Virus record (IMG/VR): IMGVR_UViG_2778261447_000007 | Span: 1-8,953 of that record | Reading direction: 5' to 3' (one strand) | Length of the DNA: 8,953 nucleotides | Source: a virus | Taxonomy: Duplodnaviria > Heunggongvirae > Uroviricota > Caudoviricetes | Shown: positions 1 through 8,953 of the stretch, piece after piece | Layout of the letters: each line of letters opens with the position of its first letter | How positions within the stretch are numbered: the stretch's first letter is position 1 | Position numbers and translations under genes: made by a program | Notes under the pieces: model-generated | The model's input: the letters and a program-made list of their open reading frames with translations, nothing else | What the model was told of the DNA's origin: nothing | The model's database searches: none

Positions 1-165
1 ATGACTCATGATGAACCCTGTTCCATGGCTCCAGATGACAAACATGATCTCATATCAGGGACTTGTTCGCACCTTCCCTAGCTCTACCCTGCGCCATGAA
101 AATGTCAATTCACATCTGAACTAATGCTCTTTAATCTAGTAACGTCTAAAATACCTAACATTTCC

Positions 166-579
166 TTAATAAAATGCCAGTACACGCTGCATAGCTTCGC
201 TCTTCCGGCACTCGCGACAGATTATATTCAGGCGCCTGTCGTAGCGGCGTATTTCTCCGTCTGGTAATGACCAGATAAGGTCAGGATCAACCACAACCGG
301 TTTTTTCACCTTTTCCCTTGATAGTTTTTTGCGGGCGTTTTGCCAGTCTTTACGCGCCTGCTCAGACGGGAATAATCCGTAGCCTGAATTGTATACATCA
401 CCACTGGCAACCAGCTCTCTGGCAAGAACGCTCAGCAGATATCTTGTCGCACCTGTTTTCGCTTCCAGTTGTCGTAACGTCTCGCGCCCGCTCTGTCGCA
501 CGAGTTCGACAACCTGCCCTTTAATTTTTCCCGCTCTTCTTGTGTAAATACTTTTGCCATAAGCGCCTCCGGCAATCAC
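166..579 (-). CDS. Hypothetical prophage protein (137 aa), function unknown
   Basis: Complete ORF on minus strand. No ATG available; GTG start at 579-577 overlaps the TGA stop of the upstream gene (GTGA coupling). Basic C-terminal half. No family recognised by eye. Confidence 0.45.
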   Translation of the reverse strand: MIAGGAYGKSIYTRRAGKIKGQVVELVRQSGRETLRQLEAKTGATRYLLSVLARELVASGDVYNSGYGLFPSEQARKDWQNARKKLSREKVKKPVVVDPDLIWSLPDGEIRRYDRRLNIICRECRKSEAMQRVLAFY

Positions 580-1346
580 TTTTCCGATACAACACGGCGG
601 GAAGAATCAGTAATCTGTCGAACAATATCCCGGTGCTTGTTCAGCTCCCGCAGCGCGGCGCAGACTCGCTCCCACTTCTGAACATGATTTTTCGCCCGAC
701 GCAATTCGCGGTTTGCCATATGCAGCGATGGTAAAACCAGGTCATCCGCTCGCGTTTCAGTAAACGATGGCAGCGACTGCACAATGTCCGCCACAGTATC
801 TGTTGTAATTTCTTCCTGTGTTGCAGCTTCCTGTACTGGTAACGCAACACCTGCTGGCTGAGGAAAGGCCTTACCAGCCGTTTTCGTTACCGGTGCAGCT
901 TTCGGCTCTGCCGGTAAATTATCGCCCGGCATGCAGTAACTAAATTTACCGTTCCGATTAACGCGTGCCAGCCGCCCCGTTGCGGTTACTACCGCCAGTG
1001 TGGAAGCAACCTTGCGAGTGCTGACACCGAACTTACCCGCCAGTTCCTCACACGTTTTAGCCCCCTCCTGACTGATAAACTCAATCATCATGTCTGCGGT
1101 AACTTTTTGTTCAACCTCCCCGGTCAGCATATCCTGTGCTTCAGATTTTACTGGTCGCTCTTCGGTTACCCGGGATTCACCTTCGCCAGCCAGAAACCAG
1201 ATGTGACCAGTTTTATCAACGAGGCCATTTCTTTTGAGTTCCCACAGCTCGTTCAGAACTTCTTCACGACTGATATCAAGTCGCGTAGCCAATTCTACCG
1301 ACGTGGCTTTTCCCATTGCTTTCAGTGCGTCTAAAACGGTTTCCAT
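576..1346 (-). CDS. Hypothetical prophage protein (256 aa) with two winged-helix-like segments; possibly DUF1627-like (YdaW-like)
   Basis: ATG at 1346; 23 bp downstream of the DnaC-like gene on the same strand. N-terminal 'SVELATRLDISREEVLNELWELKRNGLV' and internal 'CEELAGKFGVSTRKVASTLAVVTATGRLARV' look like wHTH units. Family assignment is from memory and uncertain. Confidence 0.5.
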   Translation of the reverse strand: METVLDALKAMGKATSVELATRLDISREEVLNELWELKRNGLVDKTGHIWFLAGEGESRVTEERPVKSEAQDMLTGEVEQKVTADMMIEFISQEGAKTCEELAGKFGVSTRKVASTLAVVTATGRLARVNRNGKFSYCMPGDNLPAEPKAAPVTKTAGKAFPQPAGVALPVQEAATQEEITTDTVADIVQSLPSFTETRADDLVLPSLHMANRELRRAKNHVQKWERVCAALRELNKHRDIVRQITDSSRRVVSEK

Positions 1347-1369
1347 TAAATTTTTTCTCCCCGATAAAA

Positions 1370-2116
1370 TTACTTTTCAATTCCTGGCTGACCGACATTC
1401 GCACGCCAGCTCTCCCAGTTAAAATTCACCCAGCGCCCACCGTTCATGGTCATGCGGTCCATCACGCGCCCGCCAAGCAGGGTGCTCATTGCGGTATGAT
1501 TCAGGTTCGTCAGCATCCCGACACTGCGCATCGCGGCTGTTCTGCGATCGACGATCTGGTTCAGTGTGACCTGTTCGTTGCGCGTATCACGCTGCATGCC
1601 AATCTCATCCAGAACCAGCAGGTCAACGTCACATAAACCCTGCAAAAATTTTTCGCCTGAGTTTTTGTTATCGTAGATGCCGTGTAGCGCCAGCATCACA
1701 TCAGCCACCGTGACCACAATCACGCTGCGACCTTTCGCCAGAAGATGATTACCGATGGCGGCTGCCAGGTGATTTTTTCCGGTACCCGGCTTACCGCTGA
1801 ACACGAAATTTGTGCATCCGGTTCTCAGTACGTCCGCGATGGATTTTGCCTGGCTCAGCGCATATCGCTGGCCGTCGTTCTGCACCCAGTAATTCGCAAA
1901 CGAACATTTGCGGTGCAACGGCTGGATACCGGAGCGATTCAGAATTTTTTCCACCCGTAACTGACGATTCTGACGGTTGATCTCCTCGCAACGTTTCTGG
2001 CCTTCCGCAAGTTGCCACTCACGCCACTCTTCTGCCGTCCGGTACGGCGCGGTTACATGCTGTGGTGCCAGCTTGCGGATACGTTCAAGAACACCTCCTG
2101 CCGCTATATTTTTCAT
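1370..2116 (-). CDS. DnaC-like replicative helicase loader (AAA+ ATPase, IstB/DnaC family)
   Basis: 248 aa. Walker A 'SGKPGTGKNHLAAAIG', Walker B 'DLLVLDEIG', and 'LNQIVDRR...GMLTNLN...RVMDRM' closely resemble E. coli DnaC as recalled. Starts 6 nt after the initiator gene stop. Confidence 0.9.
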   Translation of the reverse strand: MKNIAAGGVLERIRKLAPQHVTAPYRTAEEWREWQLAEGQKRCEEINRQNRQLRVEKILNRSGIQPLHRKCSFANYWVQNDGQRYALSQAKSIADVLRTGCTNFVFSGKPGTGKNHLAAAIGNHLLAKGRSVIVVTVADVMLALHGIYDNKNSGEKFLQGLCDVDLLVLDEIGMQRDTRNEQVTLNQIVDRRTAAMRSVGMLTNLNHTAMSTLLGGRVMDRMTMNGGRWVNFNWESWRANVGQPGIEK

Positions 2117-2122
2117 AATCCT

Positions 2123-3193
2123 TCACCCCCTGAAACCTGGTGGAATTTCGGTATCCGGTTCGGAAATATGATTCACACAACGCTGGTTGTTCGTCCCGCC
2201 AGTCGGGAGCAACCAGGGGTTTTCAAAATTCCGGTCAGGTCCAAAAAACGTTGTCGCCCGCTGAACAAATTCCGTTCCCGCTTTCCCGGTCGCCGCCAGG
2301 TACCTCGCGTAACGCCTCACACCATCCAGCATGACCTGCGGTGGCACCCCCTCGCGTAATCTGGCCTTCCAGGCACTGAAAGCGGATTTCTTCGGGTTTG
2401 CCCCGGCACGCAACGGGTATTCCCGCCAGACCTGTTCGAACACATCCGGATAATCCACTCGTCCCACAGGCTGCCCGGTGTTTTCCGGGACTACCCGATC
2501 GGCTTCCCGCTGAATCGCGGAATCGGCTTCAGGCTGCTGCAGTTGGTGTGATTGCTCCGACCCTGCGGTCATCGCCTGCTGCACAGCGCCCGAATCGGCT
2601 TTCAGCGCATACGCTGAATCGGCTTCCGGTGTCGTGCCTGCGGGCTGATCAGGATTGACGGTCTGAACATCCCCAGCCTGGTTCGTGGCGTTTTTCACGC
2701 CATGGACCATAGTGTTTTGATCTTCTTGATCTGTATCTTTATCTGTATCTTTATCTGTCGTGACTCGTCGTGACATGTGCGTGACATTTCGTGACGCGCC
2801 GTGACAATCGCCATTTTGTTCCCGCTTTCTTTCCCTCTCTCGCTGCGCCCTCTTGCGCTCTGCAGGAGATTTTGCGGTTTGCGAAATATTGCCGTTGTCC
2901 TCTTTCAGCACCTGGCGTTTTTCCCATCCAGTGATTAAATCACCATCAAGTACCCGCCCCTGCATCGTCTGCAAAATTGAATCAATCATCTCTTCTGTCA
3001 CATCGAGCGCACTTGCCAAATCCTCGGTCGTGACATCAATGTGACCTCGCGTGACATTTCGTGACGCGCTCACCAGGAGGTGGATATACACAGCCATCAC
3101 TGTTGCAATTGGCTGACCTGACACCCGGGCAATGGTTCGCCACTTGGGGTCATTTGGCATGTCATGCCATAATCTGAGCCAGGCATTAGCCAT
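2123..3193 (-). CDS. Phage replication initiator / replisome organiser with DnaT-like C-terminal domain
   Basis: 356 aa, ATG at 3193 with GAGG Shine-Dalgarno. C-terminus '...VNHISEPDTEIPPGFRG' resembles the C-terminus of E. coli primosomal protein DnaT as recalled. Central low-complexity linker is encoded by the iteron repeats. Sits directly upstream of the DnaC-like gene. Confidence 0.75.
   Translation of the reverse strand: MANAWLRLWHDMPNDPKWRTIARVSGQPIATVMAVYIHLLVSASRNVTRGHIDVTTEDLASALDVTEEMIDSILQTMQGRVLDGDLITGWEKRQVLKEDNGNISQTAKSPAERKRAQRERERKREQNGDCHGASRNVTHMSRRVTTDKDTDKDTDQEDQNTMVHGVKNATNQAGDVQTVNPDQPAGTTPEADSAYALKADSGAVQQAMTAGSEQSHQLQQPEADSAIQREADRVVPENTGQPVGRVDYPDVFEQVWREYPLRAGANPKKSAFSAWKARLREGVPPQVMLDGVRRYARYLAATGKAGTEFVQRATTFFGPDRNFENPWLLPTGGTNNQRCVNHISEPDTEIPPGFRG
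2729..2758. repeat. Tandem 12-bp repeat (ATCTGTATCTTT x2.5) in an AT-rich stretch with two GATC sites; candidate DNA-unwinding element of the origin
   Basis: ATCTGTATCTTT at 2729-2740 and 2741-2752, partial ATCTGT at 2753-2758; GATC at 2719-2722 and 2728-2731. Encodes the 'DKDTDKDTD' repeat in the initiator. Confidence 0.6.
2759..2805. repeat. Iteron cluster 1: five CGTGAC repeats with 10-11 bp periodicity (candidate ori iterons inside the initiator gene)
   Basis: CGTGAC at 2759, 2769, 2780, 2790 and 2800, one helical turn apart. Shares the 21-mer GCGTGACATTTCGTGACGCGC (2779-2799) with cluster 2. Confidence 0.7.
3029..3069. repeat. Iteron cluster 2: four (C/T)GTGAC repeats with 10-11 bp periodicity
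   Basis: GTGAC hexamers starting 3029, 3040, 3050 and 3060. The 21-mer GCGTGACATTTCGTGACGCGC at 3049-3069 is identical to 2779-2799. Confidence 0.65.
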
Positions 3194-3264
3194 ACTAACC
3201 TCTTCAGATACCGAATCTTTTTAATCACGTATTACCGAAAGAGATCCGGTATGAATATTGCCGA

Positions 3265-3690
3265 TCAATGCACAGCCACAGCATTTCCGGCCGGGCCACC
3301 ACGGTTGATCTGGTTGAAGCCAGCTATTGCCACCGCGACAAAATCATCAGCGTCTCTCACCAGTCGTTCCCGCATCTCCACCAGCTCCCGAAAATAAGCT
3401 GAACTGTGGCTGCGCATTCTGGCCACCAGCAAAGGTGGCATTGCCTTTTCGATCGCTGGTAACAACGCCTGAATTTTTTCAACTGCATCAGGGGTGTCTT
3501 TCTCTACCCAGCGGAAAATTTTCTGGGTATTACGCGCCAGGGCTTCAGGGTGGCTGTCGTCGTACAGTTCCGGGAACGTCATACCCAGTTCGAAATACGC
3601 TTTGGTAATTTTCGCAGCCGGTACTTTTTCGCCGTCCGGATGCGCCCAGGCATTCATCGCCATGCGGATGTGCTCATGTTTGATTTTCAT
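3265..3690 (-). CDS. ydaT: YdaT-like protein (141 aa; cII-analogue position in Rac-like prophages)
   Basis: ATG at 3690 overlaps the stop of the upstream Cro-like gene (ATGA). Position and size fit the second gene of the Rac ydaS-ydaT operon; N-terminus 'MKIKHEHI...' recalled as YdaT-like. Not verified by alignment. Confidence 0.65.
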   Translation of the reverse strand: MKIKHEHIRMAMNAWAHPDGEKVPAAKITKAYFELGMTFPELYDDSHPEALARNTQKIFRWVEKDTPDAVEKIQALLPAIEKAMPPLLVARMRSHSSAYFRELVEMRERLVRDADDFVAVAIAGFNQINRGGPAGNAVAVH

Positions 3691-3974
3691 GAATCAACCC
3701 CATCAACTTTTTTGGTGTTAAGCTCATATTTATGACTTGAAGGGGGCGTAATTCCGGTGTATTCCGGCCATATAAGATCCCAGTCATTCGGCCTCAACTC
3801 TCTTCTTGTAACATGCCCTGCAGTTTCTGCTTCTATCATTAACGCACGAACAGGAGACACTGGTGAACTGCCAGATGCCATTTGAGACAAGAAGGACGGA
3901 GACACACCAAGGTTGGCAGCAAATTTTTTTGCTTCTCCAGTTTTTAATGATTTGATGAATTCCTTTAGAGTCAT
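3687..3974 (-). CDS. ydaS: Cro-like HTH regulator (YdaS-like), first gene of leftward early operon
   Basis: ATG at 3974 (M12 of the 3687..4007 ORF, whose upstream start is TTG). 'LKEFIKSLKTGEAKKFAANLGVSPSFLSQMASG' is an XRE/Cro-type HTH. Divergent from the repressor gene. Confidence 0.7.
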   Translation of the reverse strand: MTLKEFIKSLKTGEAKKFAANLGVSPSFLSQMASGSSPVSPVRALMIEAETAGHVTRRELRPNDWDLIWPEYTGITPPSSHKYELNTKKVDGVDS

Positions 3975-4010
3975 GATTTCGATCTCAACATACTTTAGTG
4001 CAAGCAAAAG

Positions 4011-4038
4011 TTTATACGTAACTAAATAAACCAGTCAA
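4011..4038 (-). promoter_or_regulatory. pR-like sigma70 promoter for the leftward ydaS-ydaT-replication operon (TTGACT-N16-TATAAA on minus strand)
   Basis: Minus strand reads TTGACT (plus 4033-4038), 16-nt spacer, TATAAA (plus 4011-4016), about 35 nt upstream of the ydaS ATG. Near-identical to the promoter at 5463-5490. Confidence 0.6.
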
Positions 4039-4077
4039 GTATTTGCTTATTTCGCAATTACTAAAGATAATGCATGT

Positions 4078-4449
4078 ATGGAAACAAGAGAGATTCGGCG
4101 TTTACGCCTCAAAGAGTGGTTCAAAGACAGAACTTTGCCACCCAAAGAGAAAAGTTACTTATCTCAGTTAATGAGCGGTAAGGCTACGTTTGGCGAAAAA
4201 GCAGCTAGACGTATTGAACAAACATATGGGATGCCAGGGGGTTATCTTGATATTGAGCCAGAAGACATAACAGAGTCTCCATCATCAAGAGCTATAGCAT
4301 TAACCCCTAACCAGCTGGAATTGCTACAAATATTTAGTGCATTTCCTGATAATGAACAGCAAGAGATCATAAAAGAACTAAGAAACAAAAAAGAAGCAAT
4401 GGAAGATTTTGTCGCACGTTGGTTGGCGCAGCAAGGTCGCCGCGCCTGA
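4078..4449 (+). CDS. Prophage repressor candidate (RacR-like/cI-analogue HTH regulator, 123 aa)
   Basis: Divergent from the Cro-like gene across about 100 bp. HTH-like 'KSYLSQLMSGKATFGEKAARRIEQTYGMPGGYLD'. C-terminal module is homologous to the downstream PaaR-like protein. No Shine-Dalgarno; a GATAAT -10 sits 8 nt upstream of the ATG. Confidence 0.65.
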   Translation: METREIRRLRLKEWFKDRTLPPKEKSYLSQLMSGKATFGEKAARRIEQTYGMPGGYLDIEPEDITESPSSRAIALTPNQLELLQIFSAFPDNEQQEIIKELRNKKEAMEDFVARWLAQQGRRA

Positions 4450-4483
4450 TGGGAAGCATACTCTTAAAAACAAGATATATCAG

Positions 4484-4882
4484 ATGGGTGTACTCGAAAT
4501 TAGTGCTCTTAGAATTAGGAAGCTTTTGTTGGTAACAGGCTGGAGCCAGGCAGAACTTGCGCGCAGAATTGGCATTACTCAACAATCCGTTCAAAGATGG
4601 GTTTGTGGTATCTCAAGCCCTACAGCAGCTAATCTAGATAAACTATCTGAAGCAACAGGATATCCTCAGTATTGGTTCTTCTTACCGTTAAATGAAGAAA
4701 AAAATGACAGAATACAAGATATAATAAAAATAACTCCTAGGCAAAAGGAGCTACTTCAAACATTTGAGGCATTTCCAGAGGAAGATCAAGAGCAAATGCT
4801 TCAGGAGATGAAAGACAAAAAAGAGTTAATGGATCGCACAATTGAAAGATGGCTCGCTGCCCGGAAAGGGCATCGGGCATAA
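4484..4882 (+). CDS. paaR: PaaR-like HTH transcriptional regulator of a three-component ParE toxin-antitoxin system (paralogue of the upstream repressor)
   Basis: ATG at 4484 preferred over the TTG at 4409, which would overlap the upstream gene by 41 nt. XRE-type HTH 'WSQAELARRIGITQQSVQRW'. C-terminus 'ITPRQKELLQTFEAFPEEDQEQ...ERWLA' aligns with 'LTPNQLELLQIFSAFPDNEQQE...ARWLA' of the 4078..4449 product. Directly upstream of the antitoxin and toxin genes. Confidence 0.6.
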   Translation: MGVLEISALRIRKLLLVTGWSQAELARRIGITQQSVQRWVCGISSPTAANLDKLSEATGYPQYWFFLPLNEEKNDRIQDIIKITPRQKELLQTFEAFPEEDQEQMLQEMKDKKELMDRTIERWLAARKGHRA

Positions 4883-4911
4883 TGACCACCATACACAGAC
4901 GGAGGTGTGCC

Positions 4912-5103
4912 ATGAATACGGCCCTTTCACCAATGGTTTCTGAGTTTGAAACTATTGAACAAGAAAACAGTTACAACGAATGGCTGCGAGCCAAAGTAGC
5001 TGCAAGCCTTGCAGATCCGCGCCCAGCAATTCCCCATGACGAAGTTGAGCGCAGAATGGCAGAACGCTTTGCTAAAATACGCAAGGAACGGAGTGAACAG
5101 TAA
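4912..5103 (+). CDS. paaA: PaaA-like antitoxin (63 aa) partnered with ParE
   Basis: ATG at 4912 with GGAGG Shine-Dalgarno 6 nt upstream; TAA stop abuts the parE ATG. 'MNTALSPMVSEFETIEQENSYNEWLRAKVA...' matches the PaaA2 antitoxin of E. coli O157 paaR2-paaA2-parE2 as recalled. Confidence 0.7.
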   Translation: MNTALSPMVSEFETIEQENSYNEWLRAKVAASLADPRPAIPHDEVERRMAERFAKIRKERSEQ

Positions 5104-5388
5104 ATGTTACCTGTGTTATGGCTTGAAAGCGCAGATACCGACCTGGATGATATAACTAGTTACATTGCTCGTTTCGACATAGATGCGGCAGAACGCTTAT
5201 GGCAGCGATTAAGGGGGTGTGTGCTGCCATTATCCGAACATCCGTATTTATACCCCCCAAGCGACAGAGTGCCAGGCTTACGTGAGATTGTGGCTCACCC
5301 CAATTATATAATTCTGTACCGCGTGACAACCTCAAGTATTGAAATAGTAAACGTAGTCCATACCCGCCGACAGTTCCCTGTAACATAA
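5104..5388 (+). CDS. parE: ParE/RelE-superfamily toxin (ParE-like, 94 aa)
   Basis: Immediately follows the antitoxin stop. Size and sequence character ('LWLESADTDLDDITSYIARFD...IVAHPNYIILYRV') typical of ParE toxins. Confidence 0.8.
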   Translation: MLPVLWLESADTDLDDITSYIARFDIDAAERLWQRLRGCVLPLSEHPYLYPPSDRVPGLREIVAHPNYIILYRVTTSSIEIVNVVHTRRQFPVT

Positions 5389-5413
5389 CCCTCTGCCCAT
5401 CAACACAGCCTTA

Positions 5414-5441
5414 AACACTCTCAAAGAGAGTGTTATTTTTT
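5414..5441 (+). terminator. Rho-independent terminator ending the repressor/toxin-antitoxin transcription unit
   Basis: Perfect 9-bp stem AACACTCTC (5414-5422) / GAGAGTGTT (5426-5434), 3-nt loop, followed by A then T6 (5436-5441); 26 nt after the parE stop. Confidence 0.85.
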
Positions 5442-5462
5442 ACTGTTTAGTTAAGTTGTAGA

Positions 5463-5490
5463 TTGACTGTTAAGTTTATTTTTGTATAAA
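5463..5490 (+). promoter_or_regulatory. pL-like sigma70 early promoter (TTGACT-N16-TATAAA) directed toward the 72-aa ORF and RecE-like gene
   Basis: TTGACT 5463-5468, 16-nt spacer, TATAAA 5485-5490. Flanked by GTTAAGTT direct repeats (5450-5457, 5469-5476) and a TTTAGT motif shared with the pR-like region. Confidence 0.55.
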
Positions 5491-5678
5491 CTAATTTCAC
5501 CAACCCACCCCGCCCCACAGAACGCAGGGCAATACTTCGAGTTACCAGGCAGTGGTCAGGGGTTAAGTAGCCAGCCCGAGGCGTATGAACATGACGGCAG
5601 GGTTTAACTTTAACTATGCAGCAGGTTTTTGTTCCGCTACCCCGGCGTTAAGGGGAAACAGCACTGAGAGAAATCAGT

Positions 5679-5897
5679 ATGCAGAAGCGAGAACCCGTCA
5701 TCATCGCGCCAGACTATACCGATGATGAACTTTATGAGTGGATGCGCCAGAAAATTAAGGCAGCGCAGGACCTGAAATGGGCCAATGAAGCCAGGGCTAA
5801 GCAGGCTGAAAATCTGTCCGCTCTGGAGCAGGATATCACCAATCTGGAAAAAGCAGCGGCATTAAGCATTGCCAGAATGATTACATACCCGCGTTAA
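5679..5897 (+). CDS. Hypothetical small early protein (72 aa), first ORF downstream of the pL-like promoter
   Basis: ATG at 5679 with GAGAG upstream. Predicted helical, charged; 'ENLSALEQDITNLEKAAALSIARMI' looks coiled-coil-like. No Arg-rich N-like motif. Function unknown. Confidence 0.5.
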   Translation: MQKREPVIIAPDYTDDELYEWMRQKIKAAQDLKWANEARAKQAENLSALEQDITNLEKAAALSIARMITYPR

Positions 5898-6248
5898 TAG
5901 CTAACCAACGAAGCTAAGGTTGGTAATTAAGGAGTTCTCCACGGGTAAGGTGGAGTACGTGCGCCGGACACGGGTGAGCATCCGGCACTGACAGTTTACT
6001 GAAAGGATATTTCCCTGAAAAGTCAGACCATAACGCGAAAGCGCACGGCGAGGTAGCTGGTTCATAGATAGTCTGTCGTTAAATTTTCGTCGACCGTGCG
6101 CTTCCGGTTGTGGCACTCCGCGAAATGGCGCGGCGTAATCATGGCGGGGTACCCTTCCCCTTGAGGACACCGGGTTGTCAGGCTGACCATGCGCCTGAGT
6201 GACAACCCCGCTGCAACGCCCTCTGTTATCAATTTTCTGGTGACGTTT

Positions 6249-6291
6249 GGCGGTATCAGTTTTACTCCGTGACTGCTCTGCCGCCCTTTTT
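6249..6291 (+). terminator. Possible intrinsic terminator (GGCGG...CCGCC stem then T5), weak
   Basis: GGCGG 6249-6253 pairs with CCGCC 6281-6285, followed by C and T5 (6287-6291). Loop is long (27 nt, with an internal CAGT/ACTG stem), so non-canonical. Confidence 0.3.
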
Positions 6292-6295
6292 AAAG

Positions 6296-6443
6296 TGAAT
6301 TTTGTGATGTGGTGAATGCGGCTCAGCGCACGCGGAACAGTTAAAACCAAAAACAGTGTTATGGGTGGATTCTCTGTATCCGGCGTTAATTGTTAACTGG
6401 TTAACGTCACCTGGAGGCACCAGGCACCGCATCACAAAATTCA
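6296..6443. repeat. 17-bp imperfect inverted repeat pair (16/17) flanking a ~114-bp segment that contains tandem GTTAAC palindromes
   Basis: Left arm TGAATTTTGTGATGTGG (6296-6312); right arm CCGCATCACAAAATTCA (6427-6443) is its reverse complement with one mismatch. Interior has GTTAACTGGTTAAC (about 6393-6406) and CCTGG-aggca-CCAGG. Confidence 0.6.
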
Positions 6444-6460
6444 TTGTTTAGGACGCGATA

Positions 6461-6643
6461 ATGGAAACGTTATTACCAAACGTCAATACGTCTGAAGGTT
6501 GTTTTGAAATTGGTGTCAGAATCAGTAACCCTGTATTTACTGAAGATGCCATTAATAAGAGAAAACACGAACGGGAGCTATTAAATCAAATATGCATTGT
6601 TTCAATGCTGGCCCGTTTACGCCTGATGCAAAAAGGACGCTGA
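6461..6643 (+). CDS. Hypothetical small protein (60 aa)
   Basis: ATG at 6461, 17 nt after the right inverted-repeat arm, with AGGA upstream. Stop is 2 nt before the next ORF start. No family recognised. Confidence 0.4.
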   Translation: METLLPNVNTSEGCFEIGVRISNPVFTEDAINKRKHERELLNQICIVSMLARLRLMQKGR

Positions 6644-6645
6644 CA

Positions 6646-6837
6646 ATGAATACAGCATTTGCACTCGTTCTGACAGTTTTTCTTAATACAGGCGAACCAG
6701 TCGATCTTGTTATTGGTATACATGACTCAATGAAAGAATGCATGGCTGCCGCAGCGGAACAGAAAATTCCCGGCAACTGTTATCCGGTTGATAAAGTTAT
6801 TCGCATGGACAATAACGAAATCCCGGCTGGTCTTTAA
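6646..6837 (+). CDS. Small protein (63 aa) with hydrophobic N-terminus and conserved Cys; possibly DUF1482/YebW-like
   Basis: ATG at 6646 (M19 of the 6592..6837 ORF) with AAGGA Shine-Dalgarno. 'MNTAFALVLTVFLNTGEPVDLVIG...C...CYP' resembles YebW-type small prophage proteins as recalled. Uncertain. Confidence 0.45.
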   Translation: MNTAFALVLTVFLNTGEPVDLVIGIHDSMKECMAAAAEQKIPGNCYPVDKVIRMDNNEIPAGL

Positions 6838-6929
6838 AACAGTTCCGTAATAAACATCCGATTTCATTCTTATATGCCAGCAATGGCAGGGATTTGTTCA
6901 CCCTTAAATCTGTAATGAGGTAAAACAAA

Positions 6930-8953
6930 ATGAGTAAAGTCTTTATTTGCGCCGCCATTCCGGACGAACAGGCAATAAAGGAAGAAGGTGCAGTTGCTGT
7001 AGCCACTGCCATTGAAGCCGGTGATGAACGTCGCGCCCGCGCAAAATTTCACTGGCAATTCCTGGAACATTATCCGGCTGCTCAGGACTGCGCTTATAAA
7101 TTTCTTGTTTGCGAGGATAAACCCGGTATACCCCGCCCTGCCCTCGATTCCTGGGATGCTGAATATATGCAGGAAAACCGCTGGGATGAGGAGTCTGCTT
7201 CCTTTGTCCCTGTTGAGACTGAATCAGATCCGATGAACGCCACTTTTGACAAGCTGGCCCCTGAAGTACAGAACGCTGTCATGGTTAGGTTCGACGCATG
7301 TGAAAACATCACCGTTGATATGGTGATTAGCGCGCAGGAATTGTTGCAGGAAGACATGGCAACATTCGACGGACATATCGTTGAAGCGTTGATGAAAATG
7401 CCAGAAGTTAACGCCATGTATCCGGAGCTTAAGCTGCATGCCATCGGGTGGGTTAAACATAAATGTAAGCCGGGTGCAAAATGGCCTGAGATCCAGACAG
7501 AATTACGCACATGGAAAAAACGTCGCGAAGCCGAACGCAAAGAAACCGGGAAATACACGTCTGTTGTAGATCTCGCCCGCGCCAGAGTCAACCTACAGCA
7601 CACTGAAAACTCAGCAGAAAAAATCCACCCTGTCACTGCAGTCATTCGTCGCGAATATAAGCAGACGTGGAAAACACTGGATGATGAACTGGCCTACGCT
7701 CTGTGGCCTGGTGACATTGATGCCGGAAACATTGACGGCAGCATCCATCGCTGGGCAAAAAATGAAGTTATCGACAACGACCGCGAAGACTGGAAGCGTA
7801 TCTCGGCATCAATGCGCAAACAGCCTGATGCCCTTCGCTACGACCGCCAGACTATTTTTGGCCTTGTCCGTGAACGTCCGATCGACATTCACAAAGACCC
7901 TGTGGCACTGAACAAATACATTACTGAATACCTGACTACAAAGGGCGTGTTTGAAGATGAAGGAACAAATCAGAGCGCAACTGATACTCTCTCGTCGCCA
8001 GTACCAGAAACTGATGCAGTGGAAACGGCAATTCCGGACAACGAAAAAACCGAATGCAAAGTGGAAGTCGAACCATCTGTAGAGCGTGAGGGGCCGTTCT
8101 ACTTCCTCTTCACCGACAAGGATGGCGAAAAATACGGTCGCGCAAACAAACTTTCTGGTCTGGATAAGGCGCTGGCTGCCGGGGCTACTGAAATCACGAA
8201 AGAAGAATATTTCGCCCGCAAAAACGGTACATACTCAGGTTCACAACAAAATACTGGTGCATCTGACACGACCGCACAACCAGAGCCGGTAAAAGTTACA
8301 GCTGACGAAGTAAGCAAAATTATGCAGGCAGCCAATATCAGCCAGCCTGACGCCGATAAGTTGCTTGCGGCCTCTCGCGGTGAATTTGTTGCAGGGATTA
8401 GCGATCCGAATGATCCGAAATGGGTGAAGGGGATTGAAACCCGCGATTCTGTGAACCAGAACCAGCAAGAAACGGAACAGAACGACCAGAAAGAGGAACA
8501 AAACAGCCCAAATACGCAACAAAACGAGCCAGAAACGAAACAACCTGAGCCAGTAGCGCAACAGGAACCAGAAAAAGTCTGCACCGCCTGCGGTCAGACC
8601 AGCGGCGGCAACTGCCCTGATTGTGGCTCAGTAATGGGTGACGCAACATACCAGGAAACATTCAATGGAGAAAATCAGGCTGAATCTCAGGAAAAAAATC
8701 CGGAGGAAACGGAAGGCACTGAGCATCCGCACAAGGAGAACACTGGCGGCGCTCAGGGCCACGCCAGCGATAATAAAACTGGCGAAACAGAAAATTCCTT
8801 AATTAAGATGAACGGTCATCGTGAAATCACATCCACCAGCAGAGTATGGAATCACCTGTCAGTCGACCTTGAAACCATGGGAACCAACACCAATGCACCC
8901 ATAGTAGTTATTGGTGCGGTTTTCTTCGACCCGGAAACAGGGGAAATCGGGCC
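6930..8953 (+). CDS. recE: RecE-like (exodeoxyribonuclease VIII family) large early protein, 5' part only (674+ aa, continues past window end)
   Basis: ATG at 6930 with in-frame TAA at 6921 and GAGG Shine-Dalgarno; frame open to the end of the window. Central 'KLLAASRGEFVAGISDPNDPKWVKGIETRDSVNQNQ' and CxxC-x8-CxxC motif (8580-8624) match the non-catalytic middle of E. coli RecE as recalled. Last residues 'VDLETMG...IVVIGAV' (from 8862) resemble DnaQ-like exonuclease motif I. Confidence 0.55.
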   Translation, partial: MSKVFICAAIPDEQAIKEEGAVAVATAIEAGDERRARAKFHWQFLEHYPAAQDCAYKFLVCEDKPGIPRPALDSWDAEYMQENRWDEESASFVPVETESDPMNATFDKLAPEVQNAVMVRFDACENITVDMVISAQELLQEDMATFDGHIVEALMKMPEVNAMYPELKLHAIGWVKHKCKPGAKWPEIQTELRTWKKRREAERKETGKYTSVVDLARARVNLQHTENSAEKIHPVTAVIRREYKQTWKTLDDELAYALWPGDIDAGNIDGSIHRWAKNEVIDNDREDWKRISASMRKQPDALRYDRQTIFGLVRERPIDIHKDPVALNKYITEYLTTKGVFEDEGTNQSATDTLSSPVPETDAVETAIPDNEKTECKVEVEPSVEREGPFYFLFTDKDGEKYGRANKLSGLDKALAAGATEITKEEYFARKNGTYSGSQQNTGASDTTAQPEPVKVTADEVSKIMQAANISQPDADKLLAASRGEFVAGISDPNDPKWVKGIETRDSVNQNQQETEQNDQKEEQNSPNTQQNEPETKQPEPVAQQEPEKVCTACGQTSGGNCPDCGSVMGDATYQETFNGENQAESQEKNPEETEGTEHPHKENTGGAQGHASDNKTGETENSLIKMNGHREITSTSRVWNHLSVDLETMGTNTNAPIVVIGAVFFDPETGEIG

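Follow-up and report, generated by a model that had tools for sequence, protein, structure and literature searches.

A putative lambda-type replication origin within the initiator gene of an Escherichia coli lambdoid prophage, with a second conserved iteron cluster

The region described here is probably the replication origin of a lambdoid prophage, lying within the initiator gene and accompanied by a second, conserved cluster of iterons. In the window (the whole stretch of 8,953 nucleotides that was analysed) we observed short phased repeats in two clusters within the gene for a replication initiator (Table 1), their conservation as DNA, co-variation of the repeat word between the clusters, linkage of that word to the N-terminal domain of the initiator only, and a lambda-like position and polarity. 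Judged from these comparisons, the layout is very probably that of a lambda-type origin, the new element being the second conserved cluster within the codons of the predicted DNA-binding domain. The host element is lambdoid and common as a prophage in E. coli: the module had matches in 2238 of 5426 complete genomes of the species, which places it among the commonest E. coli prophage replication systems, and seven isolated E. coli phages carry it at 94% identity.

Table 1. Features of the initiator region, in window coordinates.
Feature	Position	Strand	Basis
Iteron cluster A, four GTCAC(G) on the gene strand (gene nt 129, 139, 149, 160)	3029..3065	-	repeat scan
Iteron cluster B, five GTCACG on the gene strand (gene nt 389, 399, 409, 420, 430)	2759..2805	-	repeat scan
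Single inverted iteron core, GTGAC on the gene strand (codons Val65-Thr66)	2997..3001	+	repeat scan
Replication initiator gene, 356 aa	2123..3193	-	ORF list and phrog_3729 match
N-terminal domain coding sequence, aa 1-126	2816..3193	-	AlphaFold2 model, conservation
C-terminal module of the initiator (linker and C-terminal domain)	2123..2718	-	swapped independently of the origin/N-domain module
AT-rich tandem repeat, predicted DNA-unwinding element	2719..2758	.	30% GC; gene strand AAAGATACAGAT x about 3; codes DKDTDKDTD
DnaC-like helicase-loader ATPase gene	1370..2116	-	PF01695, PRK12377, phrog_50

The repeat scan bore out the nine GTGAC copies, in two clusters at 10-11 bp spacing, that had been reported in the initial annotation. 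On the + strand they start at 2760, 2770, 2781, 2791 and 2801 (cluster B; spacings 10, 11, 10 and 10) and at 3030, 3041, 3051 and 3061 (cluster A; spacings 11, 10 and 10). They had been described as hexamers; GTGAC is a pentamer, and the conserved hexameric core, found in eight of the nine copies, is CGTGAC (GTCACG on the gene strand). The identical 21-mer said to occur in each cluster, GCGTGACATTTCGTGACGCGC, is indeed present at both 2779 and 3049, and Tandem Repeats Finder returned a 10-bp unit repeated 4.9 times at 2757-2806. A tenth copy had been missed; it is inverted and lies 33 bp past the last cluster A repeat in the direction of the gene. The distance between the clusters, given earlier as about 270 bp, is 260 bp in register and 229 bp between their nearest iterons. 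GTGAC is not enriched over the whole window (22 found against 14.8 expected); its clustering, with up to five same-strand copies within 50 nt, was unmatched by any other pentamer in the window, and in 2000 first-order Markov simulations the largest cluster held one, two or three copies in 1246, 743 and 11 runs, respectively.

Both clusters are translated. The four repeats of cluster A span three reading frames, being read as A-S-R, N-V-T, R-G-H and D-V-T, and encode the last part of helix 29-45 together with loop 46-55 of the protein; cluster B lies in a disordered linker and abuts the AT-rich repeat. The translated repeats appear as ASRNVTRGHIDVT, ASRNVTHMSRRVT and TDKDTDKDTD, in agreement with the NVT/RVT and DKDTDKDTD peptides noted earlier.

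In a PHROG profile search the 356-aa protein matched phrog_3729 ('replication initiation protein') with E = 1e-250 and its C-terminal half matched phrog_1701 ('DnaD-like helicase loader'); its RefSeq name is 'phage replisome organizer'. No Pfam family matched it at E ≤ 0.01. The profile of the lambda O family (Phage_rep_O) did not match the initiator at that threshold, nor did the Phage_rep_org_N profile (SPP1 G38P type) match its N-domain, and the protein is assigned to neither family. The name 'DNA replication protein O' that is found in phage records is the annotators' own naming. Weak PHROG matches were obtained to two 'replisome organizer' families (phrog_4880, E = 9e-6; phrog_5968, E = 3e-4), and a distant kinship with replisome organizers of the Phage_rep_org_N type is possible.

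In the AlphaFold2 model the N-domain has a winged-helix-like fold, made of helices 4-11, 16-25, 29-45, 56-63 and 67-77 and a hairpin at 78-87, after which comes a basic helix at residues 110-126; pLDDT is 80-92 in the core and below 50 for residues 128-160. The domain is highly conserved among 39 genome loci. A fold search with it gave weak matches to winged-helix regulators (MarR/MepR, E about 0.2), too weak for a fold identity to be retained, and a sequence search of solved structures gave just faint DnaT-like matches to the C-terminal parts of homologues. Because there was no Pfam match and the fold matches were weak, we infer, rather than assign, DNA binding by this domain. The order of parts in the initiator would thus be a predicted N-terminal DNA-binding domain, the basic helix, a disordered linker holding the candidate origin, and a C-terminal domain predicted to recruit the helicase loader. 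The loader gene lies directly downstream in the same operon; its product matched PF01695 IstB_IS21 (E = 6e-17), NCBIfam PRK12377 (E = 3e-146) and phrog_50, and scored E = 4e-91 against the NCBIfam DnaC equivalog, under the cut-off of that model. Both genes sit in a cro/cII-like early operon.

The codons of the clusters argue that selection acts on them as DNA. Among 20 homologues with a median nucleotide identity of 70%, the majority-codon fraction at invariant residues was 0.92 in cluster A and 0.52 outside it (Mann-Whitney P = 2e-5). Val47 and Val54 are encoded by GTC, Thr48 and Thr55 by ACG and Gly50 by GGT in 20/20 homologues, and Ser44 by TCA in 19/20, whereas the codons of the neighbouring Arg49 and Asp64 vary; only the iteron cores show frozen synonymous positions, which are free elsewhere. 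The inverted copy behaves in the same way, as all 17 valines at position 65 are encoded by GTG (background 0.23), and in a GTAAC-type locus (L030) this codon is GTT, giving an inverted GTTAC. Repeat number, whose possible variation among orthologous initiators had been raised at the outset, does vary: cluster B has three to five copies, and the length of the cluster A loop tracks iteron number, its insertions being whole iteron units (L006, L031 and L038). Cluster B is kept as DNA despite a different reading frame in L012 and L028. Taken together, these patterns support the conclusion that both clusters are maintained at the DNA level and not as peptide repeats.

The repeat word also changes in concert. 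In lineages with GTCACG, GTAACG or CGAACG, each has its own word in both clusters, and when the pentamer with the longest phased chain in region B was taken from each of 37 non-redundant loci, 29 of them had a phased chain of it in region A as well; per 100 nt, the iteron word occurs 1.70 times in region A and 0.036 times elsewhere in the gene. Three different iteron sets are found alongside one and the same YdaT (83-97% identical), loader and C-terminal domain, and no YdaT homologue was found in the non-enteric GTCACG loci. These comparisons support the view that the iteron word follows the lineage of the initiator N-domain, and not YdaT, the loader or the C-domain, a linkage that in part arises of necessity, given that the N-domain coding sequence contains cluster A. 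Gaps between the clusters range from 209 to 247 bp across lineages, with one of 319 bp, and differ mostly by steps of 9, 12 and 21 bp; with so few independent events, no clear helical phasing between clusters A and B emerged.

The AT-rich tandem repeat that the initial annotation had placed before cluster B was recovered by Tandem Repeats Finder as a 12-bp unit, TCTTTATCTGTA, repeated 2.9 times at 2724-2758, and 2720-2759 is the GC minimum within the initiator gene (0.30). The repeat is strand-asymmetric, being purine-rich on the gene strand. In homologues a AGATAAAGATAAAG-type repeat always abuts cluster B, the same kind of repeat occurs in every iteron-specificity group, and its copy number differs between the close relatives L003 and L004. 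It is also, judging from sequence mosaics, the recombination joint between the N- and C-terminal modules of the gene. Partial matches in E. coli genomes end at query positions 596-614 (window 2718-2736); O157 prophages have the C-terminal half of the window's gene at 90% nucleotide identity behind an unrelated N-domain, and E. coli 042 has the window's N-domain and iterons followed by a DnaT-like C-terminus and a lambda-P-like gene. A joint at this position fits an arrangement in which the N-domain sets origin specificity and the C-domain loader specificity, as has been described for lambda O, a protein that stays functional with in-frame deletions in the AT-rich part (PMC6022878).

Several other origin elements were looked for in the same region. 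The two GATC sites noted earlier are present (2719 and 2728, on the C-terminal-module side of the joint), but they are missing in E. coli 042 and E. albertii and GATC counts over the window show no enrichment (26 against an expectation of about 35); neither a special role for the two sites nor Dam-dependent control was retained. A 13-pair stem occurs at 2679-2709, with GC-rich inverted repeats there in many homologues; a conserved lambda-like hairpin past the AT-rich repeat was discarded, since control windows from these genes reached best local DNA folding energies that were at least as low. The window contains no IHF consensus; matches resembling DnaA boxes are at chance level in the window and absent from the candidate origin.

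In its position the candidate origin closely resembles those of known lambdoid phages. Iterons occupy nt 349-433 of lambda O (origin 349-472), 365-441 of phi80 gene 15 and 353-497 of P22 gene 18, compared with 389-434 here (389-470), and in all four, transcription passes from the iterons into an AT-rich, purine-rich stretch of the same polarity. As in lambda-type origins, there are at least three repeats in an interdomain linker with an adjacent AT-rich region downstream. A further likeness to lambda is that the origin separates an N-domain for DNA binding from a C-domain for loader binding, both predicted here, and that the gene recombines at this point (PMC6022878, PMC8022706), so that in both cases origin and loader specificity assort separately. 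The earlier proposal of a bipartite, lambda-like origin inside the initiator gene is thus supported by gene identity, position, DNA-level conservation and co-variation.

The differences are equally clear. Lambda has four 18-bp inverted repeats, each with an O dimer, whereas the repeats here are head-to-tail at 10-11 bp with a 6-bp core; the initiator has no detectable homology to O (no Pfam match), and its loader is DnaC-like instead of P-like. Lambda, phi80 and P22 have one cluster only, and here a second lies upstream in the N-domain coding sequence. The bipartite layout is therefore unusual beside these phages, as had been remarked, but it is not unique: two clusters are the rule in this initiator family, across Beta- and Gammaproteobacteria, and also occur in an unrelated, O157-type family. 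That initiator (WP_001205823 family; L044) shares the window's C-terminal module and DnaC-like loader, but its N-domain has no detectable similarity to that of the window (hhalign probability 0.5%). It has a cluster A of two to four AAGGGGCTT repeats in a different part of the N-domain coding sequence, with the codons of EGASKGL frozen, and about 255 bp downstream a cluster B of three more repeats, in many lineages in the opposite orientation (AAGCCCCTT), followed by a purine-rich (GAACAG)n repeat.

Second iteron groups are familiar from plasmids, such as incC and incA of P1, incB and incC of F, and the 5+3+1 iterons of RK2, where one group adjoins the AT-rich opening region, the other is a control locus, and a single initiator serves both. 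Plasmid iterons are 17-22 bp long, in groups placed on either side of the rep gene or within non-coding sequence, whereas both clusters here are translated, one of them within DNA-binding-domain codons. Phage L gene 18, as described, is similar in having short direct repeats of about 11 bp within a lambdoid initiator gene, but differs in repeat word and protein; it has six imprecise 11-bp repeats (TGTCCAACGGA) in a single region, and its origin was proposed from sequence alone (PMC8022706). The papers found by our literature searches treat the origins of lambda, Stx-phage, P22 and L in general terms and do not mention this initiator family or a second intragenic cluster.

In the explanation that we favour, the N-terminal winged-helix-like domain would bind the GTCACG iterons head-to-tail and, as these recur once per helical turn, the initiators would line up along one face of the DNA. 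By analogy with the O-some of lambda, the initiators arrayed on cluster B may then strain and open the purine/pyrimidine-asymmetric AT-rich repeat. The domains of the initiator and the neighbouring gene suggest that its C-terminal domain would next recruit host DnaB via the DnaC-like loader. Cluster A and the inverted copy would provide a second set of sites for the same initiator, 229 bp away. The likeliest role of cluster A would be to bind more initiators, which would touch those on cluster B by looping out the DNA in between (about 230 bp), with either a larger origin complex or a limit on origin firing as the outcome.

A bolder reading, which we regard as unlikely, makes cluster A a working half of the origin that ties the protein to its own template and its specificity to its own sequence. 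By the time translation arrives at the origin the N-domain is complete; it would settle in cis on cluster A, in the DNA just transcribed, and would then bridge to cluster B and fire the origin. Since the variable loop 44-56 is encoded by cluster A, any change in the iteron word rewrites the loop simultaneously, and site and protein specificity could change together. The loop does vary with the iteron word, yet it tolerates insertions of 7-22 residues in iteron units, and the basic helix (107-126) also differs between specificity groups; as the sole determinant of specificity, the loop has a place only in this bolder reading.

Of the alternatives, one that is possible, if doubtful, is that cluster B and the AT-rich repeat are the whole origin and cluster A is a negative control element, acting by titration of the initiator, by handcuffing with the origin or as a transcription roadblock (autoregulation) of the initiator and loader genes. 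It overlaps the main explanation and differs from it only in the sign of the cluster A effect. Control iterons of P1 (incA), F (incC) and RK2 pair with the origin in this way ('handcuffing'). A single cluster suffices in lambda, phi80 and P22, and a low-GC lineage (L032, L034 and L039), with a degenerate cluster B still beside the AT-rich repeat, has no recognisable cluster A, which indicates that cluster A is not indispensable. Its place within the first 200 nt of the gene would be a good one for a roadblock, and the conserved inverted copy in its region (Val65 GTG in 17/17, GTT in L030) is reminiscent of the operators, built of inverted half-iterons, at the F repE and pSC101 repA promoters. 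Set against this, there is no promoter at cluster A, the candidate operon promoter lying about 850 bp upstream, and the inverted copy, 28-33 bp from its partner, is far off for a dimer operator; sequence does not tell activation from inhibition.

It is very improbable that the repeats are sites for another protein, such as the cII-like YdaT at an antisense promoter of the pRE/paQ or oop type. Lambda CII does bind direct repeats at 10-bp spacing. GTGACA resembles the -35 sequence TTGACA, and a promoter scan lists GTGACA-16-GACAAT at 2781-2808 on the + strand. An antisense oop-type RNA occurs near the start of the initiator gene in lambda, P22 and phi80 (PMC6022878). However, promoter-like sites are at chance level (2 found, 2.3 expected), on which ground an antisense promoter at the iterons was rejected, and no known RNA family was found in the region. 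A role for YdaT is further opposed by the pairing of the same YdaT (83-97% identical) with initiators that have three unrelated iteron words, and by its absence from non-enteric GTCACG loci, and a promoter leaves unexplained why the identical word stands beside an AT-rich repeat at the position of the lambda origin. Scarcely credible is a lack of any DNA-site function, the repeats being peptide repeats (NVT/RVT) of use to the protein or remnants of duplication kept alike by gene conversion. Both clusters encode SRNVT in the same frame, the shared 21-mer fits duplication or conversion, and residues 44-55 are invariant in the GTCACG group. But a period of 10-11 bp across three reading frames in one cluster, synonymous freezing confined to the iteron cores, conservation of cluster B across a frame change, loop insertions in whole iteron units, and the recurrence of the layout in the O157-type family with another word and its own frozen codons all speak against it, and the codon data largely refute it already.

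That an origin can lie within its initiator gene is textbook knowledge from lambda. Here predicted binding sites lie, in addition, inside the codons of the predicted DNA-binding domain, where selection visibly keeps them, a clean natural example of one DNA segment that carries two codes. The co-variation implies that the iteron word of an initiator can be read from its own gene, which would help in predicting replication incompatibility and cross-activation among co-resident prophages and satellites. GTCACG, GTAACG and CGAACG offer natural specificity variants for the study of how short head-to-tail iterons are recognised, and synonymous recoding could separate the protein encoded by cluster A from the site, hence distinguishing looping, control and loading in cis. 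Should cluster A prove to be half of the working origin, its counterpart in a family with an unrelated N-domain would point to a general solution for mosaic phage replication modules.

Nine copies of GTGAC, which on the gene strand reads GTCAC(G), lie in two clusters, A and B, cluster B adjoining an AT-rich repeat of TCTTTATCTGTA units with a GC content of 30%, the minimum of the initiator gene. The window holds 22 copies of the word in all where 14.8 are expected, so there is no overall enrichment, and the clustering is beyond chance: one 50-nt stretch holds five of the copies, 2000 Markov simulations never placed more than three so close together, and every other pentamer in the window is less clustered. 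The repeat positions, their spacing and the output of Tandem Repeats Finder, a check proposed in the initial annotation, thus bear out its claim of nine copies in two clusters, and the identical 21-mer that it reported in each cluster is present at 2779 and 3049. The word itself also stands, but GTGAC, described as a hexamer, is a pentamer, or a hexamer in the form CGTGAC taken by 8 of the 9 copies; likewise the clusters are separate, but when aligned in register they are offset by 260 bp rather than about 270 bp.

Positions of the repeats and genes in the window, and of the annotated origins of three other phages
Feature	Window	Strand	Gene nt	Remark
Replication initiator ORF, 356 aa	2123-3193	-		encloses both clusters and AT-rich repeat
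DnaC-like ATPase gene	1370-2116	-		downstream of initiator
Cluster A	3029-3065		129-164	codons 43-55
GTGAC, cluster A	3030, 3041, 3051, 3061	+		pentamer positions
Cluster B	2759-2805		389-434
GTGAC, cluster B	2760, 2770, 2781, 2791, 2801	+		pentamer positions
Single inverted iteron copy	2997-3001			inverted relative to the nine cluster copies
10-bp unit x4.9	2757-2806			Tandem Repeats Finder
TCTTTATCTGTA x2.9, AT-rich repeat	2724-2758			Tandem Repeats Finder
AT-rich repeat			435-475
Lambda O, iterons/origin			349-433	as annotated
Phi80 gene 15, iterons/origin			365-441	as annotated
P22 gene 18, iterons/origin			353-497	as annotated

The initiator matched phrog_3729 'replication initiation protein' over its full length (E = 1e-250), and its C-terminal half gave matches to 'DnaD-like helicase loader' families; no Pfam family was found for the 356-aa protein, nor any account of this initiator family in the literature. 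Upstream lie a cII-like YdaT gene, a cro-like YdaS gene and then divergent repressor-like genes. Identity of the window to a prophage of E. coli GF60 is 100% over the initiator region searched (2123-3300), and to seven E. coli phage isolates (Tritos, Evi and others) it is about 94%; among 5426 complete E. coli genomes, 2238 have a match. In E. coli VG48B2 and SK0832 (loci L003 and L004) a DUF977 gene directly follows the initiator, with no DnaC-like or DUF1627 gene between, and so a helicase loader is not always encoded beside this initiator; the window's own DUF977 gene (166-579, minus strand) also lies downstream of its replication genes, and in the GF60 prophage this gene carries a frameshift annotation. 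The homologous region of the Pseudomonas phages PQ758389, PQ758388, PQ738200 and OR683406 is annotated as two hypothetical proteins, which suggests that in these records the initiator gene is broken, or was wrongly called, across the repeat-rich linker. The last 12 codons (2123-2160) encode a tail, S-x-P-D-x-x-I-P-x-G-F-R-G, that is common to initiators whose C-terminal domains otherwise differ; it matches the end of the primosomal protein DnaT faintly (E = 0.0015) and may be a short docking motif.

The repeat period of 10-11 bp is no multiple of three, and the four copies in cluster A are read in three frames (A-S-R, N-V-T, R-G-H and D-V-T). N-domain relatives were compared in 39 loci from Gamma- and Betaproteobacteria (gene GC 0.37-0.68), and codons in 20 non-redundant homologues of the GTCACG type (median nucleotide identity 70%), almost all of which have GTCAC at gene nt 129, 139, 149 and 160. 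Among these 20, Ser44 is encoded by TCA in 19 (background 0.16), and there is no exception to GGT for Gly50 (20/20; background 0.22), GTC for Val47 and Val54 (20/20; background 0.19) or ACG for Thr48 and Thr55 (20/20); several codons are used for Arg49 and Asp64, which lie between the cores. For invariant residues the majority-codon fraction was 0.92 in cluster A versus 0.52 outside it (P = 2e-5). At position 65 the codon is GTG in 17 of 17 valines, giving the inverted iteron copy. The cores of cluster B are kept despite a poorly conserved linker, and in two homologues (L012 and L028) its last repeat and the repeat that follows are in another reading frame, with the DNA retained.

Lineages that differ in residues 44-56 have a different iteron word, and the same word in both clusters: GTAACG in L026, L030, L036 and L038, and CGAACG(C) in L033, L035, L037 and L041; L029 and L031 have GTCACG in other arrangements. 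An automatic version of this test took from region B the pentamer forming the longest chain phased at 9-12 bp and looked for a phased chain of it in region A, where 29 of 37 non-redundant loci had one. Per 100 nt, the B word occurs 1.70 times in region A and 0.036 times elsewhere in the gene. At the inverted position L030 has the codon GTT, which creates GTTAC, the inverse of that locus's GTAAC word. Comparison of orthologous initiators, also proposed initially, showed that repeat counts do vary, from 3 to 6 in A and from 3 to 5 in B; extra cluster A repeats are loop insertions of 7, 14 or 22 residues, and the number of AT-rich units differs between the close relatives L003 and L004. In a lineage of low GC content (L032, L034 and L039) cluster B persists as two degenerate repeats and cluster A could not be recognised. 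Cluster A is also missing from L040 (a Serratia MAG) and L042 (Pantoea), which have a different C-terminal fusion: at gene nt ~300-700 the conserved N-domain is joined to a YVYFV...GISSNPWAR part, possibly GIY-YIG-like, and ACTACG/GTAGTA repeats are present.

The sole gene always accompanying a given iteron word is the initiator N-domain. Three different iteron sets (those of the window, the E. coli O157-type prophage L044 and L045, which has a third N-domain type) come with YdaT (83-97% identical), the DnaC-like loader and the initiator C-terminal domain, no YdaT homologue was found in non-enteric GTCACG loci, and in E. coli 042 the window's N-domain and iterons stand in front of a DnaT-like C-terminus and a lambda-P-like gene. 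The joint between the modules is located in the AT-rich repeat. That the repeats are the site of another protein, or an antisense promoter, is improbable, since the iteron word does not go with YdaT and promoter-like matches are at chance level. They might also be regarded as peptide repeats or remnants of conversion, a reading that the frozen codons contradict; on this sequence evidence the iterons are DNA elements, not peptide repeats.

An AlphaFold2 model of residues 1-160 (core pLDDT 80-92) has helices at 4-11, 16-25, 29-45, 56-63 and 67-77, a hairpin at 78-87, a basic helix at 110-126 and disorder from 128. Fold matches were weak, and the modelled N-domain appears to be a winged-helix-like arrangement. 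In this model cluster A encodes the end of helix 29-45 and the loop 46-55, and cluster B and the AT-rich repeat encode the disordered linker.

In O157-type prophages the window's C-terminal module stands behind another N-domain, which has no detectable similarity to that of the window (hhalign probability 0.5%). The initiator gene of L044 (1501-2592, minus strand) carries two sets of AAGGGGCTT repeats, one at nt 172-199 and one at nt 444-466, with (GAACAG)n after the second. In L044 and the viral contigs L047-L126 the downstream set consists of two or three copies ~255 bp past the N-domain set, in either orientation among relatives. The upstream copies encode EGASKGL, and in 34 non-redundant relatives from viral contigs their codons are frozen as GGG for Gly (34/34; background 0.26), GCT for Ala (30/34; 0.24) and CTT for Leu (32/34; 0.17). 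L045 has a single repeat region only. The two-cluster variant is widespread and recurs in an unrelated initiator family.

After the annotated iterons or origins of lambda, phi80 and P22 comes, in each case, an AT-rich stretch whose gene strand is rich in purines; the window's cluster B and AT-rich repeat share their place and polarity. In lambda, O dimers bind iterons that are inverted repeats of 18 bp; the N-domain of O binds DNA and its C-domain binds P, and the protein stays active after in-frame deletions in the AT-rich part (PMC6022878). Nearer than lambda in form to the window's iterons are the six 11-bp direct repeats reported in gene 18 of phage L (PMC8022706). The window's repeated 7-mers recur in the N-domain coding part, whereas those of the lambda, phi80 and P22 origins, treated in the same way, do not, and the second cluster is therefore the new feature.

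Several other elements lie nearby. A 13-pair inverted repeat, TGGTTCGTGGCG...CGCCATGGACCA, is found just past the AT-rich repeat (2679-2709), and GC-rich inverted repeats of the CCCCC...GGGGG type occupy the equivalent place in many homologues and in the P22 ori; the hairpin was set aside, its folding energies being not below those of control windows. No clear helical phasing emerged between the clusters, searches for DnaA and IHF sites turned up none nearby, and the GATC sites listed in the initial annotation gained no support for a role. Four copies of (G)AATCGGCTT on the plus strand (2498-2629; AAGCCGATTC on the gene strand, coding for EADS, KADS or EADR) are arranged as two pairs 24 bp apart, with 96 bp between pairs, in the initiator linker 90-220 bp past the AT-rich repeat; they are common to O157-type genes and may represent either a repeat in the peptide or another type of site. 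No known RNA family was found in the region of the clusters; at 6235-6286 (plus strand) there is a full-length match (Rfam RF00039, 76.7 bits, E = 5e-16) to DicF, an antisense small RNA of Qin/Rac-type prophages that inhibits cell division. At 8460-8563, the position of an exonuclease (RecE-like) gene in the related GF60 prophage, lies a 21-bp tandem repeat, AACGAGCCAGAAACGCAACAA (x5, 71% matches).

The constraint at the DNA level, the co-variation, the linkage to the N-domain, the place of one cluster beside a conserved AT-rich repeat at the lambda ori position and the adjoining loader gene all support the original reading of an origin within the initiator gene, and the region is probably an origin of the lambda type. 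It is best seen as a new variant, in which codons of the predicted DNA-binding domain contain a second iteron cluster under selection. N-domains would sit head-to-tail on the repeats, one bound at each helical turn; on cluster B their array would open the AT-rich repeat, and the C-domain would recruit DnaB via the DnaC-like protein. Cluster A would bind further initiator and communicate with cluster B across ~230 bp. This might help, by way of a larger complex, a trapped loop or cis-loading of newly made protein, or restrain, through titration, pairing or a transcription roadblock. Because cluster A has been lost in one lineage and is absent from lambda, phi80 and P22, we argue that it is accessory.

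Follow-up and report, generated by a model that had tools for sequence, protein, structure and literature searches.

Why does a phage replication initiator end in nearly the same residues as the host primosomal protein DnaT, directly ahead of a gene for a DnaC-like helicase loader? The locus lies in a window of 8,953 nucleotides, the whole stretch of DNA analysed here. The initial annotation noted the resemblance and proposed that the initiator may recruit or mimic the host primosome. The initiator gene and its presumed DNA-binding part are:

2123–3193, minus strand: replication initiator ('phage replisome organizer'), 356 aa, from the open reading frame, a phrog_3729 match and the GF60 annotation
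2894–3193, minus strand: N-terminal domain (about residues 1–100), presumed to bind the origin, from PHROG matches

The assignment as an initiator draws on profile matches, annotation and gene order. The phrog_3729 profile, 'replication initiation protein', covers the protein over its full length (residues 1–356 against profile positions 1–356, E = 1.1e-250), and an E. coli GF60 gene 100% identical to the initiator gene is labelled 'phage replisome organizer'. The gene is downstream of YdaS-like (3687–4007) and YdaT-like (3265–3690) genes and upstream of the DnaC-like gene, the place of an initiator in an early-right operon, where cro/cII-type regulators precede it and the loader follows. Residues 1–149, 1–162 or 1–187 match the N-terminal parts of phrog_21423, phrog_15931 and phrog_1408, together with those of the 'replisome organizer' phrogs 4880 (E = 9e-6) and 5968 (E = 3e-4). 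Pfam gave no family for the initiator at E <= 0.01: Phage_rep_org_N (PF09681) is absent, and the lambda O family domains Phage_rep_O (PF04492) and Phg_2220_C (PF09524) have no match. A repeat search added two features inside the gene:

2724–2805, no strand assigned: putative origin core, comprising an AT-rich tandem of three 12-bp units (2724–2759) and five CGTGAC repeats at 10–11 bp spacing (2759–2805)
3029–3065, no strand assigned: second CGTGAC cluster (3029, 3050, 3060), in the same orientation as the first

The window has 11 copies of CGTGAC where 3.84 would be expected; none of 200 shuffles reached 11, and eight of the copies fall inside the initiator gene. The GC content drops to 0.37–0.38 at 2690–2779. 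The CGTGAC clusters and the AT-rich tract are consistent with a putative iteron origin located in the initiator's own gene.

The likeness to DnaT is found at the other end of the protein, which is built from two parts:

2204–2455, minus strand: helical C-terminal domain (about residues 247–330), with no DnaT domain
2126–2182, minus strand: DnaT-type C-terminal tail motif, R338–G356 (RCVNHISEPDTEIPPGFRG), from BLASTP, NF002770 and recurrence of the motif in phages, genomes and DnaT orthologues

The initiator ends in QRCVNHISEPDTEIPPGFRG, within the longer stretch ...TGGTNNQRCVNHISEPDTEIPPGFRG. BLASTP aligns residues 331–356 with residues 154–179 of E. coli K-12 DnaT (translated from NC_000913.3) without gaps, with 15 of 26 positions identical (pairwise E = 9e-8), and the match reaches the stop codon in both proteins. 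The end motif of DnaT, [KR]-R-D-[VIL]-N-..-S-[EQ]-P-D-..-I-P-.-G-F-R-G, is present. The NCBIfam DnaT model NF002770 matches residues 333–356 at profile positions 156–179 of 179 (E = 0.0015); its 18.2 bits come from the tail residues alone and lie below the curated cutoff of 201 bits. A DnaT-like C-terminus, as originally proposed, is thus borne out by both pairwise and profile comparison. The proposal had extended the likeness to residues ~250–356, and of this span the last ~19–24 residues stand and ~250–330 do not. The three-helix ssDNA-binding domain of DnaT (PF17948; PDB 4OU6, 2RU8) has no Pfam match in the initiator, hhalign with tails removed gives 9% probability between the initiator's C-terminal domain and the DnaT domain, and DnaT is missing from the matches of a fold search with that domain. 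The N-terminal oligomerisation domain and the acidic PriB-binding linker of DnaT show no BLASTP similarity to the initiator beyond the tail; the lone match outside it is a chance alignment of 10 residues (E = 0.3). By sequence, the DnaT likeness of the initiator is limited to its last ~19–24 residues, and the tail is the sole element common to the two proteins. In the AlphaFold2 model of the initiator this region is of low confidence and unstructured. Tail-less homologues of the window-type C-terminal domain exist, one of them labelled Pseudomonas.

The gene that follows, and the junction between the two, are:

2117–2125, minus strand: junction of TGA stop, two in-frame codons and loader ATG, with an AAGGA Shine–Dalgarno overlapping the stop, read from the sequence GGGTGAAGGATTATG
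1370–2116, minus strand: DnaC-family helicase loader (YdaV-like), 248 aa, from NF009043, Pfam IstB_IS21, identity to DnaC and Walker motifs

The claim that this gene is a DnaC homologue holds. The loader shares 48% identity with K-12 DnaC across 242 aa (E = 8e-87), carries the AAA+ Walker A (GKPGTGKNHLA) and Walker B (DLLVLDEIG) motifs and, at 485.6 bits, exceeds the NF009043/PRK12377 cutoff of 389. It scores 305 bits against the DnaC equivalog NF005931, below the cutoff of 357, and is therefore a phage paralogue and not DnaC itself. The parallel with dnaT-dnaC extends to the tight junction, with 6 nt between the initiator stop and the loader ATG and 2 nt between dnaT and dnaC in K-12.

How widely the tail is distributed was addressed with profile and pattern searches. 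A search with residues 246–356 returned mainly partial E. coli entries of little diversity, and scans of viral and genome DNA with a pattern were far more informative. The general motif is R-[DCQ]-[VILP]-N-x-[VIL]-[SP]-x-P-D-x-x-[IV]-P-x-G-F-R-G, nearly always C-terminal, and it is near-invariant in DnaT orthologues. At E <= 0.001, a 22-position tail profile matched only 58 of 1.84 billion protein cluster representatives, including four false positives of low complexity; a profile match this rare is not due to chance. Positions left free by the DNA search pattern are still conserved, namely R at -19, N at -16, I/V/L at -14 and S/P at -13. The carriers are phages, prophages and plasmid-like elements. 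Their initiators have Phage_rep_O, DUF1376, phrog_2509, phrog_1701 or window-type N-terminal domains, and the tail follows at least five classes of C-terminal domain that are mutually undetectable by hhalign (all <15%). The label of phrog_1701 is 'DnaD-like domain' (the DnaD C-terminal helical fold is seen in PDB 2ZC2 and 2I5U). The Gifsy-1 and Kp4882-1/AH07 initiators have Phage_rep_O and Phg_2220_C domains, and identical tails are joined to differing protein bodies. The tail is, by sequence comparison, a portable motif carried by unrelated initiator bodies. In a plasmid-like class the motif is internal, followed by 12–90 further residues, which suggests that a free C-terminus is not strictly required; one such protein, P0308, has no match in plasmid or phage collections. 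In a scan of one genome per species, every true tail with an interpretable organism label belongs to Enterobacterales; two further MAG records carry labels that are doubtful or uninformative. Among the openly readable papers searched on DnaT with prophage or replisome organizers, ydaU/ydaV and replication modules, none gives an account of the tail, and none of those searched has 'PPGFRG'.

The association with loader genes is frequent and incomplete. A DnaC-like gene begins within a few nucleotides of the tail in 68 of 120 viral tail loci (about 60% of phage copies), with a gap of 2 or 6 nt in 63 of these 68, and dnaC follows host dnaT in every case where the stored flank permitted checking. 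No DnaC-like gene is present at 41 of the 120 loci. Neither Tritos nor SPN1S, each a complete genome, encodes a loader or has an annotated helicase or primase, which implies that their tail-bearing initiators work with host DnaB/DnaC. Because the two lie side by side on the DNA, the link between the tail and dnaC-like genes is confounded. The more divergent loader clade goes with tails that have K at -9 and T/S/A at -5; the covariation at -5 was not counted as evidence, as the neighbouring tail and loader are passed on jointly. Two apparent fusions proved unusable as natural ones: P0053, a DnaT-DnaC fusion, is a deletion artefact without the tail end, and P0214 joins the loader to the downstream DUF1627 gene.

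What would such a tail do? The explanation towards which we lean, if only slightly, is that 2123–3193 is the replication initiator gene of a Rac-like lambdoid prophage, whose product would bind iterons in its own gene and dock the DnaB-DnaC(-like) complex through its tail, a handle that DnaT would also use. The N-terminal part presumably binds the CGTGAC iterons, which have helical spacing and lie beside the AT-rich tract. The last 19 residues would form a short linear motif on a flexible linker and act as a docking peptide for DnaB helicase complexed with a DnaC-family loader, either the phage's own (encoded 6 nt downstream, with probable translational coupling) or host DnaC. An initiator at the phage origin would then resemble DnaT at a fork marked by PriA/PriB, each passing a marked site of single-stranded DNA on to DnaB-DnaC. 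Recent work states that the means by which the PriA/PriB/DnaT preprimosome recruits DnaB-DnaC are unknown (PMC13377028, 2026; PMC11087952, 2024).

The sequence comparisons counted in favour of this reading are the tail as sole element shared with DnaT, its near-invariance in DnaT orthologues, its occurrence on unrelated bodies, the conservation of freely searched positions, the synonymous codon differences from dnaT, the dnaC-family neighbours and the loci that have no loader gene. Several published observations also bear on a protein-docking role with DnaB-DnaC(-like) as the probable partner. PriA contacts the C-terminal domain of DnaT and PriB its linker (PMC13377028), and the DnaT chains of 9ZBU, the model of the mature complex, are deposited as residues 1–154, with the tail outside; that other partners use other parts of DnaT was counted in favour of docking. 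So was the confinement of the tail to Enterobacterales labels, the order in which published work places the domesticated dnaC (PMC5109545). The DnaC substitution A84Y blocks only the PriA/PriB/DnaT pathway, and the same study notes that no direct contact of DnaC with PriA, PriB or DnaT has been demonstrated (PMC11087952). Across 136 loaders from hosts and phages, Q81, A84 and A88 never change, unlike the residues between them; folding constraints could by themselves account for this invariance. Against docking by the tail, DnaT's N-terminal domain has been suggested as the recruiter, by analogy with DnaA (PMC13377028). Counted on the same side were the internal copies of the motif in the plasmid-like class and the adjacency that confounds the linkage to dnaC-like genes. 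A more detailed proposal, which seems to us possible and still short of probable, is that the tail is the means by which DnaT recruits DnaB-DnaC, and that it docks on the helix face of DnaC-family loaders formed by Q81/A84/A88. On this view the handle would be ancestral in phages, linking initiator to loader, and would have reached the host through domestication, as dnaT-dnaC, of a phage module that paired a DnaC-like loader with an initiator bearing DnaT domain and tail. In Enterobacterales, phages and plasmid-like elements could then plug any origin-binding body into host helicase loading via this common peptide.

Deletion data on DnaT could also fit a different function, in which the tail would aid any preceding C-terminal domain in coating melted origin or fork DNA, with no protein partner. 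DnaT lacking residues 154–179 binds ssDNA about two-fold more weakly and less cooperatively, the apparent Kd for dT30 rising from 12.9 to 27.1 uM with a decrease in the Hill coefficient (PMC4132743). A DNA-binding role of the tail is therefore possible, and R, N, F and R of the motif could touch DNA. We nevertheless regard this as unlikely. Cooperation with one specific DNA-binding fold is hard to reconcile with the five unrelated C-terminal domains that precede the tail. The invariant P-D..[IV]-P.G-F-R-G, with its fixed Pro, Gly and Asp, resembles a peptide fitted to a pocket and not a basic DNA-binding arm; and ssDNA is universal, yet the tail is found in Enterobacterales only. The partner could also be another host factor: PriA or PriB, with phage origins feeding the restart primosome, or SSB, DnaG primase, a protease or a chaperone. 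Contacts of DnaT with PriA and PriB are established (PMC13377028), and initiators that work without a phage loader imply that the partner is a host protein or belongs to a protein family common to host and phage. The resolved contacts with PriA and PriB, however, are made by the C-terminal domain and acidic linker of DnaT, an initiator already able to bind its own origin would not obviously require either protein, and the tight linkage to dnaC-family genes would be left unexplained. We rate this alternative about as improbable as the ssDNA one.

The compact junction invites a further reading, in which the tail is functionless, being a remnant of recombination of dnaC-type genes with an upstream 3' end or kept as the ribosome-binding region of the loader. 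The tail-coding DNA abuts the loader start, the Shine–Dalgarno overlaps the stop codon, and identical tails on different bodies show recombination at the tail. We consider it very improbable that this is the whole account. The 41 viral loci, two complete phage genomes and plasmid-like class without a dnaC-like gene keep the tail. Of the last 20 residues, 14 agree with those encoded by K-12 dnaT, and six of these 14 codons differ synonymously, so it is the peptide that is conserved. The conserved positions extend 19 residues upstream, well past the ribosome-binding site, and tail conservation exceeds that of the loader. Hitch-hiking or translational coupling was largely rejected on these grounds, namely tails without a loader and conservation at the peptide level.

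The tail also bears on ancestry. Mimicry of the host primosome, as initially suggested, probably has the direction backwards, as the tail occurs on many unrelated phage initiator bodies; its recruitment of helicase and loader stays a plausible function. Some phage initiators have a whole DnaT domain plus the tail, upstream of a DnaC-like gene, and according to a published phylogeny the dnaC of enterobacteria goes back to a phage gene (PMC5109545). Together these observations make it more likely that dnaT-dnaC descends from a phage initiator-loader module, and the tail supports the view that the pair was domesticated as a unit. In Aeromonadales and Alteromonadales, dnaC was domesticated in separate events. 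One small element common to DnaT and many unrelated DnaB-delivering initiators narrows the search for the recruiter to a segment beyond the portion of DnaT that the preprimosome structure resolves. It also yields a testable hypothesis of peptide size, with the surface around DnaC A84 as the candidate partner. The tail explains the inconsistent names given by pipelines ('Primosomal protein I', 'replication protein O', 'Pyocin large subunit') and would serve as a simple sequence marker for replicons dependent on DnaC-type loading. If it merely aids ssDNA binding, the finding shrinks to a common prophage gene with a conserved appendage.

The closest known systems share some features with this locus and differ in others. 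Lambda O/P shares the iteron-like repeats and AT-rich tract within the initiator gene and the loader gene directly after it, and lambda O contacts its loader through the C-terminal part. The window differs in having no Phage_rep_O or Phg_2220_C domain, a loader of the AAA+ DnaC type instead of lambda P, and a proposed contact through a short terminal peptide. YdaU-YdaV of Rac in E. coli K-12 shares the operon order YdaS, YdaT, initiator, DnaC-like gene and DUF1627. YdaU, likewise downstream of YdaS/YdaT genes, ends in the same tail (LRQVNTVSLPDSAIPPGFRG) 6 nt ahead of the loader gene, and loaders of Rac-type loci are about 83% identical to that of the window. YdaU differs in its DUF1376 N-terminal domain and its C-terminal domain class, and BLAST with tails removed finds no similarity between YdaU and the window initiator. 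C-terminal elements of DnaT recur in other initiator-like proteins of phages or of phage descent, namely the SPN1S/epsilon15-type initiators ('DnaT-like ssDNA-binding domain-containing') and DopC (PMC5509034), a protein of Saccharophagus degradans and relatives. The same tail closes SPN1S-type proteins; the SPN1S/epsilon15 type has a true DnaT domain (PF17948 E = 4e-18; 63% identical to DnaT 86–153), whereas the window protein has the tail only, and DopC adjoins a lambda-P-like loader. E. coli dnaT-dnaC itself (primosomal protein i; NF002770, PF17948) has the same 19-residue motif at the protein end and the same placement directly upstream of a DnaC-family gene. The window initiator, at 356 aa against 179, is without the DnaT N-terminal domain, acidic PriB-binding linker and three-helix DNA-binding domain, and presumably finds its site through origin iterons instead of PriA/PriB. 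The two proteins nevertheless probably follow the same adaptor logic, in which a loading site is marked and DnaB-DnaC is then brought to it.

The 356-aa replication initiator of the window and E. coli DnaT share their C-terminal ends. The initiator terminates in ...QRCVNHISEPDTEIPPGFRG, and on comparison with the end of K-12 DnaT its residues 331-356 align without gaps to DnaT 154-179 with 15 of 26 identities (BLASTP, pairwise E = 9e-8); the last 24 positions of the NCBIfam DnaT model match initiator residues 333-356 (E = 0.0015), which bears out the DnaT-like C-terminus proposed in the initial annotation. Of the region put forward there for testing, residues 250-356, the last 19-24 residues are DnaT-like but the remainder is not: the protein has no Pfam match, DnaT domain PF17948 included, and an hhalign profile comparison of C-terminal domains made after removal of the tails gave a probability of 9% for the window-type domain against the DnaT domain, versus 100% when phage proteins possessing a genuine DnaT domain were used as positive control. 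The domains preceding the tail in the two proteins are unrelated. In an AlphaFold2 model of residues 235-356 (mean pLDDT 66.6), a helical core, whose helices span residues 250-258, 268-281, 285-302, and 313-316 of the protein, precedes a low-confidence, unstructured tail. The last 20 residues encoded by the window gene and by K-12 dnaT agree at 14 positions, with synonymous differences in six of these 14 codons, against an identity of only 48% for the adjacent loaders, and DnaT orthologues keep [KR]-R-D-[VIL]-N-..-S-[EQ]-P-D-..-I-P-.-G-F-R-G with almost no change. Judged from these comparisons, conservation of the tail acts at the peptide level. K-12 itself has two tail-bearing proteins, DnaT (collected locus L002, 2479-3018) and Rac YdaU (L256, 1620-2477), encoded directly upstream of the DnaC-family genes dnaC and ydaV, respectively; the two systems might cross-talk if the Rac genes are expressed.

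The tail is a portable element. As a tblastn query, its 26-residue form retrieved 51 phage records (Escherichia, Salmonella, Shigella, Klebsiella, Pantoea). In these and other records, tail-bearing initiators are inconsistently annotated as 'replication protein O' or 'DNA replication protein O', 'Primosomal protein I', 'PrpO', YdaU, 'Pyocin large subunit', 'transcriptional regulator', and 'DnaT-like ssDNA-binding domain-containing protein', the last being the NCBI name of SPN1S-type proteins. The motif reads R-[DCQ]-[VILP]-N-x-[VIL]-[SP]-x-P-D-x-x-[IV]-P-x-G-F-R-G and lies nearly always at the extreme C-terminus. A scan of the viral collection with a degenerate DNA pattern for P-D-x-x-[IV]-P-x-G-F-R-G-stop matched at least 120 stretches, and in all 120 listed the match is a genuine tail at the C-terminus of an initiator-like ORF; most ORFs present in full are 260-400 aa long. 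Conservation extends to positions that the pattern leaves unconstrained (-19, R; -18, D/C/Q; -16, N; -14, I/V/L; -13, S/P). Stripped of the tail, the bodies belong to five or more classes of C-terminal domain, with all pairwise hhalign probabilities below 15%:

Class 1: window type
Class 2: 'KLREKWD' type
Class 3: YdaU/Gifsy type
Class 4: true DnaT domain
Class 5: Phg_2220_C

These classes are combined with N-terminal types Phage_rep_O, DUF1376, phrog_2509, phrog_1701, and that of the window. One and the same tail sequence is found on different bodies, and tail-free homologues of the window's C-terminal domain exist, one labelled Pseudomonas aeruginosa. When 1.84 billion cluster representatives were searched exhaustively with a tail profile, no more than 58 matched at E <= 0.001; of these, four are low-complexity false positives and the rest mostly C-terminal matches. 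That DnaT and phage initiators are linked at the level of domains is already in part known: Brezellec et al. reported that DopC, an O-like protein beside a lambda-P-like loader, contains a 'DnaT_C' domain (PMC5509034). No description of the terminal motif was found in the open literature searched, where 'PPGFRG' does not occur. The tail is a discrete, portable, real, and specific short motif that is apparently undescribed.

The window belongs to a Rac-like lambdoid prophage in E. coli. Its closest record is E. coli GF60 (99% identity across 74% of the window), where the prophage integration site adjoins tRNA-Ser and mtfA. The genes around the initiator are:

3687-4007, minus strand: YdaS-like gene
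3265-3690, minus strand: YdaT-like gene
2123-3193, minus strand: 356-aa initiator ORF
1370-2116, minus strand: DnaC-family gene, 248 aa (the loader)
576-1346, minus strand: DUF1627 gene
166-579, minus strand: DUF977 gene

This is the ydaS-ydaT-ydaU-ydaV-ydaW order of the K-12 Rac prophage. The 356-aa gene occurs in 1,647 of 5,426 complete E. coli genomes (coverage >= 80%), and the initiator-loader pair is a common, already annotated prophage replication module, ordinary in that sense. On the plus strand, two adjacent, overlapping repressor-like ORFs (4078-4449 and 4409-4882) have a similar C-terminal segment of ~45 residues (TPxQxELLQxFxAFP...KKExM...RWLA), and HTH_3 of Pfam matches the latter only. 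A ParD-like 'stability determinant' and RelE/ParE-family toxin pair (4849-5388, plus strand), annotated identically in GF60, separates the immunity genes from the early-left region.

The neighbouring gene had been taken for a close DnaC homologue, and its homology to DnaC is confirmed: the loader shares 48% identity with DnaC (E = 8e-87) and scores above the cutoff for NF009043, a phage-type subfamily, but below that for the host DnaC equivalog. The parallel drawn with the host dnaT-dnaC operon also holds, with a 6-nt gap in the window and 2 nt in K-12. At the junction (2117-2125), the loader ATG lies in frame, two codons past the initiator stop, which is overlapped by the loader's AAGGA Shine-Dalgarno sequence; by this arrangement, one stop-codon change would fuse initiator and loader. 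Host DnaT is followed by dnaC in every locus with enough flank among the genome-scan matches listed. Among the 120 viral loci listed, a DnaC-like gene follows in 68 (at -4 to +6 nt save one) and a DnaC-like fragment in 2, the downstream DNA is too short in 9, and no DnaC-like gene lies within the stored DNA in 41. Both the 356-aa and the 320-aa initiators are known with and without the dnaC-like and DUF1627 genes (viral loci L016-L135; for instance L016, L021, and L107 versus the window). These two genes behave as an insertion/deletion polymorphism, because the short arrangement has the DUF977 gene 40 nt 3' of the initiator stop. Phage Tritos carries the same 356-aa initiator at 96% identity. 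The complete genomes of Tritos and Salmonella phage SPN1S contain no DnaC-like protein (tblastn at E <= 10 returned noise only), and neither helicase nor primase is annotated in them; the tail-bearing initiator is their sole annotated replication protein. Judged by gene content, both phages must use host DnaB and DnaC.

The same DNA pattern, run on a one-genome-per-species collection, matched at least 120 stretches, which we treat as a sample. Among the 120 listed, ~100 are true tails (69 host dnaT and ~31 prophage initiators), nearly all in Enterobacterales records (Enterobacteriaceae, Erwinia, Pantoea, Winslowiella, Phaseolibacter). Two lie in MAGs with uninformative or doubtful labels, 'Proteobacteria bacterium' and a 5-kb contig binned as Bacillota (L251) that bears an E. 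coli-type initiator. The automatic classifier called 23 matches chance, and inspection reassigned three as real tails (L161 Winslowiella, L222 Pantoea, L254 Escherichia albertii); the extended motif is missing from the 20 matches in Actinomycetota, Planctomycetota, Bacteroidota, and others, most of which do not end at a stop codon, as in an actinobacterial 'GDSFTEG.GDPD..VPGGFRGW' protein. A 98-aa tail-bearing fragment (protein P0303) is attributed to the spider Trichonephila clavipes; this label and the Bacillota label of L251 look like contamination or mis-binning. As sampled, the Enterobacterales range of the tail fits that published for the domesticated dnaC (PMC5109545). Five clusters (P0308, P0313, P0317, P0321, P0330) carry the motif internally on an unrelated body, with 12-90 residues beyond it, in proteins of 317-402 aa (loci L257-L259, L262, and L263 for P0308, P0330, and P0313). 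Their contigs bear StbA/ParM-StbB, Rep3, ParA, UmuDC-like, and Hok genes, a plasmid-like context, and no DnaC-like gene lies nearby; P0308 had no match across the plasmid and phage collections.

Brezellec et al. traced the domesticated dnaC of enterobacteria to a phage gene (PMC5109545), and phage modules exist in which an initiator with DnaT domain and tail is followed by a DnaC-like gene at +2 nt (L064, L047, L137, L193, L236, L245). We therefore infer that dnaT and dnaC most likely entered the host together, by domestication of such a module as a unit. The initial annotation suggested that the phage initiator may recruit or mimic the host primosome; copying from host to phage is disfavoured by the occurrence of the tail on many unrelated phage bodies versus a single host protein.

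DnaT is an adaptor from PriA/PriB at the fork to DnaB-DnaC, and the phage initiator is an adaptor from the origin to DnaB with the loader. Because the tail is the sole element common to DnaT and the window initiator, and DnaT contacts PriA/PriB through other parts, the simplest reading is that the tail would serve the DnaB-DnaC side. This reading fits a tail that ends a flexible region, is tightly linked to the dnaC family, is kept where a phage relies on host DnaC, and was found only in the order having DnaT and DnaC.

In the 2026 preprimosome structures, the DnaT C-terminal domain docks on PriA and forms a ssDNA filament, the acidic linker binds PriB, and the N-terminal domain oligomerises; DnaB/DnaC recruitment 'remains unknown', the N-terminal domain being suggested by analogy with DnaA, and the tail goes undiscussed (PMC13377028). 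The DnaT chains of PDB entry 9ZBU are deposited as residues 1-154, and the 2014 crystal structure covers the proteolytic core, 84-153 (PMC4132743). Removal of residues 154-179 roughly doubles the Kd for ssDNA and lowers cooperativity (PMC4132743); rival readings are that the tail may be a ssDNA-binding arm, dock onto another host partner, or be a recombination remnant. For DnaC, a 2024 study states that direct contact with PriA, PriB, or DnaT had yet to be demonstrated, and that the A84Y change in DnaC1331 is a specific block to the PriA/PriB/DnaT pathway (PMC11087952). We aligned 136 loaders from downstream of tail genes (135 distinct collected sequences and the K-12 DnaC reference; 58 host-type, 78 phage-type), in which Q81, A84, and A88 (E. 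coli DnaC numbering) are invariant and positions 82, 83, 86, 87, 89, and 90 vary. If the segment is helical, the three residues would share one face; their invariance together with the A84Y phenotype makes them a candidate docking surface, though no more than a lead, because the invariance may have structural causes. The shared tail turns the acknowledged question of DnaT-to-DnaB-DnaC handover into a peptide-level experiment.

The initiator gene also contains a putative origin:

2724-2759: AT-rich tandem of 3 x 12 bp (GC 0.37-0.38), preceding the CGTGAC array
2759-2805: five CGTGAC repeats in one orientation, spaced 10-11 bp
3029-3065: second CGTGAC cluster

CGTGAC occurs 11 times in the window, 8 of these within the initiator gene; shuffling predicts 3.84 copies per window, and 200 shuffles never gave as many as 11. 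Because the repeats sit in coding sequence, they are translated into repeated 'SRNVT(R/H)' peptides (initiator residues 43-48 and 133-138). The iteron-like repeats and AT-rich tandem are probably the prophage origin, and the initiator may bind the CGTGAC repeats. The position of these repeats within the initiator gene is similar to that of the phage lambda origin, which lies inside the O gene.

Follow-up and report, generated by a model that had tools for sequence, protein, structure and literature searches.

In phage lambda, PR and PRM are divergent, and PL lies downstream of the repressor operon and is co-oriented with it. The repressor mRNA is leaderless, rexAB is situated between the repressor gene and PL, and a single repressor works through operators at either end of the immunity region (OR1-3 and OL1-3; CI, Cro). 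The slot after PL is taken by nutL in lambda and by putL in HK022; putL is an antiterminator RNA, and put RNAs suppress termination in cis with no need of protein factors.

Among E. coli prophages, the PR933P, PRM933P and PL933P promoters of CP-933P (= Sakai Sp12), a cryptic prophage of E. coli O157:H7, were described by Jurenas et al. (2021, mBio; PMC8630535). The -35 and -10 hexamers of PR933P are identical to those of PL933P, GTTTAGTAA is the consensus of the 18-bp inverted repeats, and three operators were reported at OL (PMC8630535). DNase I footprints of PaaR2 and YdaS cover OR, and both proteins repress GFP reporters, up to 45-fold for PR and PRM and ~100-fold for PL (PMC8630535). 5′ RACE was employed for PR and PRM, and the start site of PRM was placed on the repressor ATG (PMC8630535). 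For YdaT, the operator motif TTGATT-N6-AATCAA is given in PMC9986795.

The window, i.e. the whole stretch of 8,953 bp analysed here, carries two outward-facing promoter sites (Table 1) which are very probably the early PR and PL of a CP-933P/Rac-like lambdoid E. coli prophage, flanking its immunity module.

Table 1. Features in and around the immunity region, numbered from the first letter of the window.
Feature	Position	Strand	Details
ydaT-like gene (CII analogue)	3265-3690	-	141 aa; Pfam YdaT_toxin; 86% identical to CP-933P YdaT
Predicted YdaT operator TTGATT-N6-AATCAA	3680-3697		Perfect; at ydaS/ydaT junction; 1 match, 0.07 expected
ydaS-like gene (Cro analogue)	3687-3974	-	95 aa; Pfam YdaS_toxin, E 6.5e-10; 62% identical to CP-933P YdaS
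Isolated half-site CTTTAGT in PR leader	3993-3999	+	Where CP-933P has the weak repeat IR4
PR analogue	4009-4038	-	-35 TTGACT (plus 4038-4033), 18-nt spacer, -10 TAAACT (plus 4014-4009); homologous to PR933P
PR, alternative register	4016-4011	-	TATAAA, 16-nt spacer
Operator over PR -10	4010-4027		18-bp palindrome, plus strand GTTTATACGTAACTAAAT; equivalent of CP-933P IR3; 13.9 bits, second-best in window
PRM analogue	4043-4078	+	-35 TTGCTT (4043-4048), 17-nt spacer, -10 GATAAT (4066-4071); read directly
Operator over PRM spacer and -10	4049-4066		18 bp, ATTTCGCAATTACTAAAG; equivalent of CP-933P IR1; 13.0 bits, third-best
PaaR2-like repressor gene (CI analogue)	4078-4449	+	123 aa
Second regulator gene, DicA-like	4484-4882	+	132 aa; Pfam HTH_3; PaaR/DicA-type C-terminal domain
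paaA-like antitoxin gene	4912-5103	+	Pfam PaaA2, E 1e-20
ParE toxin gene	5104-5388	+	Pfam ParE_toxin, E 2.5e-16
Intrinsic terminator of repressor/toxin-antitoxin operon	5414-5441	+	9-bp stem, AAA loop, ATTTTTT; just before PL
Perfect half-site GTTTAGT	5445-5451	+	Just upstream of PL -35
Weaker half-site copies GTTAAGT	5450-5456, 5469-5475	+	Near PL
PL analogue	5463-5492	+	-35 TTGACT (5463-5468), 18-nt spacer, -10 TAAACT (5487-5492); homologous to PL933P
PL, alternative register	5485-5490	+	TATAAA, 16-nt spacer
Operator over PL -10	5474-5491		18-bp palindrome GTTTATTTTTGTATAAAC; 16.3 bits, best in window
Conserved leader at 5′ end of PL transcript	5498-5609	+	~110 nt; covariance model R1, 117 bits
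DicF sRNA gene in PL operon	6235-6286	+	Rfam RF00039, 76.7 bits (gathering score 48)
dicB cell-division inhibitor gene	6461-6643	+	Pfam DicB, E 1.5e-37
DUF1482 gene	6592-6837	+	Pfam DUF1482
Exonuclease ORF	from 6930, runs off window	+	Pfam Rv2179c-like exonuclease

Read directly, the minus strand of 4010-4038 is TTGACTGGTTTATTTAGTTACGTATAAAC and the plus strand of 5463-5491 is TTGACTGTTAAGTTTATTTTTGTATAAAC; both contain TTGACT, a 16-nt spacer, TATAAA and a following C, exactly as the initial annotation had claimed. TTGACT-N16-TATAAAC was found at these two sites only (0.00 expected from shuffles), and a search of both strands of the window with up to one mismatch returned the same two. The arms 4009-4038 and 5463-5492 form the longest inverted repeat within 3950-5560 (30 nt, 77%), so the promoter likeness extends one base further, to ...TAAACT. 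The description of the promoters as near-identical holds for the core elements, TTGACTG and GTATAAACT, but not for the mid-spacer, which differs and brings the overall identity to 23/30. Their designation as pR/pL analogues agrees with geometry, gene content and homology to the experimentally characterised CP-933P system. By analogy with the CP-933P experiments, both sites would be active as promoters and repressed by both regulators, and the repressor would be translated from a leaderless mRNA.

A generic sigma-70 scan gave 9/12 for both promoters, with nine such sites in the window against 10.4 expected, so the twin sites are not singled out. This absence of any excess of promoter-like sites is what could be said for a chance match or a duplication relic without regulatory meaning, a reading which we consider close to impossible: the shuffles predict no such pair, both sites are conserved in relatives (87-100% identity), the same layout recurs across dozens of genera, and homologous sites have been tested experimentally (PMC8630535). 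The sequences and their conservation, the operator statistics, the protein homology and the family-wide architecture are established in the present analysis.

The -35 TTGACT was correctly recognised from the outset, but the -10 is most likely TAAACT with an 18-nt spacer and not, as initially read, TATAAA with a 16-nt spacer. Two properties of this assignment point against the promoter reading, as the 18-nt spacer is suboptimal and TAAACT matches the TATAAT consensus at 4/6 positions only. TATAAA matches at 5/6, its 16-nt spacer is acceptable and it is present at both sites; nevertheless, that the same promoters use TATAAA, with the following C incidental, appears unlikely. TATAAA is without the T at hexamer position 6, for which reason the promoter scan chose TAAACT, and in four relatives TAAACT is invariant and TATAAA is not. 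In 94 family sites, the modal distance of TAAA[CT]T from the -35 is 17 nt. TATAAA is moreover absent from PR and PL of CP-933P, where TTGACT/TAAACT is the sole hexamer pair common to both Sp12 sites and where the pair is identical according to PMC8630535. The -10 of CP-933P was deduced from that statement of identical -35 and -10, the Sp12 sequence and primer mapping, by which the cloned reporter fragments map onto homologous positions and end 4-6 nt past TAAACT. As for the conserved C, it is accounted for as the final base of an operator half-site: judged by sequence, the shared TATAAAC is the right half of the predicted 18-bp operator overlapping each -10.

With TAAACT as the -10, the start sites are predicted near 3999-4003 for PR and near 5498-5500 for PL, and PR would drive ydaS, ydaT and the replication genes. 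The -35 of PR is exactly 40 nt from the repressor ATG, the same distance as in most family loci, and PL occupies the slot where 20 heteroimmune relatives have a PL of their own. Past the -10 of PRM, the repressor ATG begins with the seventh base (A, 4078), a geometry which implies a leaderless repressor mRNA (predicted); Sp12 shares ATTACTAAAGATAAT as well as the 6 nt that separate the PRM -10 from the ATG.

Operators were sought with a weight matrix derived from distant relatives only, which was scanned over the 8953-bp window; the shuffle maxima had a mean of 7.6 bits and a 95th percentile of 12.7. The three best matches overlap the -10 elements of PL, PR and PRM (Table 1), and the right half TTACTAAAG of the operator at 4049-4066 is invariant in four relatives. 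TTTAGT, proposed in the initial annotation as an operator half-site, fits both the published consensus GTTTAGTAA and this matrix. Of the four TTTAGT/ACTAAA motifs listed there, those at 3994-3999 and 5446-5451 are in place, and the other two lie at 4021-4026 and 4060-4065, 2 nt away from where they had been put. Counts over the whole window are not above chance, neither for GTTTAGT with up to one mismatch (25 found, 21 expected) nor for GTTTAGTAA with up to two. Eight of the 25 GTTTAGT matches fall inside 3993-4066 and 5445-5480, i.e. they are clustered and not enriched, and the informative operator evidence is this clustering together with the 18-bp matrix only. The full 18-mer at the IR4-equivalent position (CTTTAGT, 3993-3999) reached only 0.3 bits with the matrix, and the two weak intermediate OR repeats of CP-933P are undetectable as full sites here. 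Strong full operators number two at OR and one at OL, and the remaining candidates are half-sites only.

The present locus and CP-933P share gene order and orientation, a repressor N-terminal domain ~90% identical, and TTGACT and TAAACT at both PR and PL. At OR, neither AGTCAAGTATTTGCTT nor ATTACTAAAGATAAT varies, the centres of the strong palindromes over PR and PRM are 39 bp apart in both prophages, and in each of them PL is situated after the paaA-parE operon, with the same conserved leader behind it. The two differ in that the DNA is ~78% identical over the repressor gene, with ydaS more diverged, and in that the spacer of PL, 16 nt long in Sp12, has 18 nt here. The half-sites are more degenerate here (GTTTAT/ATAAAC, against GTTTAGT/ACTAAAC in Sp12), and one strong full OL operator plus half-sites stands against the three of CP-933P. 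The centres of the OR (PR -10) and OL operators are separated by 1464 bp, compared with ~1026 bp in Sp12, and the operon has four genes owing to an extra DicA-like gene, whereas that of CP-933P has three, paaR2-paaA2-parE2. Among 5426 complete E. coli genomes, 19 have the present immunity type, and another 593 contain a more diverged copy (60-80% identity band), Sp12 included.

Residues 1-62 of the repressor were matched by phmmer to the PaaR2 N-terminal domain (PDB 7nkv/8c3k/8c3l) with ~90% identity and E 4.3e-31 for 7nkv_A. Overall identity to Sakai PaaR2 is 70%; as the C-terminal half is moderately conserved, oligomerisation and looping may differ. A Pfam search with the 123-aa protein gave no match, i.e. 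no S24 peptidase (RecA-cleavable, LexA-like) domain; PF00717 is present in more distant homologues of this DNA-binding domain. With the single repressor protein as query no related locus was obtained in genome contigs, and an alignment of repressor homologues was needed to find them.

The repressor/toxin-antitoxin block reported between the promoters is indeed present, but it contains two regulator genes and not one, the DicA-like gene being located between the repressor gene and paaA. The product of the latter gene is 48% identical to the first regulator in the C-terminal domain and 30% to K-12 DicA over the full length. When 3650-5700, a query that spans the DicA-like gene, was aligned to the 19 genomes of this immunity type, 17 gave alignments over at least 80% of its length. 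The alignments of the remaining two are split into two pieces, and NCTC9112, the one of them that was inspected, lacks this gene. Might the second regulator (4484-4882), and not the PaaR2-like protein, repress the twin promoters? It is a DicA-family repressor, and its 69%-identical homologue is the only repressor of a related, heteroimmune prophage (L070). That prophage, however, has a matched PR/PL pair of its own (24/30) with different operators, of type ACACTTTnAAAGTGT, and the window holds only a chance-level match to these, located in the terminator stem. The operators of the window fit the matrix of the PaaR2-type DNA-binding domain, and a relative without the second regulator gene (NCTC9112, L002) retains the same PR and PL. 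Repression by the second regulator is therefore judged highly improbable, and the PaaR2-like protein is kept as the probable repressor of both promoters.

The claim that the promoters point outward was borne out, as the minus-strand promoter faces the Cro-like ydaS, ydaT and the replication genes, and the plus-strand one faces dicF, dicB, the DUF1482 gene and the exonuclease gene. It was considered that the plus-strand element might drive only a free-standing small RNA gene (5498-5609), dicF and dicB being expressed from elsewhere, because the conserved RNA starts at the predicted PL start site and the ORFs that follow PL933P could not be given a function by the authors of the CP-933P study (PMC8630535). 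We regard this as quite unlikely. No intrinsic terminator follows 5498-5609: plus-strand terminator-like sites past 5434 begin only at 6875, and the CCCCGGCGTTAAGGGG hairpin at ~5642-5657 is without a T run. The genes from 5679 to the window end are all co-oriented, which speaks against a stand-alone RNA gene, and in K-12 Qin the equivalent promoter leads straight into ydfA-dicF-dicB without the RNA element.

The RNA at 5498-5609 is taken as the leader of the PL transcript. At least 120 IMG/VR contigs contain its core, and as a mobile module it is common to no fewer than 20 heteroimmune PL types, in prophages of Escherichia, Arsenophonus, Pantoea and Winslowiella. The covariance model R1 gives one match per locus, always on the PL side and none downstream of PR. 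Searches against Rfam 15 gave no match at E up to 1, the sequence strings of the leader were not found in the literature searched, and it is neither mentioned in the Pas sRNA preprint nor among the listed Sp12 sRNAs; it is also absent from K-12 Qin. Identity with AgvB/AsxR was rejected, as these sit near PR'. Folded as a single sequence, the leader does not exceed shuffles in stability (z = +0.57). One hairpin of the leader is supported by covariation, and RNAalifold on MAFFT alignments recovered only part of it. A loop-junction pseudoknot (AUAC/GUAU) proposed by eye was dropped, as L022 does not covary.

The position of the leader is exactly the slot of lambda nutL and HK022 putL. Like putL, it follows directly after PL, and prophages with HK022-like PL operators (L088, L095 and L105) have the leader where HK022 has putL. 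It differs from putL/putR in having no sequence similarity beyond 6-8-nt words (blastn-short), R1 giving no match in the HK022 locus (L071), and in being single-copy per element, whereas HK022 has both putL and putR. We tentatively raise the possibility, with the odds against it, that the leader is a cis-acting RNA of a new class of processive antiterminators, or another element that recruits RNA polymerase or a factor. If this were true, the leader would enable transcripts from PL to continue beyond the DicF terminator as far as dicB and the recombination genes in prophages without N.

The order of the module is PR/OR, PaaR2-like repressor, DicA-like regulator, paaA-parE, terminator and OL/PL, and a switch may be proposed from it. 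Each promoter, TTGACT-18 nt-TAAACT, would carry one strong 18-bp operator of the GTTTAGTnnnnACTAAAC family, the outer half-site of which would form most of the -10, and the second strong OR operator would overlap the leaderless PRM. In a lysogen-like state, as suggested by the homologue, the PaaR2-like repressor made from PRM would bind the operators over both -10s, silencing the rightward set (ydaS, ydaT and replication) as well as the leftward set (leader, dicF, dicB and the exonuclease gene). Upon loss of the repressor, the YdaS-like Cro would bind the same region and shut PRM, giving a bistable switch. YdaT would act at TTGATT-N6-AATCAA (3680-3697), by its sequence likely the site of a PRE analogue, so that repressor synthesis would restart. 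It is possible that an oligomeric repressor forms a loop between OR and OL, the operator centres being 1464 bp apart.

The arrangement of PR, PRM and PL, the repressor operators at two ends and the leaderless repressor mRNA (predicted here) are as in lambda, a comparison also made in PMC8630535. Accessory genes likewise precede PL, paaA-parE here and rexAB in lambda. The two nevertheless have no sequence similarity. The present repressor is without an S24 domain and has a C-terminal domain of DicA/PaaR type, the operators are 18-bp palindromes of which two at OR and one at OL are strong, and neither an N gene nor a nut site was seen past PL, where another conserved leader is present instead. 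The DicA/DicC system of K-12 Qin is similar in that its repressor combines an HTH with a C-terminal domain of the same type and is divergent from a cro-like gene, and in that a promoter just downstream of the repressor gene runs into ydfA-dicF-dicB. Repeats of type TGTTAGTCAT are located upstream of dicA, and that downstream promoter contains them in its spacer and -10. Qin differs in the DNA-binding domain and operator sequence, and has neither toxin-antitoxin genes between the repressor gene and the promoter nor the conserved leader.

Across the family, the PR slot holds 48 copies of TT[GT]AC-N16-20-TAAA[CT]T, and another 46 are found on the plus strand downstream of the repressor; the rest of the 495 kb yielded six. 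Both promoters are present in 38 of the 68 loci encoding this DNA-binding domain, with a modal spacer of 17 nt. Nine of the 20 PL types that precede the same leader have an inverted twin of at least 22/30, situated 0.3-3.5 kb upstream; a downstream twin was found in none of the 20.

Taken together, the finding is correct but ordinary, as the same pair has already been characterised experimentally in CP-933P. The PR/PRM/PL logic of CP-933P holds in a rarer immunity variant, and little is new in the finding itself; new experiments could come from the orphan DicA-like repressor in the immunity operon and from the conserved PL leader. The half-site doubling as the -10 TAAACT is kept wherever the DNA-binding domain is found, from Enterobacterales to Burkholderiales, Nitrosomonas and Pasteurellaceae. 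This design provides a ready annotation rule for the immunity boundaries of such prophages and helps to predict which of them are homo-immune.

The window belongs to a lambdoid prophage of E. coli, of the Rac/CP-933P kind; E. coli GF60 (NZ_CP172185) is 99.9% identical to it over 3650-5661. The initial annotation had placed here two near-identical early promoters which point outward from the immunity region as pR and pL analogues. Both were found by direct reading, TTGACTGGTTTATTTAGTTACGTATAAAC on the minus strand of 4010-4038 (PR) and TTGACTGTTAAGTTTATTTTTGTATAAAC on the plus strand of 5463-5491 (PL), and the pattern TTGACT-N16-TATAAAC with at most one mismatch matched only these two sites on both strands of the window and nothing in 200 shuffles. 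A repeat finder returned the pair as the longest inverted repeat within 3950-5560, with 30-nt arms at 4009-4038 and 5463-5492 (77%), so that the identity runs one base further than first described, to ...TAAACT. The description "near-identical" holds for the cores, which are identical, but the spacer centres differ and 23 of 30 positions agree overall. The outward direction follows from the flanking gene layout, with cro, cII and the replication genes on one side and dicF-dicB-exonuclease (recombination) on the other. Among four proposed TTTAGT/ACTAAA motifs, those at 3994-3999 and 5446-5451 were correctly located, while the other two lie at 4021-4026 and 4060-4065, each 2 nt from where it had been put. 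Directly 3′ of the DicF gene and just upstream of dicB, a sub-threshold STnc100-like match was seen at 6288-6481 (+) (36.7 bits, gathering score 47).

Features of the window and copies of the conserved leader RNA
Feature	Position	Strand	Remark
YdaS-family Cro-like gene	3974-3687	minus	
YdaT-family gene	3690-3265	minus	
Replisome organiser gene and DnaC-like gene		minus	
First regulator gene	4078-4449	plus	123 aa
Second regulator, HTH gene	4484-4882	plus	132 aa
PaaA2-type antitoxin gene	4912-5103	plus	
ParE toxin gene	5104-5388	plus	
Intrinsic terminator	5414-5434 + T run	plus	upstream of PL
Small ORFs		plus	3′ of PL
DicF sRNA gene	6235-6286	plus	76.7 bits
dicB	6461-6643	plus	
DUF1482 gene, then exonuclease gene		plus	exonuclease gene runs off window
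Leader, window	5498-5609	plus	
Leader, Sp12 (L004)	5039-5150		
Leader, heteroimmune prophage (L070)	3957-4068		
Leader, family locus L022	4483-4594		
Leader, family locus L033	6112-6226		

The same region was studied by Jurenas et al. in 2021 (PMC8630535) in CP-933P, a cryptic prophage of E. coli O157:H7. PR933P and the repressor promoter PRM933P were mapped by 5′ RACE, and paaR2 has a leaderless mRNA. Across the 97-bp intergenic region, DNase I footprinting showed protection by PaaR2 (~78 bp) and by YdaS (65 bp); four 18-bp inverted repeats share the half-site consensus GTTTAGTAA, and the PL933P-gfp signal dropped ~100-fold upon expression of either PaaR2 or YdaS (PMC8630535). CP-933P is identical to Sakai Sp12. 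Residues 1-62 of the first regulator are ~90% identical to the PaaR2 N-terminal DNA-binding domain (PDB 7nkv, 8c3k, 8c3l; E 4e-31). In Sp12, PR reads TTGACT-18 nt-TAAACT and PL reads TTGACT-16 nt-TAAACT, and primer mapping places the published PR and PL reporter fragments at L004 3985-4058 and 4922-5039, ending 4 and 6 nt past TAAACT, respectively. TTGAC, TAAACT, AGTCAAGTATTTGCTT and ATTACTAAAGATAAT are invariant in alignments of the window, NCTC9112, RM10466 and Sp12. By sequence, the two promoters of the window are orthologous to PR933P and PL933P, which supports the pR/pL reading.

Compared with CP-933P, the window has 18-nt spacers at both promoters (16 nt in Sp12 PL), more degenerate operator half-sites, a PL operator region (OL) of one strong operator plus half-sites, with a perfect GTTTAGT at 5445-5451, and a fourth gene, encoding a DicA-family regulator, in the repressor/toxin-antitoxin operon. 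This immunity type is rare, being present in 19 of 5426 complete E. coli genomes, 17 of which align over 80% or more of the query, 3650-5700, which spans the fourth gene. Another 593 of these genomes have the more diverged copy, in the 60-80% identity band to which Sp12 belongs.

At the window promoters TATAAA, with a 16-nt spacer, and TAAACT, with an 18-nt spacer, overlap. The shared -35, 16-nt spacer, TATAAA and following C of the initial annotation are present as sequence; nevertheless, TAAACT rather than TATAAA is favoured as the -10 of both PR and PL. It is the sole -10 candidate common to Sp12 PR and PL, where TATAAA is absent, it is invariant among relatives and retains T at hexamer position 6, and the wide family comparison backs it. 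A weight matrix of an 18-bp palindrome (about GTTTAGTnnnnACTAAAC) was derived from distant loci alone, using the sequence upstream of the repressor; the window and its close relatives were excluded. Its three best matches in the whole window lie over the PL -10 (5474-5491, 16.3 bits), over the PR -10 (4010-4027, 13.9 bits) and over the spacer and -10 of PRM (4049-4066, 13.0 bits), while the maxima of shuffled windows average 7.6 bits with a 95th percentile of 12.7. TATAAAC is the outer half-site of this predicted operator, which accounts for the conserved C after TATAAA, and its last five bases with the next T form TAAACT. PRM consists of TTGCTT (4043-4048), 17 nt and GATAAT (4066-4071), and the A of the repressor ATG (4078) is the seventh base past its -10. 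The spacing is identical in Sp12, where the PRM transcript begins on the ATG (PMC8630535).

A search with an alignment of homologues, at one genome per species, yielded 65 loci. The promoter pattern TT[GT]AC-N16-20-TAAA[CT]T was counted in 68 loci (495 kb) of Yersinia, Proteus, Photorhabdus, Xenorhabdus, Massilia, Pandoraea, Nitrosomonas, Pasteurellaceae and others. On the minus strand it falls within the 200 nt before the repressor ATG 48 times, on the plus strand it lies 3′ of the repressor 46 times, and six copies sit anywhere else; the modal spacer is 17 nt, and 38 of the 68 loci have both the upstream and the downstream pattern. In most family loci (L005-L069, repressor start ~4001), as in the window, exactly 40 nt separate the repressor ATG from the 5′ end of the PR -35. 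Such a constant distance points to two family traits, a leaderless repressor mRNA and a fixed geometry of the PR operator region (OR).

The same N-terminal DNA-binding domain, 62-83% identical, was observed in proteins P0031, P0037-P0041, P0045 and P0047. In Yersinia, Martelella and others it is fused to an S24 LexA-like peptidase instead of a PaaR/DicA-type C-terminal domain, so that a single operator family would act with RecA-cleavable as well as non-cleavable repressors.

Prophages whose repressor differs have a promoter pair of their own, again internally matched. In the heteroimmune prophage (L070; the prophage type of NZ_CP027340), the sole repressor is homologous to the second regulator of the window (69% identical), PR and PL match at 24 of 30 positions, and ACACTTTnAAAGTGT-type repeats occur in both. 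Twenty distinct PL types precede one shared leader; an inverted twin (≥22/30) was found 0.3-3.5 kb upstream in nine of them and downstream in none of the 20. Promoter/operator pairs are thus exchanged along with their repressor, the hallmark of a lambdoid immunity module. The second regulator, of the DicA family, is 30% identical to K-12 DicA, and its C-terminal domain is 48% identical to that of the first regulator. The ACACTTTnAAAGTGT operator type was searched for in the window and is absent. The second regulator could be an orphan repressor that makes the host immune to another type of phage; alternatively, the shared C-terminal domain could let it enter mixed oligomers. In K-12 Qin (L192 1840-2010), the stretch between dicA and ydfA holds a promoter-like TTGACC-17 nt-TAATCT whose spacer contains a TGTTAGTCAT-type repeat.

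The leader, a ~110-nt RNA, runs from the predicted PL start site to ~5609. Its sequence is conserved across Sp12, NCTC9112, RM10466 and the heteroimmune prophage, and its core also in Arsenophonus, Winslowiella and Pantoea loci and at least 120 IMG/VR contigs. The PL/operator segment upstream of it is swapped between immunity types (at least 20 different PL/operator types, HK022-like operators included). Covariation supports a hairpin that closes the conserved loop CAAUACnnCGAGUUA: both partners vary in 13 of its 14 pairs, and the 43 double-change cells compare with 15.8 in shuffles, none of 500 shuffles reaching 43; sliding the pairing lowers the signal. The window's own leader folds no better than shuffles; a predicted long-range helix appears in single folds of divergent lineages. 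A covariance model found one copy per locus, always after PL, and no match in HK022 or K-12 Qin. No Rfam family and no matching description in the literature were found for the leader, nor any similarity to the HK022 put RNA. From its position only, one might guess at a put-like or nut-like role. Of the leader region, K-12 Qin retains just the final ~50 nt ahead of ydfA and lacks the structured element. GF60, the closest genome (L001, from 11013), diverges from the window (from 5662) right after the leader, where the 5679-5897 ORF, dicF and dicB give way to another small ORF, a Rha regulator gene and kil. This points to a recombination joint where the leader module ends on its 3′ side.

A switch may be drawn by placing the regulator actions inferred from the CP-933P experiments on what this analysis provides, namely the promoter and operator positions with their statistics, the conservation, the homology of three regulators, the terminator before PL and a YdaT site. 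The PaaR2-like repressor, on operators over both -10 elements, would turn PR and PL off and at OR would also control PRM. The YdaS-like Cro would act on the same region and shut PRM first, and YdaT would restart repressor synthesis. A perfect YdaT site, TTGATT-N6-AATCAA (TTGATTTTCATGAATCAA; motif from PMC9986795), lies at 3680-3697, at the ydaS stop and ydaT start, and is likely a PRE analogue. Since PaaR2 has been reported as octamers, looping between OR and OL, whose operator centres are 1464 bp apart in the window, is possible.

The twin promoters belong to a known, experimentally characterised kind. What is added here is a corrected -10/operator anatomy, shown family-wide, together with two side leads, the second regulator in the immunity operon and the conserved leader RNA.

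Follow-up and report, generated by a model that had tools for sequence, protein, structure and literature searches.

The stretch of DNA that we analysed (the window; 8,953 nucleotides) carries four genes in the same orientation between positions 4078 and 5441 (Table 1). Two of them encode regulators, called R1 and R2 here, and these are followed by an antitoxin gene, a toxin gene, a terminator, and then a PL-type promoter. The genome of E. coli GF60 is 99.9% identical to the window and has the same gene arrangement. The original prediction placed a three-component ParE toxin-antitoxin (TA) cassette in this interval. An antitoxin, a ParE toxin, and a regulator are indeed present, but the interval holds four genes and includes the immunity repressor itself, and one of the two regulators was missing from the predicted gene list.

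Table 1. Genes and regulatory features in and around the interval 4078-5441 of the window
Feature	Position	Strand	Basis
ydaT, CII analogue	3265..3690	-	Pfam YdaT_toxin, E 7e-10; 86% identical to CP-933P YdaT
YdaT operator TTGATTTTCATGAATCAA (predicted), marks PRE region	3680..3697	.	ydaS/ydaT junction
ydaS, Cro analogue	3687..3974	-	Pfam YdaS_toxin, E 6.5e-10
PR-like promoter TTGACT-18-TAAACT, driving ydaS-ydaT (predicted)	4009..4038	-	Consensus scan
PRM-like promoter (predicted)	4043..4071	+	-35 TTGCTT (4043-4048), 17-nt spacer, -10 GATAAT (4066-4071)
R1, PaaR2 orthologue, CI-like immunity repressor, 123 aa	4078..4449	+	PDB 7nkv/8c3l match
R2, second repressor, 132 aa	4484..4882	+	434/DicA-type HTH N-domain and PaaR-type C-domain
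GGAGG Shine-Dalgarno of antitoxin gene	4901..4905	+	Read from sequence
paaA, PaaA2-type antitoxin, 63 aa	4912..5103	+	Pfam PF21217, E 1e-20; PDB 3zbe
parE, ParE2-type toxin, 94 aa	5104..5388	+	Pfam PF05016, E 2.5e-16; PDB 5cw7_B
Intrinsic terminator ending PRM operon	5414..5441	+	9-bp stem (5414-5434), 3-nt loop, T run
PL-like promoter TTGACT-18-TAAACT (predicted)	5463..5492	+	Consensus scan; reads towards ydfC, dicF, dicB

The 63-aa and 94-aa products showed significant matches to PaaA2 and ParE proteins in both Pfam and PDB, which bears out their predicted membership of the paaR-paaA-parE family of E. coli O157. PaaA scored 73.8 bits against the Pfam PaaA2 family (cutoff 27) and is identical to the PDB PaaA2 chain 3zbe at 58 of 62 residues (E 2e-34; 94% identical to PaaA2). 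ParE scored 60.5 bits against the Pfam ParE_toxin family (cutoff 23) and matches the ParE2 chain 5cw7_B at 88 of 93 residues (E 2e-59; 95% identical to ParE2). No match to a helix-turn-helix (HTH) family was found in PaaA by Pfam search, fitting an antitoxin without a DNA-binding domain. The dN/dS values are 0.02-0.05 for PaaA and 0.05 for ParE. The fine structure of the gene pair was also read correctly in the original prediction: the antitoxin stop codon (TAA, 5101-5103) abuts the toxin ATG at 5104, and the antitoxin GGAGG lies six bases 5' of its ATG.

R1 is the orthologue of PaaR2 of prophage CP-933P. Its N-terminal domain matches that of PaaR2 in PDB entries 7nkv and 8c3l (E 4e-31; 52 of 62 residues identical). 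Full-length R1 is 71-75% identical to PaaR2 of strain EDL933, and this value rises to 84-88% for the N-domain. The PDB matches (7nkv, 8c3k, and 8c3l) did not extend beyond the N-terminal domain. The R1 C-domain matches positions 78-123 of the model for DicA, which acts as a CI-like repressor in the Qin prophage of E. coli K-12, at 31 bits, which is below the NCBIfam cutoff of 101. R1 has a dN/dS of 0.06 and sits divergent from ydaS, as PaaR2 does. An orthologue of PaaR2 was therefore rightly expected at this locus, but it is the first gene of the operon rather than the gene next to the antitoxin, to which the original prediction had assigned it. In EDL933 paaR2 and paaA2 are adjacent, whereas in the window R2 intervenes between R1 and paaA.

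The signals around the operon resemble those of CP-933P. The R1 ATG follows the -10 hexamer of the PRM-like promoter after a gap of 6 nt, and the hexamers and the gap are conserved with CP-933P of EDL933, where 5'RACE and N-terminal sequencing demonstrated that paaR2 is leaderless (PMC8630535). This conserved spacing makes R1 look leaderless in the window as well. The -35 box of the PR-like promoter lines up with the operator region of CP-933P, and the PL-like site, which is flanked by GTTTAGT-type repeats, aligns with the PL933P region of EDL933 and lies where a pL-like promoter had been predicted. The hexamers of the PL-like promoter are identical to those of the PR-like promoter (4038-4009, minus strand), and PR933P and PL933P likewise share their hexamers (PMC8630535). 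In CP-933P, PL is repressed by PaaR2 and YdaS (PMC8630535). The genes downstream of PL in the window (ydfC, dicF, and dicB) are Qin-like.

R1, as the CI analogue, would repress PR (ydaS-ydaT) and PL through GTTTAGT-type operators. GTTTAGT-like repeats occur at 4058-4066 and 5445-5453, and the number found (4, compared to 1.5 expected) is not above chance, as 16 of 200 shuffled sequences reached 4. The OR-region operator sequences also differ from those footprinted in CP-933P, and YdaS is 62% identical to CP-933P YdaS, compared to 92% identity within the four-gene loci. The regulatory details of the window may thus differ from those of CP-933P. The YdaT operator at the ydaS/ydaT junction is an exact match to the published site TTGATTN6AATCAA (PMC9986795), for which 0.07 chance matches are expected.

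A consensus scan picked up no promoter-like site in the R1-R2 gap or ahead of paaA, and it detected no plus-strand terminator-like site from R1 to the end of parE. The terminator at 5414-5441 was the sole plus-strand site of this kind between 4078 and 5441 in a scan of positions 3600-6000. Its folding energy of -11.5 kcal/mol (z = -3.8) was equalled by none of 200 shuffled sequences. The predicted terminator is therefore present and sound, but its strength is moderate rather than high. Based on these signals, transcription would begin at the PRM-like promoter, with its +1 coinciding with the R1 ATG, and the transcript starting with R1 would also carry R2 and then the translationally coupled PaaA2-type antitoxin and ParE2-type toxin, before ending at the terminator just upstream of PL. 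YdaT could additionally drive the operon from the PRE site at the ydaS/ydaT junction. The TA pair would be made whenever the repressor is made, because it would be encoded on the same transcript as R1, which would end before PL.

This layout closely matches that of CP-933P/Sp12 of E. coli O157:H7, which carries paaR2-paaA2-parE2 with ydaS-ydaT (Hallez, 2010; Jurenas, 2021, PMC8630535; Prolic-Kalinsek, 2023, PMC9986795). The order of ydaT, ydaS, PR/PRM, repressor, antitoxin, toxin, terminator, and PL is the same in both prophages. In CP-933P, however, the operon has three genes, with paaR2 followed directly by paaA2, whereas the window contains an additional 132-aa repressor gene between them. 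PaaR2 is a leaderless CI analogue that represses PR and PL and forms a bistable switch with YdaS and YdaT, and its TA pair is addictive (PMC8630535). PaaR2-type repressors lack a RecA-cleavable peptidase domain (PMC8630535). We conclude that 4078-5441 is the lysogeny-side (PRM-type) immunity operon of a CP-933P/Rac-like lambdoid E. coli prophage, with a probability of about 0.85. This is a joint figure for the whole explanation, including the operon, the role of R1, addiction by the TA pair, and the origin of R2. Its gene identities, gene order, signals, conservation, distribution, and selection come from the present analysis, and promoter activity, leaderless start, repression, bistability, and addiction come from the CP-933P literature only. 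We infer the transfer of these CP-933P properties to the window allele, as well as any role of R2.

The TA pair lies between the CI analogue and PL and so occupies the place of rexA-rexB in lambda, as originally predicted. The likeness to lambda cI-rexA-rexB also covers a repressor that comes first and, in the window as in lambda, would be leaderless from PRM, accessory genes that lie before PL/OL and are presumably expressed in the lysogen, and a terminator that precedes PL. There is, however, no sequence relationship, and the accessory genes of the window are a ParE-type TA pair rather than RexAB exclusion genes; by Pfam the two proteins are PaaA and ParE, so that only their position is equivalent to that of RexA and RexB. 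Replacement of rexA-rexB by paaA2-parE2 has been described (PMC9986795). It is also published that the pair sits in the immunity region, that it is co-expressed with the repressor, and that the system shows bistability and addiction (PMC8630535; PMC9986795). The predicted placement is correct, and neither it nor the possible coupling to immunity is new.

By analogy to the CP-933P experiments, PaaA-ParE of the window would act as an addiction module: if the immunity region were lost or replaced, stable ParE would be freed from protease-labile PaaA and the cell would die. Toxicity of ParE2 and its neutralisation by PaaA2 have been shown in the literature for the CP-933P alleles only. A different possibility is that the pair functions mainly as an abortive-infection or exclusion system that replaces RexAB. 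The rexAB position and the presumed co-expression with the repressor fit such a function, as a positional analogy only. On the other hand, a search with the PADLOC library of defence systems returned generic HTH matches for R2 and none for PaaA or ParE, and the phenotype demonstrated for the CP-933P pair is post-segregational killing and plasmid stabilisation, with ParE2 activated in neither transcriptional state (PMC8630535; PMC9986795). An abortive-infection role thus finds no support in this analysis, and we consider an exclusion system very unlikely.

The second regulator, R2, belongs to a different type of repressor. Its N-domain is a 434-type HTH_3 domain (Pfam HTH_3, E 1e-11) instead of the DNA-binding domain of PaaR2, and its C-terminal 52 residues are 48% identical to those of R1. 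R2 matches the NCBIfam DicA model along almost the entire model (positions 10-131 of 135; E 3e-16), at 59 bits and hence below the curated cutoff of 101; unlike R2, DicA has no TA pair downstream. The AF2 model of R2 shows a five-helix HTH that a linker joins to a helical hairpin. A longer R2 reading frame from a TTG at 4409 was rejected, since alleles differ in the length of the R1-R2 spacer (19, 30, or 34 nt), so that the upstream frame is not conserved.

Relatives of R2 outside the four-gene layout include the regulators of three-gene paa loci in E. coli RM10809-3 and TUM1881 (L003 and L004) and of a second O157:H7 locus (L021), which have a 434/DicA-type HTH and the same C-terminal domain and are 62-69% identical to full-length R2 (69% for L003 and 62% for L021). 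L021 is probably paaR1-paaA1-parE1 of CP-933M, a name that follows from PMC8630535, and R2 is probably a DicA-type paralogue of the PaaR1 kind. L021 is arranged like the L003-type loci; identity to the window is only 68% for its ParE and 73% for its PaaA. In L003, L004, L023, and L024, the R2 relative is at the CI position beside a divergent cro-like gene, and CACTTTAAAAGTG-type palindromes are found around both the OR and OL regions; L021 carries ACAGT-N5-ACTGT sites. In contrast to these relatives, R2 is the second gene of its operon and is not beside a divergent cro-like gene.

These comparisons bear on a model built on the original three-component cassette: R2, PaaA, and ParE would form a self-contained mobile unit that entered as a moron behind an unrelated immunity repressor, and R2 rather than R1 would control the TA genes. 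L003, L004, and L021 carry an R2-type regulator, paaA, and parE side by side, and the window and L003 have almost the same sequence at the R2-paaA junction, GGAGG included, consistent with joint movement. However, the R2-type gene of these three loci is itself the CI-position repressor, and the operators of R2 relatives are at OR and OL instead of beside the TA genes. Moreover, the R1-R2 gap and the region ahead of paaA contain neither a promoter-like site nor an R2-type operator. R1 is also not unrelated, being a PaaR2 orthologue that has its C-terminal domain in common with R2. The locus is therefore not best described as an independent repressor followed by a self-contained cassette of three components; its middle gene encodes a different, DicA-type paralogue, and we regard the cassette model as quite unlikely. 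In the immunity-operon explanation that we favour, R2 would be a repressor captured from a heteroimmune relative.

Among 5,426 complete E. coli genomes, 17 have the four-gene layout, which also occurs on 10 IMG/VR contigs; the exact R2 protein was present on 835 contigs in a collection of 15 billion proteins. The layout was absent from deposited phage records; phage Evi has a three-gene locus of the CP-933P type. A contig scan for R2 in other species gave only one match, which was spurious, and the single-protein patterns used were too specific.

Evidence on whether R2 functions is mixed. Of the 18 four-gene loci compared, the window among them, 16 have an intact R2 and 2 a frameshifted one. 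Its overall dN/dS of 0.21-0.24 is about 4-fold above that of the neighbouring genes (R1, PaaA, and ParE). Among the four-gene alleles, dN/dS of the HTH domain is 0.05-0.21 at dS 0.23-0.48, which at the sequence level indicates that the DNA-binding half of R2 is under purifying selection. Some of this signal could come from recombination with CI-position alleles, because the window's R2 differs little in its 3' part from an allele at the CI position. The C-terminal tail varies, giving proteins of 131, 132, or 153 aa, and no strong or recognisable Shine-Dalgarno precedes the gene. R2 may therefore be weakly expressed or decaying. The operators of the R2 relatives, CACTTTAAAAGTG and ACAGT-N5-ACTGT, were not above chance in the window and the other four-gene loci, and the OR and OL regions of the window contain no CACTTT-N-AAAGTG or ACAGT-N5-ACTGT sites. 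The only recurrent near-match, at 6284-6297, was rejected as an R2 operator, as it is the conserved 3' end of DicF.

It is possible, if doubtful, that R2 is a non-functional passenger, a slowly decaying relic of an immunity swap that is kept between PRM and an addictive TA pair. The weak ribosome-binding context, the variable tails and frameshifts, the elevated dN/dS, and the failure to find cognate operators all point in this direction, and passive retention would be explained by the proposal, made without examples, that immunity replacements in which the TA pair is lost are selected against by that pair (Jurenas, 2021; PMC8630535). The constraint on the HTH domain and the predominance of intact alleles argue against a mere passenger, as does the finding that the four-gene context is the only one in which the R2 clade (79-100% identical) was placed, with a gap between this clade and the CI-position relatives (70% identical at most). 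Judged from these patterns, R2 would most likely be a functional protein that binds DNA, acting in trans or in an accessory regulatory role.

One tentative form of such a function is a dual-repressor immunity module, in which R2 is an orphan repressor expressed together with the resident CI analogue. R2 could silence a second heteroimmune paa-type group, such as the L003 type with its CACTTTAAAAGTG operators, so that the lysogen would gain immunity to a second group besides its own. Alternatively, R1 and R2 could form mixed oligomers through their common C-terminal domain and thereby retune the bistable switch. If the dual-repressor arrangement is real, it would record a past immunity swap, during which the former repressor had to be kept because it lay beside the addictive paaA-parE pair. 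A literature search for tandem or orphan repressors of this family returned nothing relevant.

The locus of the window is thus a known system in an altered layout. The PaaR2/PaaA2-ParE2 system, its rexAB-like position, and its tie to a CI/Cro-type switch are already published and experimentally characterised, and the main claim of the original prediction adds nothing to them. The sole unreported feature is the second, apparently target-less repressor gene between R1 and the antitoxin gene. This tandem-repressor variant, which occurs in hundreds of E. coli assemblies and is carried by strains such as GF60, is of modest value as a natural test of whether an addictive TA pair in the immunity region constrains the exchange of immunity modules. 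It also raises the question of whether a spare prophage repressor extends immunity to a second phage group or modulates the prophage's own switch.

The window spans a lambdoid prophage's immunity and early region and runs opposite to the way lambda is usually mapped.

Features of the window
Feature	Position	Strand	Remarks
DUF977 gene	166-579	minus	
DUF1627 gene	576-1346	minus	
DnaC/IstB-like ATPase gene	1370-2116	minus	
Replisome-organiser gene	2123-3193	minus	
ydaT	3265-3690	minus	
ydaS	3687-3974	minus	
Divergent control region			103 bp, between ydaS and R1
R1	4078-4449	plus	123 aa
R2	4484-4882	plus	132 aa
paaA	4912-5103	plus	63 aa
parE	5104-5388	plus	94 aa
Non-coding leader	5496-5665	plus	~170 nt, directly 3' of the PL-like promoter
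ydfC-like gene (phrog_1744)	5679-5897		
DicF antisense sRNA gene	6235-6286	plus	Rfam RF00039, 76.7 bits
dicB	6461-6643		3' of the DicF gene
DUF1482 gene	6592-6837		
RecE-like ORF	~6930 to window end		open at end

E. coli GF60 has these same four genes, R1-R2-paaA-parE, in its PGAP annotation and is 99.9% identical to the window over 78-5661. Position ~5661 is a mosaic breakpoint, leftward of which this 99.9% identity extends to GF60 and one IMG/VR contig; rightward of it, from 5679, the window is ~94% identical to CP-933P, the E. coli O157:H7 (EDL933) prophage with the published paaR2-paaA2-parE2 locus.

The antitoxin falls in Pfam PaaA2 (E 1e-20), with 58/62 identities to crystallised PaaA2, and the toxin in Pfam ParE_toxin (E 2.5e-16), with 88/93 identities to ParE2 (PDB 5cw7). 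The toxin ATG immediately follows the antitoxin stop TAA (5101-5103), and the antitoxin ATG is preceded, 6 nt upstream, by GGAGG (4901-4905). A hairpin at 5414-5434 followed by a T run (-11.5 kcal/mol, z = -3.8) was the sole plus-strand terminator-like site that a scan detected within 4078-5441, and a PL-like site (TTGACT-18-TAAACT, 5463-5492) has the hexamers of the opposite-strand PR-like site (4038-4009). The original prediction of a three-gene ParE cassette at 4078-5441 thus held for its families, coupling, and signals, but the genes number four.

The name PaaR had also been given to the wrong gene. For R1, the match is to the PaaR2 N-terminal domain, solved as PDB 7nkv and 8c3l (deposited under the title 'phage repressor protein CI'; E 4e-31, 52/62 identities), and identity to full-length EDL933 PaaR2 is 71-75%, whereas R2 is a different protein. 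R2 has a Pfam HTH_3 domain (E 1e-11), for which the closest solved structure is the 434 repressor, and matches a DicA model over its whole length with a score under the curated cutoff. Over its C-terminal 52 residues it shares 48% identity with the C-terminus of R1 (E 4e-15), and in its AlphaFold2 model (mean pLDDT 76) a disordered linker joins a Cro/CI-type domain of five helices to a helical hairpin. Together, the domain matches, the C-terminal comparison, and the model imply that R1 and R2 have a common C-terminal module and distinct DNA-binding heads.

The gene order in CP-933P is ydaT, ydaS, paaR2, paaA2, and parE2. There, PaaR2 is the CI analogue and has a leaderless mRNA. The 97-bp intergenic region is bound by both PaaR2 and YdaS, which also repress PL933P, a promoter with the same hexamers as PR933P; a PRE-type promoter is activated by YdaT; the locus shows bistability; and the TA pair stabilises plasmids through post-segregational killing (Jurenas et al., PMC8630535). 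Likewise, the window keeps the -35 TTGCTT, the -10 GATAAT, and a 6-nt gap to the R1 ATG, its PR and PL hexamers match each other, and it contains at 3680-3697 an exact YdaT site, TTGATTN6AATCAA (Prolic-Kalinsek et al., PMC9986795), for which the chance expectation is 0.07. Since these signals are conserved and the CP-933P system is published, the idea that placement of the TA genes couples them to immunity was correct, yet already in print; the system is known, well characterised, in its known position, and was correctly recognised. By contrast, CP-933P has no counterpart of R2: paaA2 lies directly after paaR2, and in DNA searches the match of O157:H7 genomes to the window begins only at the first base of paaA.

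Elsewhere, relatives of R2 are the CI-position gene of three-gene paa loci. In RM10809-3, TUM1881, P15-385, and Z1323CEC0001, this relative is 68-69% identical and adjoins a divergent cro-like gene, with CACTTT-N-AAAGTG-type palindromes around both OR and OL. A second O157:H7 locus, probably the paaR1-paaA1-parE1 homologue mentioned on CP-933M (PMC8630535), has a relative that is 62% identical, ParE and PaaA proteins 68% and 73% identical to those of the window, and ACAGT-N5-ACTGT sites. Neither operator type occurred above chance in the window or other four-gene loci, and a consensus scan found no promoter-like site between R1 and R2. These sequence results imply that R2 is an orphan repressor inside the PRM operon. 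The R2-type regulator of three-gene loci is probably leaderless as well, with an in-frame ATG (MKRMTT...) 7 nt past a TAAAAT -10 box in the RM10809-3 locus (L003 2930-2953); the resulting 135-aa form, e.g. P0005, is the one in the NCBI annotation.

Evidence for R2 function points both ways. When the window was compared with other four-gene alleles (dS 0.3-0.5), R2 had a dN/dS of 0.21-0.24, R1 one of 0.06, and PaaA and ParE values of 0.02-0.05; over all allele pairs, dN/dS was 0.05-0.21 in the HTH half of R2 and 0.22-0.42 in the C-terminal half. These overall and HTH values, and an intact gene in 16 of the 18 four-gene loci examined (window included), argue against R2 being a decaying passenger, as might be suggested by frameshifts in an IMG/VR contig (L019 3186-3570) and E. 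coli RM10466 (L025 1548-2027), a variable tail (131, 132, or 153 aa) whose long form runs into paaA, and a start region with no clear Shine-Dalgarno sequence. We consider such decay unlikely, though far from negligible, and on the sequence evidence read R2 as a DNA-binding protein that is being maintained, though less tightly constrained than the neighbouring genes. R1 is also altered in the L019 contig, and R2 of RM10466 is a shortened ORF in the PGAP annotation.

The R2-paaA junction and last ~80 bp of R2 are almost identical to the RM10809-3 type (window 4800-4912; L003 3240-3380), and its 5' part falls among other four-gene alleles, implying that R2 is mosaic with a recombination joint within the gene. 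The four-gene layout was present in 17 of 5,426 complete E. coli genomes and 10 IMG/VR contigs, one with four genes identical to those of the window and 99.95% DNA identity over 1294-5661, and in 0 of 50,697 deposited phage genomes; phage Evi has the three-gene CP-933P form. Exact R2 and R1 proteins occurred on 835 and 806 contigs, respectively, of a large protein collection, so the window allele is common in at least one E. coli lineage. In a protein database, there is a gap in identity between members of the R2 clade (79-100%) and all CI-position relatives (maximum 70%), and every clade member that could be placed was in a four-gene context. The 90%-identity cluster containing R2 also holds many PaaA 'stability determinant' sequences and has a frameshifted 78-aa fragment as representative; it looks like a clustering artefact, and its size is therefore meaningless for R2.

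The leader downstream of PL is almost invariant across differing immunity types (window, CP-933P, RM10809-3, BA92, and the second O157 locus). Its predicted stems show almost no covariation, and it matches no Rfam family; it may be a nut- or put-like element that serves antitermination or processing.

The conserved parts suggest that the steps shown for CP-933P would also operate here. In the lysogenic state, a leaderless PRM transcript would yield R1, which would turn PR and PL off, together with R2, PaaA, and ParE, and would end at the terminator ahead of PL. During establishment, YdaT could feed the operon from PRE. ParE would be neutralised by PaaA, and loss of the region would release ParE, causing addiction. 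The tandem-repressor architecture is new, of moderate interest, and readily testable. Most economically, R2 would have been captured when heteroimmune paa-type prophages exchanged immunity modules, consistent with the proposed penalty that the TA pair imposes on recombinants from which it is lost (Jurenas et al., PMC8630535), and after capture its role may be trans-acting or accessory.

Follow-up and report, generated by a model that had tools for sequence, protein, structure and literature searches.

The two known kinds of PaaR repressor side by side ahead of a paaA-parE toxin-antitoxin pair in a cryptic lambda-like E. coli prophage

Genes and features of the locus

The source of the window (the whole stretch of 8,953 bp that was analysed) is a cryptic lambda-like prophage of E. 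coli, in which both known kinds of PaaR repressor stand in tandem ahead of a paaA-parE toxin-antitoxin pair. The two repressor genes, ORF1 and ORF2, were both confirmed at the coordinates given in Table 1, and their RefSeq annotation is identical in the corresponding locus of E. coli GF60, which is 99.9% identical to the window. The tandem arrangement is rare, being found in about 17-19 of 5,426 complete E. coli genomes. A programmed frameshift at the A6 run found towards the 3' end of ORF1, which would yield an ORF1-ORF2 fusion, was ruled out, because other tandem loci close the ORF2 frame 15-30 nt upstream of its ATG.

Table 1. Features of the tandem repressor locus, with coordinates in the window
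Feature	Position	Strand	Basis
ydaT, CII analogue	3265..3690	-	Pfam YdaT_toxin, E=6.8e-10
YdaT operator, OM-type, TTGATTTTCATGAATCAA, at the ydaS/ydaT junction	3680..3697	.	exact TTGATTN6AATCAA repeat
ydaS, Cro analogue, CP-933P type	3687..3974	-	Pfam YdaS_toxin, E=6.5e-10
OR, divergent control region, 103 bp, PaaR2/YdaS-type TTTAGT repeats	3975..4077	.	half-site count
PR-like promoter TTGACT-18-TAAACT for ydaS-ydaT	4009..4038	-	consensus scan
PRM-like promoter TTGCTT-17-GATAAT	4043..4071	+	read from sequence
ORF1, PaaR2 orthologue, CI analogue, 123 aa	4078..4449	+	75% identity to PaaR2
ORF1 C-terminal module, helix-loop-long helix	4294..4446	+	BLASTP alignment; AlphaFold2
ORF2, PaaR1-lineage XRE repressor, 132 aa	4484..4882	+	Pfam HTH_3, E=1e-11
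ORF2 C-terminal module	4724..4879	+	BLASTP alignment; 97 bits against tail profile
Probable recombination breakpoint zone in the tail-coding part of ORF2	4785..4830	.	identity shift between loci
paaA antitoxin, type 2	4912..5103	+	Pfam PaaA2, E=1.1e-20
parE toxin, type 2	5104..5388	+	Pfam ParE_toxin, E=2.5e-16
Intrinsic terminator, end of the ORF1-ORF2-paaA-parE operon	5414..5443	+	nine-pair stem, then T run
OL/PL, PaaR2-type repeats	5440..5495	+	PL-like promoter TTGACT-18-TAAACT at 5463-5492

The YdaT protein is 86-90% identical to YdaT from CP-933P-like and CP-933M-like loci, and the repeat found at the ydaS/ydaT junction is the one defined for YdaT of CP-933P (PMC9986795). The other neighbours can be assigned to one of the two types. 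YdaS shares 65% identity with the CP-933P-like protein and 22% with the CP-933M-like one, PaaA is 94% identical to PaaA2 and 65% to PaaA1, and ParE is 99% identical to ParE2 in the aligned part and 68% to ParE1. Judged by these identities the genetic context of the tandem pair is of type 2, the CP-933P versions of paaA, parE and ydaS being the closest. Regulator, PaaA and ParE lie in one operon as in the three-component paaR-paaA-parE systems, here with four genes instead of three, and no terminator is found between the regulator genes and parE before the one at 5414. In the transcription pattern that we propose, ydaT-ydaS would be read leftward from PR, and a leaderless operon of ORF1-ORF2-paaA-parE rightward from PRM to the terminator, with OL/PL lying beyond it.

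What kinds of repressor are the two? ORF1 is almost certainly the orthologue of PaaR2, and ORF2 a member of the PaaR1 lineage. The N-terminal domain of ORF1 is about 90% identical to the solved N-terminal domain of PaaR2 (phmmer E=4.3e-31 to 7nkv) and also matches 8c3k and 8c3l, with a Foldseek TM of 0.92 to 8c3k; a Pfam scan of ORF1 called no domain. Its AlphaFold2 model has helices at residues 3-14, 25-33 and 40-49, a disordered linker at 63-72, and tail helices at 77-87 and 91-121. ORF2 is 62% identical to PaaR1 from the CP-933M-like locus, matches the phage 434 repressor weakly and shows no match to the solved N-terminal domain of PaaR2, and in an end-to-end alignment with 24 family members it keeps all 32 invariant columns. 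Neither ORF gives a Pfam hit to Peptidase_S24 (PF00717). ORF1 occupies the cI position, 103 bp from ydaS and divergent from ydaS-ydaT. In CP-933P, PaaR2 acts as the CI-like repressor and also regulates paaA2-parE2 (PMC8630535). The original prediction had split these tasks between the two genes, labelling one a prophage repressor and the other a toxin-antitoxin regulator. The split does not fit an orthologue of a protein that does both, and ORF2, which had been taken as the toxin-antitoxin regulator, is instead a PaaR1-lineage paralogue.

A shared C-terminal tail and the origin of the tandem pair

The two proteins resemble each other in their C-terminal parts. BLASTP aligned residues 73-123 of ORF1 with residues 81-132 of ORF2, with 25 of the 52 positions identical (48%), 40 of 52 positive and E=4e-15. 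The Smith-Waterman score of ORF1 against ORF2 is 136, while 2000 shuffles gave 29 +/- 5 and at most 66 (z=21.6), and the z value is 23 when shuffling is restricted to both C-terminal segments. In contrast, no sequence similarity is detectable between the N-terminal regions (score 22 vs 21 +/- 4, z=0.2), and Pfam HTH_3 is called in ORF2 only. Both tails conserve the hydrophobic pattern ELLQxFxAFP...M/I-L...M...RWLA, and a tail-only AlphaFold2 model is folded as helix-loop-long helix with pLDDT 91. The similarity claimed by the original prediction is thus real, as are the different N-terminal DNA-binding domains; the peptide strings it cited are correct, and the pairwise alignment statistics, set beforehand as a possible refutation, found the similarity significant against shuffles.

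Is the tail confined to this pair? A tail profile search matched 169 protein clusters, almost all of which carry it at the C-terminus or close to it, and the partner domains are diverse, including HTH_3 in 73 of 108 and Phage_CI_repr in 12. Among the matches are fragments that we take to be C-terminal pieces of K-12 DicA. The profile score of a DicA-type repressor is 60.5 bits, and that of Gifsy-1, which matches in the first helix and the LP motif, is 14.6 bits. The PaaR2-type N-terminal domain is also found fused to Peptidase_S24 in Yersinia and other genera. Note that a single polypeptide at the cI position (P0137 of locus L017) carries two helix-turn-helix domains and one tail. A genome-wide locus scan with the PaaR1 alignment gave four relevant loci, in Rahnella, Klebsiella, Pectobacterium and Arsenophonus; each has a single tail-bearing repressor, and no further tandem was found among them.

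The tail is a portable module of short prophage repressors that lack S24 and are not cleavable in the SOS response, namely PaaR1, PaaR2, DicA and, in part, the Gifsy repressors. It probably serves for oligomerisation. The solved structures of PaaR2 cover its N-terminal domain only. A fold search of the PDB with the tail-only model gave nothing significant (best E=3), and a search of BFVD gave weak matches, some of them named DicA, CI or XRE, with TM up to 0.75 and E of 0.2 or worse. PaaR1, PaaR2, DicA and about 170 other repressor clusters are connected by this one C-terminal module, which is uncurated and has neither a Pfam model nor a solved structure.

There is a further question, how the two genes came to lie side by side. 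Duplication and divergence had been proposed in the original prediction. The tail of ORF1 is 70% identical to that of PaaR2 and the tail of ORF2 is 71% identical to that of PaaR1, while the two are 49% identical to each other. Local duplication is not indicated, because each tail resembles its own lineage more than its neighbour, and the tail is family-wide, DicA included. The two tails within a locus share 50-62% identity, inside the range found between the lineages generally (40-60%), so neighbours have not been homogenised. The identity between loci shifts in the tail-coding part of ORF2. To the left of the zone at 4785..4830 the window is closest to other tandem loci (82-98%), and from there to about 5280 it shares 91-98% identity with the single-repressor locus L005. 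The tandem most probably originated by recombination and not by duplication in place. Mosaic recombination probably set a PaaR2-type cro/OR/repressor block before a PaaR1-type repressor-paaA-parE block, the tail-coding sequence serving as the crossover point, and the pair would have been maintained by selection since then. The shift in identity shows the tail module as a crossover point for the mosaicism of immunity regions.

The switch region and the roles of the two repressors

Which of the two repressors controls the divergent promoters? The original prediction held that this cannot be told from sequence, and yet the repeats in OR and OL do point to one of them. The window contains six TTTAGT half-sites, of which three lie in OR and one in OL, compared with 0.12 expected for both regions, and the right half of OR aligns with OR of CP-933P. 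The PR and PL hexamers found by consensus scan are identical to each other, as reported for CP-933P. The PRM -10 ends 6 nt before the ATG of ORF1, with hexamers and spacing as in the CP-933P-like locus, and in CP-933P the transcription start has been mapped to the start codon of paaR2 (PMC8630535). From this spacing and this precedent, we infer that the ORF1 mRNA is leaderless. For the PaaR1 lineage a putative operator, the 15-bp ACA-N9-TGT, was deduced from repeat patterns in related loci; two PaaR1-lineage loci (L004 and L013) have three such sites in OR and two in OL. There is none in the 8,953-bp window, OR and OL included, nor in OR or OL of the tandem loci examined. Sites with one mismatch occur at the chance rate (38 vs 41.5 expected), and sites with other spacings (ACA-N6..12-TGT) show no clustering in intergenic DNA. 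PaaR2-type repeats together with the absence of PaaR1-type operators from OR and OL suggest ORF1 as the controller, and ORF1 is very probably the repressor that runs the prophage switch. A divided control with a PaaR2-type OR and a PaaR1-type OL, for which both repressors would be needed, was ruled out, because OL is PaaR2-type in every tandem locus, the six others as well as the window.

Then what is the use of ORF2? The explanation that we favour, with moderate confidence in it as a whole, takes ORF1 as the switch repressor, ORF2 as an extra repressor, the tail as a portable module and recombination as the origin of the pair. The N-terminal domain of ORF1 would bind OR and OL at their TTTAGT-type repeats, and its helix-loop-helix tail would probably mediate the concentration-dependent dimer-to-octamer assembly known for PaaR2. 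PaaR2 forms octamers and binds OR and OL (PMC8630535). ORF2 would be a complete second repressor, with an XRE/434-like helix-turn-helix and the same kind of tail, co-transcribed with ORF1 and having no cognate ACA-N9-TGT operators in the region. For its role we tentatively favour one in trans, as immunity against superinfecting or co-resident lambdoid phages with ACA-N9-TGT operators. A possible, if doubtful, form of this idea is that ORF2 is a captured repressor of another immunity class, made from the resident PRM operon where it has no operator. If true, the lysogen would be immune to two lambdoid immunity classes, or ORF2 would silence other prophages or host genes; in a stronger version, ORF2 could also join PaaR2-type oligomers through the common tail. 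The DNA-binding domain variant of ORF2 is confined to tandem loci, its best stand-alone relative being about 70% identical, and no phage or prophage with an ORF2-type DNA-binding domain (>70% identity) as its primary repressor is known. No second PaaR1-lineage gene is present in GF60 and RMDEC364, the tandem genomes among the matches listed.

The original prediction had also suggested heterodimers through the shared module. In a wider form of this idea, ORF1 and ORF2 co-assemble through their tails into mixed dimers or octamers, in which ORF2 might act as a co-repressor or dominant-negative subunit, as a tether to further DNA sites or as a shared antirepressor target. This we regard as unlikely. 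The tails are 48-49% identical with their hydrophobic pattern conserved, PaaR2 is oligomeric (PMC8630535), and ORF1 and ORF2 are co-transcribed, so the proteins are produced together. P0137 shows that two helix-turn-helix domains can work from one tail, and repressors of the DicA class are controlled by a protein partner, the antirepressor (PMC10448788). However, some hydrophobic tail positions are lineage-specific (I vs T/A, L vs K/R, F/L vs T), and these differences could insulate the assemblies of ORF1 and ORF2 from each other. Neighbouring tails have kept apart in sequence as described above, and recombination has given ORF2 in the window the tail of a stand-alone repressor, which speaks against an interface co-adapted between ORF1 and ORF2.

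Another explanation is that ORF2 is a relic, a former repressor left without function after the PaaR2-type block was installed upstream of it, and now slowly decaying. It lacks cognate operators, its ribosome-binding site is weak, with no clear Shine-Dalgarno in the sequence, and the arrangement is rare. It evolves faster than ORF1 (dN/dS 0.06-0.09), and its dN/dS is also above that of paaA and parE. In one of the tandem loci (L002) its N-terminal part is frameshifted, and its C-terminal end is variable, with the tail running on into paaA in most tandem loci. Nevertheless we consider a relic improbable. The dN/dS of ORF2 across the diverged tandem loci is 0.22-0.26 overall and 0.11-0.16 in the N-terminal, DNA-binding domain (dS about 0.4), and on these values of about 0.2 the gene is clearly under purifying selection. 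It has retained every residue that is invariant across the 25 family members, and its frame is intact in six of seven tandem loci, while ORF1 is also broken in one (L009).

Finally, a division of labour, with ORF1 serving immunity only and ORF2 being the dedicated regulator of a self-contained three-component ORF2-paaA-parE cassette, is very improbable: ORF2 does lie directly upstream of paaA-parE, like PaaR1 and PaaR2 in O157:H7, from the middle of ORF2 to parE the window shares 91-98% identity with a locus that has an ORF2-like protein as its sole regulator, and between ORF2 and paaA there is a small palindrome, ACAC-N8-GTGT. However, this palindrome is wrongly spaced and overlaps with the Shine-Dalgarno of paaA, the stretch from ORF1 to paaA (gaps of 34 and 29 bp) contains no promoter-like site or ACA-N9-TGT, single-regulator loci place the regulator at the cI position, facing cro, with operators in OR, where it is the immunity repressor and not a private toxin-antitoxin regulator (PMC8630535), and the experimentally defined toxin-antitoxin regulator, PaaR2, is orthologous to ORF1, not to ORF2. 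PaaR2 with its toxin-antitoxin pair is a studied model of a bistable prophage switch, and the natural tandem locus offers tests of whether the tail is an oligomerisation module, whether it is lineage-specific, and whether a prophage can hold a repressor for foreign operators.

Comparison with known systems

The paaR2-paaA2-parE2 system of the cryptic prophage CP-933P of E. coli O157:H7 reportedly goes back to work by Hallez in 2010. It was studied by Jurenas 2021 (PMC8630535), and the N-terminal domain structures are 7nkv, 8c3k and 8c3l. ORF1 is as long as PaaR2 of CP-933P (123 aa), is 75% identical to it and has the same cI-like position facing ydaS-ydaT, and the window resembles CP-933P in the PRM hexamers, the leaderless spacing, the type of repeats in OR and OL and the type-2 paaA-parE downstream. 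The differences are that in CP-933P paaR2 lies directly before paaA2, whereas the window has a second repressor gene between them, and that the linker and about 30% of the tail residues of ORF1 differ from those of PaaR2. ORF2 is like PaaR1 of paaR1-paaA1-parE1 (CP-933M, O157:H7) in its XRE helix-turn-helix followed by linker and tail, with 132-133 aa in all, and its distal tail is near-identical to that of a related third type (loci L005 and L006). It has the architecture of the PaaR1 lineage but not the adjacent operators: a PaaR1-lineage protein is normally the sole repressor and lies beside OR, with 3+2 ACA-N9-TGT sites in OR and OL, while ORF2 is second in its operon and without such sites.

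DicA of the Qin prophage and GfoR/GftR of the Gifsy prophages are short, non-cleavable lambdoid repressors under antirepressor control (PMC10448788). ORF1 and ORF2 share with them the C-terminal module, a length of about 125-136 aa, a helix-turn-helix and the lack of an S24 peptidase domain; they differ from them in their DNA-binding domains and operators, and DicA and the Gifsy repressors are each encoded by a lone gene, not by one of a tandem pair. No antirepressor gene was identified by Pfam scans of the larger ORFs in the window, and none is identified for the PaaR proteins either. PaaR2 has been likened to lambda CI for its position in the immunity region, its leaderless PRM transcript, its control of OR and OL and its octamers (PMC8630535). 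Unlike lambda CI and LexA, ORF1 and ORF2 have no S24 autocleavage domain and carry instead the helix-loop-helix tail of about 50 aa. The tandem PaaR locus extends the current understanding of these systems and overturns none of it.

Two PaaR types in one immunity region

[quoted passage not shown] Which repressors are the two tandem products? Residues 1-62 of ORF1 match PDB entries 7nkv, 8c3k and 8c3l (E=4e-31, about 90% identity), which carry the Foldseek label 'PaaR2 N-terminal domain'. For comparison, an O157:H7-type genome has a CP-933P-like locus (ydaT-ydaS <-> 123-aa protein-paaA2-parE2) and a CP-933M-like locus (ydaT-ydaS <-> 133-aa HTH protein-paaA1-parE1). ORF1 is 75% identical to PaaR2 of the former (84% in the N-terminal domain and 70% in the common C-terminal module, here called the tail), and ORF2 is 62% identical to PaaR1 of the latter (63% and 71%). 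Thus both PaaR types stand in tandem in the window. By sequence identity to the CP-933P and CP-933M versions, respectively, the flanking genes are of CP-933P type: 94% versus 65% for paaA, 99% versus 68% for parE and 65% versus 22% for ydaS. E. coli GF60 matches the window at 99.9% identity over 3600-5600 and has the same six genes in its RefSeq annotation. Past about 6200, judging by motif positions, the two seem to diverge, with dicF/dicB in the window versus a Rha-family gene and kil in GF60, and the window seems to come from a prophage with a different mosaic than that of GF60.

Features of the immunity region and left operon in the window
Feature	Position	Strand	Match or description
ydaT	3265-3690	-	Pfam YdaT_toxin
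YdaT operator	3680-3697		TTGATTN6AATCAA, exact
ydaS	3687-3974	-	Pfam YdaS_toxin
ORF1	4078-4449	+	123 aa; no Pfam match
ORF2	4484-4882	+	132 aa; Pfam HTH_3, 1e-11
Palindrome	4893-4908		ACACAGACGGAGGTGT (ACAC-N8-GTGT)
paaA	4912-5103	+	Pfam PaaA2, 1.1e-20
parE	5104-5388	+	Pfam ParE_toxin, 2.5e-16
parE terminator	5414-5443		directly before PL-like promoter
PL-like promoter	5463-5492		hexamer pair as in PR-like promoter
DicF small RNA	6235-6286	+	Rfam RF00039, 76.7 bits
dicB (cell-division inhibitor)	6461-6643	+	Pfam DicB, 1.5e-37

In CP-933P, PaaR2 serves at once as CI-like repressor and as regulator of the toxin-antitoxin operon; its mRNA is leaderless, the protein assembles into octamers, and its sites of action are OR and an OL/PL region (PMC8630535). 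The original prediction labelled one of the two proteins a prophage repressor and the other a toxin-antitoxin regulator. These labels are wrong, since PaaR2, the orthologue of ORF1, does both jobs.

Operators and control of the switch

Which protein controls the early promoters? This had been held to be undecidable from sequence, but the operators point to ORF1. A PRM-like promoter (TTGCTT-17-GATAAT) in the 103-bp divergent control region OR ends 6 nt before the ORF1 ATG, and its hexamers and spacing to the ATG are identical in the CP-933P-like locus. The PR-like promoter (TTGACT-18-TAAACT) lies in OR on the opposite strand, and its identity in hexamers to the PL-like promoter mirrors the report on CP-933P. 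The 8,953-bp window has six TTTAGT half-sites, and four of them are in OR/OL, versus 0.12 expected there; the published CP-933P repeat consensus is GTTTAGTAA. In L004 and L013, two loci whose only repressor belongs to the PaaR1 lineage, OR instead has three ACA-N9-TGT sites of 15 bp, spaced about 24-25 bp, and OL has two. No such site occurs in the 8,953-bp window, and sites with one mismatch are about as frequent as expected by chance (38 versus 41.5). The OL of six further tandem loci is of PaaR2 type too, and the YdaT operator is as in CP-933P. Taking these repeats together with the CP-933P experiments, from which the operator assignments derive, we conclude that ORF1 would operate this prophage's switch with YdaS and YdaT, and that ORF2 probably has no cognate site in cis.

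The palindrome between the ORF2 stop and the paaA start contains the paaA Shine-Dalgarno GGAGG, and L005, a locus with one repressor, has the same sequence at 2847-2862. The palindrome may form a weak RNA hairpin that acts on paaA translation, or be a degenerate operator. About 100 bp just past the PL-like promoter (5500-5600, CCACCCCGCCCCACAGAACGCAGGGCAATACTTCGAGTTACC...GGTCAGGGGTTAAGTAGCCAGCCCGAGGCGTATGAACATGACGGCAGGG) are highly conserved across all immunity types in the window, L002-L005 and L008-L012, while the adjoining operators differ. This stretch may be a nut-like or leader RNA element; no Rfam family reaches the gathering threshold in it.

The shared tail and the origin of the tandem pair

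ORF1 73-123 aligns with ORF2 81-132 by BLASTP at E=4e-15, with 25 of 52 positions identical and 40 positive. By Smith-Waterman the pair scores 136 versus 29 +/- 5 in 2000 shuffles (z=21.6), while the N-terminal regions do no better than their shuffles (z=0.2). The common module joined to different DNA-binding domains, as originally predicted, is confirmed and highly significant. Duplication and divergence in place, which had been proposed to explain it, does not stand: identity between the two tails is 49%, whereas each reaches 70-71% with its own lineage. Within-locus tail identity is 50-62% in the four tandem loci compared (window, L002, L008, L012), and PaaR2-lineage tails are on average 51% (range 40-60%) identical to 24 stand-alone PaaR1-lineage tails. 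This indicates neither homogenisation nor special divergence.

Then how did the pair arise? It is best explained by block recombination. A sliding comparison places a crossover at about 4785-4830, within the stretch of ORF2 that encodes the tail. Before this point the other tandem loci are closest to the window (82-98%); from there through paaA-parE, L005, which has a PaaR1-lineage protein as its only repressor, matches the window at 91-98% identity. Thus the conserved tail-coding sequence is a recombination joint between immunity regions. Recombination would have set a PaaR2-type ydaS/OR/repressor block ahead of a PaaR1-type repressor-paaA-parE block. A comparable product is P0137 of locus L017 (4001-4753 of a metagenome-derived contig), a single 250-aa protein at the cI position in which a lambda-CI-like HTH is followed by a PaaR1-like HTH and just one PaaR tail. 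The OR and OL of L017 have AATAAC-N3-GTTATT repeats and no ACA-N9-TGT site. Four loci from other genera have one tail-bearing repressor each. Among the isolated phages of the INPHARED set, none has the tandem arrangement and only phage Evi has a PaaR2-like gene.

Within ORF1 there is an A6 run (4386-4400, AACAAAAAAGAAG), and the ORF2 frame is open from 4382. One A fewer in AACAAAAAAGAAG puts ORF1 in frame with ORF2 as a two-helix-turn-helix fusion. Public short-read assemblies contain this kind of fusion once (P0070) and similar frameshift variants twice (P0072, P0073), all of which may be real mutants or homopolymer sequencing errors. Programmed frameshifting is unlikely, because the open frame is not conserved in other tandem loci.

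How widely is the tail used? A 54-column tail profile searched against 1.84 billion representative proteins (E<=1e-3) matched 169 clusters; nearly all of them have the tail at the C-terminal end or close to it, in proteins of about 110-250 aa. Its neighbour is HTH_3 in 73 of the 108 scanned and Phage_CI_repr in 12; the remaining partners include YdaS/P22-Cro-like or PaaR2-type N-terminal domains. Given these diverse partners and the C-terminal placement, the tail is a portable module of short prophage repressors without the S24 autocleavage peptidase domain. The PaaR2-type N-terminal domain is also found fused to Peptidase_S24, in LexA/CI-like proteins of 208-213 aa. The profile gives 60.5 bits for a phage-borne DicA-type repressor and 14.6 bits for the Gifsy-1 repressor, and two of its matches look like C-terminal fragments of K-12 DicA. 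As a by-product, the PaaR tail emerges as a DicA-type C-terminal module, widely shuffled. Repressors of the DicA and Gifsy class are induced by antirepressors, not by RecA-mediated cleavage (PMC10448788). AlphaFold2 models the tail as two helices, the first short and the second long, with a conserved F/L-P turn between them (pLDDT about 93 full-length, 91 tail-only); a disordered linker connects the tail to the helix-turn-helix domain. No solved structure resembling the tail was matched, and no Pfam model covers it. We infer that the tail mediates dimer/octamer assembly of PaaR2.

In a tandem locus of E. coli Z1323CEC0012 (L009, 779-1149), ORF1 is frameshifted after its N-terminal domain, which leaves a tail-only ORF of 65-72 aa annotated 'Cro/CI family transcriptional regulator'. 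Proteins P0078 and P0079 are of this kind, and tail-only products occur on at least 15 contigs; if expressed, they could be dominant-negative oligomerisation partners.

Possible role of ORF2 and comparison with known systems

The tandem arrangement is rare. Among 5,426 complete E. coli genomes, 17 cover at least 80% of the 2-kb query and 19 have ORF1 at 90% identity or more, versus about 593 with a PaaR2-type and about 527 with a PaaR1-type gene at 60-80% nucleotide identity. All seven ORF1-type loci inspected are tandem. When the window is compared with three tandem loci that have diverged from it (dS about 0.35-0.5), dN/dS is 0.06-0.09 for ORF1, 0.02-0.06 for paaA and parE, and 0.22-0.26 for ORF2, with 0.11-0.16 in its DNA-binding domain. 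ORF2 keeps all columns invariant over 25 family members, and its frame is intact in six of seven loci, the exception being an N-terminal frameshift in L002; it has no good Shine-Dalgarno. No stand-alone relative of its DNA-binding domain above about 70% identity was found among 5.8 billion proteins. We read ORF2 as a functional gene under somewhat relaxed constraint.

In most tandem loci (L008, L010, L011, L002) ORF2 lacks the window's stop codon, is about 20 residues longer (...AAQQKVPRQDYQHLQDEVHHEHGPFTNGF) and runs 32 nt past the paaA start, an overlap that suggests translational coupling. In the window the ending is of the short L005 type, with a 29-nt gap to paaA.

What may ORF2 do? Our preferred reading, held tentatively, is that it is a second immunity repressor acting in trans against lambdoid phages with ACA-N9-TGT operators. 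Such trans-immunity fits a DNA-binding domain that is complete and conserved yet has no target in cis, and about one E. coli genome in ten carries a PaaR1 relative. Tail-mediated hetero-oligomerisation with ORF1 would agree with the conserved hydrophobic pattern of the tails; however, several core-like positions are changed by lineage and the ORF2 tail was swapped by recombination, and we hold it to be unlikely. That ORF2 is a slowly decaying relic of a former immunity seems quite improbable. A dedicated toxin-antitoxin regulator is very improbable, there being neither promoter nor operator between ORF1 and paaA, and the PaaR2 orthologue being ORF1.

The window carries a new, tandem four-gene form of a known system, paaR-paaA-parE inside a CI/Cro/CII-like switch. 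Downstream of the PL-like promoter lie dicF, dicB and then a DUF1482 gene, so the left operon is of the Qin dicBF type; yet the repressor here is PaaR2-like, not DicA.

Follow-up and report, generated by a model that had tools for sequence, protein, structure and literature searches.

The prophage products DicF and DicB inhibit division of the host cell, reprogram its sugar metabolism and cause exclusion of other phages. Separation of cistrons by RNase III hairpins of about 20 bp is established for the lambda N leader and T7 early RNA. In E. coli K-12 the dicBF operon is transcribed from dicBp as one polycistronic transcript (PMC10448788, PMC5069750, PMC9438474), in which RNase III creates the 5' end of a 190-nt DicF precursor (PMC10448788) and the 53-nt DicF requires RNase E, which produces its 5' end in a subsequent step (PMC10448788, PMC5069750, PMC9438474). 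The 3' end of DicF is formed by its own terminator, and RNA that reads through this terminator is cut by RNase III to yield a 72-nt form; terminated and read-through transcripts both exist (PMC10448788). Loss of RNase III also removes upstream RNAs that contain ydfA (PMC10448788, PMC5069750, PMC9438474). DicF processing is known only for the K-12 and EHEC copies (PMC5069750, PMC10448788, PMC9438474), and all three papers cite Faubladier et al. 1990 for it.

The window analyzed here is a stretch of 8,953 nucleotides of viral DNA, and our analysis concerned positions 5898-6460 within it. This segment is a functional structured and processed RNA, yet one that belongs to the well-studied DicF locus and is therefore already known; it matches the “long untranslated region containing dicF” of the dicBF operon (PMC5069750). 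The best overall explanation, which we consider very probable, is that the spacer serves as a processing scaffold for the Hfq-dependent sRNA DicF in the dicBF operon. For annotation this means that an intact DicF gene and its processing signals are present, that there is no call for a 149-aa ORF on the minus strand, and that the region is not unexplained.

Identity and genomic setting of the spacer

Judged by its sequence, the segment is the untranslated ydfC-dicB intergenic spacer of a Qin-type lambdoid prophage and belongs to its early-left operon (pL-like, “dicBF”). Over its full 563 nt it has 95.6% identity to the K-12 Qin ydfC-dicB intergenic region, and the gene order ydfC-DicF-dicB-ydfD is common to K-12 Qin and lambdoid phages including Tritos, where DicF is annotated; in the window, the ORF after dicB encodes a DUF1482/YdfD protein by Pfam. 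A covariance-model search of the whole window against Rfam, a check proposed in the first-pass annotation, from which DicF is absent, resulted in the identification of full-length DicF (RF00039; model positions 1-52 of 52 at 6235-6286, plus strand) with 76.7 bits against a gathering score of 48 and E = 5e-16. The features of the operon segment are as follows.

5463-5492, plus strand: promoter-like site TTGACT-18-TAAACT from a consensus scan only, the putative pL/dicBp-equivalent operon promoter
5679-5897, plus strand: ydfC (72 aa), the last gene upstream, of which the region forms the 3' UTR; 96.7% identity to K-12 and Tritos ydfC, and annotated as ydfC in phage records
5898-6027, plus strand: ydfC-proximal spacer, mosaic, with hairpins at 5903-5924, 5937-5955, 5963-5986 and 5988-6026
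6028-6113, plus strand: H1, a long hairpin whose irregular stem has 18-22 bp (core 6036-6051/6090-6106) and whose apical loop, about 38 nt long, is hypervariable
6107-6217, plus strand: three-way junction, nearly invariant, from the RNAalifold consensus
6107-6114/6210-6217, 6118-6122/6129-6133, 6146-6159 and 6172-6183/6193-6208, plus strand: junction helices H2, H3, H4 and H5, respectively
6218-6234, plus strand: A/U-rich single-stranded linker (…GUUAUCAA/UUUUC…; AUCAA|UUUUC), with the putative RNase E cut that would make the DicF 5' end
6235-6291, plus strand: DicF sRNA with its terminator; Rfam positions 1-52 correspond to 6235-6286, and the 53-nt form starts at 6234
6249-6285 and 6287-6291, plus strand: DicF intrinsic terminator hairpin, from folding, and its U-tail
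6294-6445, plus strand: downstream domain of about 150 nt, the dicB 5' leader
6294-6314/6425-6445, plus strand: long-range helix of 19-21 bp, which encloses hairpins 6318-6333, 6382-6408 and 6410-6424 and a variable insert at about 6337-6380
6450-6453, plus strand: dicB Shine-Dalgarno sequence AGGA
6461-6643, plus strand: dicB coding sequence (60 aa); Pfam DicB PF05358, E = 1.5e-37, and annotated as dicB in relatives

The dicBF operon of K-12 Qin, ydfABC-dicF-dicB-ydfD (Faubladier et al. 1990; Balasubramanian et al. 2016; Ragunathan et al. 2023), represents the same locus and shares with the window ydfC, dicB/ydfD and an identical Rfam score for DicF, and the published 190-, 72- and 53-nt species of K-12 map onto structures found in the window. 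The window operon differs from that of K-12 Qin in that it is without most of ydfA and all of ydfB, and its immunity region is a different one that includes a PaaR/PaaA2/ParE module; DicB has 60 aa rather than the 62 of K-12, and there are small differences in H4 and H5. An intact DicF/DicB copy that sits behind a ParE toxin module and an immunity region other than that of K-12 illustrates the travel of this cassette between prophages. Homology to other dicB operons starts at 5499-5503, directly 3' of the promoter-like site, which is preceded by a terminator-like hairpin at 5414-5434; given the altered ydfA/ydfB and immunity region, we only infer the operon promoter and its regulation in the window. 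An internal promoter was rejected, as the consensus scan returned no plus-strand promoter-like site within 5898-6460 and the two minus-strand matches in the region reflect the chance rate (3 found vs. 2.0 expected).

Among 5426 complete E. coli genomes, 4630 carry some part of the 563-nt region, and the 69-nt stretch 6218-6286, which contains DicF, is present in 3953, mostly at identities of at least 99%. Elsewhere in the window, weak Rfam matches to CRISPR-DR57 (253-291) and ZEB2_AS1_2 (3483-3527), both with E of about 0.6, were dismissed as chance.

The first-pass annotation had found no convincing coding frame on either strand and had taken the 149-aa minus-strand ORF for an artefact, while allowing for a decayed gene remnant. 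Both of the former statements were borne out. That the region is a decayed coding gene or an unannotated small protein gene is hardly credible: ORFs do exist (the 149-aa one on the minus strand and several of 25-60 aa), and relatives have extra genes inserted directly upstream, but Pfam returned no match for the minus-strand ORFs of 149, 60 and 56 aa, and the longest stop-free stretch on that strand varies from 65 to 152 aa across 62 homologues, so that the size of the ORF is not maintained. The three codon phases have nearly equal shares of variable columns (43/93, 47/97 and 43/94), which leaves no codon periodicity; in the variable blocks, homologues differ by indels whose lengths are not divisible by 3 and which would shift any frame, and a plus-strand ORF of about 25 aa from the ATG at 6126 ends after 4 codons in the consensus. 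The remnant, for which neither a homologue nor codon periodicity nor ORF conservation was found, is not supported.

Structure and conservation

For comparative analysis, 87 DicB-encoding loci, selected by DicB similarity, were gathered and 62 distinct copies of the region were aligned; a scan of genome contigs contributed 7 loci only, and the diversity came from IMG/VR. Homology among the loci is mosaic, with the part from about 6018 to dicB common to nearly all of them. Nearly invariant blocks (pi 0.016-0.06) alternate with blocks that have been replaced wholesale (pi 0.23-0.35, with many gaps), the latter comprising the H1 apex, the H4 loop region, the sRNA cassette and the insert at 6345-6380. 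The invariant non-coding blocks are less variable than the third codon positions of dicB (0.084), and most of them fall below positions 1-2 (0.045-0.049), despite the choice of loci by DicB similarity.

The whole 563 nt fold with z = -4.65, and the RNAalifold consensus contains 103 pairs in 15 helices. Across 59 distinct homologues, 99.5% of 6074 sequence-by-pair cells hold standard pairs, as compared to 35-48% when the partners are slid by 1-3 columns. Substitutions in stems are nearly all pair-preserving transitions through G-U, while true double changes are restricted to 3 pairs and 7 cells, values that a shuffle control reaches 25/500 and 4/500 times; compensatory changes lie in H1 and H4 and, with kilR-type loci added, in hairpin 6382-6408. 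The structural support is therefore mainly conservation with pair-compatible drift, and covariation is thin, the sequences being very similar. Fold prediction with covariation across related prophages, which the first-pass annotation had put forward as a check, showed conservation of the stems, with covariation proper at these 3 pairs. The annotation's caution that most elements are short enough to occur by chance fails for the main ones, considering the z-score of the whole and the retention of the stems in 62 homologues; in terms of energy, only 5898-6027 and the junction alone are not unusual.

The ydfC-proximal spacer (5898-6027) is of unremarkable folding energy, with z = -1.69 and 10/200 shuffles as good. 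It occurs in only some relatives, where its stems are kept and loop bases vary; homology breakpoints fall at query positions 21, 43, 61 and 121, and in PPompW/Stx2 phages 654 bp with two annotated ORFs are inserted in it. H1, by comparison, has z = -4.57, with 0/200 dinucleotide shuffles as good. The 10-bp perfect stem reported earlier (6039-6048/6094-6103) exists and is contained in a 13-nt inverted repeat (I2; 6036-6048/6094-6106) as the core of this hairpin of about 20-22 bp. The stem of H1 is present in 31 of the 31 sequence variants while its apex is exchanged (pi 0.04-0.06 in the arms vs. 0.35 in the apex), and two of its pairs show compensatory changes.

Each helix of the three-way junction has 98-100% of its cells paired, with pi of 0.03-0.05, and in H4, 4 sequences carry a compensatory change from GC to AU. 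The folding energy of the junction alone is not unusual (z = -1.16). The bulged stem previously placed at about 6173-6208 proved real and is the H5 arm of this junction, with z = -2.76 and 2/200 shuffles as good. GUUGUGG at 6107-6113 has two possible partners, 6028-6034, which lengthens H1, and 6210-6217, which forms H2, so that the two alternatives compete; folded as a single sequence, the 190-nt precursor has no well-defined structure (z = -1.06, MFE frequency 0.001). A tRNA-like reading of the junction was dropped, ARAGORN having given no match.

Folding is more stable for the plus strand than for the minus strand (-37.0 vs. -30.8 and -61.2 vs. -52.6 kcal/mol). In addition, G-U accounts for many of the conserved pairs, and in RNA of the opposite strand each of these would become an A·C mismatch; because of these two properties we place the constraint on the plus-strand RNA. 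They also bear on the idea that the conserved blocks act as DNA, either as recombination “linker” homology of mosaic lambdoid phages or as protein-binding palindromes. The alternation of invariant and replaced blocks, with breakpoints clustered at block edges, would fit such a role, as would the block at about 6385-6405 (GTTAATTGTTAACTGGTTAAC), which is palindromic and has two GTTAAC sites. However, a DNA role does not explain the G-U pairs or the advantage of 6-9 kcal/mol for the plus strand, pairing is maintained by compensatory changes, and RNA processing is documented at these places in K-12 (PMC10448788). We consider a DNA-level explanation unlikely, with the reservation that DNA and RNA roles are not mutually exclusive.

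Termination and processing of DicF

The fold of DicF consists of 14 unpaired nt, a hairpin of -15.9 kcal/mol and UUUUU, that is, a single-stranded seed followed by a Rho-independent terminator with an Hfq-type 3' end. This terminator (6249-6291), in the middle of the region, is the sole real intrinsic terminator of 5898-6460. The seed is complementary to dicB codons 6-9 (6476-6485, 10 nt perfect) and to 6403-6411 (9 nt), matches that are probably due to chance; pairing of the seed with dicB was rejected, its duplex energy being marginal relative to shuffles (p of about 0.02-0.05) and stronger duplexes being available elsewhere in the window.

With a terminator ahead of dicB, one may ask whether part of the region is a cis-acting put- or nut-like antiterminator RNA by which RNA polymerase could pass that terminator and go on to transcribe dicB and the recombination genes, and the first-pass annotation had listed an antitermination element among its options. 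A motif at 6013-6026, CCCUGAAAAGUCAG, is reminiscent of lambda boxB, but this hairpin has only 4 bp in the window and is missing in many relatives. The operon of intact relatives runs past the intrinsic terminator into exoVIII, the interval from the putative promoter to ydfC has no evident N-like gene, and terminated and read-through transcripts coexist in K-12 (PMC10448788), all of which would suit such an element. On the other hand, the put element of HK022 is a two-stem RNA of about 70 nt near the early promoter that makes RNA polymerase resistant to terminators, and putL is said to be promoter-proximal, whereas about 530 nt or more separate the structured blocks of the window from its putative promoter. 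We compared the region with the HK022 early control region at 27.6-30.1 kb, which presumably holds putL and putR (they are unannotated there, and an inverted-repeat search did not locate them); blastn-short gave only 9-11-mers (E >= 0.27) and nhmmer no match. Lacking similarity there and an Rfam match, and with an unfit position, an HK022-type put antiterminator is not supported on sequence grounds, read-through activity aside, and we regard a put- or nut-like antiterminator in the region as very improbable.

[quoted passage not shown] To place the K-12 cleavages on the scaffold, product sizes were counted from the DicF 3' end, which gives extrapolated positions to within a few nt. The 5' end of the 190-nt pre-DicF would then lie at about 6097-6102 in the 3' arm of H1, a candidate RNase III site, and the sequence printed in Fig. 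S1 of PMC10448788, which starts in the H1 apical loop, is consistent with a 5' end in H1. The three-way junction would form the 5' body of this precursor. The RNase E cut would fall within 6218-6234, the A/U linker that separates the junction from the terminator hairpin, two structures that may serve to position the cut; the linker is unpaired in the consensus structure, and the DicF model begins at 6235. The 3' end of the 72-nt form would map to the 5' arm of the long-range helix, near 6305, marking a putative second RNase III site.

RNase III substrates comprise at least 20 bp (about two turns) of mostly continuous double-stranded RNA, and both helices are of this kind, H1 having 18-22 bp with one bulge and the long-range helix 19-21 bp. 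We infer cleavage at these two helices from the RNase III-dependent 190-nt and 72-nt species of K-12. A staggered cut in H1 would leave a ydfC mRNA that ends in a stem, which fits the reported stabilization of upstream RNA by RNase III, and removal of the H1 5' arm may, speculatively, let the three-way junction close by means of the GUUGUGG switch. Cleavage of the long-range helix would free a dicB mRNA whose leader, only about 15-25 nt long, retains the Shine-Dalgarno sequence, while the DicF terminator would act as an attenuator that limits dicB expression. Taken together, two RNase III helices would uncouple the fates of the ydfC mRNA, DicF and the dicB mRNA.

In its double-stranded RNA of about 20 bp between cistrons, whose cleavage would separate functional units, the region is like the lambda N leader and the T7 early RNA hairpins; it is unlike them in that the released unit is a trans-acting sRNA that is finished by a second nuclease, RNase E. 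The 3' UTR-derived or intra-operonic sRNAs SroC, CpxQ and MicL share with DicF an early intrinsic termination and an RNase E cut of an mRNA, with flanking stem-loops likely to position the cut (PMC9438474), and DicF departs from these by its added RNase III dependence and by a structured upstream leader of about 340 nt. The comparative data point to testable mutations for a pathway whose structural basis we found nowhere laid out in the literature searched.

The domain upstream of dicB and its kilR counterparts

The first-pass annotation had the region end in a weak terminator-like element. This reading did not hold, since no plus-strand terminator-like site was scored in 5898-6460 and the 3' end is instead the long-range helix domain (6294-6445), the fold of which has z = -6.65 with 0/200 shuffles as good. 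The long-range helix is an inverted repeat (I1) of 19 nt with 95% complementarity; 99.8% of its cells are paired, and its changes are only G-U-compatible. The paired blocks of the domain have pi of 0.016-0.024, and in hairpin 6382-6408, the addition of kilR-type loci brought out swaps in neighboring pairs (GC to UA, UA to GC).

An Rfam match of 6288-6481 to STnc100 (RF02076) has 36.7 bits and E of about 1e-5, below the gathering threshold of 47, and three relatives score 32.2-33.7 bits against the same 47. Membership in STnc100 was rejected, all four copies being below threshold, and the resemblance is remote only. What the domain shares with the STnc100/PasD prophage sRNAs is a closing helix …GGUGAAU…/…CACC… and a terminal hairpin CC(N)GGAGGCACC(N)GG, as well as being prophage-borne; the reported location of STnc100 and PasD is the late region, close to Q and stx, in contrast to the window domain, which lies in the pL operon.

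Beyond DicF processing, the conserved flanks could have a regulatory role in their own right, in which the downstream domain gates a toxic division inhibitor (dicB, or kilR in Rac), for example through RNase III-dependent stability or translation of the mRNA. KilR is a small division inhibitor directed at FtsZ. The domain also occurs without dicB: in Rac-SA53 and in the Shigella Stx phage 75/02 it lies, together with a DicF-like cassette, 20 nt upstream of kilR. This kilR-type junction is found in at least 120 IMG/VR contigs, and KilR follows in 80 of the 80 kilR-type contigs examined. Exchange or loss of the sRNA cassette and of the upstream modules leaves the domain invariant, and it is more conserved than DicB codon positions 1-2. 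Against a gating function, the dicB Shine-Dalgarno sequence is not clearly sequestered, its possible partners being weak U·G pairs with the terminator U-tail only, and the conservation could reflect a DicF 3'-processing site or recent horizontal spread. We regard this putative leader role in dicB/kilR output as a serious possibility, albeit one we would not favor over its opposite. Should it be real, the leader might be an RNase III-gated switch on a toxin mRNA.

Comparison with the region upstream of Rac kilR shows what is held in common: a GGCGG…CCGCC-U5 cassette, the 150-nt long-range-helix domain, a small FtsZ-targeting inhibitor, and then ydaE/racC/recE. Rac differs in the 5' part of the sRNA, in its downstream gene, kilR being unrelated to dicB, and in that the H1/junction modules are usually missing. 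The terminator cassette ahead of the domain in kilR-type copies is DicF-like but has another 5' part, and H1 plus the three-way junction are kept in only about 11 of 77 kilR-type loci. No complementarity was found between the seed of the Rac-type cassette and kilR. The similarity of Qin and Rac was probably already reported by Faubladier and Bouché in 1994.

These patterns suggest a broader and more doubtful proposal, which we consider less likely than not: the DicF flanks would be a modular RNA platform (H1 plus junction; 150-nt leader) that hosts exchangeable cassettes and provides a common leader for dicB and kilR, with the leader itself a selected regulatory RNA. If so, prophages would diversify a host-targeting sRNA by cassette swaps within a fixed processing scaffold. 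The modular scaffold and the shared dicB/kilR leader are the only possibly new points of this work, and we do not claim them as new.

The cassettes of the loci as a whole fall into at least five kinds, with the GGCGG…CCGCC-U5 terminator in common and a single-stranded 5' region that varies from kind to kind. Only the canonical cassette reaches the Rfam threshold for DicF, one further type scoring 34 bits and two types giving no score. In the complete E. coli genomes, the canonical cassette was found in 3953, type B in 158 and type C in 90.

A structured leader common to dicB and kilR

The ~150-nt domain closed by a long-range helix, which in the window (6294-6445) follows DicF and precedes dicB, was also found in Rac-type prophages and in Stx phages, where it lies directly 5' of kilR as the leader of that gene; the kilR-leader domain is present in at least 120 IMG/VR contigs. 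Given its position 5' of both dicB and kilR, the domain is a structured leader common to these two unrelated division-inhibitor genes.

Copies of the domain on the kilR side, equivalent to window 6281-6445 (coordinates of each homologous locus)
L093, 2001-2158: Rac-SA53
L094, 2001-2248: Stx phage 75/02
L095-L174: further kilR-side loci

Replacement cassettes and seed complementarity at the DicF position

Many prophages carry other sRNA-like cassettes in place of DicF, with the conserved flanks retained on either side. At least five cassette seed types were distinguished, all of which have in common a GGCGG…CCGCC-U5 terminator, and most of them fell below the Rfam threshold for DicF (34 bits or no match). 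Among 5426 E. coli genomes, the type B cassette was present in 158 and type C in 90.

Replacement cassettes, equivalent to window 6218-6291 (locus coordinates)
L031, ~2255-2320
L011, 2262-2312
L059, ~2270-2320
L093 (Rac-SA53), ~1925-2000

We identified two stretches of perfect complementarity to the 5' seed of DicF, one of 10 nt pairing 6241-6250 with 6476-6485 (dicB codons 6-9) and one of 9 nt pairing 6239-6247 with 6403-6411 in the downstream leader. Compared with shuffled sequences, the energy of the seed duplexes was marginal only (p about 0.02-0.05), and no complementarity was found between the Rac-type seed and kilR. The complementarity of the DicF seed to dicB and to the leader is probably a matter of chance.

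Sequence changes within the spacer and the dicB operon

The direct repeat CACGGGT(A/G)AG is present at 5940-5949 and 5969-5978. Two relatives (L063 and L080) have lost exactly the 29 nt separating these repeats, a deletion which looks like the outcome of slippage or recombination. At 6013-6026, CCCUGAAAAGUCAG(GG) is reminiscent of the lambda boxB hairpin GCCCUGAAAAAGGGC; the stem at this site is only 4 bp in the window and 6 bp in many relatives, and the hairpin is missing where a locus becomes homologous at 6018.

In three relatives, an insert of ~890 bp separates dicB from the domain downstream of DicF. Two RNAs, isrK (61-65 bits) and a C4 antisense RNA (71-78 bits), lie in this insert, a P1/P7 immI-like module.

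Relatives bearing the insert (locus coordinates)
L039, 1687-1875
L085, 1693-1878
L087, 1687-1875

At 5499-5660, the operon in the window has lost ~300 bp relative to phage Tritos and K-12, so that ydfB is missing entirely and ydfA for the most part; the junction lies at ~5655-5658, an out-of-frame 46-aa ORF (5585-5725) is left behind, and L056 and L062 share this deletion. Similarity to other dicB operons begins at 5499-5503, directly past a promoter-like site (5463-5492). DicB (6461-6643) is 60 aa in the window compared to 62 aa in K-12, and presumably differs at its C-terminal end. The 81-aa ORF listed at 6592-6837 is most likely YdfD with a predicted start at ATG 6646, given that residue 22 is where its match to DUF1482 starts.

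Neighbouring immunity region and records with unrelated hosts

Features of the immunity region
3268-4007, minus strand: genes at the cro/cII position, YdaS-like (PF15943) and YdaT-like (PF06254)
4409-5388: three-gene module between the repressor-side genes and a putative pL-like promoter

YdaS/YdaT-like genes are likewise found in the racR-ydaST module of Rac. At the repressor position, the 123-aa ORF (4078-4449) had no match in Pfam. In the three-gene module, a 157-aa HTH regulator is joined by the antitoxin PaaA2 (PF21217, E = 2e-20) and the toxin ParE (PF05016, E = 2.5e-16), an arrangement which resembles the PaaR2-PaaA2-ParE2 system of O157 prophages; a terminator-like hairpin (5414-5434) lies downstream.

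E. coli-type DicF/dicB sequence (88-98% identity) also appeared in records given unrelated hosts, namely MT713136.1 (Aeromonas phage AP1), PP818812.1 (Actinobacillus phage) and L008 (a MAG labelled Veillonella parvula), probably through contamination or mis-binning of those records.

Follow-up and report, generated by a model that had tools for sequence, protein, structure and literature searches.

The inverted repeat upstream of dicB in the window (the whole stretch of viral DNA analysed here, 8,953 bp) is the closing helix of a conserved folded RNA of about 150 nt, encoded on the plus strand. With high confidence, this module is structured as RNA on the plus strand and is homologous to STnc100; it is more than a bare repeat but belongs to an RNA family already known. 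We conclude that it represents a divergent, unannotated subfamily of the STnc100/PasD superfamily, set apart by its position, by having no promoter or terminator of its own and by the length of its helix. The best explanation, to which we assign a probability of roughly 0.6, is a portable RNA leader or spacer module of which the helix may be a site of double-strand-specific processing. The arrest of E. coli cell division by the prophage loci dicF-dicB and kilR has been studied for a long time, and a covariation-supported domain of ~150 nt in front of dicB and kilR is missing from the K-12 MG1655 RefSeq annotation and from the thresholded hits of Rfam.

An Rfam search located the DicF sRNA (RF00039) at 6235-6286 with a score of 76.7 bits (gathering score 48), matching K-12 dicF at 1649382-1649434, and its terminator therefore ends three bases before the left arm of the repeat. 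Based on the presence of DicF, dicB and ydfD, the window was identified as the early-left operon of a Qin-like lambdoid prophage. The 461-bp dicF-dicB segment was covered for at least 80% in 3,838 of 5,426 complete E. coli genomes, with some match in 4,643. No promoter-like site was found upstream of the module and no terminator-like site on the plus strand before dicB. A PaaA2/ParE toxin-antitoxin pair (4849-5388, plus strand; Pfam E 2e-20 and 2.5e-16) belongs to the same operon and lies upstream of DicF, and a YdaT-like gene (3265-3690, minus strand) is located on the strand opposite to the DicF operon. The DicB protein encoded at 6461-6643 has 60 aa and the C-terminus ...LMQKGR, compared with 62 aa and ...LMPKGCAQ in K-12, and its N-terminus reads METLL and not MKTLL.

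Table. Features of the dicF-dicB region, with positions in the window
Feature	Position	Strand	Basis
DicF sRNA with intrinsic terminator and U-tract	6234..6291	+	Rfam RF00039; K-12 dicF alignment
Whole STnc100-like module	6289..6455	+	Covariance model R1 match
Closing helix, 5' strand (left arm of the earlier note, extended)	6294..6314	+	Pair probability ~0.99; covariation
Hairpin 1, GCGGC-loop-GC.CGC	6318..6333	+	Fold; RNAalifold; sequence near-invariant
Hairpin 2, base CGGA/UCCG of 3-4 bp with hypervariable insert	6334..6381	+	Base covaries
Hairpin 3, 10-bp stem and 7-nt loop GUUAACU	6382..6408	+	Fold; RNAalifold
Hairpin 4, CCUGG-AGGCA-CCAGG (CCTGG/CCAGG palindrome of the earlier note)	6410..6424	+	Fold; RNAalifold
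Closing helix, 3' strand (right arm of the earlier note, extended)	6425..6445	+	Fold; pair probability; covariation
dicB Shine-Dalgarno AGGA	6451..6454	+	5 nt past the helix, unpaired with it
dicB, 60 aa, downstream cistron	6461..6643	+	Pfam DicB, E 1.5e-37; RefSeq homologous loci
ydfD/DUF1482, after dicB	6646..6837	+	Pfam DUF1482, E 4.8e-23

The repeat had been described in an earlier note as two 17-nt arms (6296-6312 and 6427-6443, the left one reading TGAATTTTGTGATGTGG) about 114 bp apart, enclosing GTTAAC and CCTGG/CCAGG palindromes and ending 17 nt before the ATG at 6461. All of these positions proved correct: the 17-nt arms are separated by 114 nt, GTTAAC occurs at 6392-6397 and 6400-6405, CCTGG/CCAGG at 6410-6414 and 6420-6424, and the ORF starting at 6461 is dicB. 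A repeat search lengthened the arms to 19 nt (6296-6314 and 6425-6443; 18 of 19 positions complementary), and RNA folding gave a closing helix of 21 bp, 6294-6314 with 6425-6445, in which the lone arm 'mismatch' is a U-G wobble on the plus strand. No other pair of 19-nt inverted arms with one mismatch or none and lying within 200 nt exists in the window, and such a pair appeared in none of 200 dinucleotide-preserving shuffles (analytic expectation ~4e-4). The search for further copies of the arms, proposed in the same note, yielded none elsewhere in the window, immunity region included, at up to three mismatches. A 16-nt inverted repeat (6592-6607 and 6728-6743, 88% complementary, 120 nt apart) was also observed, spanning the 3' end of dicB and ydfD.

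Some resemblances to DicF were observed as well. The left arm (AATTTTGTGATG) resembles the 5' end of DicF (AATTTTCTGGTG), with 6298-6309 corresponding to 6231-6242, and the right arm is consequently complementary to the DicF seed region at 11 of 12 positions (6430-6444 against 6228-6242); this complementarity is not kept in the Rac/KilS context. The DicF 5' region at 6241-6250 (TGACGTTTGG) is perfectly complementary over ten bases to dicB codons 6-9 (6476-6485), and this pairing is included in the minimum free energy structure of the DicF-to-dicB transcript. DicF could thus pair with the dicB mRNA, but the match may be a coincidence, since ~0.3 such matches are expected by chance per 800 nt.

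Folding of positions 6290-6475 placed the closing helix around four hairpins (−68.3 kcal/mol, z-score −5.6), which gives a modelled five-way RNA junction, and the closing helix formed with a probability of ~0.99 in partition-function folds of three sequence contexts. Hairpin 1 is preceded by the invariant junction GGUGAAU; its helix (helix 2) is 98.8% paired and is uninformative on covariation because it shows little variation. The insert of hairpin 2 is hypervariable in length and sequence, with indels and unrelated sequences on a conserved base, the third pair of which is AU, CG or GC across copies. Hairpin 3 accounts for the GTTAAC segment of the earlier note, GTTAACTGGTTAAC, as its loop and 3' strand, and shows compensatory changes at 6-7 of its nine modelled pairs. 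Hairpin 4 adjoins the closing helix without a linker, its middle pair covaries from U-A to G-C, and its motif CACCnGGAGGCACCnGGCACC is shared with Rfam STnc100. The loops and junctions (GGUGAAU, AGGCA) are invariant and the stems vary. The interior of the module is more conserved than the arms, a point overlooked in the earlier note, as was the presence of DicF directly upstream.

For the comparison between copies, a MAFFT alignment of 27 representatives was analysed with RNAalifold and used to build covariance model R1. The closing helix (inner ten pairs), hairpins 1, 3 and 4 and the base of hairpin 2 were all found by RNAalifold, with compensatory change at ten pairs of the predicted structure. 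With R1, the window scored 177.7 bits on the plus strand versus 30.1 on the minus strand. In 68 distinct model-aligned sequences, 97.9% of the cells were paired and 18 pairs had changed on both sides; none of 500 shuffles reached any of five measures, and pairing was only 32-42% when the partners were slid by 1-3 columns. Compensatory change was found at 13 of the 21 closing-helix pairs in 50 distinct sequences from seven enterobacterial genera, with a covariation of 0.294 versus 0.122 after shuffling and at most 0.05 in slid controls. The pairs with double changes amount to 18-24 over the 68- and 50-sequence alignments, counts which are biased toward the structure by the fit to R1 and with which RNAalifold on the MAFFT alignment agrees. 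When the copies from K-12 Rac and P7 were each folded alone, the same plan resulted.

The long-range RNA pairing suggested in the earlier note is thus strongly supported by covariation, and the arms were seen to covary when homologous loci were compared, as had been recommended. Within the closing helix, G·U cells outnumber A·C cells by 113 to 20, so that pairing is better on the plus strand (96.9% versus 90.3%). A minus-strand ORF of 60 aa (6262-6444) and a plus-strand ORF of 26 aa were considered as coding sequences and rejected, since neither has a Pfam match or is conserved; across copies, the overlapping ORFs range from 7 to more than 50 codons (7-56 aa) or have lost the start codon. The compensatory changes, the tolerance of G·U and the lack of a conserved ORF together indicate a plus-strand RNA structure and not a coding or DNA-level feature.

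The relation to STnc100 became visible in a permissive Rfam scan of positions 6270-6470, in which STnc100 (RF02076) matched with 36.3 bits and an E-value of 8.8e-7 (201-nt search), below the gathering score of 47 bits, so that no match is reported at threshold. The match is full-length, with model positions 1-206 corresponding to window 6288-6468, and other Rfam families gave chance-level matches only in this region. The closing helix with four hairpins, the GGUGAAU junction and the CACCnGGAGGCACCnGGCACC block on the 3' side are all present. The 3' hairpin or terminator of a free-standing STnc100 gene is not, and the 3' hairpin region of the model aligns poorly. Detection is reciprocal, with R1 finding canonical STnc100 copies that pass the gathering threshold at 35-90 bits. 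At this threshold, canonical STnc100 was called in other viral loci, often as 2-5 tandem copies beside tRNA genes; the copies of the module in P7, D6, POCJ13, a Klebsiella phage, ST64B and SfV received no STnc100 call. STnc100 has been described as a prophage RNA family that is multi-copy and Northern-positive in EHEC, overlapping the Hfq-bound EcOnc27 downstream of stx2 and related to PasD (PMC5331693, PMC12370729, PMC12711010, bioRxiv 10.64898/2026.05.13.724894). The dicF-dicB spacer is not mentioned in these four reports or in a study of dicBF regulation (PMC10448788), and no literature on a dicB leader or dicF-dicB spacer was found.

Megablast matches limited to window 6281-6445 were obtained in Rac-type prophages, where the module is located ~20 nt upstream of kilR. 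E. coli K-12 carries two copies, both unannotated, in the order dicF-module-dicB in Qin and kilS-module-kilR in Rac. KilS is a Northern-validated sRNA (PMC8175672) and ends at a terminator immediately 5' of the Rac module. KilS (b4833; locus L252, K-12 Rac, 406-503) was seen to share the terminator hairpin of DicF in the same place before the module, and a KilS-like hairpin with terminator follows the module in SfV and ST64B (L001/L002 ~2430-2500; L129/L130 ~2140-2220). Neither KilS nor the KilS-like hairpins were called as DicF by Rfam. In Shigella phage POCJ13 the module precedes kil, in P7 and D6 it lies before tciA (TerB) within the tRNA/ban operon under C1 control, and in SfV and ST64B it has the KilS-like hairpin on its 3' side. 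P1-like phages were found to contain up to three STnc100-like copies among the tRNA genes and tciA/tciB of this C1-controlled ban operon (D6, L126: 378-498, 1982-2147 and 3179-3293; P7, L125: 1982-2142; also L140, L148 and L190).

With a pattern scan, 120 loci with 71 distinct variants were found in viral contigs, and a scan of one genome per species found the module in Escherichia, Shigella, Citrobacter, Klebsiella, Raoultella, Enterobacter and Pseudescherichia. The genes 3' of the module encode diverse small proteins, including DicB, KilR, TerB and several without family. The module sits 10-40 nt upstream of such small accessory genes (dicB, kilR/kil, tciA, ORFans), and its copies occupy only the corresponding slot in the early operons of phages and are not dispersed. 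It is a recombinationally shuffled unit and not a transposon. In four degenerate prophages, L004 (2457-2591), L034, L044 and L056, only hairpins 3 and 4 and the right arm are left; all four break at the boundary between hairpins 2 and 3, before TATCCGRCGTTAATTG, beside unrelated DNA, and dicB is still intact after the truncated modules. The hypervariable hairpin 2 may be a recombination hot spot. E. coli-type modules were also observed in Aeromonas phage AP1 (MT713136.1, 249972-250130; 98% identical) and in an Actinobacillus phage (PP818812.1; 87% identical), and metagenome bins assigned to Veillonella, Mycobacteriales, Nanosynbacter, Collinsella and 'Proteobacteria bacterium' (L265) hold copies (L265, L272, L273, L277 and L278). 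The copies from unrelated hosts are probably due to contamination or to mis-binned enterobacterial prophage DNA.

In the proposed mechanism, the module, a compact domain that folds independently, is transcribed on the plus strand as part of the early-left operon of the prophage, between the DicF terminator and the ribosome binding site of dicB. In read-through or antiterminated transcripts, the duplex of ~21 bp would serve as a site for double-strand-specific processing, most likely by RNase III. Cleavage would detach the dicB-ydfD mRNA from the upstream RNA with DicF, provide this mRNA with a short, defined 5' end just before the ribosome binding site and free the core of ~125-150 nt as a discrete RNA. 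Since the arms would be paired together, they would be kept from pairing with the ribosome binding site region, which would not be hidden.

The length of the helix was compared between Escherichia, Citrobacter, Klebsiella, Raoultella and Pseudescherichia. In the lambdoid early-operon copies of every genus it measures 15-21 bp, mostly 19-21, and the sequences are unrelated, with arms such as CAGGCUUUAAGGUGCGGUG in Citrobacter and CAGGCUUUGCAAUGCGGUG in Klebsiella and Raoultella. Duplex length is thus kept in the lambdoid copies and sequence is not, which makes RNase III processing the most likely mechanism; selection for a given length of duplex suggests that the reader is specific for double strands. 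About 22 bp of double-stranded RNA are accommodated by RNase III (PMC6212723), and the 21 bp of the helix lie within the range of ~20-22 bp, about two helical turns, looked for in such a substrate. In the P1-like and SfV/ST64B copies the helix has only 8-12 bp, and RNase III processing can therefore not be the function of the whole family.

In a screen that compared coverage in an rnc mutant with that in wild type, the dicF-dicB spacer is represented by position 1649470, for which 26 mutant reads and 0/0 reads in two wild-type replicates are given; these are low counts, in a table with many similar entries and one site kept per 400 bp (PMC5371410, Table S1). This position corresponds to window 6322 (offset 1,643,148), inside the module, and was attributed by the authors to the known DicF site; their Rac entry, 1418510, lies upstream of KilS and outside the module. 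Because this hint is weak, cleavage by RNase III at the closing helix is regarded as possible but somewhat doubtful. The modules without left arm that still precede an intact dicB (L004, L034, L044 and L056) also count against the processing model. The repeat was considered as the published dicBF RNase III site and rejected. The 190-nt DicF precursor owes its 5' end to the known cut (Faubladier 1990, Ragunathan 2023), which is located ~190 nt before the 3' end of DicF, near window 6100. This is ~220 nt further upstream, and the cut should lie in the 3' arm of a separate, stable plus-strand hairpin of ~25 bp at 6028-6114 (−37.4 kcal/mol, z-score −4.35).

Instead of being a processing site in the first place, the module might act mainly in trans, as an Hfq-associated sRNA like STnc100/EcOnc27 and PasD that is set free from the transcript of the operon, with a lineage-specific seed in hairpin 2 or some other exposed segment and the helix defining and stabilising the ends. 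Membership of the STnc100 family and the conserved scaffold around a hypervariable hairpin 2 are in line with this. Canonical STnc100 is abundant, Northern-detectable and Hfq-bound, and the PasD variants have distinct target sets (PMC5331693, PMC12711010, bioRxiv 10.64898/2026.05.13.724894). However, the module has neither promoter nor terminator of its own, starting 3 nt after the DicF terminator and ending at the dicB ribosome binding site, and the RIL-seq tables list DicF and KilS but have no entry for a separate dicF-dicB spacer RNA, the operon being repressed under those conditions. A main role in trans was considered unlikely.

Quite unlikely is a reading in which the module, as a conserved folded leader, serves the kill genes of prophages as a dedicated RNA gate. 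A cellular factor would recognise its long duplex and its invariant junction and loops, and the gate would in this way decide when DicB, KilR or Kil are produced from read-through transcripts. The reader could be RNase III, the activity of which changes with stress, or another protein or ligand, and hairpin 2 could give lineage-specific targeting, or the excised core could act as a second regulator. If this were true, Qin and Rac would each encode an sRNA (DicF or KilS), a structured RNA gate and a division inhibitor.

A tRNA-like or protein- or ligand-binding RNA, serving as a 'punctuation' signal in processing by RNase P or RNase E or as a sensor that gates the downstream kill genes, appears improbable. 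Here the helix would be an acceptor-like stem stacked on hairpin 4. The overall plan of a closing helix and four arms, with hairpin 4 adjoining the helix, would suit this idea, as would the family members found between the tRNA genes of P1-like phages and in tandem next to tRNAs, and the invariance of GGUGAAU and AGGCA among varying stems. Against it, ARAGORN predicted no genes, by which a tRNA or tmRNA identity was rejected, the loop sizes do not fit a tRNA, and no Rfam tRNA or riboswitch matched positions 6270-6470 at E≤10.

Control of dicB at the level of translation was put forward in the earlier note, in the form of a pairing that masks the downstream start. As a mask or switch, the helix would control the access of ribosomes at 6461 by forming and melting. 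Toxic small proteins are often controlled by leader RNA, and the helix ends only 5 nt before the Shine-Dalgarno sequence. Nevertheless, both this sequence and the AUG lie outside the helix, and the predicted accessibility of the Shine-Dalgarno sequence drops from 0.47 in the wild type to 0.26 or 0.00 when either arm is complemented, returning to 0.45 when pairing is restored. The spacer between helix and start codon and the downstream gene also vary between contexts, and the modules lacking a left arm still precede dicB. The masking proposal is very unlikely to hold.

Least plausible of all, and extremely unlikely, is a role of the arms at the DNA level, as MITE-like terminal inverted repeats, a recombination site or paired DNA operators: the module does occur in several gene contexts and the right homology boundary coincides with the end of the right arm, but homology on the left extends beyond the arm into the terminator, the arms change in sequence between lineages with complementarity kept and with a strand-specific tolerance of G-U and not of A-C, and they do not recur in the window. 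From the suggestion in the earlier note that the arms are the ends of an inserted element, portability in front of different genes was retained; the occurrence only at the equivalent early-operon position, arms that covary as RNA helices do and the lack of a target-site duplication, on which that note was right and which extends to all nine contexts compared, speak against insertion. A MITE or small transposable element was rejected on the same grounds, without dispersed copies. The proposed looped operator pair was likewise abandoned.

As a portable leader or spacer, the module offers a defined element on which post-transcriptional control and the processing of DicF and dicB mRNA can be tested. 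It widens the range of STnc100/PasD from late-operon, virulence-linked loci to early operons and P1-like phages, and the R1 model and its alignment could improve annotation.

Compared with STnc100 (the EcOnc27/sRNA103 region in EHEC) and PasD, the module is likewise prophage-borne and restricted to Enterobacteriaceae, with a helix around four hairpins, GGUGAAU and CACCnGGAGGCACCnGGCACC, and mutual detection by covariance models. It differs in its location, as STnc100 is a late-region RNA, with Q, tRNAs and stx nearby, whereas the module forms the early-left operon leader of dicB and kilR. Unlike STnc100, it has no 3' terminator hairpin or promoter of its own, the closing helix has 15-21 bp versus 8+3 bp in the Rfam STnc100 consensus, and the sequences of hairpins 1 and 3 are different.

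Intercistronic RNase III signals are known from phage operons, such as the T7 early mRNA sites and the lambda N-leader, and comparable duplexes form the processing stalks of rRNA. By analogy, the module may resemble these in having a duplex of ~20 bp, built from the two flanks of a structured segment in a long polycistronic phage transcript, directly upstream of the ribosome binding site of a cistron. In contrast, cleavage is putative here, a conserved multi-hairpin domain is enclosed and not a simple loop, and relatives with a short helix exist. The known dicBF RNase III site shares the operon, the proposed enzyme and a long hairpin with the module, but is located near window 6100 and not in the repeat at 6294-6445.

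The closest neighbours of the module are DicF and KilS, which are found directly 5' of it in Qin and Rac, with the KilS-like hairpin 3' of it in SfV and ST64B, and which likewise belong to the 5' region of a kil-type mRNA. DicF and KilS are short Hfq sRNAs that end at an intrinsic terminator, whereas the module is a larger, separate domain beyond this terminator and, unlike them, is present only in read-through RNA.

Follow-up and report, generated by a model that had tools for sequence, protein, structure and literature searches.

The window analyzed here is a stretch of 8,953 nucleotides of viral DNA (IMG/VR record IMGVR_UViG_2778261447_000007, positions 1 to 8,953), and its 3' end holds the larger part of a long gene that is preceded, in the same orientation, by dicF, dicB, and a DUF1482/ydfD-like open reading frame (ORF). 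The features of this region and of the protein it encodes are as follows.

6235 to 6837, plus strand: upstream genes in the same orientation, with the dicF small RNA at 6235 to 6286, dicB at 6461 to 6643, and the DUF1482/ydfD-like ORF at 6592 to 6837
6917 to 6920, plus strand: Shine-Dalgarno sequence GAGG, 9 nt 5' of the ATG, by direct reading of the sequence
6930 to 8953, plus strand: truncated gene for a predicted fusion of a RecE-type N-terminal module to a DEDDh exonuclease; the 5' 82% of the gene, 674 of about 820 codons
6930 to 7649, plus strand: N-terminal domain, residues 1 to 240, a putative divergent homologue of the RecE N terminus (PF06630 type)
7650 to 7964, plus strand: helical domain mid1, residues 241 to 345, common to RecE residues ~271 to 360 in BLASTP and NCBIfam alignments
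7965 to 8339, plus strand: variable acidic/polar linker, residues 346 to 470, the segment least conserved between alleles
8340 to 8804, plus strand: conserved module mid2, residues 471 to 625, common to RecE residues 459 to 591, with an intragenic breakpoint at its 5' edge
8349 to 8444, plus strand: motif A, DADKLLAASRGEFVxGISDPNDPKWVKGIxTRD, residues 474 to 505
8580 to 8624, plus strand: zinc ribbon, C551-x2-C554-x7-C562-x2-C565
8850 to 8951, plus strand: start of the predicted DEDDh 3'-5' exonuclease domain (PF16473), 34 residues (641 to 674)
8865 to 8873, plus strand: Exo motif I, D646-x-E648, which aligns with D7/E9 of T4 DexA

The ORF opens with an ATG at position 6930, which is the annotated start of the coding sequence in all related records, and continues for 674 codons without a stop up to the window edge. 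It shares 97.4% nucleotide identity with the sequence of WP_000048602.1 (826 aa, named "exonuclease" in RefSeq), matches PHROG 2082 from end to end, and is matched in 3487 of 5426 complete Escherichia coli genomes, counting those in which at least 80% of the ORF's 2,024 window bases matched. The gene is already catalogued, under the RefSeq names "exonuclease" or "3'-5' exonuclease," in PHROG 2082, and by Pfam domains, and as a discovery it is ordinary, with a 97%-identical protein in RefSeq and a presence in most E. coli genomes. A literature search found no paper on this RecE-N/DEDDh protein and no biochemical or genetic data. Two minus-strand ORFs that lie within the gene (7094 to 7645 and 8099 to 8584) matched no family and were taken to have arisen by chance.

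A gene of this kind could be a recE gene that has lost its function and is decaying within a cryptic prophage, as might be suggested by the many draft-genome copies that are listed as partial, by the frameshift in the adjoining integrase gene of UPEC 26-1 and GF60, and by the report that most "Exo VIII-type" systems of the Sakai strain were deemed disrupted (PMC2669165). However, all 674 codons are open, and dN/dS is 0.2 to 0.3 for the window ORF against three alleles and 0.1 to 0.3 when taken segment by segment; the whole ORF is under purifying selection. The catalytic residues are also kept among family representatives, phages Evi and Tritos, whose genomes are complete, carry intact copies of the gene, and mEp460_ev081, HannyBb, and PhiR42_1 match 97% of the window part of the ORF. 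With these data in hand, we consider decay to be very improbable.

The middle of the encoded protein resembles that of RecE. In BLASTP against K-12 RecE, residues 262 to 625 aligned with RecE residues 278 to 591 (E = 2e-56), with near identity over approximately residues 475 to 610, including the segments "KLLAASRGEF," "PNDPKWVKGI," and "CxACGQTxGxNCPDCG." Alignment to K-12 recE at the DNA level is confined to ORF nucleotides 1425 to 1857, where residues 475 to 619 correspond to RecE residues 459 to 585 at 74% nucleotide identity. The four zinc ribbon cysteines (C551, C554, C562, and C565) are invariant across five aligned proteins, and the ribbon is seen in E. coli-like relatives only, while motif A is kept in representatives with DEDD, PD-(D/E)XK, and Rad52-like C termini. 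The original prediction had recognized the noncatalytic center of RecE in this part of the gene, and the alignment with K-12 RecE supports it. Upstream of this module, the linker has 79.5% nucleotide identity and a dN/dS of 0.34 against allele L004, and the short isoforms P0135 and P0123 lack it. GF60 has an allele with a RecE-type N terminus, to which identity begins at residue 474, and an intragenic recombination breakpoint lies at about this residue, between prophages that are otherwise 99% identical.

Residues 1 to 240 gave no BLAST match to RecE and no match to Pfam family PF06630, which was also absent from the full-length homologue. The AlphaFold2 (AF2) model of this domain has a mean pLDDT of 87.4, and the domain is laid out as an alpha/beta subdomain (residues 1 to 100) and a helical subdomain (residues 105 to 206). 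When the family of residues 1 to 205 was aligned with the RecE N-terminal family by hhalign, the probability of homology was 99.4%, and it was 95.6% (E = 1.2e-8) without the proteins common to both alignments, compared to 0.1% for a negative control. The N terminus is thus predicted to belong to the domain family of the RecE N terminus as a divergent allele, a remote homologue that falls below the Pfam threshold; two families of a newer Pfam version, PF27430 and PF27432, cover the N-terminal region of homologues in precomputed matches. A Foldseek search of the PDB with the AF2 model of residues 1 to 345 returned nothing below an E value of 0.1, and so no solved structural homologue. The mid1 domain, modeled with a pLDDT above 90, was found by phmmer together with RecE-type N termini and with all C-terminal types. 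The first ~430 residues had been described as distinct from RecE, and this is true of residues 1 to 240 as far as BLAST and PF06630 can tell, but residues 241 to 345 are RecE-like, though less strongly so than the middle, and residues 1 to 205 are probably homologous to the RecE N terminus at a distance.

The 34 residues that precede the window edge (641 to 674) match PF16473, the Rv2179c-like family, with an E value of 3.8e-10 and 40.2 bits (gathering cutoff, 27), and in the full-length homologue this match extends over residues 641 to 814 (E = 1.8e-66; 223.6 bits; profile positions 1 to 175 of 177). Exo motifs II (D749) and III (H799-x4-D804) lie beyond position 8953 and were read in the 97.4%-identical homologue, in which D646, E648, D749, H799, and D804 align with D7, E9, D119, H186, and D191 of T4 DexA. 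Across 17 aligned sequences, comprising L001, T4 DexA, and 15 family representatives, Exo motif I is conserved in 15 and the catalytic pentad in most, and no two of the representatives share more than 50% identity. The matching PDB entries, 8kel and 8ken (E = 5e-8), hold a 227-aa "Exodeoxyribonuclease" that is residue for residue the translation of T4 dexA. PF00929 reached 19 bits on the full-length homologue, below its cutoff of 24. The domain is therefore best placed, as a prediction, in the Rv2179c/T4 DexA family and not in DnaQ/RNase T proper, so that the DEDD motif foreseen at the window edge is there, with a significant Pfam match, but its description as DnaQ-like is refined to this family.

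These results also bear on whether the protein could be a canonical RecE, that is, a 5'-3' PD-(D/E)XK nuclease acting with RecT. Several phage records do call it "exodeoxyribonuclease VIII," and the NCBIfam equivalog NF007259 gives a partial match. However, that match amounts to 255.9 bits in the homologue, against a cutoff of 1269 and a score of 1830 for K-12 RecE, and is limited to residues 246 to 625; the PD-(D/E)XK domain (PF12684/DUF3799), which the Pfam search found in K-12 RecE, is absent from the full-length homologue; the DEDD domain already starts inside the window; and the related loci are without recT (see below). We regard canonical RecE as refuted by the start of PF16473, the lack of PF12684, and the subcutoff NF007259 score, and we give it almost no credence. 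The original prediction of a mosaic RecE-like gene with a swapped nuclease domain is instead borne out, by a RecE-type middle joined to a DEDDh start in one uninterrupted 674-codon ORF and by a full-length homologue that has the DEDDh pentad and no PD-(D/E)XK domain. Since the N terminus is probably homologous to that of RecE, the nuclease domain alone would have been swapped, and it is predicted to be the sole nonhomologous replacement relative to RecE.

Membership in PF16473 raises the possibility of an RNA- or nucleotide-directed exonuclease like Rv2179c, which would trim RNA or drive the decay of short oligonucleotide signals in phage development. The top Pfam family is indeed named "Rv2179c-like 3'-5' exoribonuclease," and some RefSeq records use the term 3'-5' exoribonuclease. 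Nevertheless, among solved structures, sequence comparison detects only one relative, the DNA exonuclease T4 DexA, and both the other partners of the N-terminal module and the position of the gene suggest DNA metabolism, so we find an RNA substrate quite unlikely.

The dicF small RNA scored 76.7 bits with Rfam, and the upstream ORFs were assigned with Pfam. Comparison with the gene order of K-12 Rac and of phages Evi and Tritos places the gene at the early-left operon position that recE has in Rac, in a slot preceded by dicF-dicB-ydfD (or kil) and followed by xis-int, and the source of the window is a Rac/Qin-like lambdoid prophage. The window stops short of the point where recT could be sought, and the downstream neighborhood was read from five related loci (UPEC 26-1, GF60, Evi, Tritos, and 606R7), none of which has recT downstream. 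What follows the gene in the five loci is a DUF4224 or excisionase gene and then an integrase gene, with a hypothetical ORF in place of the DUF4224 gene in L005. The integrase gene is the one that is frameshifted in UPEC 26-1 and GF60. The complete 46-kb genome of phage Tritos has no annotated annealase anywhere.

This position also matters for a role in defense, in which the protein would be an "HREX"-like anti-phage nuclease that, like EcD, degrades the 5hmC DNA of superinfecting T-even phages and spares host DNA. The C-terminal domain belongs to the DexA family of EcD, plasmid-borne EcD is reported to shield E. coli against T4, and among bacteria, DexA homologues are reported to be most frequent in Escherichia (PMC12153337); the matching of the gene's 2,024 window bases in 3487 of the 5426 genomes would be in keeping with this. 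However, EcD is a separate, stand-alone protein with other termini, and the loss of DexA D90 that is said to define the defense form is absent, the equivalent residue, D721, being acidic (D or E) in all but one of the 17 aligned sequences. The equivalents of DexA W152 and D169 are ambiguous: in the column of W152 the residue here is S or Y, with a conserved W766 three residues earlier and a different loop length, and D785 is one position off the D169 column, where the equivalent is Gly in most relatives. There was no match to PADLOC defense models, the gene sits in a repressed early-left operon, in the red/recET slot of inducible viable phages and not in a moron-type locus, and the other partners of the N-terminal module are recombination enzymes. 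On balance, we think a defense function, the chief rival to the reading we favor, unlikely. We also asked whether EcD could be a fragment of this gene and rejected this, as the termini encoded by its cloning primers differ.

Among representatives with a RecE-type N-terminal module, the C-terminal partner is a PD-(D/E)XK nuclease in 10, a DEDDh domain in 14, and a 265-aa tail in 14; a fourth tail type also occurs on this module. In Foldseek, the AF2 model of the 265-aa tail matches human RAD52 with an E value of 1.5e-6 and a probability of 1.00, and RAD52-like annealing protein is the annotation given to a homologue from a Pseudomonas phage. The Pfam family Rad52_Rad22 was subthreshold on this tail (17.7 bits; cutoff, 20.3), and a profile search against PDB sequences gave no match. 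In phage ZF40, the fusion of the module to the Rad52-like tail precedes a Gam-like gene and then xis-int. The Rad52-like fusions carry the database label "exonuclease," which is a misnomer. A broader and more tentative proposal, which we put forward as possible but doubtful, is that the N-terminal region of RecE (~350 to 625 residues) is a portable delivery module to which lambdoid and other temperate phages interchangeably join three or more DNA-end effectors, and that the DEDDh form stands for RecT-independent end processing by means of host functions, or for a dual function in recombination and exclusion.

For the gene itself, we lean toward a DNA 3'-end exonuclease of the phage early operon that is delivered by the RecE-type module. 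The early-left promoter would drive the gene upon induction or infection, and the N-terminal module, which RecE can do without for nuclease activity but which stimulates linear-linear recombination there, would guide the C-terminal domain to DNA ends or to a host or phage partner, "targeting" being a guess. The function of the RecE N terminus is unknown, and full-length RecE boosts linear-linear recombination (PMC11611040). The DEDDh domain would then strip nucleotides off DNA 3' ends by two-metal chemistry, as in T4 DexA, and phage or host DNA ends may in this way be processed for recombination or replication together with host annealing and strand exchange functions. It is for such an enzyme that we infer the label "recombination exonuclease." Against this reading, a 3'-5' exonuclease leaves 5' overhangs, and recombination by single-strand annealing makes no use of these; no partner annealase is encoded nearby; a published E. 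coli DexA homologue works in defense; and PF16473 is named for an exoribonuclease, so that the substrate could be RNA.

The labels "exodeoxyribonuclease VIII" and "RecE," which many records give to this gene, are wrong in nuclease fold, in partner, and, by homology to DexA, in the polarity to be expected. Among complete E. coli genomes, the DEDDh form seems to outnumber true RecE, since the N terminus and middle of the window type are matched in 3487 of 5426 genomes and the RecE nuclease domain in 1736, although the former count is of the N terminus and middle and not of the DEDDh domain, whose alleles diverge to ~70% nucleotide identity and make a megablast count unreliable. The "RecE-like" gene that E. 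coli prophages carry more often would then not be a RecET system, which bears on predictions of recombination capacity such as that for the Sakai prophages, whose "Exo VIII-type proteins" were tallied as a recombination system (PMC2669165). In addition, the presence of one N-terminal module on nucleases of opposite polarity and on an annealase makes the question of what the RecE N terminus does experimentally approachable.

Among known systems, M. tuberculosis Rv2179c, the founder of PF16473, is in the same Pfam family as the domain described here. Rv2179c is a small, stand-alone exoribonuclease, and it has neither the phage context nor the RecE module. EcD, the E. coli DexA homologue for which HREX defense was proposed, is likewise an E. 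coli-encoded DEDDh exonuclease of the DexA family, but it stands alone, with termini (MIDTET and TIPETY*, from the cloning primers) that differ from the IPNQADF* ending of the present family, and at the position of DexA D90, which is Asp in the present family, EcD is reported to carry Ala (PMC12153337). T4 DexA (exonuclease A) shares the DEDDh fold family, with ~30% identity over the domain, and its five catalytic residues and "TIEWW" segment are kept in the full-length homologue. In contrast to DexA, a stand-alone protein of 227 aa from a lytic phage with hmC DNA, the domain here lacks several DexA loops, forms the C terminus of an ~820-residue protein, and is found in temperate phages. Gp07 of Pectobacterium phage ZF40 (PHROG 2489) has the same N-terminal module, mid1, and pre-xis-int position, but fusions of its type end in a Rad52-fold annealase where the present protein has a nuclease. 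The K-12 Rac RecE protein (exonuclease VIII, 866 aa) differs in its C-terminal PD-(D/E)XK 5'-3' nuclease (PF12684), compared to the predicted DEDDh 3'-5' exonuclease (PF16473) here, in its recT partner, which the related loci of this gene lack, and in having no pairwise similarity to residues 1 to 240. It nevertheless resembles the present gene in its early-left slot between kil/dicB-type genes and xis-int, in mid1, motif A, and the zinc ribbon, and, as predicted, in a remotely homologous N terminus.

The ORF under study (6930-8953, plus strand) starts with an ATG at 6930, nine bases 3' of a GAGG, and stays open for 674 codons up to the end of the window. The rest of the gene was read in a full-length homologue, the 826-codon gene of UPEC 26-1 annotated "exonuclease" (WP_000048602.1). 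The gene had been predicted to join a distinct N-terminal domain, a RecE-type zinc-ribbon middle, and a DnaQ-like exonuclease, and we found this observation and its interpretation to be essentially right, with all three described parts present. BLASTP aligned residues 262 to 625 with residues 278 to 591 of K-12 RecE (E = 2e-56), as expected for the central part, with near-identity over about residues 475 to 610, including the peptides quoted in the original prediction and the CxxC-x7-CxxC motif, whose four cysteines are unchanged in five aligned proteins. At the DNA level, only nucleotides 1425 to 1857 of the ORF matched recE (74% identity).

The predicted DEDD-like C-terminal edge was also seen, as the last 34 residues score above the threshold of PF16473, the Rv2179c/T4 DexA-type DEDDh 3'-5' exonucleases (E = 3.8e-10; 40.2 bits versus a cutoff of 27). 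In the full-length homologue, PF16473 is the sole Pfam domain (residues 641 to 814, E = 1.8e-66; Pfam-A copy without PF27430.1 and PF27432.1), and no PD-(D/E)XK domain was found by Pfam. This homologue also failed the NCBIfam RecE equivalog (256 bits versus a cutoff of 1269) and matched PHROG 2082, "exonuclease," over its whole length; these results refute the reading as a canonical RecE. By sequence, a single solved relative could be detected, a 227-residue "Exodeoxyribonuclease" (PDB 8kel/8ken, E = 5e-8), whose aligned sequence is, residue for residue, the T4 dexA translation; an RNA substrate, which the name of the PF16473 family would favor, is a weaker alternative. Alignment with T4 DexA showed that all five DEDDh catalytic residues are kept, D646 and E648 inside the window and D749, H799, and D804 beyond it, in the homologue. 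They are kept in most of 17 aligned sequences, two representatives appearing degenerate, and dN/dS is 0.1 to 0.3 in every segment of the gene, showing purifying selection; that the gene is a dead remnant is a still weaker explanation.

The N-terminus had been considered distinct from that of RecE. Indeed, neither pairwise comparison nor Pfam relates residues 1 to 240 to RecE (K-12 RecE matches PF06630, the RecE N-terminal family, at residues 1 to 178), but hhalign identified them as a remote homologue of the RecE N-terminus. For this comparison, separate alignments of window-type and RecE-type N-termini were built from the representatives of a library-wide HMMER search (674-residue query, 273 cluster representatives). 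They matched over ~200 columns with a probability of 99.4% (E = 7e-22), and still with 95.6% (E = 1.2e-8) after removal of six proteins common to both alignments, versus 0.1% for an unrelated control domain. The N-terminus thus appears from sequence to be a strongly diverged allele of RecE's first domain and no foreign domain, and this homology would make the protein RecE-like over its first ~625 residues, with the nuclease alone non-homologous. A confident AlphaFold2 model of residues 1 to 345 (mean pLDDT, 87.4) contains an alpha/beta subdomain, a helical subdomain, and the helical mid1 domain; Foldseek found no solved relative of this model, in agreement with the description of the RecE N-terminal region as "of unknown function" (PMC11611040). 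Since homologues carry the precomputed labels PF27430.1 and PF27432.1 over this region, curated families for it evidently exist. Tandem N-terminal domains, two per protein, were seen in P0325, P0353, P0367, and P0242, the last having the RecE-type domain first and then the window-type.

When six segments were mapped onto the long representatives, both N-terminal types were found joined to more than one kind of C-terminus: DEDDh in 14 representatives, PD-(D/E)XK in 10, a 265-residue tail in 14, and a fourth tail, PHROG 26058. In this mapping, motif A (residues 474 to 505) accompanies all three effector types, and the zinc ribbon is restricted to E. coli-like relatives. The 265-residue tail contains the motif KKSLTDAxKKALSxLGF and scores just below the Pfam Rad52_Rad22 threshold, its AF2 model matches human RAD52 (Foldseek E = 1.5e-6), and a homologue from a Pseudomonas phage carries the annotation "RAD52-like annealing protein." Fusions of the N-module (RecE-type N-terminal domain plus mid1) to this Rad52 fold are P0251, P0255, P0257, P0269, P0283, P0302, P0303, P0319, P0331, P0349, P0368, and P0376, as well as gp07 of Pectobacterium phage ZF40 (L009:3648-5813), annotated "exonuclease" and located 5' of a Gam-like gene and xis-int. 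RefSeq and PHROG (families 2489 and 7838) also call such fusions "exonuclease," apparently a misannotation that has spread from record to record. The fourth tail (~210 to 320 residues) has no Pfam match and sits on the same N-module in P0245, P0350, P0356, P0369, and P0382. P0135 and P0123 (527 to 532 residues) are natural short isoforms that lack the acidic linker, motif A, and zinc ribbon, so that the N-terminal and mid1 domains nearly abut the DEDDh domain; in P0135, Gly stands in place of the Exo I glutamate.

A prophage of E. coli GF60 aligns with 74% of the window at 99.2% identity, mainly over the replication and immunity region (left ~6 kb) and the ORF's 3' end. Its gene (L007:13682-16135) has a RecE-type N-terminus, a different allele from that at 6930-8953, and identity to the window restarts precisely at residue 474, where the conserved middle module begins. 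Because the allele switches at this residue, the module appears to be a recombination joint. The 2,024 bases of the ORF were matched in 4,485 of 5,426 complete E. coli genomes (best match, 97.4% identical), 3,487 of them at ≥80% coverage. K-12 RecE appears to be the minority form, since its PD-(D/E)XK C-terminus is present in 1,736 of these genomes and the window-type N-terminus plus middle region in 3,487. In phage vB_EcoM-606R7, the gene at L005:3670-6113 is annotated as two "exodeoxyribonuclease VIII" coding sequences, the first ending in a run of X residues, a sign that the deposited sequence may contain undetermined bases; most likely a single gene is present, RecE-type at its N-terminus and DEDDh at its C-terminus.

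The rest of the window belongs to a Rac/Qin-like lambdoid prophage, of which it forms the immunity and replication region. Its minus strand encodes DUF977, DUF1627, a DnaC/IstB-like ATPase, a replisome organizer, YdaT, and YdaS/Cro-like proteins, and its plus strand encodes two repressor-like ORFs, a PaaA2/ParE toxin-antitoxin pair, DicF, dicB, and a DUF1482/ydfD-like ORF. Coordinates of plus-strand features are as follows.
4078-4449, plus strand, 123-residue ORF
4409-4882, plus strand, HTH regulator of the toxin-antitoxin module
4849-5103, plus strand, PaaA2 antitoxin
5104-5388, plus strand, ParE toxin
6235-6286, plus strand, DicF sRNA (Rfam, 76.7 bits)
6461-6643, plus strand, dicB
6592-6837, plus strand, DUF1482/ydfD-like ORF, overlapping dicB
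A dicBF-type operon (6235-6837) lies directly 5' of the ORF, and a three-gene module like paaR2-paaA2-parE2 lies within 4078-5388. Because the last ~50 residues of the 123-residue ORF are similar to the C-terminal part of the HTH regulator encoded next, the two may be tandem paralogues. From these surroundings, the ORF therefore occupies the recE-recT slot of K-12 Rac (kil/dicB-type genes to xis-int). The suggested search for recT downstream found none in UPEC 26-1, where a DUF4224 gene, an integrase, and tRNA-Ser come after the gene. The layout is the same in strain GF60 and in phages Evi, Tritos, and 606R7, a hypothetical ORF taking the DUF4224 position in 606R7, and no annealase is annotated anywhere in the complete 46-kb Tritos genome.

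The main rival explanation is anti-phage defense, as by EcD, an E. coli DexA homologue reported to degrade 5hmC DNA and to protect cells from T4 (PMC12153337). However, EcD is a separate stand-alone protein, as seen from the termini encoded by its cloning primers (MIDTET... and ...TIPETY*), and the D90-to-Ala change said to characterize it is not found here, D721 being kept. The hmC-recognition positions are ambiguous here, PADLOC matched no defense model, and the gene is placed in a repressed operon, in a recombination slot. We favor a role in which the gene would be expressed from the early-left promoter, its DEDDh domain would remove nucleotides from DNA 3' ends, and its N-module would deliver this C-terminal effector to its site of action. 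Delivery by the N-module is proposed because it is common to enzymes of predicted opposite polarity and an annealase and because full-length RecE improves linear-linear recombination (PMC11611040).

This gene is already catalogued (RefSeq, PHROG, and Pfam), extremely common in prophages, and often misnamed exonuclease VIII; our literature search found no experimental study of it. In earlier work (PMC2669165), genes of this kind were counted as a recombination system of "Exo VIII-type." To this, our analysis adds the homology of the N-terminus to that of RecE, which is a correction, the exact nuclease family, the breakpoint within the gene, and the fusion of the RecE N-module to Rad52-like annealases as well.
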